A stretch of 64,000 nucleotides of DNA from Octopus sinensis. Lineage: Eukaryota. The position numbers and the translations under genes were made by a program. The notes beneath the pieces are model-generated. The model had not been told where the DNA came from. It searched no databases and was given only the letters and a program-made list of their open reading frames with translations. The stretch is from positions 190,898,001-190,962,000 of the forward strand of contig NC_042997.1 in NCBI RefSeq assembly GCF_006345805.1. The letters run 5' to 3'. Positions 1 through 64,000 of this stretch are shown one piece after another; position 1 is the first letter of the stretch, and each line of letters begins with the position of its first letter.

Positions 1-920
1 CTAAATTAGAATCTATATTATAGAAAAATCTTCATTACCAATATTTCATCTTTTTTCTGATTGTGTAATTTATTTTCTTTAGGTTATGCTGTGCTGAAGA
101 TTCAAAACAAGGATGAAATGGTGTTATACATACAACGTCTGAAAATTTTAAGACTTTTATGATGTGTAACGAAAAGAAAAGGAAATATTAAATATTTTGT
201 TCACCTTCTTTACTCTTTGATTTAAAATTCAAACTTCCAATCCCACGTTAAGGTAATCTAGAAAGGATTATCTCCCCAGTGATAAACTGACCACCTAGTT
301 GGTAAAAATAAAGTGTCAGTTAAGTAGTGGAGATGAGGTATCGACTTATCCCCAGCCAGCAAAACTGTTGGCCTTGTGCCTAAATTAGAATCTATATTAT
401 ACAAAGTATTCATTGCCGATATTTCATCCTTTTTCTGATTGTGGAGAGGTGGTATCGACTTATCGCCATGCAGCATTAACCTATTAAACATAGGAAACTT
501 ACCGACCTCTTCAGAGTTTCTCACGTTTTGTTAATCATTATTCTTTTAATCGAAGCGTTCGAGAGTGGCAGATTCACTTGAGAACGGGACTAAATGAGTA
601 TCGATATTTAAGTAAAACCCAAGGCGGCGTGCTAGCAGAATCGTTAACATGCCGGGGAAAATGCTTGACGATATTTCATCCAACTTTACATTCTGAGTTC
701 AAATTACGCCGAGGTCAACTTTTGCTTTTCATCCTTTTGGGGTCCATAAAATAAATACCAGTTGAGTACTGGGGTCGATGTAATCGACTTACTCTCGGAA
801 TTGTTGGCTTTGTGCCAAAATTTGAAATCGATATTTAAGTAAAACCCTAGACCAAGAATGAGCAAATTTTTTCGAGAATCGGGCCGCATGAATCACGACT
901 CATCATCAGTTGGGTCACAG

Positions 921-1492
921 GGATCTTTGCCACTGACAGATTTTTAAAATAATTTTTTGCAACTAAACACTTTCAAACTTCAGACACTGGTAGAATGTGT
1001 CATATAAAATATCTTTTACTCTTAGCATTTTTGAGAAAAGCTTATATTTAGGAAATTATTTCACGTTCAAGTTGTCGCATTACGGTAATTTCAACCAATC
1101 AATGACGTGTATTCAGCTAAATAAAATTACTGCCATTGCTTGTCAACAAGAACTTCCGGCGGTGTATATTTCGTTTGTCACTGTTATTTATAACAACCCT
1201 AACCCTAAAACCTTAAAGCTAAAACGCATGAACGATGTCATAAATAACAGTGTCAAACGAAAAATACACCGCCGATAGTTGTTGTTGACAATTAATTTTA
1301 TTCAGCTGAATACACGTCATTGATTGAAATTACCGAAATACGACAACTTTAACGTGAAATAACTTCCTAAATATAAGCTTTTCTCAAAAACGTTAAGAGT
1401 AAAAGATGTTTTATATGAGACATTCTACCAGTGTCCGAAGTTTGAAAGTGTTAGATACAAAAAATTATTTTTTAAATTTGTCGGTCAAGATT
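921..1492. mobile_element. MITE with long terminal inverted repeats and an internal telomere-like tract
   Basis: Arms (~957-1130 and ~1290-1490) are reverse complements. Starts GGATCTTT like the copy at 58227; central AACCCTAACCCTAAAACC. Confidence 0.7.
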
Positions 1493-2189
1493 TTTTTAAT
1501 TTGTCGGTCAGCTTCAGAACTAAAAATAATTACCGTTTTTTTTTTGTATTATTTTGTTTCGTTTTTTTTGCATGACACTCGGGAAGTTCCGCAGACCGCA
1601 ACTTGGCCATGACTGACCTAATCTATCATCTCATGAGATTCAGGTTTTCATTACAACAAACTTATTTATTTTCACTGCACTTCAATCAAAGAAAGAAGCA
1701 ACGAACTCTCCGACAAAAACATTAACTGAAAAAAAGTTTTTGGCTCTTCCTCAGTATCACAAGAGTTAACTTTGCTCTTTCATCATTCCGAGATCAATAA
1801 AATAAATATCACTCAAGTACTGGGATCAATTGAATCGTTACTGCCTTTCATCAATATTTGTAACCTTGTGGCAATATTAGAATTTAGAACTTTTTTTTTC
1901 TTTCCCAATAGAGACTAAGAGACGAGGGAAAAGATGAACTTTGTCCGAAGAATAAAAACAATCATGTCCTCATAGCACATGATTTTATTTTTTTTTTTTA
2001 AAGAATTCTGTTAATTGGAAGAAGGTTTGTTTTGATTTGGGTTTGAGGTGGAGGCGTTCTTTAAACGAACATCACTTCAGAATTCATTTATATGTGTAAT
2101 TTCAATGGTTTGGTGACAGATTTAAAAGATGATCAATTAGTTACAGGACGTTCTTATTTTGAACGCACATCCGTACAAAGACACACACA

Positions 2190-2211
2190 TGCCTGTGCAC
2201 ATATATACATG

Positions 2212-2242
<31 letters not shown>

Positions 2243-2328
2243 TGTGTGTGCGTGTGTGTGTGTGTAAAGTACCGATGAAATACTGGGTCAGTATAATAGA
2301 CAAACCCACCCTCCCAAAACTGATTTTG

Positions 2329-2382
<54 letters not shown>

Positions 2383-2741
2383 TACGGTGATGTACTTGCA
2401 TAGCAATTGACCTGATCTGAGATCGTGCGCTGGAACGAAAACAATTGCAGCGTGGAAGGTGTTTATAAGCCATTTAAGAAACACACAAAACCATTATATT
2501 CACTTCAACATTTAAATTTAATTTGTCGAAATATTTTCGTCGCTTTGAGACCGCGACCTGTTGTGTGTGTGTGTGTGTGTATACATATACATGTATGTGT
2601 GTGTTTGCATATAGTATATATGAATGTATGCATATATATATATGTGTGTGTGTGTATGTGTGTGTGTGTTTGTGTGTGTCTGTGTCTGTGTGTGTGTGTG
2701 TCTGTGTGTGTGTCTGTGTGTGTGTGTGTGTGTGTCTGTGT

Positions 2742-2800
<59 letters not shown>
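2190..2800. repeat. Compound (GT)n/(AT)n microsatellites
   Basis: Directly visible; source of several spurious CV/HT ORFs. Confidence 0.95.
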
Positions 2801-2803
<3 letters not shown>

Positions 2804-3544
2804 GCAATTTAGCTTGGCCGAATCAGTCACCTTTTACACTGAAATTTCCCTGGCGACTGGTTTATCAAATATTACCTGGTAGTTTGAAGAACAGACAACG
2901 GCACTCAAGACGCATACAGCTGATTGGTTAGATGCAACTGAAGTCGTTCCTATGCAGAATAGAACATCACACGGCAGGGGAAAAAATTACTTCCTATGTT
3001 AATTGTAAAATGGTAGATAGCTCTCAATGTATAAGACTTAAAGAGCGAGTAATGACTCTTTGACCAACAGGACTTTCTGAACTGCACGCCTAATGAAATG
3101 TTGCCTTCAATTTTTTTAGTAGTGCAGCCCACCTGACGATGATCTATGTCCCATGCGACCCACTTCTCGAAAAATGTTGCCCATGCCTGGTTAAATTAAA
3201 ATATAATGGGAGAACGGAAAAAATTATTACATGCTTGGTATATTATGGGGTTGTTGAAGCACCCGGGTCGTTAATATCTAAGCTTAACTTTCAATTCCGT
3301 ATAAAGTATTGAATAGTTATGCAAATGTTGCCAATCTTGCACCCCATCTTGAAGGGCTATCACCCTGTACAATCATCGTTAACACTCTAGCTCTTTCATG
3401 TTCGTTTAAACATTATGATACACTTGATGATAGTATATTTAGACCTTAATTATGATAAAATCGCAGACTACAGCATACACGTGATCACAAAAACATAAAT
3501 TTCTCAAGTAAGCCCGGTGAAAGAATCTTCGTAAACTGTCTCAA

Positions 3545-3640
3545 GAAAGTCACTACTAGCTCTCACTAGGTATGCGGCCGTGTGCTGCCATCTGTTGACG
3601 CGCTACAGAACTAGTCCGGGAACTTTTTGATACCACCTCG
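3545..3640 (-). mobile_element. Tc1/mariner-like terminal fragment
   Basis: Minus strand reads CGAGGTGGTATCAAAAAGTTCCCGGACTAG, a typical mariner TIR. Confidence 0.5.
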
Positions 3641-3866
3641 CAGACAGACAGACAGATAGATAGATAGATATAAACACACATACATACATACACATAGGTT
3701 GTTAAATGCTCGAAATACGAGAGTAGAAAAAGAGCCAACAACTTTATGTTGTTTGTCTTGTTTTCCATTTATGTCTTTCGTTGTTCGAAAAACTAGCTCA
3801 TATTCCATGTACTCGTACATCGTCTTTTTTTTTTGTACACGCTTCATGACGTCCTGTTTCCACATA

Positions 3867-3909
<43 letters not shown>

Positions 3910-4396
3910 TATATATATAGTATAGATGTGAGTATGCATGCATATATATATACTCTTTTACTTGTTTCAGTCAATTGACTGCGGCCATGCTGGAGCACCG
4001 CCTTTAGTCGAGCAAATCGACCCCGGAACTTATTCTTTGTAAGCCCAGTACTTATTCTATCGGTCTCTATTGCCGAACCGCTATGTATATATATATATAT
4101 ATATATTATATAAACACCCATGCATATGTACACATATGTATATCTACATATATATATATACATATTTGCACACACACACACACACACACACCCACATATC
4201 CATACAAACACTTATACATACGTAGACATATGTAGATATACATAGATATACATATATATGTACACATGTATAAATACCTATACATAGGTATACATATGTA
4301 TATATACATATATATATTCTTTTATTCTTTCACTTGTTTCAGTGATTTGACTGCGGCCATGATAAAGCACCGCTTTTAGTCGAACAAATCGACCCT

Positions 4397-4464
<68 letters not shown>

Positions 4465-4904
4465 TATTATAAAAGGCAGATTATATCTGCCTCCCTTTGG
4501 GAGTTATACAAATCTACAATATAGGATTTCTTCAATTACAATTTACCTAGCAATTTTAAGAGTACAATGCATCGCGTCATGCCAGGTCCAGTTTTTAAAA
4601 TTTAAACTCCAATTAAGCAAAATTTACAGAAAACTCACATTCTGTGTGTGTGTGTCAAATGCTTTTCTTAGTCTGGTTTACACCACACGCAAACGCACAC
4701 ACACAGTGGGCAACGAATAAAGTGAAACTAGATGTAATATTTGTTTCTCTCTATCACGCTGATAGATACATGAGTAAAATGTATGGGAAGCTAACACATA
4801 AGTGTGAGTGAAAATGTTCTTGGAAGAGAGTAAATAGCCAGAGATAGTGATTTGAGGAAGACTTTACATAAATAACCGTAGTGGCTTGTGTTAGTAATAA
4901 AGTA

Positions 4905-5360
4905 AACATACACTCATACATACATACATACATACATACATACATACATACATACATACATACCACACACACACACACATACATACATACACACACACAT
5001 ACATACACACATACATACATACATACATATACATACATACATATACATACATACATACACACACACACACATACACACACACACAGTATTGAAGCTTGAG
5101 AACAATCAGATACATTTGCAACACATCTGTTGAAAATATTATTGTTCACAAACATACATATACATATATACAGACAGACAGACAGACAGACAGATAGACA
5201 CACACACACACACACATGATCCAGCCTGGCCACAACCTCAAGGCTGAAACATATAAAAGAATAACAGAATATAAATGTGTGCATGTGTGTGAGAGAGAGA
5301 GTGTGTGTGTATATGTGTATGTATGTATGTATGTATGTATGTATGTATGTATGTATATAT
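4905..5360. repeat. (TACA)n/(CA)n/(GACA)n/(TATG)n microsatellite cluster
   Basis: Directly visible. Confidence 0.95.
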
Positions 5361-5539
5361 AATAATGCGGTTTTTTCAACAGCTTGAACTAAAAGTCAGA
5401 GGGGAATGGGATAAACTACTTATATTAACTTGCTAAAAAGCAGGTAGGTAGTAATTTTATCTTGTCCTTATTCATAGTGCAAGTTTTGAAGAGTGCATTT
5501 CGATTTTAACAGCTATTTTTTTCAAAGCTATATTGGAAC

Positions 5540-5749
5540 AGCCTAGAAGACGAGCCTCATCCTGAAAGATCTGTAGAACTCGACAAGGACATCCTGAAAA
5601 CCCTGGTGGAACAAAATCTCATCGTAACTGTTGAGGAACTAGCAGAGAAGCTTGGATTTGGTCATTCAACCATTCATTGAGACCTGTGTGCTATCGGAAA
5701 AGTCAGCAAATTGGGTCAATGGGTTCCTCACGAACTTTCCGAGTCTAAT
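5540..5749 (+). mobile_element. Mariner transposase fragment (pseudogenised)
   Basis: Translates SLEDEPHPERSVELDKDILKTLVEQN...TVEELAEKLGFGHSTIH*...KVSKLGQWVPHELSE: HTH region plus the diagnostic WVPHEL motif, with one in-frame stop. Confidence 0.9.
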
Positions 5750-5814
5750 TGCATGCGAGAGTGAATGTATGCTTTTCTTTGCTGTCACATCTCACCACTA
5801 CTGCGCTATGTATA

Positions 5815-6451
5815 TCTATATATATAAAACTGTCGTTGTGTGAGTGTCTGTCCCCTTCGATTTAGATTCCTAACTACTCCCACATTTTGCGGTGCAGTTT
5901 AACCAAATTCGGGTAGCTTATAGTCGTGATTCATATCGAGCCCGTCTGAGTATTAGCGCGCGTCTACGATGAGTCTACGATTTAAAAATAATTTAACATC
6001 ATTTTTTATTCCATTTTTAATGCATAATTTTTCGTGTGTCGATGGCGGCGGAGTTGGCGTCCACGCTCACACCTGCACCTGTGGGGAAGGGAGTGTAAGG
6101 AAATCAACGTCGTAATGCGTTGTCAAGGAGACCAGCGTTCTTTTAGAACAACGACTTCATGGCTTGAAGACACCACAAAACAGAAATGGCTAAGAAAGCG
6201 TCTACATGAGTCTACGATTTAAAAAAAAATTTACCATCGTTTTTTTCCATTTTTAATGCATTTTTTCGCTACTATATAAGGGAAGTAACTCTCTGAAAAT
6301 GTCTACGATGAGTCAACGATTTTTCAAAAAATTTACCATCATATTTTTTCCATTTTTAATGCATTTTTTGCTATTTTTTGGCTATAACTCTCTAAAAAGC
6401 TTATATAGTTATTTCCCTTACAAACCGAGCAACGCCGGGCGATACTGCTAG
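5815..6451 (+). mobile_element. Non-autonomous Helitron
   Basis: A|TC TATATATATAAAA 5' end; CCGAGCAACGCCGGG subterminal hairpin; CTAG|T 3' end; no TSD. Confidence 0.8.
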
Positions 6452-6466
6452 TATGATATATATATA

Positions 6467-6499
<33 letters not shown>

Positions 6500-6535
6500 C
6501 AACACTATATATAAACGTGCATATATTTAGTGTTC

Positions 6536-6583
<48 letters not shown>

Positions 6584-7426
6584 TGTGTGTGTGTGTGTGT
6601 TGTGTGTGTGTGTGTGTGTGTGTTGTTGTGTGTGTGTGAAAGTGCAATAGAGAGAATGAGAGTTCTATCGATCGAGTCAACATGGAAGGAGTCAACCAGT
6701 CGCCATCTCACCAGTGTTTCGTTCCCTTTCATTGTAGTCCCACCACCGAGGGATACAACTTCAATGTTTGACGACTGTGTTGTTAAATTAAGTCTGCCTT
6801 GTAATCAAACACACCTTGGCAGAAAATCAATATGTGGCATTAATCTGGAAACAGATGTTGCTGCTTATATTCTAAGAAGCCTACCCATTGCAACATTGCT
6901 CATCAATGGTGTTTTACGTATTGGGAAACTGATAGGCATATGATCTAGATCCGTGGTTCTCAACCGGAGTCCATATAAGATTTCTTTGAGTCCACGCAGC
7001 AAAATAATAAACTGGGGATCCACGATAGTATTTTTATTTTAAGGGTCCCTAAAAACTTTTTGTATACTGTCAACATAACGTGGCAGCTCCGTAAAGGGAA
7101 TTACACTACCGCTATTTAGCCCTAGGAAGCATCGACGCTTCCTGTCGGCTTTGACACATTTCCTGTGTCCTTATATGTGTCAAAGCCGACAGGAAGCGTC
7201 GATGCTTCTTAGGGCTAAATAGCTATAGTGTAATTCCCTTTACAGGACTGTCACGTTATGTTGACAGTATACAACCAGTCCATCACTCCACCACCGCTTA
7301 TGACTCTTTGAGACATTTAGAAATTCAATATTTCTAAAAACTTTTTGTTTTAGATCTATGTATTGCAAGAAACACCAAGATTTCTTTCTCTAAAATTTCA
7401 ATTAGTTTAAGCGATGCGGAGTATGC

Positions 7427-7715
7427 GGAGGCGCAATGGCCCAGTGGTTAGGGCAGCGGACTCGCAGTCGGAGGATCGCGGTTTCGATTCCAAGACCGGG
7501 TGTTGTGTGTGTTTATTGAGCGAAAACACCTAAAAGCTTCACAAGGCTCCGGCAGCGGGTGGTGGTGACCCCTGTTGTACTCTTTCGCCACAACTTTCTC
7601 TCACTGTTTCTTGAGTTACGCTGCGATGGACTGGCGTCCCGTCCAGCTGGAGGGGAACACATACGCCACAGAAACCGGGGAAACGGGCCCATGAGCCTGG
7701 CTAGGCTTGAAAAGA
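7427..7715 (+). mobile_element. tRNA-derived SINE (family B)
   Basis: A-box TGGCCCAGTGG and B-box-like GGTTTCGATTCC; related copy at 13646. Confidence 0.8.
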
Positions 7716-7879
7716 GGAAAGAGGATGCGTAGAATGTACGTATGTATATATGCATTTATATTATTATCTATGTATGTATGGGTGTTTGTATGTGTGTGTG
7801 TGTGTGTCTGTGTTTATCGACTTAAAACCCTTTGTCTGTCCCCTCTATGTTTAGCCCCTTGTGGGCAATAAAGAAATAA

Positions 7880-8460
7880 GAATCGTTAGCACGCCAAGCA
7901 AAATGCTTAACAGCATTTCGGCTGTTTGCGTCCTGAGTTCAAATTCCGCCGAGGTTGACTTTGCTTTTCCTCCTTTCGGGGTCAATAAAATACGTACCAG
8001 TTGAACATTGATGTCGATGTAATCAACCCTTCCTGACCTCCCCCAATCTGCCCTTGTGGCAAAAATTTGAAATAATAATTATTATTGTTATTATTGCGAA
8101 GGCGGTGAGCTGGCAGAATCGTTAGCACGCCAGGCTAAATGCTTAGGGGTATTTCGTCATCCTTACATTTTGAGTTCAAATTCCGCTGAGGTCAACTTTG
8201 CCTTTCATCCTTTCAGGGTCAATAAATTAAGCACCAGTGTAACACTGAGGTTGATTTAATCGAATAGTCCCCTCCCCTAAAATTTCAGGCTTTGTGCCTA
8301 TAGTAGAAAGGATTATCATCATTATTATTGTGAAGGTAGCGAGCTGGCAGAATCGTTAGCACGCAGGGCGAAATGCTTAGAGGTCGAATTTGCCTTTCAT
8401 TCTTTCGGGGTCGATAAAATAAGTAACAGTTGAGCACTGGGGTCGATGTAATTTATCTTT
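7880..8460 (+). mobile_element. Three consecutive SINE copies (family C, gagctggcagaatcgttagc head)
   Basis: Head/body motifs recur at ~7880, ~8100 and ~8335; same family as the unit of the 49.4-50.9 kb array. Confidence 0.8.
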
Positions 8461-8778
8461 GCATCCGACCCGGACCACCATACATTTCTTCGGTTTTCTT
8501 TTTATTTATTTATCGTTTATATTTTACTTATTGTCCTCATTACACTGCGGCCATGCTAGAGCACTGTCTTGGAGAATTTTTTAGTCGAATGAATCTACCC
8601 AAGTACTTATTGTTTTGAAGCCTAGTATTTTTTTTAAAAACCTGGCTGGGTATTATGCCAAACCGCTAAGTTACACGGACGTGAACACACCAGCATCGGT
8701 TATCAAGCGATGGTGGGAGGACAAACACAAACACACAGATACACACACACACACACACACACATACACACACACACAC

Positions 8779-8852
<74 letters not shown>

Positions 8853-9151
8853 TACGATGGACTTCTTTCAGTTTCCTTCTACCAAATCCACTCACAAGGT
8901 TTTGGTCGGCCCGAGGCTATAGTAGAAGACACTCGGCCAAGGTGCCATGCAGCGAGACTGAACCCGGAACCACGTGGTTGGGAAGCAAGCTTCTTACCAC
9001 ACAGCCACTTTTGGTCAGGACTAGAACGAATAATGAGAAAATAGCAGCAAAAAAAAAGAAATGACAAAAAGATAAATGGAAAGAAAGGAAGCAAAAGAGA
9101 GAGAGAGGGCAGGAAATGAGATTGATGGAACTTATTGTCCGTGATTGTCCT

Positions 9152-9223
9152 GGCGGCGGCGGCGGTGACAGCGGCGGCGGTGGTAGCGGCGGCGGCGGCG
9201 GTGGTAGCGGCGGCGGCGGCGGT
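9152..9223. repeat. GC-rich (GGC)n trinucleotide repeat with GGTAGC interruptions
   Basis: Directly visible. Confidence 0.95.
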
Positions 9224-9647
9224 AGAGCATCGACGTTGCGATGGTAGAGATGATAACGCCACAGGTGGTCGGAGTTTCTGGTTTTGGTCGGTTCGTTCAT
9301 TCGTTCGTTGGCTGCATGGTTAGTTGATTGGTTGGTCGGCTTGGTTGTTGATGAGGGTGGGGTGGCTGTCGTTGTCGTGGCGGCGCCGATATTGTCAGCG
9401 GTGGTCGATATTGGCAGTGTAAGCCTGATCGTTCCAGTTATGCTGATGGCTGGTTGATTTGCTGGTGAAGGAACTGGTGACGCTGATTGTACACAGCAGT
9501 GACAGGAGTGTGGGGAACTAACATTATTATTGTGTCATTGCTGACACAGAGATCAGTGTCGTGAATTGAAGTATCATAAGTAAAGGAAATTATCTGGGGA
9601 AAAGGGGAAATGAATCGATTCAAGAAACCGAGGTCAAAGAGGAAACG

Positions 9648-9689
<42 letters not shown>

Positions 9690-9879
9690 GAATTATTATT
9701 TCTTAATCTCTGAATGAGAGACATTCAGTAACAGTACTCTACAGTAAAGAATATTTACCAACATAATGTGGCAGTCCTGGTTTGTCGGATAGCCAGCTTG
9801 AGACGATGCTACCCGGGGCTAAATAACAGTAACAATCGTCCTAACCACGACTGCCACATTACATTGGCAAATAATCTTA

Positions 9880-9900
9880 CTATATATATATTATATATAT

Positions 9901-9954
<54 letters not shown>

Positions 9955-10032
9955 ATATATATATATTACATATATACATATATATATATACATATATACT
10001 ATCTATATATATATATATACATATATACATAT

Positions 10033-10067
<35 letters not shown>

Positions 10068-10097
10068 ATATAATATATCTATATATATATATATAAC

Positions 10098-10129
<32 letters not shown>

Positions 10130-10168
10130 TATATATATATATATATATAATGTAATGTATGTATGTAT

Positions 10169-10204
<36 letters not shown>

Positions 10205-10262
10205 ATATAATATAATATAAATATATATATATAATATATATATATTATATATATAATATATA
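9880..10262. repeat. Long degenerate (AT)n microsatellite
   Basis: Directly visible. Confidence 0.95.
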
Positions 10263-11234
10263 AAATATTATAGAGACCAAACACTATTTTGCAAAACAAA
10301 CAAGGAAAGACTAATCAATACATAATTTTATAATGATATATCGCTCACGGCTTTATTAAAATTTACCCAAAATATCCAAGAGGAAAGGAGATAGACAAAG
10401 AACATGTTTTACAAACAACGGAGTCGCATGAACGATCGTACTGCATTACCTTTGGATATCCTTGTTGCTTATTGTATATATATAACTTAGATTGGTTTCG
10501 GCCATTATCGGCCTAGGCCATGACTAACTCATGACTATTTATTAAAATTTTATGTATGATTAAGTCTTTCCTTGTTTTTGCAAAATAGTGGTTGTCTCTA
10601 ATAATATTTATAATATTTTACTATAAAATGGATTTAATCCTAAATCTGATTTTTTCCCTGTAAATTTGGATTTATTCCCTAATATTATTATTTATATATA
10701 TATATATATATATCTTATAATATATATATAATATATATTATTATATTATATATATATATATAATATAATATAATATAATAATATAAATATATATTAGAGA
10801 TAAAACCACTATTATGCACAGATGAATATGGTTCTTAAGTTGAGGCACAGAATTAGTATGGTATTATCCATACAATTTCAAAATAAGTGATTAAAATCAA
10901 AATAAACAACAAGGATATCCAGAGGTAATGCAGTACAATCGTTTCATGCGACTCCATTTAGTTGAACAATGCAATCATTTCATTACATCAATTTAAAATG
11001 TAGAGCATCTTCAGCTGCAAAAGACATAGAATTAATTAAATTAGAAGGACACATTAGTATAATTTTACCCAAAATCTCCAAGAGGATAAGGAGATAGACA
11101 AAGAACATGTTTTACAAACAACGGAGTCGCATGAAACGATCGTACTGCATTACCTTTGGATATCCTTGTTGCTTATTGTATATATATAACTTAGATTGGT
11201 TTCGGCCATTATCGGCCTAGGCCATGACTAACTC
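10255..11234. mobile_element. Rearranged Penelope-like/pLTR-type repeat cluster
   Basis: Direct repeat 10360-10530 / 11061-11234; inverted pieces 10262-10330 / 10550-10620 and 10915-10955 / 11123-11165; hammerhead-like motif. Family assignment is inference. Confidence 0.5.
10930..11019 (-). ncRNA. Type I hammerhead ribozyme-like motif
   Basis: Minus strand: UGCAG-CUGAAGA-stem II-GAAAC-GAUU-GUA|CUGCA. 5-bp stem I; one extra U before GAAA. Confidence 0.5.
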
Positions 11235-11239
11235 AATAG

Positions 11240-12200
11240 CACCACCTGGAAAAGTCTTTTAGTTAATTATTTCGGGACACCATGGATCACTGAAGCAGAG
11301 AGTTGTTGGTTGAGACGTATCCAGATGTAGATGGTTTATCCGGTATTTCCTGGAGAAATTTGTCCAGGTACCATCTGAAAGTTGTGGGGTCTTTTTCTAC
11401 TTTAATTTCTTTCGAGATAACATTGAAAAGAGCAGGACCATTTGCAGTGAAGAAATTGTGTCGCAATGTTCTTATGTGATGTGCTTTTGACCTTTGTAGG
11501 GGACGCAGTGCATGGGGGCCTAGTCTTGGGTGAATTGTAAACATTATACTGATATCATTTGGATAATATTGGTGGAATATTTTCCACGTGGTGCAAATGA
11601 TATATCGCTCACGGCTTTGTTGCTGAGAATAGAGCTTCAGTTAAGTCGGGCCCAATAATCAAGTCCCATCATGCCATATATTTCTTTATTGATGGATCTT
11701 TGTGACGCTTCGATCCTCATTGTGTCTTGTTTTTGTAGGGGAACCACAATGAACAGCAGTATTCGAGGTGAAGCCTAGCGAAAGTGAATAAGAGAAGGAT
11801 GATGGTTTCATGATCCCTAGATTGAAAAGTTCTGAGGACCCATGAGCACATTCTGTGGGCAACATCGACATTTTTTATTGATATGCACACTCCAGCTAAG
11901 GCTGCTGTCGACAGTTACACCTAAGTCTCTGATAGTATCCGACGCTTCAAGTAGGTCTCCAGACGATAGTGTATATGGTTGTTTGAGTGTGCCCTCTTTT
12001 CCAAACTGGATGAGCTCAAATTTTTCTTCGTTCAGCTGCATTTTTTTTTTGTGCCCACTGGGTTACTGCGCATAGATCCGATTGAAACATCGTTCGATCA
12101 TATGCTCCCTTAATGACTTTCTGGAGCTTAAAGTCATCTGCAAATATTTTAATGGAATCTGCAATGTCACTGATATAGACAATAAAAAGAAGTGGACCTA
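11240..12200 (-). mobile_element. CR1-clade LINE 3' fragment (RT C-terminal part)
   Basis: Minus strand encodes LGPLLFIVYISDIADSIKIFADDFKLQ (RT FADD motif), MQLNEEKF...RDLGVTVDSSLSW and ...FFTANGPALFN...DKFLQEIPDKP, with frameshifts. Confidence 0.88.
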
Positions 12201-12633
12201 GTTCTAGTTCGAATCACACGTGTCTCGAGATGTACTGAAGATTTTCTATTTTGGATATATTTGGGATATATTTAGGTCTGCTCATGACTTAGTGCTTGCT
12301 TTTTCCATGGGCATGCGTAAGTATTTCATTTATGTCTTACGCATTTATCGCTGACGAGGAGAAAATTCTTATTAATTAACTCTGGAATTGGGACCAATAC
12401 GGTTATAACGGAATTTTTTAGAAATTTCTCTCGGCTTGTTTCGAGACGCATGTTAATAGTGATAAATTATAATGGTTATTGAAAATTTGTCTATTTTCAG
12501 CATATTTGGCATTAGAATTTTTTTCTTTTGCGCTTGTTTTATAAGTTATTTGTAAATTCAACCTTTATAGGTATTTTTTTAATATGCTGGCCATTGATAA
12601 AAAATTTTTTCGAAAAATTTTATCCTATATAAG

Positions 12634-12708
<75 letters not shown>

Positions 12709-12888
12709 ATATATACATACACACACACACACGCGTTTTTTTCTTTCTTATGGTAATCAGCAGAAGTTACAGAGTGACTCAAAGGCCGAGTTACTCTTCT
12801 GCCGATTATTTAATAAAAGGCATATGTACGCATGTTTTGAATTTAATTTTTCCTCTTTGCATCACCAAAACTACACACACACACACAC

Positions 12889-12964
<76 letters not shown>

Positions 12965-13645
12965 GCGTCCATTTATCATATTTCATATTTCACTAACAAT
13001 AGACTCGAAATTCAATGGGCGATGCCCTCACAGGTTTATATCCTGTTTACAGCGTTAATTTAACCATAGGCGTGGCTATGTGGTAAAAAGTTTGCTTCTC
13101 AACCACATGGATCCGTGTTCAGTCCCACCGCGTGGCACCTTCGGCAAGTGTCTTCGACTACAGCCTCGGGCCGACCAAAGCCTTGGGAGTGGATTTGTCA
13201 TACGGAAACTGAAGGAAGCCCATCATGTGTGTGTGTGTGTGTGTCCACCATTTGGAACAGGTGTTGGTATGTTTACGTCCCCGTAACTTAGCGGGTCAGC
13301 TAAAAAGCGATAGAATAAGTACCAGGCTTTAAAATGTAAGTCCTAGGGTCAATTTGCTCGACTAAAACCCTTCAAGGTAGTGCCCCAGTTTAGCCGCAGT
13401 CAAATGACTGAAACAAGTAAAAGATTAAAGATTAATGATTTAACGATTCTTTTTTATAATTATTTTGCTTCACTACTCTCATAACATTAGGGTAGGTATG
13501 AACGCCACAACTTCCTATTTGACAATCTGTGATAAAGAAACTAGTGGTTGATGAAAATGGGCAGACGCTTTATTTTCATTAACGAGAAATAAATATCTAT
13601 CAACTATAAGGTAACATTATTAGCTTCAGGCAATTGTCAGAAAAG

Positions 13646-13874
13646 GGAAGCGCAATGGCTCAGTGGTTAGAGCAGCGAACTCGCGGTCGGAAGATCGCGG
13701 TTTCGGTTCCCAAACCGGGTGTTGTGTGTGTTTATTGAGCGAAAACGCCTAAAAGCTCCACGAGGCTCTTCCTGTTTCTTGAGTAACGCTGCGATGGACT
13801 GGCGTCCCGTCCAGCTGGCGGGGAACACATACGCCACAGAAACCGGGAAACCGGACCCATGAACCTAGCTAGGC
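13646..13874 (+). mobile_element. tRNA-derived SINE (family B) with 13-bp TSD
   Basis: Flanked on both sides by AATTGTCAGAAAA; (AGA)n-like tail. Confidence 0.85.
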
Positions 13875-15049
13875 TTGAAAAGGGCGACAAGAAGAATTGT
13901 CAGAAAATAAGAGTGCCGGACTTCTTATCCGACTTCCAGAAATCCGGAGTTTCCCAAAATTTGTCAACACTGCAATATCATGTAATATACCGTGTCCTGT
14001 ATTGATTAAACAGATCCTGGTTTTGAAGTTGATTAATTTGCATACGATGCGTTAAAAATGGTTTTCTTCTTTACTTCTTTTAAGTGGATTCATAAAGATT
14101 ACGTGAAGGCGCATGGCTCACTGGTTAGAACGTCGGGCTTTCAATCATGAGGTAGTGATTTCGATTCGCGGACCAGGCTGCGTATTGTGTTGTGTTGTGT
14201 TGTGTTCTTGAGTAAGGCAATTTATTTCCAGTTCACTCAGCCGTACGAATGAGTTGCGATGACACTGGTACCAAGTTGTATTCGCCTTTGTTTTTCCCCT
14301 TGTATAACATCAGTGACATGGAGACTGGTATGGATGGGCAACCGCCGGTCTTTCATAAACAACCTTGCCCAGACTTGTGCCTTGTGGGGCGGGGTTAACT
14401 TTTTAGGTGCAATCCCGTGACGCTTCATGACCTTTTACCCTTTATTTTTACCCTGCTAAAGATTACACATACTCTGATTTAGAAATGTCTAATTTGTACC
14501 TGTATATGTTAAATAATATCGTGTTTCTTACTTCGTGTAATTTCCATAATATGAAAAATTTACTTTATATATGGTACAGAATTTTAAGAATTTTAAGTGG
14601 ACGAATAAATAACAAACTGACCCTACTTCAGAAGTGTATCGATTGAATTAGTTTAATACAATTTAGTTCTTTTAATAGTTTTTTTAAGCAAGCGTTTAGA
14701 AATTCTCTGGGAAACTGGAAAATCCAGAAATCCGGGACAGCTCCGGTCCTAAATTGGATAAAATGGTCTGGTACAGTATTGAGCTATGATGCATAACGAA
14801 GGGAGCGAAATGCAGAGTTTGAAAGAGTTATTTCCCTTGCTATGGTTTAATATCTTTATGTTAAACCGCTGGATTAAGTGAGTTACGTCCCTTGTATTAA
14901 AGACTTTCGTTACGTGAAATCTGCTATATTTTGCGTGTACATGCTGCGTTCGTGCGTTCGTGCGTGCGTGCGAGCGAGCGTGCGTGTGTGTGTGTGTGTG
15001 TGTGAGTATACATACACGACCATGAAATTAATAACGTAATTAGGATATA

Positions 15050-15265
15050 TTTCTTTATTGTCCACAAGGGGCTAAACATAGAGGGGACAGACAAAGGGAT
15101 TAAGTCAATTACATCGACCCCAGTGCGTAACTGGTACTTAATTTATCGACCCCGAAAGGATGAAAGGCAAAGTCGACTCGGCGGAATGTGAACTCACAAC
15201 GTAACGGCAGTCGAAATGCGGCTACACATTACGCCCGGCGTGCTAACGTTTCTGCCAACTCGAGG
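15050..15265 (-). mobile_element. Monomeric family C SINE with intact head
   Basis: Contains the whole 184-bp array unit plus the ~45-nt head (...ttggcagaaacgttagcacgccgggcg) that the array lacks. Confidence 0.85.
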
Positions 15266-15397
15266 ATAGCGAATGAACTGTAGGAGAGACATGAAATAAG
15301 AGCTGATACAGATCAAGGAACATTGATAAATCCTATTTTTAAAAATGTACCCCTTCACTGAAAAGGTACTGCATAAGCACGAAAGACACAAACCATA

Positions 15398-15603
15398 GTC
15401 GGAGCACTGCACCCTTCAAAACTTCCATGCTTCCTGACATTCGCCAACACTACACCTGATTTTCTCCCCTCCATACACACGCAAGCATGTATCTGACTCA
15501 TACACTGTTCACCCCTCAGGCATTTGTACATTACTGCATATGCTTTATACGCACTTTTTGAGAAGTTGTGGTGCACCTGAGCACTGTATACAATAATTTC
15601 ATT
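15398..15603 (+). mobile_element. CR1-like LINE 3' terminus (short copy)
   Basis: SRSTAPFKTSMLPDIRQHYT* plus 3' UTR; reverse complement of 15693-15898. Confidence 0.8.
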
Positions 15604-15692
15604 ATTATATATAGAGGGAATGTCCCTCTATATATAATAACAGCCACCAAGTTAAAACACAAGCAACCTGATATTGTTGGAAAAGATATAAC

Positions 15693-16100
15693 AATGAAAT
15701 TATTGTATACAGTGCTCAGGTGCACCACAACTTGTCAGAAAGTGCATATAAAGTACATGCAGTAATGTAGAAATGTCTGGAAAGCGAACAATGTATGAGT
15801 CAGATACATGCTTGTGTGTGTATGGAGGGGAGAAAATCAAGTGTAGTGTTGGCGAATCTTAGGAAGCATGGAAGTTTTGAAGGATGCAGTGCTCCGACAA
15901 CTAACAACTGATGCCGGCAGTTTGTTCCATGCTTCAGCAACTCTCAGCGTGAAAAAATGTTTCCTGAAGTCATGGGAGCTGTGCTGTTTTCTTACTTTGT
16001 AAATATGTCCACGGGTGTTAGATGGGTGGAGTTTGAAAAGGTGCTCAGAGTTATTGTATGTTCTTTTGCATTGGAAACCAATGTAGTAAGAAAAATACAA
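15693..16100 (-). mobile_element. CR1-like LINE 3' terminus
   Basis: TRGHIYKVRKQHSSHDFRKHFFTLRVAEAWNKLPASVV is the typical CR1 ORF2 C-terminus. Confidence 0.85.
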
Positions 16101-16439
16101 GAGAAAGAGAACATCTATGGACTATTGGTTAGGCATTTGAAAACCTAGTACAAAAGATACACTTCCAGCTTCATATGTATTACTATTCGAACAACAGGAT
16201 ACATACCAACCTGTCTGGGCTAAAGTATGGTTGAACTTGGGTTCATGAGGAGGGAATGTAACTCTTTAATTTATACATTACCAATGACCGTGATATCTGA
16301 GACTGTAAAAATCTGCAACGCCTTCTTCAGAGTTAAAGGATTATGAACAAAAACAAGATGGTTTCCTTCACAAACTTGCTATGAAGCAGGTGGCCAGTCG
16401 AAATTTACTCCAAATTAAAAAGAGAAAGAGAACATACAG

Positions 16440-16678
16440 ATGCATGCATGCATACATGCATACATACACATATATACACATATACATATACTCATACACA
16501 TATATATATACACATATACATATATACACATATACATACATATATATACACACACATATATATATATATATACACATTTATATATATATACATATACATA
16601 CATACATATATACGTATATACATACATATATATGTGTGTGTGTGTGTGTGAGTGTGTGTACACATATATGTATATGTA

Positions 16679-16734
<56 letters not shown>

Positions 16735-16903
16735 AACATATACATATACATACAGATATACATATACACATATACATACATAAACACATATACATATATA
16801 TATATACATAAACACATACATATATATACATATACACATATACATACATATACACATATACATATACACATATACATATATACATATACACATATACATA
16901 ATA

Positions 16904-16963
<60 letters not shown>

Positions 16964-16990
16964 AACACACATATATATATAAATATATAC
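16440..16990. repeat. Compound (TACA)/(TATACA)/(AT)/(GT) microsatellite
   Basis: Directly visible; source of the 120-217 aa YI/HT ORFs. Confidence 0.95.
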
Positions 16991-17835
16991 TTTACACTCT
17001 AAGTAGTCAAGAAATAAACTGTAACTTCGCATAGGAGTTAAAAGAAGTTTACCATAAAACACACATCTGAAGGAACCATTCTTGACATTTTACATAGGCC
17101 ACAACAGATAGATAAAATGCTCTTGAAGCCGAGAATTTGAATTTATGGAGGCAATATTTACATATTGCTTTAGAAAACACAATGAGATCTCATAATGCAA
17201 GGAAATGGTTGCATAACCAAGTATCTGCAAGCCTAGAGAACTACATATATATATTACCCTACTGATGCATCTAAATCCCAATGCAAAAGTTTTTGCTTTG
17301 AAGCCAGAACACAGCTCCTTCTCCATAGGTCAGAAATTCAAAAAATAGTCTCAAATTTTGGCACAAGGCCAGAAATTTTAGGGGACGGGCAAGTTAATTA
17401 CATCATCCCTAGTGCTTTATTCGTACAACATTTAATTGGCACCAAAAAAATGAAAAGCAAAGTTGATCTCAGCAGGATTTGAGCTCAGAACATAAAGAGC
17501 CAATAAAAAAGTTGTTACTCTTTACTCTTTTACTTGTTTCAGTCATTTGACTGTGGCTATGCTGGAGCACCACATTTAGTCGAGCAAATCAACCCCAGAA
17601 CTTATTCTTTGTAAGCCTAGTACTTATTCTATCGGTGTCTTTTCCCGAACCACTATGTTACGGAGATATAAACACACCAGCATCAGTTGTCAAGCGATGT
17701 TGGAGAGACAAGCACAGACACACAAACATACACACACATACATATATATATATATTTTTTCAATATGTGACTGCGTGAGTATCGTTGGCAATTTTCTTTC
17801 TCCGTCATCCCTTCTTTGGACCTTTCCTTTTTCTA

Positions 17836-17872
17836 TGTTTCTGAAGAAGAGCTCCACTCGAAACGTTAAATA
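17836..17872 (+). ncRNA. Minimal hammerhead ribozyme-like motif
   Basis: UGUUU-CUGAAGA-A-GAG(CUCCA)CUC-GAAAC-GUU|AAAUA with palindromic AACGUU stem III. Confidence 0.5.
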
Positions 17873-19138
17873 AGATGCACCATCCAAAGGCAGACGTGGA
17901 TTGCCTTTACCTTCCCAGAGCTCAGGGAGGTTGAGATTTGATCCAGCTTGAACTTACATACAAAACCACCACAATCGGACTGGCCAAATACCTTGAAGCA
18001 ACCAACGATTGGATGCTAAAACTTGTTGAAAAACATGAAGGACCGAATTAACTTCACTCTATCCTCAAAGAGAGCAAAAAATTCGCTGCTGATCTCTTAG
18101 ATACCCGCCAGATTGAGCAGGCTGAAGGAAATGCACCAACTGCAGCTGCAAAGAAAATAAAATTAATTGCAAAGACAAAAGCACATGAAAATTTAGCTAG
18201 CAGATGGGAACAGAAACCTCTCCATAGCAAGTATGTGGCCCGTAGCAAACAAGCTGATGTCGACCAGAAACACATGCACCAATGGTTATGAAGCTCAGGG
18301 TAAAAGCAGAGAGTGAAGGTTTCATATTAGCTGCTCAAGACCAAAGCTTATTAACCCAGAACTACCAAGCCAATGTGATAAAAAATGGAGCTGTAACGAC
18401 GAGATTGAAACAATAGACCACCTAATCTCAGAGTGTAGAGTCTTAGACCTGCAGAATATAAAGCAAGACATGACAGAGTCGGCCAGAGTCAGACATTGGA
18501 CAATATGTTGGTATTATGAAATCAAAACCGCTGACAAATGGTATAAACACCATCCTGAAGCTGTGACTGAGGGAGAAAATGTGTCGATTCTATGGGACTT
18601 CCCCGTACAGACCGACAAGACTATAAAAGCTAATAAACCGGATATTTTTATAAAAGATCAGACAAAAAAGATGCGTTTATTAATTGACATGAGTATCCCT
18701 TGTGATCACAATATAGCGGCGAAAGAATTTGACAAGATTAGTAAATATAAAGACCTGCTAATAGAAATTGAAAAAATGTGGCATCTCAAGGCGACTACAG
18801 TACCAGTGATTGTAGGATCTCTAGGAATGATAAAAAAGGTACTGAAACCTATTTGAAAATGATTCCAGGCTTACCATCCCTACAGGAAGTGCAAACAATC
18901 GTATTAACTGGAACGGCTCATGTACTGAGAAGAGCATTATCGCTGTGAAAACAACATCCATCCATGAATTTATTTATTTATTAATTTTTATATACATACT
19001 TAATCTGTGAATTTGCTTGTGTAATCTGGGAATGCATACAATGAGCTTCTCTGCCCTAGGTGTATGGAAAACACTCGTCGAGAAACGGGAGAAAATTTGA
19101 AGAAAGAAGGAAAAAACATAATAATCATAATAATAATA
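17873..19138 (+). mobile_element. Non-LTR retrotransposon 3' fragment with restriction-like endonuclease (R4/Dong-like)
   Basis: Degenerate MHHPKADVDCLYLPRAQGG...GFILAAQDQSLL...ETIDHLIS...ILWDFPVQTDKTIKANKPDIFI...LLIDMSIP...KYKDL (PD-(D/E)xK RLE), followed by a (TAA)n tail. Confidence 0.88.
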
Positions 19139-19384
19139 TTTCTGTTGTGTCTGGGGGGGGAGTCATTTTCTTTTTGTGCCTTATAATGTAGCACACTCAC
19201 CGGTAAAATTTCCACAAAAAATTAAAAAATAAAATAAAAAATAAGAAATAAGTGGAAATTTTACCAGTGTGTGTGTTACATTATAAGGCACAAAAAGAAA
19301 ATGACTCTCCCCAGACACAACAGAATATGCTTCAACACACGAACTCATATAAAGAATCTTGCAAACCAAATCCAAAAACGAAAA

Positions 19385-20202
19385 ATAATAATAATAATAA
19401 TAATAATTTATTCTTTTTATTGGCCACAAAGGCTGACATGCATGATTACATAAAGGGACAAAACAGGACGAAAGGTTACAAAGGGTTTTGTCCGTTTTTG
19501 AAAAATCCTAGTAAAAACTTTATAACAATTAATAAATTAACAATGAAAAACTCCCAAAAGGGGGAGGCGTTACGAAAGGTTCCTGGTGGAAAAAACCCTA
19601 TAAAAGCCAACGGGAGCCTGGTCAAAAAAGGGGTGTAGAGAGTCCCTTTTTTCTCCTTTTATATTACCCTTTTGAAATCACAGGCGAAACCTGAGAACTG
19701 GTCCATTTATACTGACCAGTCTCGCACAATTCACCCACCTTTCATAAAACTTGCTATCGGACAGCACTTTCCTCTCTAACCTCATCTTCCTTTTCAAGTG
19801 AAACTTGAAAAAGTTGATGAGGCCTTGACCAAACAGGAAAGTGTCTGACTTTAGCTTCAAACGAGTCCACCACACCACCTCTTTCGCCACAGCCACTAGG
19901 CACAAGAAAACGGCCTCGCCCTCCTTGTTAAAGGAGGTCGGCGGGGCAATCTTCACTATGGATTCGGCCGATAGTCGGATCCGTCCTACACATGACAGTA
20001 GCTGTTCGACATAAACCCATATTTCAGCAATACTCGGGCACTGGACGAGTGCGTGCAGAACGGTTTCGTCGTCCTGGCAACACCTCGGGCAGGCCCGGCT
20101 GATGGCACTTCCATGCTGGTAGAGTTTATCTCGAACAGGCAGAGTTCCTCGGTAGCACTGCCAGGCGAGCGACCTCTGGAAATTATCCATTGGCTCCAGC
20201 CC
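19385..20202 (-). mobile_element. L1/Tx1-clade LINE 3' fragment (zf-RVT zinc knuckle)
   Basis: ORF 19678-20190: AWQCYRGTLPVRDKL...CPRCCQDDETVLHALVQCP (CCHC), 3' UTR, AATAAA and (TTA)n tail on the minus strand. Confidence 0.88.
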
Positions 20203-20317
20203 TTCACAAGTGAATTAGCAAATTATCTAATTTACTGGATTTGAAATCACACTTATTGCTCATACTTCAAACGCACAAACTATTTATATTCGCCTTACTG
20301 CTACTTGTTTGTTTACA

Positions 20318-21609
20318 TCTTCTTTATATATAAAAGTGAAGTTGTGTGTCTGTCTCCTACGATTTAGATTCTTAACTACTCCCACATTTTGCGGTGCAGT
20401 GTAACCAAAAGCGGGTATCTTATAGTCGTGATTCATATCGAGCCCTTCTGGGAATTAGCGCGCATCTACGATGAGTCTACGATTTTAAAAAAAATTTACC
20501 ATCATTTTTTTCCATTTTTAATGCATTTTTTTGCTATTATATAAGGGAAGTAACTCTCTAAAAATGTATTATTAAATCTCAGAACGTAAAAAGCTACAGT
20601 AACACCCCCCTTTGTGGTTAGCCATATTGAGATGGCTATTATACTTTACATCTCTAAAAATGCTTATATAGTTATTTCCCTTACAAACCCGAGCAACGTC
20701 AGGCGATACTGCTAGTCTATATATATAAAACTCTAGTTGTGTGAGTGTCTGTCCCCTTCGATTTAGATTCCTAACTCCTCCCACATTTTGCGGTGCAGTT
20801 TAACCAAATTCGGGTATCTTATAGTCGTGATTCATATCGAGCCCATCTGAGTATTAGCGCGCGTCAACGATGAGTCTACGATTTTAAAAATAATTTAACA
20901 TCATTTTTTATTCCATTTTAATGCATAAAATGCATCGTGTGTCGATGGCGGCGGAGTTGGCGTCCACGCTCACAGCTGCACCTGTTTGCTTCTCCCCCTT
21001 CCCTCCTTCGTGAAGCTGTGGGGAAGGGAGTGTAAAGAAATCAACGTCGTAATGCGTTGTGAAGGAAACCAGCGTTCTTTTAGAACAACGACTTCATGGC
21101 TTGAAGACACCAAAACAAAAATGGCTAAGAAAGCCCGAATTTATAAGGGAAGTAACTCTCTAAAAATGCTTATATAGTTATTTCCCTTACAAACCCGAGC
21201 AACGCCGGGCAATACTGCTAGTTATATATAAAAGAAAGGTTGTGTGTCTGTCTACTCCGAATTAGATTCCTAACTACTCCCACATTTTGCGATGCAGTTT
21301 AACCAAAACCGGGTATCTTATAGTCGTGGTTCATATCGAGTCCTTCTGGGTATTAGCGCGCGTCTACGATGAGTCTACGATTTAAAAAATAATTTACCAT
21401 CATTTTTTCCATTTTAATGCATATTTTTTAATAAAGGGAAGGAACTCTCTAAAAATGTCTACGATGCGTCAACGATTTTTAAAAAAATTTACCATCATAT
21501 TTTTTCCATTTTTAATGCATTTTTTTGCTATCTTTTGGCTATAACTCTCTAAAAATGCTTTATAGTTATTTCCCTTACAAACCCGAGCAACGCCGGGCAA
21601 TACTGCTAG
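20318..21609 (+). mobile_element. Three head-to-tail non-autonomous Helitrons (20318-20715, 20716-21221, 21222-21609)
   Basis: Each unit ends with hairpin plus CTAG. Junctions are CTAG|TC and CTAG|TT. Outer ends are A|TC...CTAG|T, confirmed by the empty site at 21964/21965. Confidence 0.9.
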
Positions 21610-22412
21610 TTTAAATATAAAATGCGAGTTAGCCTTTATAATGAAAACAATTTGGTGGCACACTTGTGTAGTTATGCCCAGATGCTAAACAGAATTTGCC
21701 TACCTCAATTTAACAATGAAATGAAAATGTATTTTTATCTCCTGCCTAAGTAACGAAATTCGAATCTGCCAGAGAAAAAGAAAAAATAATAATAATAATA
21801 ATAACAACAACAACAATAACACAAATAATAATAATAATAATTAAACACTTTCACAGGTGAATTAGCAAATTATCTAATTTACTGAATTTGAAATCACATT
21901 TATTCCTCATACTTAAAACACACAAACTATTTATTTTCCCCTTACTGCTACTTGTTTGTTTACATTTAAATATAAAATGCGAGTTAGATCTTTTTTAAAC
22001 GAAAACAACACACAAAATTAGAAGCACGAAAATTGTTGATAAAATCTTTATTATGATCATGAGATCTAACACAGAAAGGGACATAACAAGACAGACAACT
22101 ACAAAAATGTTACACGAGTTCGAATGAGACTTTTTAAAATTTAATTATAATATGACATCAACGAAACCTTTGCCTTTACAACGAGAACTTCAAGGTAACA
22201 GTCATGTATACAACTTGAACTGACACATATCATTACATAAACATGTACAAACACACAGATACGTCTACACACTCTCCTAAATACTCACATACATACGTAA
22301 GTACATACATACATGCGTATAGGCATGCACACACACATACATAAATACATACGCACATACATACATACATACGCACATACATACATACATACATATATAT
22401 ACACACATACAT

Positions 22413-22467
<55 letters not shown>

Positions 22468-22689
22468 ATATAATCATGAATTAACTGTTACTTTCTCAGA
22501 TGCAGCATGAAGCTTTGTCAGTGAACAGGTCGCGGTCTCAAAGCGACTAAAATATTTTGAAAAATTAAATTTAAATGTTGAAGTGAATCTAAACAGTTTT
22601 TGAGTGTTTCTTAAATGGCTTTATAAACACCTTCCACCTTCCACGCTGCAATTGAGAACTTCTATGTTTTAGGACGAAAGTTGTCTGAT

Positions 22690-22881
22690 TTCGTGAACTT
22701 CTGAACTCGGAAGTATTTATCTGCCCTTCTTCCCGAAACCAACGGAAGAGGAGGAACCGGAATAGGTTAAGCACTTCTCTCTAATATATTATATAAAACC
22801 CCATCAAAACGTCAGCGAAGTGCTGGTGGGTTTCTTTGCTTTACCTGCTGCTGGGAATACTTTTTTACAAAATATTTACGA
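22690..22881 (+). promoter_or_regulatory. Putative FKBP15 core promoter / 5' UTR with ETS-like motifs
   Basis: CGGAAGT at 22708, CGGAAG at 22743 and ACCGGAA at 22756 lie in a non-repetitive, CpG-retaining stretch just upstream of the ATG. The TSS cannot be determined from sequence. Confidence 0.35.
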
Positions 22882-22934
22882 ATGTTCTTCGACCAAGATG
22901 AAGACGAGCAAGATTTTATGTCCCCCTCGGCAGG
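22882..22934 (+). CDS. FKBP15: FKBP15 ortholog, coding exon 1 (MFFDQDEDEQDFMSPSAG)
   Basis: ATG at 22882. The peptide resembles the recalled vertebrate FKBP15 N-terminus (MFGAGDEDDTDFLSPSGG). Ends GG|GTAATG (phase 2) and joins exon 2 in frame. Confidence 0.88.
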
Positions 22935-23484
22935 GTAATGTATTTCGAATTTTATTTGCCGCCCTTATTCTATAATTATAATAATAGATCTTGGTCGATG
23001 GTGTTTAAACTTTGTTTAAATAAGTTCAGGCAATAAATAATGCCAAAAAATATAATCAACATCAGGAATATACCCTCTCCCAAATTTGTTTTCCTTATGT
23101 ATAATTTCACCTATGTATAATAAATACTAAAATATTAAGATGTAAATAAATAAACCACTGTTTCGGTCTTTAATACTTGGCTAAATACACATAGCATCGT
23201 TCTATGGGTTTTTTTCTATTGCTGAGTTTTGGGATCGGAGTAATTAAAAATATCTAAATTTATAAGAATTGCTTCGATATCTTTAGGCAAAGTTATTTAT
23301 TTCTAAAATTGTCGTTAATGTTTAGCCCCGGATTAGATCGAATATATAAGCTTCCTTTTTCTTTGTACATGAGTATATCTATTCTTACATATCCATAATT
23401 GTGTTTTGGACAACATTCACACCATCGATCTAATTAAAAATTGACTATGTAGTTAACTATACCGGCCTTGTAATATATATATAT

Positions 23485-23533
<49 letters not shown>

Positions 23534-24158
23534 ATATATAATGCACACACTAATGTTCTTATAATTTTAGGAAAACAAAGTATCAGTCATCTATCGTTTT
23601 GGGCTACCACCAAGTGGGCGTGATAATTTCTATTTCAACTATCAATGTTTTCGTCCTCATATTTAGCATTTTATCGTGTTACATATGTCCTTAATGTGTT
23701 GTGTATGCAAACTAAATTAGATCTCCAGTTAGATTTTATTTTTAATTAATTAAATAACAGTTTTAATATAAAGTTTTATAGTTTTCACTTTAGTAATTTG
23801 CTTCTGAAATACCATATTCTGTGAATCTCCGGTTATTTAAATAGCTCGGCATATTTAAAACTAATTGCGTCTGAAAATTAACCCAAGTTACCGAAGTAAC
23901 TTTTAATGTTTATAAAATTGTTGGTTTTTATAACAAATCGTCACTTATCTTTCATTCTGGTGGAACGAAAACAAACTTTTTTAACGTTTTGGATTTTCTG
24001 AAATTCGCTTCCACACTCGTGACAGACTAAATAAACAGTTAACTAGATTGTTGTTTATCCCCATGATCTACGCCTCAGATGTAATATATATCTAGGACTA
24101 CGTTCTGTAGTGTGCTCTTCCTTTAGTAATTTGCTTCTGAAATACCATATTCTGTGAA

Positions 24159-24648
24159 TAACAGGGAAACCTCCTACAGATCACATCCAGTCGCTTTAAA
24201 AATAGAACTGATACATTGAACCTTAAGACAAGAAGTTGCCTTCTATTTCTAGCAGGTTCAACGACCGTGCAGAGGGTCCCCTCCTCTGAAATTTCTCTGG
24301 GTAGGGTAGAAGTAAGAATGTTTCTCTAATCAAAGAAGGAACCTCTAAGTTGTCGTTCGGCTCACTAGAAATAACAGGGAAACCTCCCTCCTACAGATCA
24401 CATCCAATCGCTTTAAAAATAGAACTGATACATTGAACCTTAAGACAAGAAGTTGCCTTCTATTTCTAGCAGGTTGAACAACCGTGCAGAGTTCTTACTT
24501 CTCTGGGTAGGATAGAAGTAAGAATGTTTCTCTAATCAAAGAAGGAACTTCTAAGTTGTCGTTCGATTCACTAGAAATAACAGAGAAGCCTCCCTCCTAT
24601 AGATCACATCCAATCGTTTTAAAAATAGAACTGATACATTGAACCTTA
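24159..24648 (+). repeat. ~2.3 tandem copies of a ~210-bp SINE-like unit
   Basis: aataacagggaaacc...gatacattgaacctta...cactagaaat repeats from ~24159, ~24371 and ~24577. Confidence 0.8.
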
Positions 24649-27600
24649 AACAATAACAGTATGGTCATTATTTTGAACGTCGTCGTCATAAGTTTGCCAC
24701 TAAATTCTTTATAATTCTTACTTTTGATCAGTTTTGATTTTTTTCGTTATTGCTCTAATGAAAGAATTTTAATATCTAGTGTCTTTTGTAATTATCTTGA
24801 GAATCCAACTCATCTAGGTGCAAGAAATATATGGCACCCAGTGAAAATGTATACTCTCTTTTACTTGTTTCAGCCATTTAGTCGAGCAAATCGACCCCGG
24901 GACTTATTCTTTGTAAGCCCAGTACTTATTCTATCGGTCTCTTTTGCCGAACCGCTAAGTGACGGGGACGTAAACACACCAGCATCGGTTGTCAAGCAAT
25001 GCTAGGGGGACAAACACACACACATACACATATATACATATATACGACAGGCTTCTTTCAGTTTCCGTCTACCAAATCCACTCACAAGGCATTGGTCGGC
25101 CCGGGGCTATAGCAGAAGACACTTGCCCAAGATGCCACGCAGTGGGACTGAACCCGGAACCATGTGGTTGGTCAGCAAGCTACTTACCACACAGCCACTC
25201 ATACGATTATATCAAATTTTATTTAACATATTTATCAAACTCTGTAAATATACTATTTTAAGAATTTCGGACTTTGGGTATTTCAAGTGGGTTCAGCTGG
25301 TACCAAAAGCTGGTATATCACATTTTGATTACTAAGTACCAGATAGTTTTTTCAAAATGAACCCATCCCATAATTCCTGTCATTATTGATGATGAAGTCT
25401 TCTACTAACCATTTCATGACAGTGTTCCAATTTTAGAATACGTGCTGCTACCAAAGCTGACCTCTTTTTTTTTGAATAACCTTCCTCAATCCTCAGAAGA
25501 GGAGAGGTTGGTAAAAGAAGCCAAACTCGCTATCTTCAGCTAGATTTCTGTACCTTTCCCTACCTAAGGTCATACTTGTTGGATAATGACTGAAATAGTA
25601 TGATCACAAATACAAGCAGCTGAAGTGGGGTGCCTCCAAAAGGATCTCTGGAGTAACACTGTTCAAGAGGGTGCATAGTTCAGAGATCAGGGGGTCTCTC
25701 CAGTTTGAGCTGCTACTTCTCTGCATTAGAAATCACAGCTCTTGTACTATGGACAGGTGATTAGAATTGCATTGGCATTAGGAAGGGCATCCAGCTGTAG
25801 AAATTCTGCCAGATCAGATTGGAACCTGGTGCAGCCATCTGGTTTGCCAGTCCTCAGTCAAATCGTCCAACCTATGCTAGCATGGAAAGCGGACATTAAA
25901 CAATGATGATGATGTTGATGATCAACTGCAAGACGGATTCTGTAAGCCGAGTCAACCAACAGGAGACCTTAGGGTAGACTAAGAATGAGACGGTTAGATA
26001 AAAGAATATAGCTTTCAAAGATATTCTCTCCAAAGACTACACCTTCAGTACCACATGTGTGAACATTTACATTTCAACAATCAAACGTTGCAGGAAAAAA
26101 TGTAATTTTGAAAGAAATTACATAGTGGCTGTGTGTCAAGTAGCTTGTTTACCAACCACATGGTTCCAGGTTCATTCCCACTGCATGACACCTTGGGCAA
26201 GTGTCTTCTAATATAGCCTTGGGCCGACCAAAGCCTTGTGAGAGGATTTGGTAGACGGAAACTGAAGGAAGCCCGTCGTATATATGTATGTGCGTGTATA
26301 TGTTTGTGTGTCTGTGTTTGTCCCCCCAACATTGCTTGACAACCGATGGTGGTGCGTTTACGTCGCCGTAACTTAGCGTTTCAGCAAAAGAGACTGATAG
26401 AATAAGTACTAGGCTTACAAAGAATAAGTCCTGGGGTCGATTTGCTCGTGTACCTCTTTCTCCCAGTCACTTCAACATGTGGAACCATTAGTCCTGACAT
26501 TTTTTCTCTCTCTTGTATTTTTCCCTCTCATCCCTTTTTGTTAAAGTGTGTAAACTCAAAACGTCCAAGACTATTTTCATTCTTCTCGAGCATCAAACTG
26601 ATACACCTTGTTGTTCCCTCACATGTCTGTCTTTTGTTTTCTGTACATTTGAAGCATATATATATATATATGTATATATATAAATGCACAAACGGAAAAC
26701 AGACACAGAAGGTCACCAAATCCCCATCAGTTATCAGCCAGAGGGTCAAATGCAATTTCACACCTTTAACAATATTATTGATCACCTCTGGTACCACTCC
26801 AAGAAGCCACCAGGAAATGGTGAGCCAACAATGTTTGTGTATATGTATATGTATATTTATTTATATATATATATATATATATAATCATTGTTTAACATCT
26901 GCTTTCCATGCTAGCATGAGTTGGACAATTTGACTGAGGACTGGCAAACCAGATGGTTGCACAAGGCTCCAATCTGATCTGGCAGAGTTTCTACAGCTGG
27001 ATGCCCTTCCTAACACCAACCACTCCGAGAGTGTAGTAGGTGCTTTTATGTGCCTCTGGCACGAGGGCAAGTCGAGCGGTACTGGCAACGGCCATGCTCA
27101 AATGGTGCTTTTTACGTGCCACCTGCACAGGAGCCAGTCCAGCAGCACTGGCAACGAATTCACTTGGATGTTTTTTTCATGTGCCAGTAAGGCGACACTG
27201 GTAACGATCATGCTCGAACGGTGCTTTTTACGTGCCACTGGCACAGAAGCCAGTTAGCCGCTCTGGCAACGATCACGCTCAGATGGTGCTTTTAGCGCTC
27301 CATTAGCACAGATGCCAGTCATCGAATTTGATTTCGATTTCACTTGCCTCAACAGATCTTCGCAAGCAGAGTTTAGTGTCCAAGAGATAAGCACCATCCG
27401 TTCGTGGCCGTTTGCCAGCTCTGTCTGGCACCTGTGCGGGTGGCACGTAAAAAGCACCCACTACACTCTCGGAGTGGTTATTGTTAGGAAGGGCATCCAG
27501 CCGTAGAAACACTGCCAGATTTGACTGGGCCTGATGAAGCCTTCTGGCTTCACAGACCCCAGTAGAACCGTCCAACCCATGCTAGCATGGAAAACGGACG

Positions 27601-28694
27601 CTAAACGATGATGATGATGATGATGATATATATCCACCAAATCCACCCACATGTCTCTGATCAGCTGAGATTTCTAGTAGAAGATACATACCCAAGATGC
27701 CATGCAGTGGGACCAAACCAGAGCAATCACACAGCCACAACTGCTTCTTATCCACCCTACTTTAATATATGCATATTTTTCATTCTATTCCTCTAATCTC
27801 CCACCTGCTACTCTATATCTTCTCAGATAATGTCATCTACTTCTTTCTTCACCACTATTTCTCTATGGCTTGTTGCTATTGCAATTTGCCTTGTCATATC
27901 TTATCTCAAAGACCTATCAATGAATGTATATCATATTCCAGGGCCATCATAGCATATAGATATAACAAAAACACTATTTAAATACTTAAGAAGTTATATT
28001 TAAGAAGAGATGTACAGACTATTCTCAAGTTATTCTATTTATTGCATTGTGTCAAATCATATAAGCAGTTGATGCTGTCTGTCTGGTATAGGCAAAAACA
28101 TCTGTCAGTGGGTGTCATCTCTATTACTTATCAATATCTTTACATATTTCGGTGTCAGCCTCTCAATCAATCTCTAAATATTGTTTTAGCTTAACTGTGT
28201 TTATTTAAATATATTGTCTTAATCAGTATCCATAAAAGTTTTCTCTATTTCTCTTTTTATGTGTATGCCTTATATACAAGTGTGTGGTATGTGTGTGTTT
28301 GTATGACTGTGTGTATGTATATATGTGTATCATCATTTTGATTACTAAGTACCAAATATATATATATACATATATACACACACACACACATATATATATA
28401 TACATATACATACACAAATATATATTTGGCAAAACACACAGATTGAATAAGTACTTGGCTTAAAAAGAATAAATCCTAGTAGCACTTTCTTCAACAAAAA
28501 GCGGTGCTCCAGCATGGCCACAGGCGCATGACCAAAACAAGTATAAGAGTTAAAACCTATGCCATTTTAATCCTGAGCAATGTCGGGTATCTTTGCTAGT
28601 ATATATATATAGATATATATAGGACTCGGTCTTTCATCATAGCCTCTGTGAGGCTCAAAGTACAAAGGTTCCTATGACGAAAGGACTTTCATAT

Positions 28695-29218
28695 TTTGAG
28701 CCTCACAGAGGCTATGACGAAAGACCGAGTCCTCTGGAGATATGCTGTGACTTCGAAGACCCGACAAATGAAGTGAGTTCATGCTCGTAGGACAGCCTGC
28801 TGTGCTAACCTTGGATCGTAGAGTGACCCGCTGTTCTTGAGGAGACCTGTTGAGTCAAGTTCGTCAACATCAAAAAATTCGAATGGTAATTGTAGTTAAG
28901 ACACCTGTGCTGGTGACACATAAAAGCACCGTTCGAGCGTGGCAGTTACTAGCGTCGCCTGACTGGCGTCCGTGTCAGTGACACGTAAAAGCACCAACTG
29001 ATCGTGGCTGTTTGCCAGCCTGCTCTGGCTCCTGTGCTGGTGGCACATAAAAAACACCCACTACACTCACGGAGTGGTTGGTGTTAGGAAGGGCAACCAG
29101 CTGTAGAAACACTGCCAAATCAGACTGGAGCCTGGTGCAGCCTCCATGGCTTACCAGACCCCGGTCGAACCGTCCAACCCATGCTAGCATGGAAAATGGA
29201 CGTTAAATGATGATGATA
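28695..29218 (+). mobile_element. RTE-like LINE 3' end (ORF2 tail plus 3' UTR)
   Basis: SLTEAMTKDRVLWRYAV remnant, internal ggcacgtaaaagcacc repeats, 3' end catgctagcatggaaaatggacgttaaa(tga)n. Further tails at ~25770, 26885, 27400, 38640, 41690, 51820, 53278, 55615 and 60790. Confidence 0.7.
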
Positions 29219-31941
29219 ATATATATATGGCTATGTATGTGTGTATGAATGAATGCGTGGGTATGTGTTACTGTTTCCTTGCTTTGACATTACATGATGT
29301 AAGCAAGTGCAAGTGTCATGCAGCTGACATTCTTAATTTCCAATCTTCTGAGGGAGAAATATTACTTCACCTGGAAACAAGTGAGGGTTAGTGACAGGAA
29401 GGGCATGCAGCCATAGAAAAAACCCACCACGACAAATTCTGTCCAACCTGTGTGAGCATGGGAAAGTAAATGTTAAAATGATGCTGATGATGTTGATGAT
29501 GCATAACCACGATATTATTAAAACAGGATTCAGAGATATTGTGGACATTGCTCCACAATCCGAGCATCCAGATAGTAAAATTTTTGTATTTTTTTGTCTG
29601 AGTAAGATAACGGAACTTGCTAAAAATCATGAGACTAATCAAGAAACCATTGTAATTGGTTATTTTTTTGTGTTTTTTTTTCCACTTACTCTTTTACTTG
29701 TTTCAGTTATTTGACCGAGGCCATGCTGGAGCACCGCCTTTAGTCGACCCCAGGATTTATTCTTTCTAAGCCTAGTACTTATTTTATCGGTCTCTTTTGC
29801 CGAACCACTAAGTTACGGCGACGTAAACACACCAGCATCGGTTGTCATGTGATGTTGGGGGACAAACACAGACACACACATACATATATATATACGACGG
29901 GCTTCTTTCAGTTTCCATCTACCAAATCCACTCACAAGACTTTGGTCGACCCGAGGCTATAGTAGAAGACACATGCCCAAGGTGCCACGTAGTGGGACTG
30001 AACCCGGAGCCATGTGGTTAGTAAACAAGTTACTTACCACACAGCCACTCCTACTTAAATACTACTTGACATTAATTTATTTGATATGCAACATTTTATA
30101 ATTTTGAATTGTTAGATTATGTAAATGTAACTTTACTGTCCAAGATTTACACTACATGACCAGTAGAACATATTTTTTGATCCAACAAGAGGGCTTCTGT
30201 ATCAGACATGGGCAAGCTTTGTCGGGAAGTGAGTTGCATGAGGCATGGATCATCATTAGATGGCTTACTCTACTAATAAATCCGAGGTAATTTTTCATTA
30301 AGTGTGCCATTCAGAAAACCTCATGGGCCAGTTTGCCTATGACTGGTCAGTGTGGTACTTGGCCTGCTAGAGTTAACAGCAAAATATTTCTTCATTAAAA
30401 ATAAGGAACACCACATTTTAAAATTCAGTCCTAGATACACTATACCTGAACACTAACATGGGAGGGTCAGAAGTGGAATGGCTTAGATCATAGATTTGCC
30501 CTAAAGGAATGATGAAACTTGACTGGAGAGGTGTTGTATGGGTATGAGGCAGACACCTATTTGCCTGTATGGCAAGTCAGCCCTGTATGACTCCATAATT
30601 TGAATGGTGGTAATGATCTTGAAATGGACTTAGGATTGAATAAGTCAGCTGAACCACTAGGGAGGGTCTTAGTAAAGCCATTGAGAAGAAGGTTCCAAAA
30701 TGGTGTGCACTATCTCTTGATGAGCTTTGAAACCTACTAGCATCTGGTATGCAAAGTTTTCATTTGATTGCACTTGCTTAAGCAAGCTGTTTCTTAGTCT
30801 GTTGTATTTGCTATCAAAACTTCACACCTATCTCTTATCTATTACCTGACTTGTTTCCAGGTGAAGTAATATTTCTCCCACAGAAGATTGGAAATTAAGA
30901 ACGTCAGGTGCATGACACTTGCACTTGCTTACATCATGTAATGTCAAAGCAAGGAAACAGTAACATATACCCACGTATTCATTCATGCATACATGTAGTT
31001 TGTAAGCAAGCTACTTACCACACAGCCACTCCAATGCCTATTGGTGTCATTTGCTAAATTGCTAAGTTATGGGTGAAATAAACAAATCAACATTGGTTGT
31101 CAAGTGGTGATGGGGGGGGGTTCAAACACAACACAAAGATACACACATGATGGGTTTCCACACAATTTCTGTCTACCAAATTCACTTATAAAGCAGTAGT
31201 TGGCTTGGGGCTATAGTAGAAAACACTTGTCCGTGGTGGTGTGCAGTGGTACTGAACCTAAAACCACATGGCAGCAAAGTATGTGCATGTGTTTGTCTTC
31301 CCCACCACTTGACAGCTTGTGTTGGTTTGATTATGTCTCTATATCTTAGATGATCACCTAAGAGACTAATAAGATAAGAAGCAGACTTGGAAAAAAAAAA
31401 AAGTACTGAAGCCAATTAGTTTCACTAAAGCCTTGAAGTGGTGCCCCAGCATGGCTGCAGACGGATGACTGGAACAATGAAAGATAAAAAATACATTCTA
31501 CGTATTATTGTCTTGCCCCAAACCACCCTTGATTCAGCATTTCTAAGATCAAAGGTATTGCATCTGTGAATATCTCATCATTTTTGGTACATAGTATATT
31601 TGGGACTATATCCAATGTGTTCTTTCTTTAAAGATGGCAGTGTATAGGGGCTCTCTCATGCTGCATTAGTGAGTGAGTTTCAATCTGTATATAATAATGA
31701 GTGGTTAAAATATTCACATATTACCTCTTAGATAAAATTCACTAAGAACTTTAGACATGTTCCATCATCATTTAATGTCTGGAAAAAACCCAAGCAGGAG
31801 GTCTTACAAGCAAATAAATGCAAGTCTAAGCTCATTGCAAATGTTTTTGTATTACCCTCTCATCAAAATTAGATAGCTGTTGATGACTATGACCCTAATC
31901 CTCTTTTCAACTACAAACATTTCCACTATTATATGTATTAA

Positions 31942-32340
31942 CCCCTTACCCGGCAGAAACGAATATATGCGTTTTGACCGAAATCGTTTTTTTCTATCTC
32001 TGGCGAGTTAACTCGTCAAAAGATAGACTCGCCAAAATCGACAGCAAACGAGTTCCTTTGTCTATTATAAACTCTTTTTTGACATATACGAGTAGATTCG
32101 CTCACTTTATACGTCTGGCAGTGAGGATTTCTGCCACCTTTCGCTTGAGTAAGGCATTGAAGACCGAGTATGATTTAGTCACCTGGAGACAGTCGAAGGG
32201 TTGGAAGGCACATTTTATGAATAATAAATAAGGTTTGACATATACCTCGAAATCACCATTCAAAACATAGTAAAATAAAACAATTAAAAAATATGTCTGA
32301 AAAAATACATTTATTTTCAAAATAATTGTTGGGTAAGGGG
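31942..32340. mobile_element. piggyBac-type MITE
   Basis: TTAA|CCCCTTACCC...GGGTAAGGGG|TTAA: TIRs plus TTAA TSD. Confidence 0.85.
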
Positions 32341-32645
32341 TTAAAGAGAAAAGCCTCTATGTAGTTGAGTGATATGCTAGAAACAGTAACCAAATTCTTT
32401 CAAATACCATGGGCTGGATGGTTTAACAGGATCTGATAAGCAGACAGCTAACACCAGGCTCCAATCGTCCATTTTTAAAACAGGCAAACAGAGCCTGGAG
32501 TAGCTCTCTGACTTACCAGCTCCAGTTGAACTGTCCAACACATGCCAGCATGGAAAGTGGACATTAAATGATAGTGGTGGTGATAGTGATGATTCTTTTG
32601 ACCTGATTTAATTCAGTTTACTTTTGATGTCCTTTTATATCTTAA

Positions 32646-32866
32646 CCCTTTAGCATTTAAATCGGCCATATCCGGCCAAAAGTATTCTGCCTGTTTTATG
32701 TTCAAATTGGCCAGATCTAGTCTCTCACACCAACCCTACAATATCGTTTTAAAAATTAACAGCTACCTCGTCAAAATCTCATAGCTACAAGATAATGCCT
32801 GATTAGTTCAAAACAATGTGGATGAAAAAACATCAATTTTGGCAGAATAATGTGAACACTAAAGGG
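32646..32866. mobile_element. piggyBac-type MITE
   Basis: TTAA|CCCTTTAG...TAAAGGG|TTAA. Confidence 0.8.
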
Positions 32867-35800
32867 TTAATGAATTTCTTTCTACTGCCAAGAAAGATGA
32901 TGAGTTGTCAGCATCTGTACTTAAGTTTAAAATTTACATCTAGACTTATTTAGATTACTTTTCATTTTACTTTTCTAAATGTAAATTTAACCAATGAAAT
33001 ACTTCGTATACTGAACATTTGCTTATAATTTTCATGAAAAGAACAATAAAAGTATATTGTTATATTTAGTCATACATTTGCAAATTAACCACATGTACAA
33101 TATATCTGGTCTTCAGTTCAGCTTCATTATTATTTTTATTTTAGTGTCCTTTGTCAGACCTCTTTCGTAATCGCACATCCTCCTCAGTACGACCTCCTCA
33201 GTGAGGTCATGCTTTTATGTTTAGTCCATTCTGTCTTTCTGAAGAGGTCTCCGGATGTGTGATGAAAGATTTCAGACAAAGGACACTAAAATGATAATGA
33301 AACTAAAGTGAAGACCAAGTATATAGTGTGAGTGGTTAATTGGCAAAAATATGACCATCCCCAAACATAACAATATCTGCTTCAACGCAATTTCACATCA
33401 GGAATCTTGCACAACAAATACATAAACAGAATAATAAACAATTTGATGTAAGGCTGTGTGGTAAGTAGCTTGCTTACCAACCACATTGTTCTGGGTTCAG
33501 TCCCACTGCATGGCACCTAGGGCATGTGTCTTCTACTAAAGTCTCGGGCCGACCAAAGCCTTGTGAGTGGATTTGGTAGACGGAAACTGAAAGAAGACCA
33601 TCGTATATATGTATATCTATATGTGTGTATTTGTGTGTCTGTGTTTGTCCCCCCAACATCCCTTGACAACCAATGCTGGTGTGTTTACGTCCCCGTAACT
33701 TAGCGGTTCAGCAAATGAGACCGATAGAATAAGTACTAGGCTTACAAAGAATAAGTCCTGGGATCGATTTGCTCGACTACAGGCGGTGCTCCAGCATGGC
33801 CACAGTCAAATGACTGAAAAAGAGTGACAGCTAAGTTCACTTATCATGGCTTTTTGATTGAAACAGTTGAGAATTCTTATTCACAATGTCTTCTTGACAG
33901 TCCTTAGAATTGATTTTTTTATTAACCATAAAACAAATGAAACCAAAGATACAGTTTTTAACAAGGCTTTTATTTTTCTGTTTAATTAACTGCATTAAGA
34001 TGTCTGATTTGATATTTGCCTCTAACACCTTACAGTGGCCTATAATTTAATTCTTGTTTAGCTCCAGTATAGTCCTTATTTGTGGAGGCGCGTGGCTTAG
34101 TGGTTAGGGTGTCAGCATCATGATCGTAAGATTGTGGTTTCGATTCCTAGACCAGGCGACGTGTTGTGTTCTTGAGCAATACACTTCATTTCACGTTGCT
34201 CCAGTCCACTCAGCTGGCAAAAATGAGTAACGCTGCGATGAACTGGTGTCCCATCAAGCTGGGGAACACATATGCCATAGAAACTAGGAAACCAGGCCCA
34301 CGAACCTGGCTAGGCTTTAAAAAGGGCGCATTTATTTTTATTATGGTCTTTATTTAGTATATCTGTAATCGGATGTGCTCCATCCAAAACCAACCCATCT
34401 TTATAAACCTTCCTTTGTTTAATTTTTTTAAAGATGGTAGCATGGGATTTCAAAGAATTTGGTTACTGTTTCTAGCATATCATTCAACTACATAGAGGCT
34501 TTTCTCTTTAATTCATATAATAGTGGAAATGTTTGTAGTTGAAAAGAGGATTACAGTCATAGTCATCAACAACCATCTAATTTTGATGAGTGGATAGCAC
34601 AAAAACATTTGCAATGAGCTTAGACTTGCATTCATTTGCTTATAAGACCTCCTGCTTGGGTTTTTTCTTGCTCTACACACATACATATCCATCCTTCTGG
34701 CTAATTTTACATTTACATGTGGTTTACATTTACACATGGATAATTTGCAAAAAGTATGACTAAATATAATAACATACTTTTATTATTCCTTTTAGTATAC
34801 AAAGTATTTCATTGGTTAAATTTACATTTAAAAAAGCAAAATGAAAAGTAATCTAATTTGATTAAAAGTAATCTAAATATGTCTAGATGTAATTTCAAAC
34901 TTAAGTACAGATGCTGACAACTCATCATCTTTCTTGGCAGTAGAAAGAAATACTTTCTCTACATATACAGGATAGAAAGATACTTGGACAAAAAAAACAT
35001 TTTGTTGTTGTACCCATACAAAACAAAAAAACTTGTAAATTTGTCTATAATTGCTAATTACTTCCAATCAGTTAAGATCAAAAGCCATGAGAGCCACTGC
35101 TTGGTACTGCATCGGGACATTTATTATTATTATGAAGGTAGTGAGCTGGTAGAATCATAAGTACACTGGGCAAAATGCTTAGTGGCATTTTGTCCGTCCT
35201 TACATTCTGAGTTCAAATTCTGCCAGGGTTGACGTTGCCTTTCATCCTCTTGGGGGGTCAATGAAATAAGTACCAGTTATAATTAACTAGTTCCTCCCCC
35301 AAAATTTCAGGCCTTGTACCTTTAGTAGAAATATTAATATTACTTCCAATTTAGCGAAGCCAGAGGTATTGTTTTCAGTCGTGTTTGTTTGACAAGCTAT
35401 CTCAAAAACTGCTGGAGGGATTTGGATGAAACTTTCAGGAACATTTGGCCTCATAACTGACACAAGCTAATTAGATTTTGGGATCGATCTGGTACTGGAC
35501 AAAGATTCTGGATTAATTATATTTACTTTACTTTTACATGATTATGATCTTATGTTAACTTTCAAGTCTTTCTAAATTATCCCCCTTTAGGCTGTAACTA
35601 TTTTGAATGGTGAATTTGTTAACTTTGGTTTGTATTAGATAAGGATAAACTATTTATTACTGTTACTAAACATTCTAAAACCACTTACACATTTCATGGC
35701 AACCATTGGGATTGATCAGGTACTGAACAAAGACCTGGATTATTTTTCGAGTTTTTTTTACTTAATTTTGAGAGTGGTCAGGTTCATTTTTAGTATTCTC

Positions 35801-36377
35801 ATTTGAGAGAGCAATCGAGTTTATTTCAGATATTCTCATTTTAAAAATCATCTCTGGCTAATCGTTGAGAAGATGTTGGTGTTACCTTGACAGAGGTTTG
35901 TGCTCTCTGAGTGCTCTTGTTATCATTATTATTATTATTATTACGACATTTATCATAAAAATCTTTTATCATACAAAAACAATCTTGGTGGTAAAATAGA
36001 CCCTGGCTACCATATTCCACACTGCATGGGTTAACCCTTTAGCATTTAAACTAGACATGTCCAGCCAAAATATTCTACATGCTGCATGTTCAAACTGGCC
36101 AAATTCAGTCTCTCATGCCTACCCTACAATGTCATTCTAAAAACAAACTACCACATCATCTGAATCTTGAACCAACAAGATAATTCCTGATTAATTCAAA
36201 ACTAGTCCCAGGCAGCCTGTGGCCCAAGGGACTTTCTGAATGGCACACCTAACAAAAAAATTACCCTCAGTGTTTTTTTTTTTGTTTTTTTTTTTTATTT
36301 AGTAGTGCAATCCTGCCTAATGAACCATGTTTCATGCAGCTTGCTTCTCAAGAAAGGTTGCCCAATGCCTGGTTTAA

Positions 36378-36643
36378 CCTTTCTGATACCATCCCAGCTG
36401 AAACCACCCCTGGCTCTGTTGTACAAATGTCTTGTTTCCGTAAGTTCTGAATTAAAATCTTCCACCAAACCTTAGTCACAATTTATGTTCCTAACACTAG
36501 CTTAATGTTTAGTAAAATAAACATTAAGCTATTTTACCAGTTTAGTAAAATAACACTAAGATTTTTTACTAAATTCTTTGTTATATTTAAAATTAATTGA
36601 AAGAAACACAGAGCTTCTCAACAGAAATATGGTAACAAAAGGG
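36378..36643. mobile_element. piggyBac-type MITE (family with 42740 and 46504 copies)
   Basis: TTAA-flanked; shared body gtacaaatgtcttg...ccaccaaaccttagtcacaattta. Confidence 0.8.
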
Positions 36644-36848
36644 TTAAATAATGACTGTACAGAAGAAAGTGCATTTTGCTAGGAGAGCAAACTTAAGTAC
36701 AGAATATGTCATGCATAAATCTGTATGCTGCTCTTTGTATCTGATTAATTTTTACTGTACCATAGATATTGAATAAAGCTATCTGATATTGCTCAATACA
36801 GAGATTCCTTGGCTGTTTTTTGTTCATTTTACTCAGTAACATTTAGAC

Positions 36849-37116
36849 CAGTGGTTCTTAAGCTTTTTCATCGTCTTACCCTCTGAGACTCTCCAGGGTA
36901 TTACCGTGACCACTGTAATAGATTTTGTAATGGTCTTGGAATGCAAACTGCCATGGGAGTCTCAGAGCAGGTCATGACACCACTAGCAAACTGCCATGCA
37001 ATACCTCAAATACATGAAATGAGTTACTTTCTCCCAAACCCTCTATACCCCACCCCAGCCCCAAAAAATGACCCACCCCACCCCAGGGGTCACAACCCCC
37101 AGGTTAAGAAATGCTG
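36849..37116. mobile_element. hAT-type MITE
   Basis: CAGTGGTTCTTAA...TTAAGAAATGCTG termini with a perfect 8-bp TSD ATTTAGAC (36841-36848, 37117-37124). Confidence 0.88.
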
Positions 37117-39537
37117 ATTTAGACTTCGTGGGGACTGTGTACGCTCAGTTTATCTCGAGAGTGCTTTCTAAAGTTTCATGTAATCAACTTAATTAACTGC
37201 CGAACGAAAGATAACGGCTGTTGGTACAGCTACACTGACACCACTAACAGATTTGTGTAATCTGGTAGTAGTTTTAAACTATTGCAATGATCGTACGCAT
37301 ACACACACACACATACACATACACTGACAAACTCTCCCTCACATGATCGTGCTTTTTAAGTCAGGTGACTTGTGCACATAACAATAGCACACCCTATCAT
37401 TGTATTGAATATCTTTTCACAGTTAATGGCTGTATTGAGCAGACACAAAGTAAAAGTGAGCCATGGACTATGAAGATCTCTCTCTTGATGGGTATAACCT
37501 TAAGTATTCAACTTCCATCCCTACCCGCTGAAATACTTTCTTTTAGGTTCATCTTCTGAAACAAAATTATTGGTTGTTTTTGTTGATTATTTTCTCAGGT
37601 TTTTGTAAACTTTTAAAATGTTCTTTTAATTCCACAGAATTTACAAGGCTTGTCATTCTGGCCATGTTAATGCATTTATGTATGATATATAAATTGAAGT
37701 ATAGTCAGTCAGGCGTAGGAGTGGCTGTGTGGTAAGTAACTTGCTTACCAACCACATGATTCCGGGTTCAGTCCCACTGTGTGACACCTTGGGCAAGTCT
37801 TCTACTATAGCCTCGGGCTAACGAAAGCTTTGTGAGTGGATTTGGGAGACAGAAACTGAAAGAAGCCCATCGTATATATATATGTACCTGTGTGTATATG
37901 TTTGTGTATCTGTGTTTGTCCCCCCAACATCACTTGACAACCGATGCTGGTGTGTTTACGTCCCTGTAACTTAGTGGTTCGGCAAAAGAGACCGATAGAA
38001 TAAATACTAGGCTTACAAAGAATAAGTTCTGGGGGTCGATTTGCTTGACTAAAGGTGGTGCTCCAGCACGACCTCAGTCAAATTACTGAAAACAAGTAAA
38101 AGAGAGTAAAAGAGTAAACTATAATATATCAACTGGACTAAACAATTTATTGCATCTATTTCAAGGCCTTGTGTTTCTAAATTAAAATGTTTATTAGTGT
38201 TAATTTTTTTTTTTGTCTTCATCTTTTCCATCACCAAAATGAATTAAGTATCAGTAATATATTTGAGTTTATTCAATTAATTATACCTCCACATCATCTA
38301 CTACACGTGACCTTTCACATAATAATTTAAGGAAGGCCAACATTCTTAATGTAATAATATTTAGTTCTAATAAAGAAAATATGATAAAGAAGAATCTGAA
38401 GACAATACATTCAGATTGTTATGAAGTATGACATTGGTTCCCAACCTTTCTGCAATATATCTGGAACAACAGGTTTGTAGGCTGCACTTAGCCATTTGGC
38501 CAACTACTGACAGAGATATGCTATGACTGGTCAGAACTGACCTGATGCTATGCAACAACATTTCCGCTACAAAACAATAAACAACCCTCCTCTTCAGTCA
38601 AGTACATCAACATCAACATCTAAATAAAAATCAAATAGAAATTGTAGTTGAGACACCTGTGCCGGTGACACGTAAAAAGCACCGTCCAAACATGGCAGAT
38701 GCCAGCGCTGCCTGATTGGCGTCCATGTCGGTGACATGTAAAAGCACCAACCAATTGTGGCCATTTGCCAGCCTCCTCTGGCCCCTGTGCCGGTGGCATG
38801 TCAAAAAACACCCACTACACTCACGGAGTGGTTGGCGTTAGGAAGGGCATCAAGGTGTAGAAACACTGCCAGATCAGACTGGAACCTGGTACAGCCTCCT
38901 GGCTTCCCAGACCTCGGTCAAACCGTCCAACCCATGCTAGCATGGAAAACGGACGTTAAATGATGAATATAGAAACACTGCCAGATTTGACTGGGCCTGA
39001 TGAAGCCTTCTGGCTTCACAGACCCCAGTAGAACCGTCCAACCCATGCTAGCATGGAAAACGGACGCTAAACGATGATGATGATGATGATGATATATATA
39101 TATATATATATATAGATAAGAGATAATGGTGTCATTGAGGCCCAAAGTGTTAGGTAATGCTGAATAAGTGCTATAGACAGACCATAGTTAAGTGACCTAT
39201 TTTTAGGTCACTTTAAATAAAAGCCTTTGACTCTGCAACACTGTATATAAATTCTCTACTGAGAATGACCAGGTTTAAAAATCTGCTGGATCTCACTGAT
39301 AAGGGAATCTTACATTGCTTATAAACTCTATATTTGGAAGGACTCATTCTAAACTCTGTTGGACTTTTGGACTTTACTCACAGGATATTGGAATATTGAA
39401 TATATACCATTATGTCTACAAAACGGATCTACAACTTCAATACCCATACATATCTTGCATCTATTTTCTTTCCTCCACCTCACTCTCTATTTTGTATCAT
39501 ATCTAAACTAACTACGACTTAACTATCCTCTCACACC

Positions 39538-39589
39538 GTCTTTGATGAAGGGATATTATTAATAAATATCCTAGAAACAGCTGTAAGAC
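39538..39589 (+). ncRNA. Minimal hammerhead ribozyme-like motif, C3-to-U variant
   Basis: GUCU-UUGAUGA-AGGGAUAUU(loop)AAUAUCCUA-GAAAC-AGCU-GUA|AGAC; perfect palindrome ACAGCUGU and 4-bp stem I. Confidence 0.5.
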
Positions 39590-42177
39590 CTTCTATCTAT
39601 AAATGCTCTAATATCTACACAGCCTTGGTTTTTTATCTTATTACGCAAAAAATTCTTATATATATATAAGTCGCCATGATAGATCGTTAGCCACTACACA
39701 CATTTTTTTCTCTCTTTGTTTTTTATGTGTCCCTTTCTGTAGAAGAGCATAGGCTCAAAACGTAAAAGACTTTTTTCTATTCCTAAGCGTTATACTAATA
39801 CATCTGTTTGTTTTGTACACCACTTGTCTTCGTCGTTTGCTTTTTTCGTAAACTCTCCCTATATATATATGTATATGTGTGTGTGTGTGTGTGTGAGTGT
39901 GTCAGTATGTATACATACATACGTATACACACACACACACTCCTAAATACATAAACCACACATCTCAGTATTAATTCTTAGCAGCAGTCTATTGTAATCC
40001 ATGCAGCTCTTTTGCAATTACATGTTCAATAGGTAGAAAGAACATTTATTTATTAACAGCATAACAGAGACAGCCTGACTTCACAAAATCATCCTAAAAT
40101 CTTTCTCATCTCAACTAATGAAACAAAAACAAAAAGAATATCTTTAAGCCTATATTTTGAGCTGACCAGTTGTCTATATATGTTTATCTTTGCTACAATC
40201 ACTATGAAATCTGTTGGACTTTTAAACACAAAGATTAGATAACAAATAAACCAAAGCATTCTCAGACTGTTGCATTGTGCTATACAATATCATGATAATA
40301 CACTACCAAGCTATAATAATACTATTATTATTGCTGCCGCTGCTATATCTTCACATTTCATTGTTAAATGTTTATTGAATAACCCATCATGGGTTACTGA
40401 GTCTGGTTAATTAGCTGCATGGTTCTGTGAAGACAGCCAGGCATAGCTGTGTGGTAAGAAGCTTGCTTCCCACCACATGGTTCTGGGTTCAATCCCTCGA
40501 TGTGACATTGTGGGCAAGTATCTTCTATAGCCTCAGGCCAACCAAAGCTTTGTGAGTGAATTTGGTAGACAGAAACTAAAAGAAGCCTGTCATGTGTGTG
40601 TTTGTGTGTGTGTGTGTGTGTTTGTCCCCCTCCACTGCTTGACAACCTGTGTTGGTTTGTGTATGCCCCCTTAACTTTGTCATTTGGCAAAAAAACAAAA
40701 ATTGATAGAATAAACACCAAGCTAAAGAAAAATAAGTCCTGGGATTGATCTTTTCGACTAAAAGTTCTTCAAGGCTGTACTTCAGCATGGCCACGCTCCA
40801 TTGACTGAAACGGATAAGGGATAAAGTATATGACCATGTATGAGACATATTTGAACTAGTACTTGGTCACTTCATTCTTGAATTCTTGACTAATCAGCTA
40901 GTGCAAGTAACTCACTGCTACTATATATATATATATATATATACAAGCAAAACGCCCCTGCCCCATCCAATGGATGGTGCTGAGTTGTCAAACATTTAAA
41001 CCAAATTTTCTCAAAACAACTTGTCCAACCATCCCATTTTGTGGCATTATTTCAAGCCAGCCAGCTTCTTTTGCGCAAACTGCACATGCATTTTCCTCAT
41101 GTACGCGTAGTATCAATCGCAACAGCTGATGTACTTGCGCGTACAAATGCATGTTCCCATGGCTTTATCTGTCGCATTCTCACCTGGAATCGATTTTTGT
41201 AATTTTTTCAAGACTTATACACACCCTGATACCATCAATATCTACATATCAAATTTGAGCGCAATCGGATGGCGGATGCCTGAGATCCTAGAAGACACAC
41301 ACACACAGACAGACAGAACAGATTTTATATAATAGATATGGCTTATGTTCTCATTAGCTATATATTGCAGTACACAATATCAACATTCATCATAAGGATA
41401 AAAATATTGTACCCAATCTTTTCCTTTGAGCTGTCTTTCTTTCCAGCTCAGAACTACATGATTATGATGAATATACGCTTTCTCTTGTTACTTGAAGCTC
41501 ATCTGACAGCTTAATGCATCCTCCATATAGAAGCTTCACATTCAGTCTTTCCTTTCTGTATTACTGCTAACAGAATGATGGGTGGTAACATCAGCAGGTT
41601 AAATTCTTTGCAATATTAGTGAAGTCTAATGCAGCAAGCTGACAGAATTGTTAGCACGCTGGGCAAATTGCCTTGCAGCATTTCATCATCATCATCAACA
41701 TCATCATTTTTAACATCCATTTTCCGTGCAAGCACGGGTTGGACGGTTCTACTGGGGTCTGGGAAGCCAGGAGGCTGCACCAGGCTCCAGTCTGATCTGC
41801 CAGTGTTTCTACAGCTGGATACCCTTCCTAACGCTAACCACTCCATGAGTGTAGTGGGTGCTTTTTACATGCCACCGGCACAGAAGCCAGTCAAGGCGAC
41901 ACTGGCATCAGTCACATTTGGATGGTGCTTTTTACGTGCCACTGGCACAGGTATCACAACTACAATCCATCTTCAAATTCTGTTGAGGTCGACTTTACCT
42001 TTTTATCCTTTTGTGGTCAATAAATTAAGTACTAGTTCAGCAGTGGGATTGATGTAATCAACTTATCCTCTCCTTGAAATTACTGGCCTTGTGCTAAAAT
42101 TTGAAGTCAATATTTAGTGAAGTCCTTATGTATTCTGATTCCAAACCCTACTGAAATGAAATTTATTTATCCATTTA

Positions 42178-42568
42178 CTAGCAGTATCACCCAGCGTTGC
42201 TCGGGTTTGTTTCGACCCTTTAGAAATGGAATTTTTGAAAAGTAAAAATTTTGCATTATGTAGCTTGTTATTCTCTTTAAGTGAACATTTTTCTGGTTGA
42301 AATACACCGAAAAATGGCGACACAGCAGTAAAAAAATCATAAAAAATAGGGATTTTCATAGAAAAAAAACCCTTTTTGATGTAAATAATTTTTGGTGTTA
42401 ACATGGTCCAATTTGAATTTTATCTTCTATGGAATGAAGAGCAAGCGTTCTTCTATCATAATCTCAATTTTGGTCAACTTGCACCACAGGATCTCAGAGG
42501 AGATAGTGTTAGTTGAAGGCTACCAAACCTGCCACACACAGACAACTTCAGCTTTATATAGAGAGAGA
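42178..42568 (-). mobile_element. Non-autonomous Helitron
   Basis: Minus strand: TC...TATATAAAGCTGAAG 5' end and CCCGAGCAACGCTGGG hairpin...CTAG|T 3' end. Confidence 0.8.
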
Positions 42569-42739
42569 TTTATTACATTTTCCATTATACACAAGATAAC
42601 TGGGTTTGACTAATTACTCTATATTAACAGTACCAGTTTTTTTTTTTGGGGGGGGGGGTTAAACTTTTACAAGCTGGTACAGATCAGACACTTTTCCTCA
42701 GGCAATGTTTTATGCCCTTCTTGTCACCAACCCTTTTAA

Positions 42740-42958
42740 CCCTTTCGTTACCAACCCGGCCAAAACCGGCTCTGACACTGTAGTACAAATGTCTTGTTTT
42801 CATAAGTTTTTCATTAAAATCTTCCACCAAACCTTAGTCACAATTTATGTTCCTAACACTAGCTTAATGATAATTAAATTATTTTACTAAATTCTTTGTT
42901 ATATTTAAAATAATTGAAAGAAACAGAGCATCTCAAAATAAATACAGTAATGAAAGGG
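42740..42958. mobile_element. piggyBac-type MITE
   Basis: TTAA|CCCTTTCGTTAC...GTAATGAAAGGG|TTAA. Confidence 0.85.
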
Positions 42959-43564
42959 TTAATCACCTCTTACGACACAGCAACACAGTGTACTTATTCT
43001 AAAATTGGGCCTTCTGTCTAAACTCGAATATATTGCTCATGGATGGATAGAATTGTTAGAGCATAGGAAAAAATGCCTTGTGCTATTTCTTCTGGCTGTT
43101 TACATTTTGAGTTCAAATTCCGCTGAGGTCAACTTTCCCTTTCATTTCTCCAAGGTCAGAAAAAATTGTACCAGTCAAGTACTGGGATCAGTGTTATCAA
43201 CTAACCCTCTTCCTTCAAAATTGCTGGCTTTGTGTCTGAATCAGAAATCATTAAAGGCATGGATTAACAGAATCATTAGAGCAGTGAACAAAATGCCTTT
43301 CAGTATTTCTTGATCATTACATTCCTAAGTTCAATCCCCACCGGGGTTGATTTTTTCTTTTTTCTTTTTTAACCATTTATCCTTTCAGGGTCAATAAAAT
43401 AAATTAGCAGTCAATAACAGTTTATTCCCCTTTCCTGGCAAATAAACTATGTTTATTTCATTCAAAACTTCCCAATTGGCAATCTTGGGCAAGTGTCTTC
43501 TACTATAGCCTCAGGCCAACCAAAGCCTTGTGAGTGGATTTGGTAGACAGAAACTGAAAGCCTG

Positions 43565-43610
<46 letters not shown>

Positions 43611-44979
43611 ACGTGTGTATGTATATGTGTGTGTGTGTACGTGTGTGTGTATATGTTTGTGTGTCTGTGTTTGTCCCCCACCAACATTGCTTGACAACCG
43701 ATGCTGGTGTGTTTACGTCTCCGTAACTGAGCAGTTCGGCAAAAGACCGATAGAATAAGTACTAGGCTTACAAAGAATAAGTCCTGGGGAGCGATTTGCT
43801 CGACTAAAGGCAGTGCTCCAGCATGGCCACAGTCAAATGACTGAAACAAGTAAAAGAGTAAAGAGTATGAAGAAATACTTTCAACTGAAAGATATCAATT
43901 GTCTTAACCAGCCCAAACTATAATACTGATAATATATATAACCAATTATATTTGTCTTCTATTGCTTAGAAATATATATATATATATATTAATAGTTATT
44001 GCCAAGCTAATATGGCAGTCCAGAAATATAGGACGAATGCTGCTGTTGTTTAGCTCCAAGAGGCCATCGCCTCTAGCTAGCTATATGACACATGAACCTA
44101 TGTCCATTATAACCTTCGAACAGGGGAGGTCAGCTGCTTCCCTTTGCTGGTCAGGCATCTACAGACTAGTTTCAGGGTATTTGCCCTTTATCAATGCAGA
44201 GCAGCCAAACCCAGTAGGCGTCGCTACTGACCATCTGTTCAAAGGATTATTTACCTAAATTTAGTGGAATACATCCGCTGGTTTTCAAAAATAGAAATAT
44301 TAATATATCTAAGTCTCTCTAAAGGAGACTATGTCAGCAGTACTAGATATTAATAGTTATCGCCAAGCTAATATGGTAGTCCAGAAATATAGGATGAATG
44401 CTGCCATTATAATGGATACTGTCAATACAGAGCTAAAACAGTTATTCACTGGTGCCAGATATCCTACCAATCCATGCTTGTATCAAAGAAATAATTGGTA
44501 CATTTTATGTGGTATAATATAGAGTAAACAAGAATAAAATTAATGGATATTTCAGGGTATCACTACACATTTCAAATATGATTACAATTGTGTTACTTAA
44601 TCAGTAACATACTTTATCTTTTACTTGTTTTAATCATTAGACTGTAATGCCTGCTGGGGCACCACCTTGAAGAATTGTTAGTTGAACGAATCAACCCCAA
44701 TACTTATTTTTTAAGCCTGGTAGTTATTCTATCAGGCTCTTTTGTCAAACTGCTCAGTTATGAGGACATAAACACACCAAACCAGCTGTCAATTGGTGAT
44801 GGGACACACAGATATATATATATGACAGGCTTCTTTCAGTTTCCATCTACCATAGTCACTCACAAGTCTTTGGTCAGCCTGAGGCTATAGTAGAAGATAC
44901 TTGCCCAAGGTGTCACACTGCAGAAGTGGTCCCAGAACCATATGGTTGGGAAGCAAACTTCTTACTACATTATGTAAGT

Positions 44980-45510
44980 TCATATTATTATTATTATTCT
45001 ATGTTTGACTTTTGGTTTACATTTGTAAAAGTTGGCTCCAAGTCTCTCCCAGAGACCTCAAGAGACAACAAGTTGGAAGTTCATGTTGGTATTACGCCTA
45101 GGGTGCCATATATTTGGTTTTGTACTTAGTGTTGTACTAGTGAATGTTTAAGAAACCATAAGAAAATTATGTTTGTTTTAAAACGAGATTACATAGAAAG
45201 TATTTTGCATAGGATATGAGCAGTTCCCATGAGCACTATCTTTTGAATTTCTGCCATTTTGGGGTTTCCTGGTAGCAACCAGCCCCTTTTGCTATCATTC
45301 CCAGGGCACCTATGACAACAAGTATTGTTTTAGTCTTCAGGTTCCACATTTTGCTGATTTCTATTTCCAGATCTTTATATTTGCTCAGTTTTTGGTAGGT
45401 CTTGACAGATATGTTTATATTGATTGGGACAGTCATATCAATGAGGAGGCATGTTTTTTTACTGAAGTCTTTCAATATGATGTCTGACCTATTCGCATCA
45501 ATATTTCTGT
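44980..45510 (-). mobile_element. RLE-type (R4/Dong-like) LINE 3' fragment, second subfamily
   Basis: ANRSDIILKDFSKKTCLLIDMTVP...KLSKYKDLEIEISKMWNLKT...VVIGALGMI, homologous to ORF 18470-18856; (TAA)n tail. Confidence 0.85.
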
Positions 45511-46503
45511 CGTTGTCGTCGTCGTCGTCGTCGTCATCATCATCATCATCCTCATCCTCATCCTCCTCCTTCTTCTTCTTCTGTGGAATATCACTTTAAG
45601 AAACTATCATTTTTTTCAGGTGGTATTGCACTGAATATTTTCCTGTTGATACCTTGCCAGGTTCTTATACTGTTACCTACTAAGTTACACAGCTGCACCC
45701 GTATTCAAAATAAACATGCTCTTGAAACACATGTAGTGGTGCACTGGAATATCTATTATCATTGTAATGCTGATACTTGTAGGAGATCTACTACATATGC
45801 TGATAATTGTTGTTTAATTTCATGACTGTTTTGAAATTGAGAAAACCTGTGATGCAAGATATTCTCGTCATGATCATACTAACTTTTTCTTTTCTGTATA
45901 TTGCTTACCACAAACTGTTTTCTGCTGTTGAACACAAACAGTTCCAGTATATTAAATAATTATAATTATCTGCATTCTTTTTCAGTAACTTTTAATGAAA
46001 TAGATTCTCTTTCTAAGTCCTTGTAACAACCTGCCACTTCTAGCAATATGTTGTAGTTATTCAAGTTCATTGCGATGACAGTTCACGTGCAATATTTTGA
46101 TTTTGAATATTATGAGGGGTCACATTTATGTTCAGTCTTGAACACCTCACCATCATTTTTAACAAAAATCAGTAATATTTTATCCAATTTTATATATATA
46201 TATATATGTATATATATATCATCATCGTCATCATCATAATGTCCATCTTCCATTTTGGGACGGATTGAACAGTTTGACAGGATCTAGGCAAGCCAGATAG
46301 CTGCGCCAGGTCCTCTTGTCTGTATTGGCAGGGTTTCTATGACTGGATGCCCTTCCTAATGCCAACCACTTCAAAGTGTACCGGGCGTTTTTATGAGGCA
46401 CCAACACCAGTGGGTTTACCAAGTAACTTGCGAGACAAAGACCTTTCAGCTGGGAGAGGGAATGGAACCAAGGGAAGTGGCTTTATGACAATTCAGAGGT
46501 TAA

Positions 46504-46724
46504 CCCTTTTGATACCAACCCAGCCAAAACCAGCTCTGGCTCTGTAGTACAAATGTCTTACTTTCATAAGTATTGAATTAAAATCGTCCACCAAACTTTA
46601 GTCACAATTTATATTCCCAACACTAGCTAAATTATAACTAAGTTCGTTTACTAAATTCTTTGTGGTATTTAAAATTAATTGAATGAACACAGAACATCTC
46701 AAAATAAATACGGTAACAAAAGGG
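46504..46724. mobile_element. piggyBac-type MITE
   Basis: TTAA|CCCTTTTG...CAAAAGGG|TTAA. Confidence 0.85.
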
Positions 46725-47383
46725 TTAAAGTATAATAGAGGGATAGAGATAGATGTCTTAGTACAGAGGAGATACTTGGCTATCCTGGTATAAACAGAAA
46801 GGAGAGGAATGAGAGAGAGAGAGAGAGATGGTGGAAAGAGTATAAGTGGTACAGAGGGGATAGAGGGGTATGTTCCATAAGAGCATGAGGGGAGATGTTT
46901 AGAGAAGGTGAAGTGACTAGCAAGTGGTGGCGTGGGAAATTGGAGTGGCTGGGAAAGGGGTATAGTAGATATGTGAGGGCATGGTGAGTGTACGGATAGG
47001 TACATGAAGGATGGTGTAAAGAGGCTGCAGCAGGTGGCGGGAAGATGGGTTGTGCGGGTGTTTTGACAAAGGACAGATTTTGTGAGGGGCGGTGTCATGG
47101 TAAAGGCCATGGCTGTGTGTATGTATGTATGGGTGGCCACAATTTTACTTAGTTTGATATGTCTTCTCAAGCAGTCAAATCACCAGAAGTCTTAGTCCCT
47201 TGTCGCCTCCTCTATCTATGCAGGGTGGTTGATGTTAGGAAAAGCCTCCAGCTGCAAAAACCATGCCATAACAGACACAGAAGCCTGGTGCAGTCTTTTG
47301 CCCAGCCAGCTCCTGTCAAAACCATCCAACCCATGCCAGCATGGAAAGCAGACACTAAATGATATATGTATACATATGTAGGA

Positions 47384-47765
47384 GTGGCTGTGTGGTAAAT
47401 AGCTTGCTTATCAACAACTTGGTTCCAGGTTCAGTCCCACTGTGTGGCACCTTGGTCAAGTGTCTTCTACTATAGCCTCGGGCTGACCAAAGCCTTGTGA
47501 GTGGATTTGGTAGACGGAAACTGAAAGAGGTCCGTCGTATATATGTATATATGTGTGTGTGTGTGTTTGTATGTTTGTCCCCCCAACATCGCTTGACAAC
47601 CAATGCTGGTGTGTTTGCATTCCCATAACTTAGCAGTTCAGCAAAAGAGACCGATTGAATAAGTACTAGGCTTCCAAAGAATAAGTCCTGGGATCAATTT
47701 GCTCGACTAAAGGCGGTGCTCCAGCATGGCCACAGTCAAACGACTGAAACAAGTAAAAGAGTAAA
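47384..47765 (+). mobile_element. Major tRNA-derived SINE (family A), full length
   Basis: gtaggagtggctgtgtggtaa head, central (AT/GT)n, ...gactgaaacaagtaaaagagta tail. Other + copies at ~13068, 26120, 33451, 37712, 40445, 43490, 56337 and 57442. Confidence 0.9.
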
Positions 47766-47914
47766 GAGTATATGTACACTCTCAAATATAATGCTATTAT
47801 TCCACATTTTGACCATGGTGATTTTTGTATTAAATTACTTGCATTGTACACAAATAAATAAAATAGTTCATTTATTTTGTCCTTTATTGTACTACACATT
47901 TTTATTGTTGTCAT

Positions 47915-48312
47915 GGTTACTCTTTACTCTTTTACTTGTTTCAGTCATGTGACTGTGGCCATGCTGGAGCACTGCCTTTAGTCGATCAAATCGACCCCAG
48001 GACTTATTCTTTGTAATACTAGTACTTATTTTATCGGTCTCTTTTTTGCTGAACCGCTAAGTTATGGGGACGTAAACACACCAGCATTGGTTGTCAAGTG
48101 ATGTTGGGGGGGACAAACACAGACACGCAAACACGCACATACATATATATACACGATGGGCTTCTTTCAGTTTCCGTCTACCAAATCCACTCACAAGGCT
48201 TTGGTCAGCCCGAGGCTATAGCCAAAGACACTTGCCCAAGGTGCCACGCAGTGGGACTGAACCCGGAACCATGTGGTTCGTAAGCAAGCTACTTACCACA
48301 CAGCCACTCCTA
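47915..48312 (-). mobile_element. Major SINE (family A), full length, inverted relative to the 47384 copy
   Basis: Reverse complement of family A. Other - copies at ~8540, 17520, 24855, 29685, 44615, 48790, 52470 and 61990. Confidence 0.9.
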
Positions 48313-48381
48313 TGGTTATTATTATTATTATTATCATCATCATCATCATCATTATCATTATTATTCTCATTTTTATTACAG

Positions 48382-48476
48382 ATCTAAGTTGGCTAACTTA
48401 TTTAACATTGATAAACAGTCGAATAAGGGCGGAAATGAAAGCCTCACTTACACAGCCCCTAAACAGCCCAAAAAAG
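48382..48476 (+). CDS. FKBP15: FKBP15 exon 2 (SKLANLFNIDKQSNKGGNESLTYTAPKQPKK)
   Basis: ttttattacag|A acceptor and G|GTATG donor; 95 nt, phase 2 to 1. Carries the FKBP15-type motifs KLAxLF and YTAPKQPKK. Confidence 0.95.
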
Positions 48477-48665
48477 GTATGTTACCTTTTTTACTTTTTT
48501 TTTTCTTTCCATATGCCTATTAAATTAATCAGTGACTAAGAATATTTTACAGAATTGTTAATTACATTCTGCTATTGTTGATTGTCTTAGATGTATTTTC
48601 ACCATTTTTTTCCTAAATGAACTTAACCTTATTTTTAATTTTATTCTTTGGTTCTCTTTGCATAG

Positions 48666-48735
48666 AAAGTCCATCTACTGCTTCAGAAAGTACTCCTGCA
48701 TTGACGATGGCCTGTGCAGTTCAAGCTTTCAAATA
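48666..48735 (+). CDS. FKBP15: FKBP15 exon 3 (ESPSTASESTPALTMACAVQAFKY)
   Basis: ctctttgcatag acceptor and TA|GTAAG donor; 70 nt, phase 1 to 2. Matches recalled ATAVHAYRY. Confidence 0.93.
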
Positions 48736-48789
48736 GTAAGTATTTCTAATTAAAATATTCCCAAAACTTAAGATAAAAGCAAAAGCCTT

Positions 48790-49200
48790 CTCTTTACTCT
48801 TTACTCTTTTACTTGTTTCAGTCATTTGACTGCGGCCATGCTGGAGCACCGCCTTTAGTCGAGCAAATCGACCCTGGGACTTATTCTTTGTAAGCCCAGT
48901 ACTTATTCTATCGGTCTCTTTTGCCAAACCGCTAAGTGACGGGGACGTAAACACACCAGCATCGGTTGTCAAGCAATGCTAGGGGCACAAACACAGACAC
49001 ACAAACATATAAACACACATATACATATATGTACATATATACGACAGGCTTCTTTCAGTTTCCGTCTACCAAATCCACTCACAAGGCATTGGTCGGCCTG
49101 AGGCTATAGCAGAAGACACTTGCCCAAGATGCCACGCAGTGGGACTGAACCCGGAACCATGTGGTTGGTTAGCAAGCTACTTACCACACAGCCACTCCTG
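48790..49200 (-). mobile_element. Major SINE (family A), full length
   Basis: Begins ~55 nt downstream of the exon 3 donor. Confidence 0.9.
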
Positions 49201-49400
49201 CACCTTCTTGGATTTTTTTTTCTTTTTTTGAATGTGAGATTAGATATGAGATTAGCTACAAAGTATTTCATGCATAAAATTTGTTATATTGGGAAGAAAG
49301 ATAATTTTTTAAAAAATTTCTTTATTTTGTCATTCATAGCTGTGTGTTAAGAAATTTGCTTCTCCACCACACAGAGGTTCGGTTCCACTGTGTAGTACCT

Positions 49401-50861
49401 ATTTCTTTATTACCCACAAGGGGCTAAACATAGAGGGGACAAACAAAGACAGACATAGGTATTAAGTCGATTACATTGACCCCAGTGCGTAACTGGTACT
49501 TATTTAATCGACCCCGAAAGGATGAAAGACAAAGTTGACCTCGGCGAAATTTGAACTCAGAATGTAACAGCAGACGAAATCCCTATTTCTTTACTGCCCA
49601 CAAGGGGTTAAACACAGATGGGACAAACAAGGACAGACGAGGTATTAAGTTGATTACATCGACCCCAGCGTAACTGGTACTAATTTATCGACCCCGAAAG
49701 GATGAAAGGCAAAGTCGACCTCGGCGGAATTTGAACTCAGAACGTAAAGACAGACGAAATCCCTATTTCTTTACTGCCCACAAGGGGTTAAACACAGATG
49801 GGACAAACAAGCAGACAGAGGTATTAAGTTGATTACATCGACCCCAGTGCGAACTGGTACTTAATTTATCGACCCCGAAAGGATTGAAGGCAAAGTCGAC
49901 CTCGGCGGATTTGAACTCAACGTAAAGACAGACGAAATCCCTATTTCTTTACTGCCCACAAGGGGTTTTACACACAGATGGGACAAACAAGGACAGACAG
50001 AGGTATTAAGTTGATTACATCGACCCCAGTGCGTAACTGGTACTTAATTTATCGACCCCGAAAGGATGAAAGGCAAAGTCGACCTCGGCGGAATCTGAAC
50101 TCAGAACGTAAAGACAGACGAAATCCTATTTCTTTACTGCCAACAAGGGGTTAAACACAGATGGGACAAACAAGGACAGACAGAGTGGTATTAAGTTGAT
50201 TACATCGACCCCAGTGCGTAACTGGTACTTAATTTATCGACCCCGAAAGGATGAAAGGCAAAGTCGACCTCGGCGGAATCTGAACTCAGAACGTAAAGAC
50301 AGACGAAATCCCTATTTCTTTACTGCCCACAAGGGGTTAAACACAGATGGGACAAACAAGGACAGACAGAGGTATTAAGTTGATTACATCGACCCCAGTG
50401 CGTAACTGGTACTTAATTTATCGACCCCGAAAGGATGAAAGGCAAAGTCGACCTCGGCGGAATTTGAACTCAGAACGTAAAGACAGACGAAATCCCTATT
50501 TCTTTACTGCCCACAAGGGGTTAAACACAGATGGGACAAACAAGGACAGACAGAGGTATTAAGTTGATTACATCGACCCCAGTGCGTAACTGGTACTTAA
50601 TTTATCGACCCCGAAAGGATGAAAGGCAAAGTCGACCTCGGCGGAATCTGAACTCAGAACGTAAAGACAGACGAAATCCCTATTTCTTTACTGCCCACAA
50701 GGGGTTAAACACAGATGGGACAAACAAGGACAGACAGAGGTATTAAGTTGATTACATCGACCCCAGTGCGTAACTGGTACTTAATTTATCGACCCCGAAA
50801 GGATGAAAGGCAAAGTCGACCTCGGCGGAATCTGAACTCACAACGTAACGACAGACGAAAT
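49401..50861 (-). repeat. Tandem array of 8 x ~184-bp SINE-body units
   Basis: Units start near 49398, 49582, 49762, 49940, 50125, 50311, 50495 and 50679. Flanked by ACTGTGTAGTACCT at 49387-49400 and 50862-50875. Confidence 0.95.
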
Positions 50862-51176
50862 ACTGTGTAGTACCTTGAGCAAACCATCTTCCACTATAAC
50901 CCTAGGCTGACCAAAGTTTTGCAAGTGTATTTTGTATCCAGAAACTAAAAGACACCCAGCGTGTATGTGTGTGTTTATGCATGTATTGTGTTTGTGTGAG
51001 TTCTTATTTCCCTCATCTACACATCTGTTTGCTCACTGGTTATAAATAATAGCTTCACTATTGTTTGCAGTCTAATCAACTGTGTGGCATTTTGGGCAAG
51101 TGTTTTCTACTATAGCTTCAGCCTGACCAAAGCTTTGTGAATGGATTTGGTAAACAGAAAGTGAAAGTAGCCAGTC

Positions 51177-51238
<62 letters not shown>

Positions 51239-53059
51239 TTCTTCACGGGCTCGCTCAGCAATGGCTAAGGAAAGATCCTTATTTATTTCTTTGATGGCTT
51301 TTTTGATCATGTGACACTCAAAGCTTTCTAACAGTTTCACAAGTTGGTTGCCTTTTACATCAAAGTCAGAAACTGATGGTGGAGTGACTAAAGGGTCCAC
51401 AACATTTGCAAATCCTACAACTGATGTTCTGCTATACTTCTTCTGGTCTAAATTCTGAAGAACTGGGAAGAGGATTTTTTTCCAATATATTTTACAAAAT
51501 TCTTGATAATCTGTCACAGGGTTCCCTGAAGATAAACAAAGAACATTATTTTTCCAGCACTTCTTTAAAACTTCAAGTTGTTTCCAGAGTATTAGGTAAC
51601 ATCTTAAAACCAGATAAATATCAGTTGGTTTTTGACTATTTATGTATTGATTAAGTCTTTCCTTGTTTGTTTTGCAAAATAGTGGTTTTGTCTCTAATAA
51701 TATTTTATATATATATATATATATTACTCTACCACTGGTATTTGAGTACTCTTTTTTTCCACCTTGTTTCACATTTATGTGTTTACTCTGGTGTATATAT
51801 ATATATATATATATAATATATCATCATCATTTAACATCCACTTTCCATGCTAGCATGAGTTGGAAGATTTGACTGAGGTCTGGTGAGCCAGATGGCTGCA
51901 CCAGATTCCAAATCTGATCTGGCAGAGTTTCTACAGCTGGATGCCCTTCCTAATGCCAACCACTCCAAGAGTGTAGTGGGTGCTTTTACGTGCTATCGGC
52001 ATGAGGGCCAGTGTGTTGTGTGTGTGTCTTTGTGTCTGTGTTGGTGTGTTTATGTTCCCATAACTTAGTGGTTCAGCAAAAGTGACCCATAAAATAAGTA
52101 GTCAGTTGACTAAAAATTCTTCAAGGTACTCCATCATGGCCACAGTCATAGCCAGAAGTAAAAGATAAGTTGCACGCATGCACAATTTAAGTCTGTCTCA
52201 AGCCTACAGGCTCACTAAGCCAAAGCTTATCCCAGTCACTGAGGTATTTCACTTGATGAGAGTACAAGGCCTTACTCAGTCTATTAATCTGGGTTAACCC
52301 CCAGCTCCTGAGGCTACCCGTTTTCAGCTGAAAGGACTGGAGTAATATGAAAGAAGTGCTTTTGCTCAAGAACACCTGGCCTGAAAATTGAACTCTTGAT
52401 CTTACATTCAGGGGTTCAACACCTTAACTTCTAACCCATGAGACTTTGTGTGTGTGTGTGTGTATTATTATTTTATTTGTTTCGTTCATTTGAGCACCAC
52501 CTTGAGGGGTTTTGGTCAAACAATTCGATCCCAGGACTTATTTTTTTTAAAGCCTAGTACTTCTATCAGTCTCTTTTGCTGAACCACTAAGTTACAGGGC
52601 CATAAACACACCAACACCAGTTGTCAAGTGGTTATGGACACACTCCCACACATACATAGATATATGTATCTGTATATATATTATATATATATAATAGGCT
52701 TCTTTCAGTTTCCATCTACCAAATCCACTCACAAGGCTTTGGTTGGCCCAAGGCTATAATAGAAGACACTTGCCTAAGGTGTCATGCAGTGGAATTGAAC
52801 CCAGAACCATGTGGTTGAGAAGCAAGCTTCTTACCACACAGCCACGCCTACATGTGTGTGAAATTATTATTGTAACAAGTTGAAAATTCCACCTAAAACT
52901 GCTATGATTATTTTTCTAAGATCTCATCTATTAAGTATGCCAAGTAATTACTTTGATCATTAAAAATACATCTCTATATCATGAATGTTTTAAACCTAAT
53001 TTCCACCAACTTTGAATATTCTTTACATTTACATTATTGCATTTTTAATTATTATTCAG

Positions 53060-53129
53060 TGTTGGAAATGAACATAAAAGTCAAGGTAAATTGGGAGCTG
53101 CAATTCTGTCGAATGATTCCAATAAAGAG
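53060..53129 (+). CDS. FKBP15: FKBP15 exon 4 (VGNEHKSQGKLGAAILSNDSNKE)
   Basis: attattcag acceptor and GAG|GTGCG donor; 70 nt, phase 2 to 0. QGKLGAAIL matches recalled QGKFGAAVL. Confidence 0.95.
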
Positions 53130-54332
53130 GTGCGTTACCATTTGTTACTATCAGAACAAGAACCAATGCTGACCATTTCTATATTAGATGACTTAATGAG
53201 CTTGTTTATATTTCCTCTGTCAGTTAGTCGTTTTCTCTCTTTGATTAATTGATCATATATATGTATGCATACATGCATCATCATCATCGTTTAACATCCG
53301 TTTTCCGTGCTAGCACGGGTTGGACAGTTCGACCGGTGTCTGCACCAGGCTCCAGTCTGATCTGGCAGTGTTTCTACAGCTGGATGCCCTTCCTAACGCC
53401 AACCACTCCGTGAGTGTAGTGGGTACTTTTTACATGCCACCGGCACAGAAGTCAGGGGAGGCTGGCAGCAGCCACGATCGGTTGGTGCTTTTTACATGCC
53501 ACCGGCACAGAAGCCAGTCAAGGTGGCGCTGGCATCGGCCACGTTCGGATGGTGCTTTTTACGTGCCACCAGCACAGGTATCACATGCATACTTGCATCA
53601 TAATTACTTATAATGTATTCAGTATATTTTCAGTGAAACTTATTCTGTGTAGTTAAATATGTCACCAAAAAAAAATTGCAAAAAAATAAATGTTAATTTT
53701 AGCAATTTCTTATAAAATAAAAATGATGAACTTATTGTTATACAGTGCTCAGGTGCACTACAATATCTTGTAAATATATTGTTTACTGAGGTAGTTCTTC
53801 AAATAGTAAGCTATTAAGCTTTGAAAAGAGTAGTAATACTCTTTTACTTGTTTCAGTCATTTGACTGTGGCCATACTGGATATAGCCGGTTTAATATTGA
53901 AGCAACGTGTATTTCAATTGAAATATGGTAACAAAATGGTTAATACACTAGGTATTTCATCTCTGTTTACCTGCAGTCCATAACATTATCATCTCATCTT
54001 ATTTAATAGTTCGCTTAGGCATTGCAAGACTAATAATAACCTGATGTAGAACTCAATATATGTATGTTTCAGAATAAAGTATTAGATGAGTATAGAGCAG
54101 TAATAAGAAAAAGAGATGACACAGGAAGAACAATGGTTATGTTATGGACTTCATTAGCTTACAGCTGTTTCAGTTCTATCAGCAATGACTTTCTCACTGG
54201 TGTTGCCTTCCCTGTATATTGCAAAAATGTAATCCTTCTTTTTCCCAAATAAATTGCACTTTATATTCGAGGCTCCAATGAAGCTATAGGATGTTATTCG
54301 GGCATTTAACGAGTTCACTGCATCCTCTAGCA

Positions 54333-54638
54333 CAGTGGTTCCCAAAGTGGGTGGTATTGCCCCCTTGGGGAGAGGGAGTTCCAAGGGGGCATTGAAGAAA
54401 AGTGGGGCTATAATGGGGGAGCAATTCTTGTAAAAAGTAAGGCAATAATGGGATAGCGATTCATGTAAAAACAACAAAATAATGGATTCATTAGGTTAAG
54501 TTTTATTTGTGAAATACAGTTGCTTTGAATTTGCTGCAGAAAGTGGTCTATGTTTGTGATGGTTAGTTGGGTGGTGGCGCTAGGAATGTGGATTGGGTGT
54601 CAAGGGGGCAGCAGCCCGAAAAGTTTTGGGGACCACTA
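54333..54638. mobile_element. hAT-type MITE
   Basis: CAGTGGTTCCCAAA...TTTGGGGACCACTA TIRs; no TSD recognisable. Confidence 0.65.
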
Positions 54639-54740
54639 ACCACTGTTTTTTTTTTTTGTCATCCCTTTTTCTCATCTTATTTGTATATTTTTACTTACCG
54701 ATGACAATTTTTATATCTTATTTTACTTTTCATTTTCTAG

Positions 54741-54815
54741 TATCGAATACTTCTTTATGTCACCAAAGAAAAGCAAGTGACCAATGTAACAATTACCAAG
54801 TCCTTTACTTTCACT
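54741..54815 (+). CDS. FKBP15: FKBP15 exon 5 (YRILLYVTKEKQVTNVTITKSFTFT)
   Basis: cattttctag acceptor and GTAAG donor; 75 nt, phase 0 to 0. YRILLY motif. Confidence 0.95.
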
Positions 54816-56072
54816 GTAAGAAAACCAACACTTTCTTCATTTATTCATTTTGATTCTTTACTAATACTAGATTATAAAAGTACTTCATTAAATTATCTAT
54901 CATGATATAGTAATACTTAAGAGGTTGTCATATCGTCTGTAAAAAATATGTTGTTTATCAAATAAAAGTTTATTTTTCATAGTGCAGATCATCATCATCG
55001 TTTAATATTGTCCTTCTCTGTTGACATGGGTTTGATGGTTTGACAGGAGCTGGCAAGTCAGAAGACTGCACCAAGCTCTACTGTTGGTTTGGGGCATGGA
55101 TTCTGCTGCTACTGTTGTTGTTGTTAAGCAACAAGACAGGTAAGGGTGATTAGGTGATGGTCTAGGGCTTAGGAGCAGGAGACCCCAGACCTTGAGAAAA
55201 AAAAAACTTTAGTTGACTTGTAGTCGAGGGCTCTTCGTTGACGCCCGACACCACTGGGAGGTGGCCCTCGAAGTCGCTGGAAATGGAGATCTCCAGGTCC
55301 AAATTGTTGGACGGCTCTGCTGCTGCTGCATTCCCTTCCTAATGCCAATCATTTCACAGAGTGTACTGGGAGCTTTTTACATGGCATTAGGAGCAGTGCA
55401 GTCTCCATGTAGCTTGCAAGACAAAACCCCCTCAACTCAAGGGTGAGCAGTATTGAGGGAGGTAGCTTTTGTGTCAGGTAATGAGAGGTAAGAGTATGAA
55501 CAGAAAGACAGAAAAAAATAGGTGTCTTGCTGTAGAGGAGATTCATGGTTACCTCTGCTGGGAAGAGAGAGAGATAGTAGTACTTAAAAGGAGATAGCTG
55601 TGTATAAATGTCAGTGACACGTAAAAGCACCAGCCGATCGTGGCCGTTTGCCAGTCTCCTGTGGCCCCTGTGTCGGTGGCACGTAAAAAGCACCCACTAC
55701 ACTCACGGAGTGGTTGGCGTTAGGAAGGGCATTCAGCTGTAGAAATACTGCCAGATCAGACTGGAGCCTGGTGCAGCCTCCTGGCTTCCCAGACCCCAAT
55801 CGAACCGTCCAACCCATGCTGGCATGGAAAACGGACGTTAAACGATGATGATGATGATGATGATGATGATGATATCACTTGTAAGAAATGTGACGTTTCA
55901 AAAAGTTCATCTCAGAGATAAATATATTCAGCTTTTCCTTATCTAACATAAAAATTTTGCTTATATGCTTTTTATAACTATTACTTGCTGTTTGTTTATA
56001 AGTCGTGTGTTTTCAAAATAATTCTACCTATGTTTGTTTTTTTTTTTTGGGGTTTTTTTCTTTCTTGTTTAG

Positions 56073-56171
56073 ATGCAACCAAATAACTATGCTATGTTCT
56101 ATGATGCAGCGAAACAAGGTTGGTCAATTTTGTTCGAATCTGAACAAGTTGCTCATAAATTCGCGAAAGAA
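56073..56171 (+). CDS. FKBP15: FKBP15 exon 6 (MQPNNYAMFYDAAKQGWSILFESEQVAHKFAKE), WH1-like region
   Basis: ttcttgtttag acceptor and GAA|GTAAG donor; 99 nt. PNNY..FYD...WSI.FESE motif. Confidence 0.96.
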
Positions 56172-56508
56172 GTAAGCTCATTTCTTTTAACACAATTTTC
56201 TATTTGTTTTACTTGTAGCAAGACTGCTTATACCTATTTAGTATTGAGTCATTTAGTTCTAATTATTTAGTGTTGAGTCATTTAACTGAAGCATATTTTT
56301 TTTAATGGTGTTTTAATAAAAATTTATTAACAAAGGCGTAGGAGTGGCTGTGTGGTAAGTAGCTTGCTTACGAACCACATGGTTCCTGGGTTCAGTCCCA
56401 CTGCATGGCACCTTGGGCAAGTGTCTTCTACTATAGCCTCGGGCCGACCAAAGCCTTGTGAGCAGATTTGGTAGAAGGAAATTGAAAAAGAAGCCCATTG
56501 TATATATG

Positions 56509-56546
<38 letters not shown>

Positions 56547-57606
56547 TTTCAATCAGATTGTAGAAAATTTGGCATCACAGTTGGGATGATGCAAGATAAG
56601 AAGAAATAAATTTATTTTGATATGTAGATTTTTATAGTCTATTTTAGCATGAGAAACAGGCATAAAATTGAAAATGATATTGGTGGGAGTGAGGATCCCT
56701 TGAAACAATGTTATCTTCTAAAACTATTCACCTTTGTACTAGTGACCTTTTGTCTGTTGTTTGTTGCTGTACAATGTATCTAAATAAATATGCTACAGAC
56801 CCAATACAGAGAAATATAAAGAAATTCATGACATTGATTTCTTTTTCCTTTATTGCACTTTGTATATGTGTGTGTGTGTATATGTCTTCTGCTCTTCATG
56901 GCATTCATAGTCCAGCCTCTTGTATCTGATTCAAATGTTTGTAACTGAGTAAGCCGTGTTGAATGCTCTCATTAGTCAAATAGGAGCTTTTTTTTTTACA
57001 GTTTACTGTTTAATTTTATTCTGTATTACCATACACACGTGGAGGCATGTGGCTTAGTGGTTAGGGTGTCAGCACCATGATCGTAAGATTGTGGTTTCAA
57101 TTCCTGGACTGCGCAATGCGTTGTGTTCTTGAGCAAAACACTTCATTTCACGTTGCTCCAGCCCACTCAGCTGGCAAAAATGAGTAACGCTGCGATGGAC
57201 TGGCATCCCATCTAGCTGGGGAACACATACGTCATAGAAACCAGGACCCATGAGCCTGGCTAGGCTTTAAAAAAGGGCGCATTTATTTATTTTTTTTATT
57301 ACCATGCATACAGTCTTAGTTGCAGGTAATTTAGCTGGGGATTGAAACTATACATTTCTGAACAGTTCTCATTGATGTAGATTTATAAGTATACAGTAAG
57401 ATTGTAATAGCTGTTTCTTGAATAACCTACACAAACGTAGGCGTAGGAGTGGCTGTGTGGTAAGTAGCTTGCTTACGAACCACATGGTTCCGGGTTCAGT
57501 CCCACTGCATGGCACTTTGGGCAAGTGTCTTCTACTATAGCCTCAGGCCGACCAAAGCCTTGTGAGTGGATTTGGTAGAAGGAAACTGAAAGAAGCCCAT
57601 TGTATA

Positions 57607-57653
<47 letters not shown>

Positions 57654-58226
57654 ATATGTTTGTGAGTCTGTGTTTGTCCCCTTAACATCGCTTGACAACC
57701 GATGCTGGTGTGTTTATGTCCCCGTAAATTAATGGTTCGGCAATAGAGACTGACAGAATAAGTACTAGGCTTACAAAGAATAAATCCTGGGGGTTGATTT
57801 GCTCAACTAAAGGTGGTGCCCCATCATGGCCACAGTCAAATGACTGAAACAAGTAAAAGAGTAAAAGAGAGTATTTCTGAGATATTTCGGAAACAAACAA
57901 ACATCTTCTAGAGGTTTAGTATTATTAAGATTATTTTTTAAGGCTTTATACGAAGGAATTAATGGCTCTGATGATGAGGTACCTGCTGAAAGGTTATCAG
58001 TGCAAATCCAGTGACAAGCAATGCATTGTACTCTGAGATTGAGCAGATTGCTTTAATCTTTTTGTTAACATTTCTGTGGAAATATAACTGCATTTGTTTC
58101 AAATAATTTTGAAAGTAACAAAGAATTTAATGGAATATCTTTTCCATTATTATACTGGTGTTTGCAACATGGATTAACATTTTGATGGCAGGTTTTAATT
58201 TAGATAATTTTAAAACAAGAAGTTTG

Positions 58227-58639
58227 GGATCTTTTCGGTTTGAACGGCAGTTTTTTCTAGCGGTGTCATATGAAATTGTCACCCATAATTATGACCCTAG
58301 TATCGATCTATTGCATTTCAATTTGTTTTAGGGTTAGGGTTAGAGTTAGGTGGGGGGGGTATCTTTTTTTCTTCGGGAATGTAAATAAACCCAATCTGTT
58401 TCTTAAACGAGGGGCATATTCATACGGAACAGAATGTTTTCATCTCAATAGACATCATTGATTGGTTGAAATTGCAGAAATTGTAGAAAAAAAAATATCT
58501 TACAAACTATAGAATTTTCTCAATAAAGCCAAGAGAAAAAGATGTTTTATAAACACATTCTACCAGTATACGAAGTTTAAAAGTGTTTAGTTACGTGGAA
58601 ACTATTTAAAAAATACTGCCGGTCAAACCGAAAAGATCC
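58227..58639. mobile_element. MITE with GGATCTTTTCGGTTTGA TIRs and internal (TTAGGG)n
   Basis: 24-bp near-perfect TIRs; flanks GAAGTTTG / AAAGTTTG (7 of 8 matching, TSD-like). Confidence 0.8.
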
Positions 58640-58875
58640 AAAGTTTGTGTTATGGAACCAGAGGCAGTCTCAAGCAGTTTAGTTGCAAAGGGGCTAATAT
58701 GTTCCCTGCCACCTACAAGGTTTTGAGTAGGAAGATAGTGAAAATTATCCAATTATAATTCGTTAGTAACAATATCCAACCTGTTCACTTTTGAAAACAA
58801 ATTTAAGGAAGTTTTTTTTAAACAATAACAAAGACAAAATTTTTTTTTTAATTCAATTCTAAACTTTTATTTCAG

Positions 58876-59028
58876 ATTGCCATTGCCAAATCAAAATCAT
58901 GTGATGGTGCCTTAGATACTGTAATTATCCAGGATTTGGTTCATGGAGAAGGCAATCCATTAGAGACTGGTGACTCTGCAGAAGTGAAATATACTGGATG
59001 GTTACTTACTAATAAAAAACTTGGACAG
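58876..59028 (+). CDS. FKBP15: FKBP15 exon 7 (IAIAK...QDLVHGEGNPLETGDSAEVKYTGWLLTNKKLGQ), start of FKBP domain
   Basis: ttttatttcag acceptor and CAG|GTATG donor; 153 nt. FKBP-fold motif GD..EVxYTGWL. Confidence 0.96.
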
Positions 59029-59235
59029 GTATGTGTCAGTGTCTGATGAAAAATCTCAGACTGTTCCTTTTCATCTTATTGTCTTCATGTATTGATTGAC
59101 TATTTGATTTTAACCAGCCTATCATGGGACATTTTCAACAAATTTTTAATTTTATAATCAAGATGCTATTGTTGACAGAAATTCTTGTAGTATTTATTCC
59201 ACCCTTTTAAGTTGAGTTAAAATCTCAGAGGTCAA

Positions 59236-60322
59236 CCCTTTTGTTACCAAACCGCCCAAAGCCGCCCCAAAAAAATTTTGGTTAATGTGACCAAACCGCC
59301 CAAACCCGCCCATATTTCCCTATTCATATTTAAATGAGAATATCAGTGCAAATCTCTTTAGTACATTCGTGAAAACACGTATTATACTTCGTAAATAGTT
59401 CAACTACAGTTTTGTACAAAAATTGAAGTGTAATTTTAATTCCGTGAATTTTGGGAGATTTTTTTCCGAAATTTGTTCCTATCGTGTTTTCAAAATTTGT
59501 AATTCTGACAAAAAATGGATATGAATTTCTTTATATCAAGCAGCGAGTCAGAATTCGAAGGATTTTCTACTGAAGACCTTCATAAATCTAACTCTATGAC
59601 TGAAAAAAAAAAGCACATGGTATTTGATAACGAATCTGATGTTTCATTTTCCGAAAGTGAAAACAGTGAATCCAAGAGCTCCGATAGCAATAAAGAAAAT
59701 GAATTGGCACCTGAATGGAGTGAAAATTTAAAAACTGTTTCTTTCGGTGATTTTTTCTGAAGAAACTGGACCAAGCCACAGACTTTCCCAGAAGAGTAAA
59801 GCCTTAGACTATTTCTTTGTACTTTTTCGAATGAGCCTATTTGAAATCATTACGGCGGAAGCGAACCGTTACGCTAAATGTAAACAAAGCGAAAGAAAGG
59901 ATAGTTAGTGGTTTCCCATAACCTTAAATGAAATTAAGACTATTTTGCCATAAATATTATTATGGGTATCAGAAAGTTACCCAGAATAACAAATTCTATT
60001 GTAAAATTTTGTTGTATACCCAATTGAATATTAGCTAATAACCCATTTTCTATAGCGATGTTTGAACAAAATTTTAATAATTTTATATTTTGTTGAATTT
60101 ACCTGTATCTACCTGCAATTAGAGTCACTTTGTGACAAAAATTATAGTATAGAATTGATTGAGAACATTTCATTAAATTATCTTTCAAAATTCACGTTAA
60201 TATGTTGATAAATAAAAATGTTATAGTTGTTTAATGAAACCAGACTAAATTTATGATTATGTTAGAAATTAATTGAAACACATAAGGGGTGTATTTTGGT
60301 CAGAAATATAGTAACGAAAGGG
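59236..60322 (+). mobile_element. piggyBac internal-deletion derivative with transposase N-terminal remnant
   Basis: TCAA|CCCTTTTG...AAAGGG|TTAA ends. Acidic N-terminus (ORF 59515), then frameshifted W...TGP...LDYF..FEIIT.EANRYA...W.PITLNEIK.YFAINIIMGI.KLP typical of PGBD transposases. Confidence 0.85.
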
Positions 60323-61606
60323 TTAAAGTACCAAGCATTTACAAGGGTACATAAAACCAGCTAACTCTCACTCAAATTTCTGGCCTTGTGACTACATGAG
60401 AAACAATTATTATTGTATGTCTTCACAATCAAGGTTAGCTGTCACACTCAGTTTCTGTGATATTACTAAGGCTTATATCATTTACAAATGAAGTTCAGTG
60501 CTTAGTCAGGAGTATATAATATAACATTGGATGAGGTTTGTAACAATGGTATTGAGGAAATGAGAAACAAATATGCTTTTCATATGAAACTAAATAGTAC
60601 GATATTGGTGTCTAACCAATCTACAGTGTACTGTTACCATGTTTTGTTTTTTTCTCTCTCCTTGAGCCATTTGCTCTAACCCTTTTGTTACTGTTGTATT
60701 TCTTTTAAAATACACTACTAATGTTTCAATTTATTTCGAAAATAATGAAAAAATTTAGTAAAATAATTTTCTTTTGAAATCAAAATCAAATTCGATGACT
60801 GGTATCTGTGCTAGTGGAGCGCTAAGAGCACCATCCGAGCATGATCGTTGCTGGCGCAGCAAACTGGCTTCCATATGGTGGCACGTAAAAAGCACCATTC
60901 AAGCATGATTGTTACCAGCGTCACCTTACTTGCACGTGAAAAAATATTTGAGCGAGGTCGTTGCCAGTGCCACTAGACTGGCTCCTGTGCAGATGGCACG
61001 TAAAAAACACCATTTGAGCATGGCCGTTGCCAGTACCACCTGACTGGCACGTAAAAGCACCCACTACACTCTCGGAGTGGTTGGCGTTAGGAAGGGCATC
61101 TAGCTGTAGAAACTCTGCCAGATCAGATTGGAGTCTGGTGCAGCCATCTGGTTCGCCATTCCTCAGTTAAATCGTCCAACCCATGCTAGCATGGAAAGCA
61201 GACGTTAAACAATGATTATGATGATGATGATAAGCTGGTATTTCAAGCATAAATTAACATGAAATTCTGATAGAAGATTTTAATGTAAATCACTCAGAAA
61301 CAGGAAGTTTGTATCATAGAACCAGGGGTGTTCTTGGGTGCATTGGTAGTAAAAGGAATGAGCCAAAGTTCAGTTTGATAGGTCTATTCTACTTTTGTTC
61401 ATTTCAATAAATATGTTACTCTGGAAGAACACACGATCACAGATAAATAGGACAGATAAGTTGTACTGTTACTCCCGGATTGTTTCAATATTCACAGCAC
61501 ACCACAGATTAATCAGTATTATTTATACCTTTCTTTTTTCATTAATATAATCTATTTTATAGTTCCAATGTATACAATAATATTGTCACCTCTTATCTTT
61601 CAATAG

Positions 61607-61675
61607 GTGTTTGATTCCAATGTCAATACAGATAAACAATTTCGGTTCAAAGTTGGCAAAGGAAAAGTTATTAAG
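61607..61675 (+). CDS. FKBP15: FKBP15 exon 8 (VFDSNVNTDKQFRFKVGKGKVIK); gene continues beyond window
   Basis: ctttcaatag acceptor and AAG|GTAAG donor; 69 nt. FKBP motifs FDS and FxFxxGxGxVI. Confidence 0.96.
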
Positions 61676-62764
61676 GTAAGTCATTATAGCCATAGAACTT
61701 CTCAAATGCATATGACACATTAAGCATCCGCATTTTCTAATACTATCATGGTTTGGATACAGCCAAATACAGCTGTTGGTGTCCTTTTACTCTAAGGATT
61801 GAAAGTATCTTATTTCACTTCTGTTTACATATCAATAAGTCTCACCTTACTTTATTCAGGGTATTTTTTTTTTTACTGCACCATGAGTTCAATTCTCACT
61901 AGAGTGAGTGACTTTGCCTTTCATCACTCCATAAAATAAAGATCAGAGTATGGTAGAGTCGATCCAGTTAATTATATTAACCTCTGGCTTACTCTTTTTA
62001 CTCTCTCTTTTACTTGTTTCAGTCATTTGACTGTGGCCATGCTGGAGCACCGACTTTAATCGAGAAAATCGACCCCAGGACTTATTCTTTGTAAGCCTAG
62101 TACTTATTCTAGCGGTCTCTTTTTACCGAATCGCTAAGTTACAAGGACGTAAGCACACCAGCATTGGTTGTCAAGCGATGTTGGGGGGGACAAACACAGA
62201 CACACATACATATATACATATATACGACGGGCTTCTTTCAGTTTCCGTCTACCAAATCCACTCACAAGGGTTTGGTCGGCCTGAGGCTATAGTAAAAGGC
62301 ACTTGCCCAAGGTGCCACGCAGTGGGACTGAACCCGGAACCATGTGGTTCGTAAGCAAGCTACTTACCACACAGCCACTCCTACGCTTGAGGAAGAAATT
62401 AATATTTGTTTCAGAAAATTTTACCCAGTGGAGTACATTTGTTTATTTATGATTATTTATTATTCGTAGCAATATTACACCACCGAAAACTGAATTTACT
62501 TTCCTCATAAACTTTATTTCAATCTTGGCTTTCATTTAGCTGCTGTTAGGCTTCATACAATGAAAGTATTTTTAATGACTCAATATGAAGATAAAAGTGT
62601 GAACTGTTCCAACCAAATGGCAGCATAACACAACATCTACCACTCTCCTTGGTCACAAACAGCCAACACGACTTTCCTAAAATATTGTTGAGAAATCTGT
62701 TGACATCTTTTTTCAACTATCTAACACATTTACTAAATATCAGTGTCCTTGCTAGAACTTATTC

Positions 62765-62803
<39 letters not shown>

Positions 62804-63208
62804 TTCATTCTTGCATCTGTGGAACATTAAAAGCATATAAAACATCTGATGTCTAAGTTTCAGATATTAAATCTTCTAATGATGCAATCAATTTGTACAT
62901 TTTCTACAAAAATGTTGTCAAAGGCTGCTACTATATTTGAAATGTCTTTGATCAATCACCGTAAGTCTTTCTTTTTTTCCAGAAAAAGTCATTTCAATAT
63001 AGAAATCATCCTCATCATCATTATCATTTAATGTCTATCTTCAATGCTGGCATAGGTTGGATGGTTTCACATGATCTAATGGGTCCAGGGACTGTATCTT
63101 GCTCCAATGTCTGTTTAGGCATGGTTGGATGCCCTTCCTAATGCCAAATAAAAGGCAATAAAAGCCTCTTACCTCTGTAGAGTTGTAGAAATCTAAATTT
63201 ACTCAATA

Positions 63209-63598
63209 CTAGCAGTATCACCCAGCGTTGCTCGTGTTTGTTTCGACCCTTTACAATTGGAATTTTTGGAAAGTAAATATTTTGCATTATGTAGCTTGTT
63301 ATTCTCTTTAAGTGAACATTTTTCTGGTTGAAATACAGCGAAAAATGGCGACACAGCAGTCAAAAAATCGTAAAAAATTGGGATTTTCATAGAAAAAAAA
63401 CACCTTTTTGATGTAAATAATTTTTGGTGTTAACATGGTCTGATTTGAATTTTTTCTTCTATGGAAGGAAGAGCAAGCCTTCTTCTATCATACTCTCAAT
63501 TTTGGTCAACTTGCACCGCAGGGTCTTGGAGGAGATAGTGTTAGTTGAAGGCTACCAAACCTGCCACACACTGACAACTTCAGCTTTATATATAGAGA
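63209..63598 (-). mobile_element. Non-autonomous Helitron, same subfamily as 42178-42568
   Basis: Highly similar to the 42.2 kb copy (shared ORF-track peptides); A|TC...CTAG|T termini. Confidence 0.8.
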
Positions 63599-64000
63599 TT
63601 TCAACTTTCTCCACCCACTAAACTTGAACTAAGCATTTTGAAATGAGAATTTGTCTAAACAACACCAAGTGTACAAGAATATGTAGGCTCTGACATTCAG
63701 ATCCTTCAATAAACTATTGACAGTAGATAAGGTCATGACAGTTTTGTTTTACACTCTGTTAGCTTTCTTAACTAATCATCACTCTAATAACCTTCTTCCT
63801 TTGAAGATTATGGTCCTTTATTTTGTAATACTGTTAAATCAGTGAAAATTTTAATATCTAATATAATTTTGTCTGGAAATTTACATGAAACTTTCAAAAG
63901 CTATAATTTGATGTTCTCAAAGTCTTTTAGCAAAAACAAGTTCTACACCTCATGCAAAGTGCCCTAACTAATAATCAGACAAATAGGTTGCGATATTCTT

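What the first reader, a model, noticed from the sequence alone, without database searches (positions are those of the whole stretch)
49387..50875. Eight-unit headless SINE multimer inserted as one event (single 14-bp TSD) in FKBP15 intron 3
Seen: 8 head-to-tail ~184-bp units are bounded by one direct repeat, ACTGTGTAGTACCT (49387-49400 and 50862-50875). They split another SINE, whose halves rejoin across the array. The TSD is absent from all internal junctions (GACGAAAT-C-CCTATTTC), so the array did not arise by recombination between the TSDs of a monomer; at least a dimer existed before insertion. Every unit, including the 5'-most, starts at the same base (ATTTCGTC on the minus strand). Each keeps the B-box-like GTTCA(A/G)ATTCC but lacks the ~45-nt A-box head present in the monomer at 15050-15265. 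The element's 3' end overlaps the TSD by CCT, like TPRT microhomology. Units 5-8 are nearly identical, while unit 1 differs at about a dozen positions. Inference: the template was a multimeric or circular SINE RNA (rolling-circle reverse transcription or iterative template jumping), possibly with later expansion. That would be a retrozyme-like amplification mode for a cephalopod SINE. Caveat: scattered 1-nt deletions in units 2-4 may be uncorrected long-read errors.
Basis: partly seen in the sequence, partly recalled or inferred. Interest (0 to 1): 0.72.

Follow-up and report, generated by a model that had tools for sequence, protein, structure and literature searches.

The report
Headless SINE tandem array, single TSD
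A short mobile element that lost its promoter head sits as eight tandem copies inside another mobile element in an octopus gene intron; it probably arrived as at least a dimer and was then amplified on the spot, and similar SINE arrays are already known in molluscs.

Summary
There are eight head-to-tail ~184-bp units (49401-50861, element sense on the minus strand). One perfect 14-bp direct repeat bounds them, and they split an older SINE whose halves rejoin. All seven internal junctions read GACGAAAT-CC(C)-TATTTC and contain no TSD. Every unit lacks the ~46-50-nt head that carries the A box.

The array begins and ends exactly at the unit termini and holds a whole number of units. No hammerhead or other ribozyme is present, and the unit RNA folds no better than shuffled sequence. 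That fits linear templates, not a rolling circle or a retrozyme.

"Eight units in one event" is not supported. Units 2-8 differ by 0-4 substitutions. Edge unit 1 differs from all of them by 18-20, and the only private changes of unit 8 lie in its outermost 21 nt. This is the edge pattern of an array that turns over in place.

My best reading is a 5'-truncated SINE that was concatenated during reverse transcription by end-to-end template jumping (at least 2 units), then expanded and homogenised in situ. A purely in-situ origin is not excluded. A genome-wide junction count and orthologous loci could not be reached with these tools.

The parts
49387..49400 (.). Left copy of the target-site duplication ACTGTGTAGTACCT. 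Its last 3 nt (CCT) could equally be the 3' end of the element (AGG in element sense).
50862..50875 (.). Right copy of the target-site duplication, identical 14/14.
49401..50861 (-). Array of eight head-to-tail headless SINE units. The + strand unit starts (TATTTCTTTA) are at 49400, 49584, 49764, 49942, 50127, 50313, 50497 and 50681. Unit lengths are 184, 180, 178, 185, 186, 184, 184 and 181. GC is 44% against 37% for the window.
49400..49583 (-). Unit 1, the 3'-most in element sense and the first to be reverse transcribed. It differs from every other unit by 18-20 substitutions and has no indels. It keeps family-like states at 5 sites supported by both outgroups (alignment columns 14, 116, 155, 164, 178) and up to 6 more supported by one. 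It has about 7 private changes, 3 of them CpG decay.
49584..50680 (-). Units 2-7, the homogenised core. They differ by 0-4 substitutions and share derived states. Units 2-5 carry 1-5 small indel events each with almost no substitutions, which probably reflects consensus or sequencing error.
50681..50861 (-). Unit 8, the 5'-most in element sense. It starts at ATTTCGTC directly after the TSD and lacks the GGG filler. Its only 2 private differences lie in the outermost 21 nt, and one of them is the ancestral state.
49573..49593 (+). First of the seven internal junctions, GACGAAAT-CCC-TATTTCTTTA. The others are at 49753, 49931, 50117 (CC only), 50302, 50486 and 50670. In element sense the junction reads ...AAAGAAATA-GGG-ATTTCGTC....
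49339..49400 (.). Left half of the older host SINE that the insertion split.
50876..50997 (.). Right half of the host SINE, continuous with the left half once the array and one TSD copy are removed.
15045..15265 (-). Dispersed near-full-length relative with the A-box head. Its 3' end is ...AAAGAAATA followed by a TATCCT TSD, so it has no GGG. Used as an outgroup.
48382..48477 (+). Coding exon of the surrounding FKBP15-like gene (…SKLANLFNIDKQ…YTAPKQPKK), with ag/gt borders. The array lies in the intron downstream of it and is antisense to the gene.

Best explanation
A 5'-truncated copy of an abundant octopus SINE inserted by target-primed reverse transcription into an older SINE in an intron. 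The copy has a B-box-like motif, a conserved core and an ...AAAGAAATA tail, but lacks the head that carries the A box. The insertion made a 13-14-bp TSD. The TSD-free head-to-tail junction (...GAAATA-GGG-ATTTCGTC...) was most likely made during that reverse transcription. [quoted passage not shown] So at least a dimer was integrated. A less likely variant is that an already multimeric transcript was copied. The present eight-unit state is not the inserted state. The array has since expanded and been homogenised in place by unequal exchange or replication slippage. That left the edge units (all of u1, and the outer 21 nt of u8) as older relics around a young core. Shown: the insertion, the TSD, the junction sequence, the unit history, and the absence of a ribozyme or of special RNA structure. 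Inferred: template jumping as the origin of the first junction, and the number of units at integration.
For: The insertion and TSD are real. All junctions lack the TSD and join the family's normal 3' end to ATTTCGTC with only GGG between. Two window copies end ...GAAATA and L001 ends ...GAAATAA; none has GGG. The array is exactly 8 units, and both borders coincide with unit ends. This is automatic for end-to-end joining of linear templates. If the RNA ended ...AUAGGG, the primer end CCT-3' of the nicked target pairs with AGG. That explains both the u1/TSD overlap and the full AGGG at inner junctions without any extra change. Both in-situ routes predict AGGT, so they need an additional T>G. In a toy model with random breakpoints, a duplication overlapping the insert matches both of its ends within 3 nt at about 7e-5. 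Non-LTR reverse transcriptases are documented to add non-templated nucleotides and to jump templates, making concatemers (L1 ORF2p, PMC10830420; R2, Bibillo & Eickbush 2004 as cited in PMC2881922). Template switching is also the accepted source of dimeric and trimeric SINEs (PMC4758252). For in-situ turnover: u2-u8 differ by 0-4 substitutions while u1 differs by 18-20. The tree is (u1,(u8,(u2-7))), with at least 5 shared derived states in u2-8. Both of u8's private differences fall in its outermost 21 of 181 nt (P about 0.014), and one is the ancestral state.
Against: There is no independent evidence for a headless RNA species or a stall site. None of about 10 other family copies in the window begins at ATTTCG. 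The GGG filler is only 3 nt and has three competing sources: non-templated addition, a 3' extension from the source locus, or a remnant of the TSD or of the head loop. So the junction alone cannot prove an RNA-level origin. The asymmetry between the edges (u1 fully divergent, u8 nearly homogenised) is not predicted in detail. The junction could not be counted elsewhere in the genome, and no orthologous locus was obtained. The unit number rests on one assembly whose inner units show error-like indels.
Confidence: 0.5

Rival explanations
1. The origin is purely in situ. A single headless monomer inserted. Later a DNA-level tandem duplication created the first junction, and unequal exchange expanded the array. 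The duplication could be end-joining or replication template switching with 0-1 nt of microhomology. Alternatively it could be TSD-TSD unequal crossover followed by deletion of about 10 bp inside the internal TSD.
For: Three of the four junction nucleotides (AGG in sense, CCT on the + strand) are identical to the adjacent end of the TSD, as expected if flank sequence was included. Unequal recombination is the explanation usually given for SINE arrays in bivalves and squamates (PMC11481361, PMC10702118). The later array dynamics are clearly in situ.
Against: Both breakpoints would have to fall within 0-3 nt of the insert's ends, which happens at about 7e-5 in a random-breakpoint toy model. The predicted junction is AGGT (ACCT on the + strand) but all junctions read AGGG, so an extra substitution or filler base is needed before amplification. 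No junction keeps any further TSD sequence. It differs from the bivalve TSD1-(SINE)n-TSD1 arrays, where the first unit keeps a full head and only the last a full tail (PMC11481361).
Confidence: 0.22
2. A young single event brought in all eight units. The reverse transcriptase copied one RNA (u1) and then jumped seven times onto RNAs from a different source gene (u2-u8). On this view u1's divergence reflects a different template, not age.
For: u1 is as far from u2-8 (JC 0.105) as the unrelated copies are (0.094 and 0.133), while u2-8 are almost identical. The TSDs are perfect. There is no hybrid u1/X unit next to u1.
Against: Seven consecutive jumps onto one RNA species after a first, different one is an unusual series. 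u8's two private differences cluster in the outermost 21 nt (P about 0.014), and one restores the ancestral base, which fits an edge relic rather than random new mutation. Column 33 (A/G) is shared among subsets of units, so the pattern is not star-like. Perfect TSDs are still expected about 20-25% of the time under the old-array model.
Confidence: 0.12
3. Rolling-circle reverse transcription of a circular headless SINE RNA, that is, a retrozyme-like mode.
For: The units are tandem and of retrozyme-like size (184 nt). The junctions are precise and TSD-free.
Against: Rfam finds no hammerhead or any other self-cleaving ribozyme at E<=10 on either strand, and there is no CUGANGA core. The unit RNA is not self-paired: z = +1.64 in sense and +0.60 in antisense. 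The array starts and ends at the same phase as the junction and holds a whole number of units. On a circle that has a chance of roughly a few in 184 at each end.
Confidence: 0.03
4. The unit number, or part of the array, is an assembly artefact. The real locus would then hold fewer or more units.
For: Units 2-5 carry 1-5 small indel events each but only 0-2 substitutions. That ratio is typical of long-read consensus error inside repeats and not of evolution.
Against: u1 and u8 carry unit-specific substitutions. The flanks and TSD are clean, and the array is in phase. At least u1, a core unit and u8 must therefore be real.
Confidence: 0.1

Closest known systems
Tandem-like SINE arrays in bivalves, especially TSD1-(SINE)n-TSD1 in Scapharca broughtonii (Mob DNA 2024, PMC11481361)
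   Same: The host is a mollusc and the SINE belongs to a family with a conserved core domain. Arrays hold 4-15 units and are often intronic. One TSD pair encloses the whole array, with no TSD between units.
   Different: In the clam the first unit has a complete head with a truncated tail, the inner units are truncated at both ends, and the last has a complete tail. That is an internal duplication within one insert. Here every unit has the same complete 3' end and the same truncated 5' end, and these are also the ends of the whole insert. That points to end-to-end joining of whole templates.
End-to-end template jumping by non-LTR reverse transcriptases, giving concatemers and chimeric retrocopies (R2: Bibillo & Eickbush 2004; L1 ORF2p: PMC10830420; origin of SINE dimers and trimers: PMC4758252)
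   Same: The 5' end of one copy is joined to the 3' end of the next with a few extra nucleotides. A single TSD encloses the product, and no homology is needed.
   Different: Those cases are shown in vitro or as two-part chimeras. A homomeric multi-unit SINE product is only inferred here, and most of the eight units are better explained by later DNA-level amplification.
SINE-derived satellites in squamates (PMC10702118)
   Same: Tandem arrays are built from part of a SINE and show partial homogenisation.
   Different: The squamate satellites occur at many loci and are attributed to unequal recombination or to repeated insertion at one locus. Here only one locus is known, and it has a clear enclosing TSD.
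Metazoan non-LTR retrozymes (NAR 2020, PMC7229834)
   Same: They are short tandem repeats of 150-450 bp, present in molluscs, with low to moderate GC and sometimes flanked by TSDs.
   Different: Each retrozyme unit has a type I hammerhead ribozyme and forms a highly self-paired circRNA. Neither feature is present here.

Membership tests
SINE (Pol III-type head, LINE-mobilised) | Internal promoter with A and B boxes | tested here: not met
   Each unit keeps the B-box-like GTTCA(A/G)ATTCC. The ~46-50-nt head with the A-box-like TGGC(A/T)(G/C)AAT(C/T)G is absent from all 8 units and present in full-length relatives. The units are therefore truncated copies of a SINE, not autonomous source genes.
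SINE (Pol III-type head, LINE-mobilised) | Head recognisably derived from a tRNA | tested here: inconclusive
   ARAGORN finds no tRNA in the window. The Rfam tRNA model gives no match at E<=10 on two intact heads. There are only box-like motifs and a faint resemblance to a mouse miRNA precursor model (mir-3473), which from memory I take to be derived from a B2-type SINE head.
SINE (Pol III-type head, LINE-mobilised) | Dispersed copies flanked by variable TSDs | tested here: met
   At least 10 related copies are in the window. TSDs of about 6 to 21 bp were seen by eye at 15045-15265 and 621-~830, and of 14 bp here.
Metazoan non-LTR retrozyme | Type I hammerhead ribozyme in every unit | tested here: not met
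   The Rfam E-value scan of 48800-51400 on both strands gives no ribozyme hit. There is no CUGANGA on either strand.
Metazoan non-LTR retrozyme | Highly self-paired unit RNA | tested here: not met
   The minimum free energy is no better than for dinucleotide shuffles: z = +1.64 in sense and +0.60 in antisense.
Metazoan non-LTR retrozyme | Expressed as circular RNA | not testable with these tools
   No transcriptome data are available.
SINE-derived tandem array, TSD1-(SINE)n-TSD1 type | At least 3 head-to-tail units of one SINE family inside one TSD pair, with no TSD between units | tested here: met
SINE-derived tandem array, TSD1-(SINE)n-TSD1 type | First unit with complete head and last unit with complete tail (internal-duplication signature described in bivalves) | tested here: not met
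   All units, including the first and the last, share the same 5' and 3' ends.
Template-jump concatemer / chimeric retrocopy | Junction joins a template 5' end directly to a template 3' end with 0 to a few extra nucleotides, and the whole product lies inside one TSD | tested here: met
   The junction reads ...GAAATA-GGG-ATTTCGTC.... The array ends coincide with unit ends, and one TSD encloses the array.
Template-jump concatemer / chimeric retrocopy | The same junction recurs at independent loci, or multimeric cDNA is shown | not testable with these tools
   No cephalopod genome is reachable: protein database, metagenome scan, viral contigs.

The most novel reading that the evidence does not exclude
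The headless unit is a real, recurrent RNA species. Its 5' end would be created by cleavage or by a reverse-transcription block inside the tRNA-like head. The partner LINE's reverse transcriptase would habitually concatenate it by end-to-end jumping, so that retrotransposition itself seeds SINE-derived tandem arrays at many loci in octopod genomes. This locus would be one example. In the extreme version, all eight units here came from one such event.
Probability: 0.12. Interest if true: 0.6.

Novelty: new variant of a known kind. Interest (0 to 1): 0.33.

Why it matters
How dispersed repeats turn into tandem repeats is still argued mostly from unequal recombination. A locus where whole, identically truncated SINE units are joined end to end inside one TSD is a candidate for a different first step: concatenation by the reverse transcriptase, followed by ordinary array dynamics. 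If the junction recurs genome-wide, it would give a testable route from SINE to satellite in cephalopods, whose genomes are unusually rich in SINEs (11.6% of O. vulgaris, PMC13282606). As a single locus it is a well-defined but modest curiosity. It also places 1.5 kb of antisense repeat 0.9 kb downstream of an exon.

Tried and rejected
(1) I searched the 5.8-billion-protein database with the 71-aa ORF that spans the junction, hoping to find other junction-bearing loci. There was one hit (P0001/L001), an ordinary SINE with no junction.
(2) I scanned the metagenome contigs with a gapped junction pattern. It returned 120 chance hits. None carries the SINE core or the exact junction, and the pattern was too loose for that collection.
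(3) The viral-contig scan for the SINE core gave 0 hits.
(4) I searched with exon peptides to reach orthologous FKBP15 loci and got 0 hits. Pfam on exon and LINE-like ORF fragments also gave 0 hits.
(5) Ribozyme or retrozyme: rejected.
(6) Successive independent insertions into the same site: rejected. All units share one truncation point, the inner units share derived mutations, and no TSDs separate the units.
(7) A second insertion of u2-u8 next to an older u1: rejected, because no direct repeat flanks u2-u8 alone.
(8) Slippage between the GAAAT in the head and the GAAAT at the tail of a full-length insert: considered because BLAST aligned the junction to L001's head (GAAATAGTGGTGTTTCG). It is rejected as the whole story, because the 5'-most unit would then keep the head.
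(9) A recurrent ATTTCG 5' end among other copies in the window: not seen.
(10) tRNA identity of the head, to place the truncation point in a cloverleaf: ARAGORN and Rfam were negative. One MFE fold puts AUUUCGUC in a hairpin loop, but I give that little weight.

Full report
WHAT IS THERE. Tandem Repeats Finder reports a single array at 49398-50861 with period 184, 8.0 copies and 95% matches. The 14-mer ACTGTGTAGTACCT occurs exactly twice in the 64-kb window, at 49387-49400 and 50862-50875, even when one mismatch is allowed. Dinucleotide shuffles give 0.03 matches. I removed the array and one copy of the 14-mer. The joined flanks (49339-49400 plus 50876-~50997) then align without a break across the 14-mer to about 15 other copies of an unrelated, older SINE in the window. 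So the array is a real insertion into that SINE, and the 14-mer is a real target-site duplication.

The inserted element reads on the minus strand. All seven internal junctions are GACGAAAT-CCC-TATTTCTTTA on the + strand, with one, u4/u5, reading CC. In element sense this is ...AAAGAAATA-GGG-ATTTCGTC.... No junction contains TSD sequence beyond those few bases.

WHAT THE UNIT IS. The unit is 86% identical to a dispersed copy at 15045-15265. It shares its core with at least 10 other copies in the window and with one SINE on an unrelated 543-bp metagenome contig, L001. Full-length relatives (8097-8330, L001) begin GGCGGTGAGCTGGC(A/T)(G/C)AAT(C/T)GTTAGC.... They carry 46-50 nt upstream of ATTTCG that all eight units lack. 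That missing head holds the A-box-like motif. The B-box-like GTTCA(A/G)ATTCC is kept.

The tRNA origin of the head is not confirmed by tools. ARAGORN finds nothing, and the Rfam tRNA model finds nothing at E<=10 on two intact heads. Two window copies end ...AAAGAAATA and L001 ends ...GAAATAA, each followed by unrelated sequence. So the GGG at the junction is not part of the known 3' end. A 12-nt linker duplication shared by all eight units is also present in L001. It is therefore a subfamily trait, not a mark of this locus.

HISTORY OF THE UNITS. Counting substitutions only, units 2-8 differ from one another by 0-4. Unit 1 differs from every other unit by 18-20 (JC 0.105). That is about as far as the unrelated copies at 15045 (0.094) and L001 (0.133) are from the core consensus. 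With those two copies as outgroups, units 2-8 share at least 5 clearly derived states. Unit 1 has about 7 private changes, 3 of which are CpG decay. Unit 8 shares the derived states but keeps the ancestral G at alignment column 16. Its only two private differences lie in the outermost 21 of its 181 nt (P about 0.014 if placed at random). The tree is therefore (u1,(u8,(u2-u7))), and the oldest sequence sits at the two outer edges. That is the expected footprint of an array that keeps being homogenised by unequal exchange or slippage, except at its borders.

With the published octopus rate (JC 0.065 is about 18 My, PMC13282606), the split between u1 and the core would be on the order of 14 My if it happened at this locus. 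The core is far younger. Two identical 14-bp TSDs after that time have a probability of about 0.2-0.25, so they are not informative. Units 2-5 carry 1-5 small indel events each with almost no substitutions.

THE CIRCULAR / RETROZYME READING. Metazoan retrozymes are tandem repeats of 150-450 bp. Each unit carries a type I hammerhead ribozyme and is expressed as a highly self-paired circular RNA (PMC7229834). Here an Rfam scan with permissive thresholds finds no ribozyme on either strand of the array, and there is no CUGANGA core. The unit RNA folds no better than shuffled sequence: z = +1.64 in sense and +0.60 in antisense.

More tellingly, the array is a whole number of units, and both borders coincide with the junction phase. 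The 3' border is ...GAAAT(AGG) and the 5' border is ATTTCGTC.... A rolling circle has no ends, so initiation and termination should fall at arbitrary phases. Linear templates joined end to end, or duplication of a whole insert, give this pattern automatically. I therefore reject the retrozyme-like mode (about 3%).

ORIGIN OF THE FIRST JUNCTION. Two families of explanation remain.

(A) RNA/cDNA level. Non-LTR reverse transcriptases add non-templated nucleotides at the end of a template and jump to the 3' end of another, producing concatemers. This is shown for L1 ORF2p in vitro (PMC10830420) and for R2 (Bibillo & Eickbush 2004, cited in PMC2881922). It is also the accepted source of dimeric and trimeric SINEs and of module exchange (PMC4758252). 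This explains a junction made of a complete 3' end, 3 extra nucleotides and one fixed 5' end. It explains the lack of a TSD between units, the single enclosing TSD, and the in-phase borders. If the template ended ...AUAGGG, the nicked target's CCT-3' pairs with AGG. That accounts for the 3-nt overlap at the u1/TSD border and for the full AGGG at inner junctions without any further change.

(B) DNA level. A monomer was duplicated in place. The three bases AGG at the junction equal the start of the TSD, which is what B predicts. However, both versions of B predict AGGT where all junctions have AGGG. The two versions are a duplication with 1-nt microhomology, and TSD-TSD crossover followed by an internal deletion. 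B also needs both breakpoints within 0-3 nt of the insert's ends. A toy simulation with random breakpoints gives about 7e-5 for that. The figure is an illustration, not a calibrated probability.

I therefore prefer A (about 0.6 for 'at least one junction predates or accompanies integration') over B (about 0.2). The argument rests on 3-4 nucleotides and on parsimony. There is no independent evidence for a headless RNA or a stall site, and none of the other about 10 copies in the window starts at ATTTCG. One fold of an intact head places AUUUCGUC in a hairpin loop, which is compatible with a cleavage or stall site but proves nothing.

EIGHT UNITS AT ONCE? In it, u1 was copied from one RNA and u2-u8 from seven successive jumps onto a second RNA, all recently. 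It would explain why u1 is as divergent as an unrelated copy and why no u1/core hybrid unit exists. The edge-clustered, partly ancestral differences of u8 and the shared A/G polymorphism at column 33 count against it. So does the improbability of seven jumps onto one RNA species. I give it about 0.12. The number of units at integration cannot be read from the present sequence.

COMPARISON WITH WHAT IS KNOWN. SINE tandem arrays are established. In bivalves, arrays of 4-15 units, many of them intronic, occur as TSD1-(SINE-TSD1)n and as TSD1-(SINE)n-TSD1 (PMC11481361). Squamates have SINE-derived satellites (PMC10702118). The present array has the second bivalve architecture on the outside but not on the inside. 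In the clam, the first unit keeps a full head and only the last a full tail, which marks an internal duplication. Here all units share both ends with the insert itself. That makes it a variant of a known kind, in a class (Cephalopoda) where I found no description of such arrays in the papers searched. It is not a new kind of element.

CONTEXT. The array lies about 0.9 kb downstream of a + strand exon with canonical splice borders at 48382-48477, and it is antisense to the gene. Further exon-like translations lie at 56073-56267 and 58852-59043. The latter matches only FKBP-type isomerases in PDB, weakly (E from 0.016 up to 1.3). I recognise the peptides as FKBP15-like from memory. The intron number was not verified.

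LIMITS. No cephalopod genome, reads or transcriptome were reachable. The ORF that spans the junction gave one irrelevant hit. The metagenome scan gave only chance matches. The viral contigs gave none, and the exon peptides gave none. The decisive tests were therefore not done. They are a genome-wide junction census, orthologous or allelic loci, spanning reads, and RNA ends.

VERDICT. Interest is moderate to low (0.33). It is a new variant of a known kind.

Noticed in passing
window 7816-8460 (+ sense): Four related SINE copies lie head to tail. A tail-only copy ends ...AAAGAAATAA and abuts, with no spacer, a second copy that is 5'-truncated at GAATCGTTAGC. Two more copies follow, each starting right after the (ATT)n-type tail of the previous one. 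L001's SINE head is likewise preceded by (ATT)n(GTT)n. The cause is either tail-targeted insertion or template-jump concatenation; TSDs could not be resolved.
   Followed up: partly
window 35057-35350: A 12-bp direct repeat, ATTACTTCCAAT (35057-35068 and 35339-35350), encloses a 50-bp piece found nowhere else in the window, then (ATT)4, then a full-length SINE. This is a candidate two-part chimeric retrocopy inside one TSD, which would be independent evidence for template jumping by the same machinery. The origin of the 5' piece is unknown.
   Followed up: partly
window 49584-50312 (units 2-5): There are many 1-2-nt indels with almost no substitutions, whereas unit 1 has 18 substitutions and no indel. 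This looks like long-read consensus error inside the repeat, so the local assembly may be imperfect.
   Followed up: partly
window 27183-27319 and 53422-53577: TRF finds 65-67-bp units in 2.1-2.4 copies with a similar consensus (…GGTGCTTTT(T)ACATGCCAC.GGCACAGAAG…). Similar ORF translations recur at about 41.8, 55.4 and 61.0 kb. This appears to be a different repeat family with a built-in internal tandem duplication.
   Followed up: no
window 38858-39077: A 111-bp unit is repeated twice in tandem (86% matches). I did not examine its nature.
   Followed up: no
window 48382-48477, 56073-56267, 58852-59043 (+): These are exon-like translations of an FKBP15-like gene. The first has canonical ag/gt borders. 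The third matches the start of FKBP-type isomerase domains in PDB (E from 0.016). The protein database returned no hit at all for these peptides.
   Followed up: partly
window 621-~830: A full-length related SINE is flanked by a 21-bp direct repeat, ATCGATATTTAAGTAAAACCC (seen by eye). So this SINE group makes long TSDs, and the 14 bp at the array is within its range.
   Followed up: no
window 11290-12213 (-) and 18317-18853 (+): Longer ORF fragments here look like remnants of retrotransposon proteins. The pieces I tested gave no Pfam hit. A partner LINE for the SINE was not identified.
   Followed up: partly
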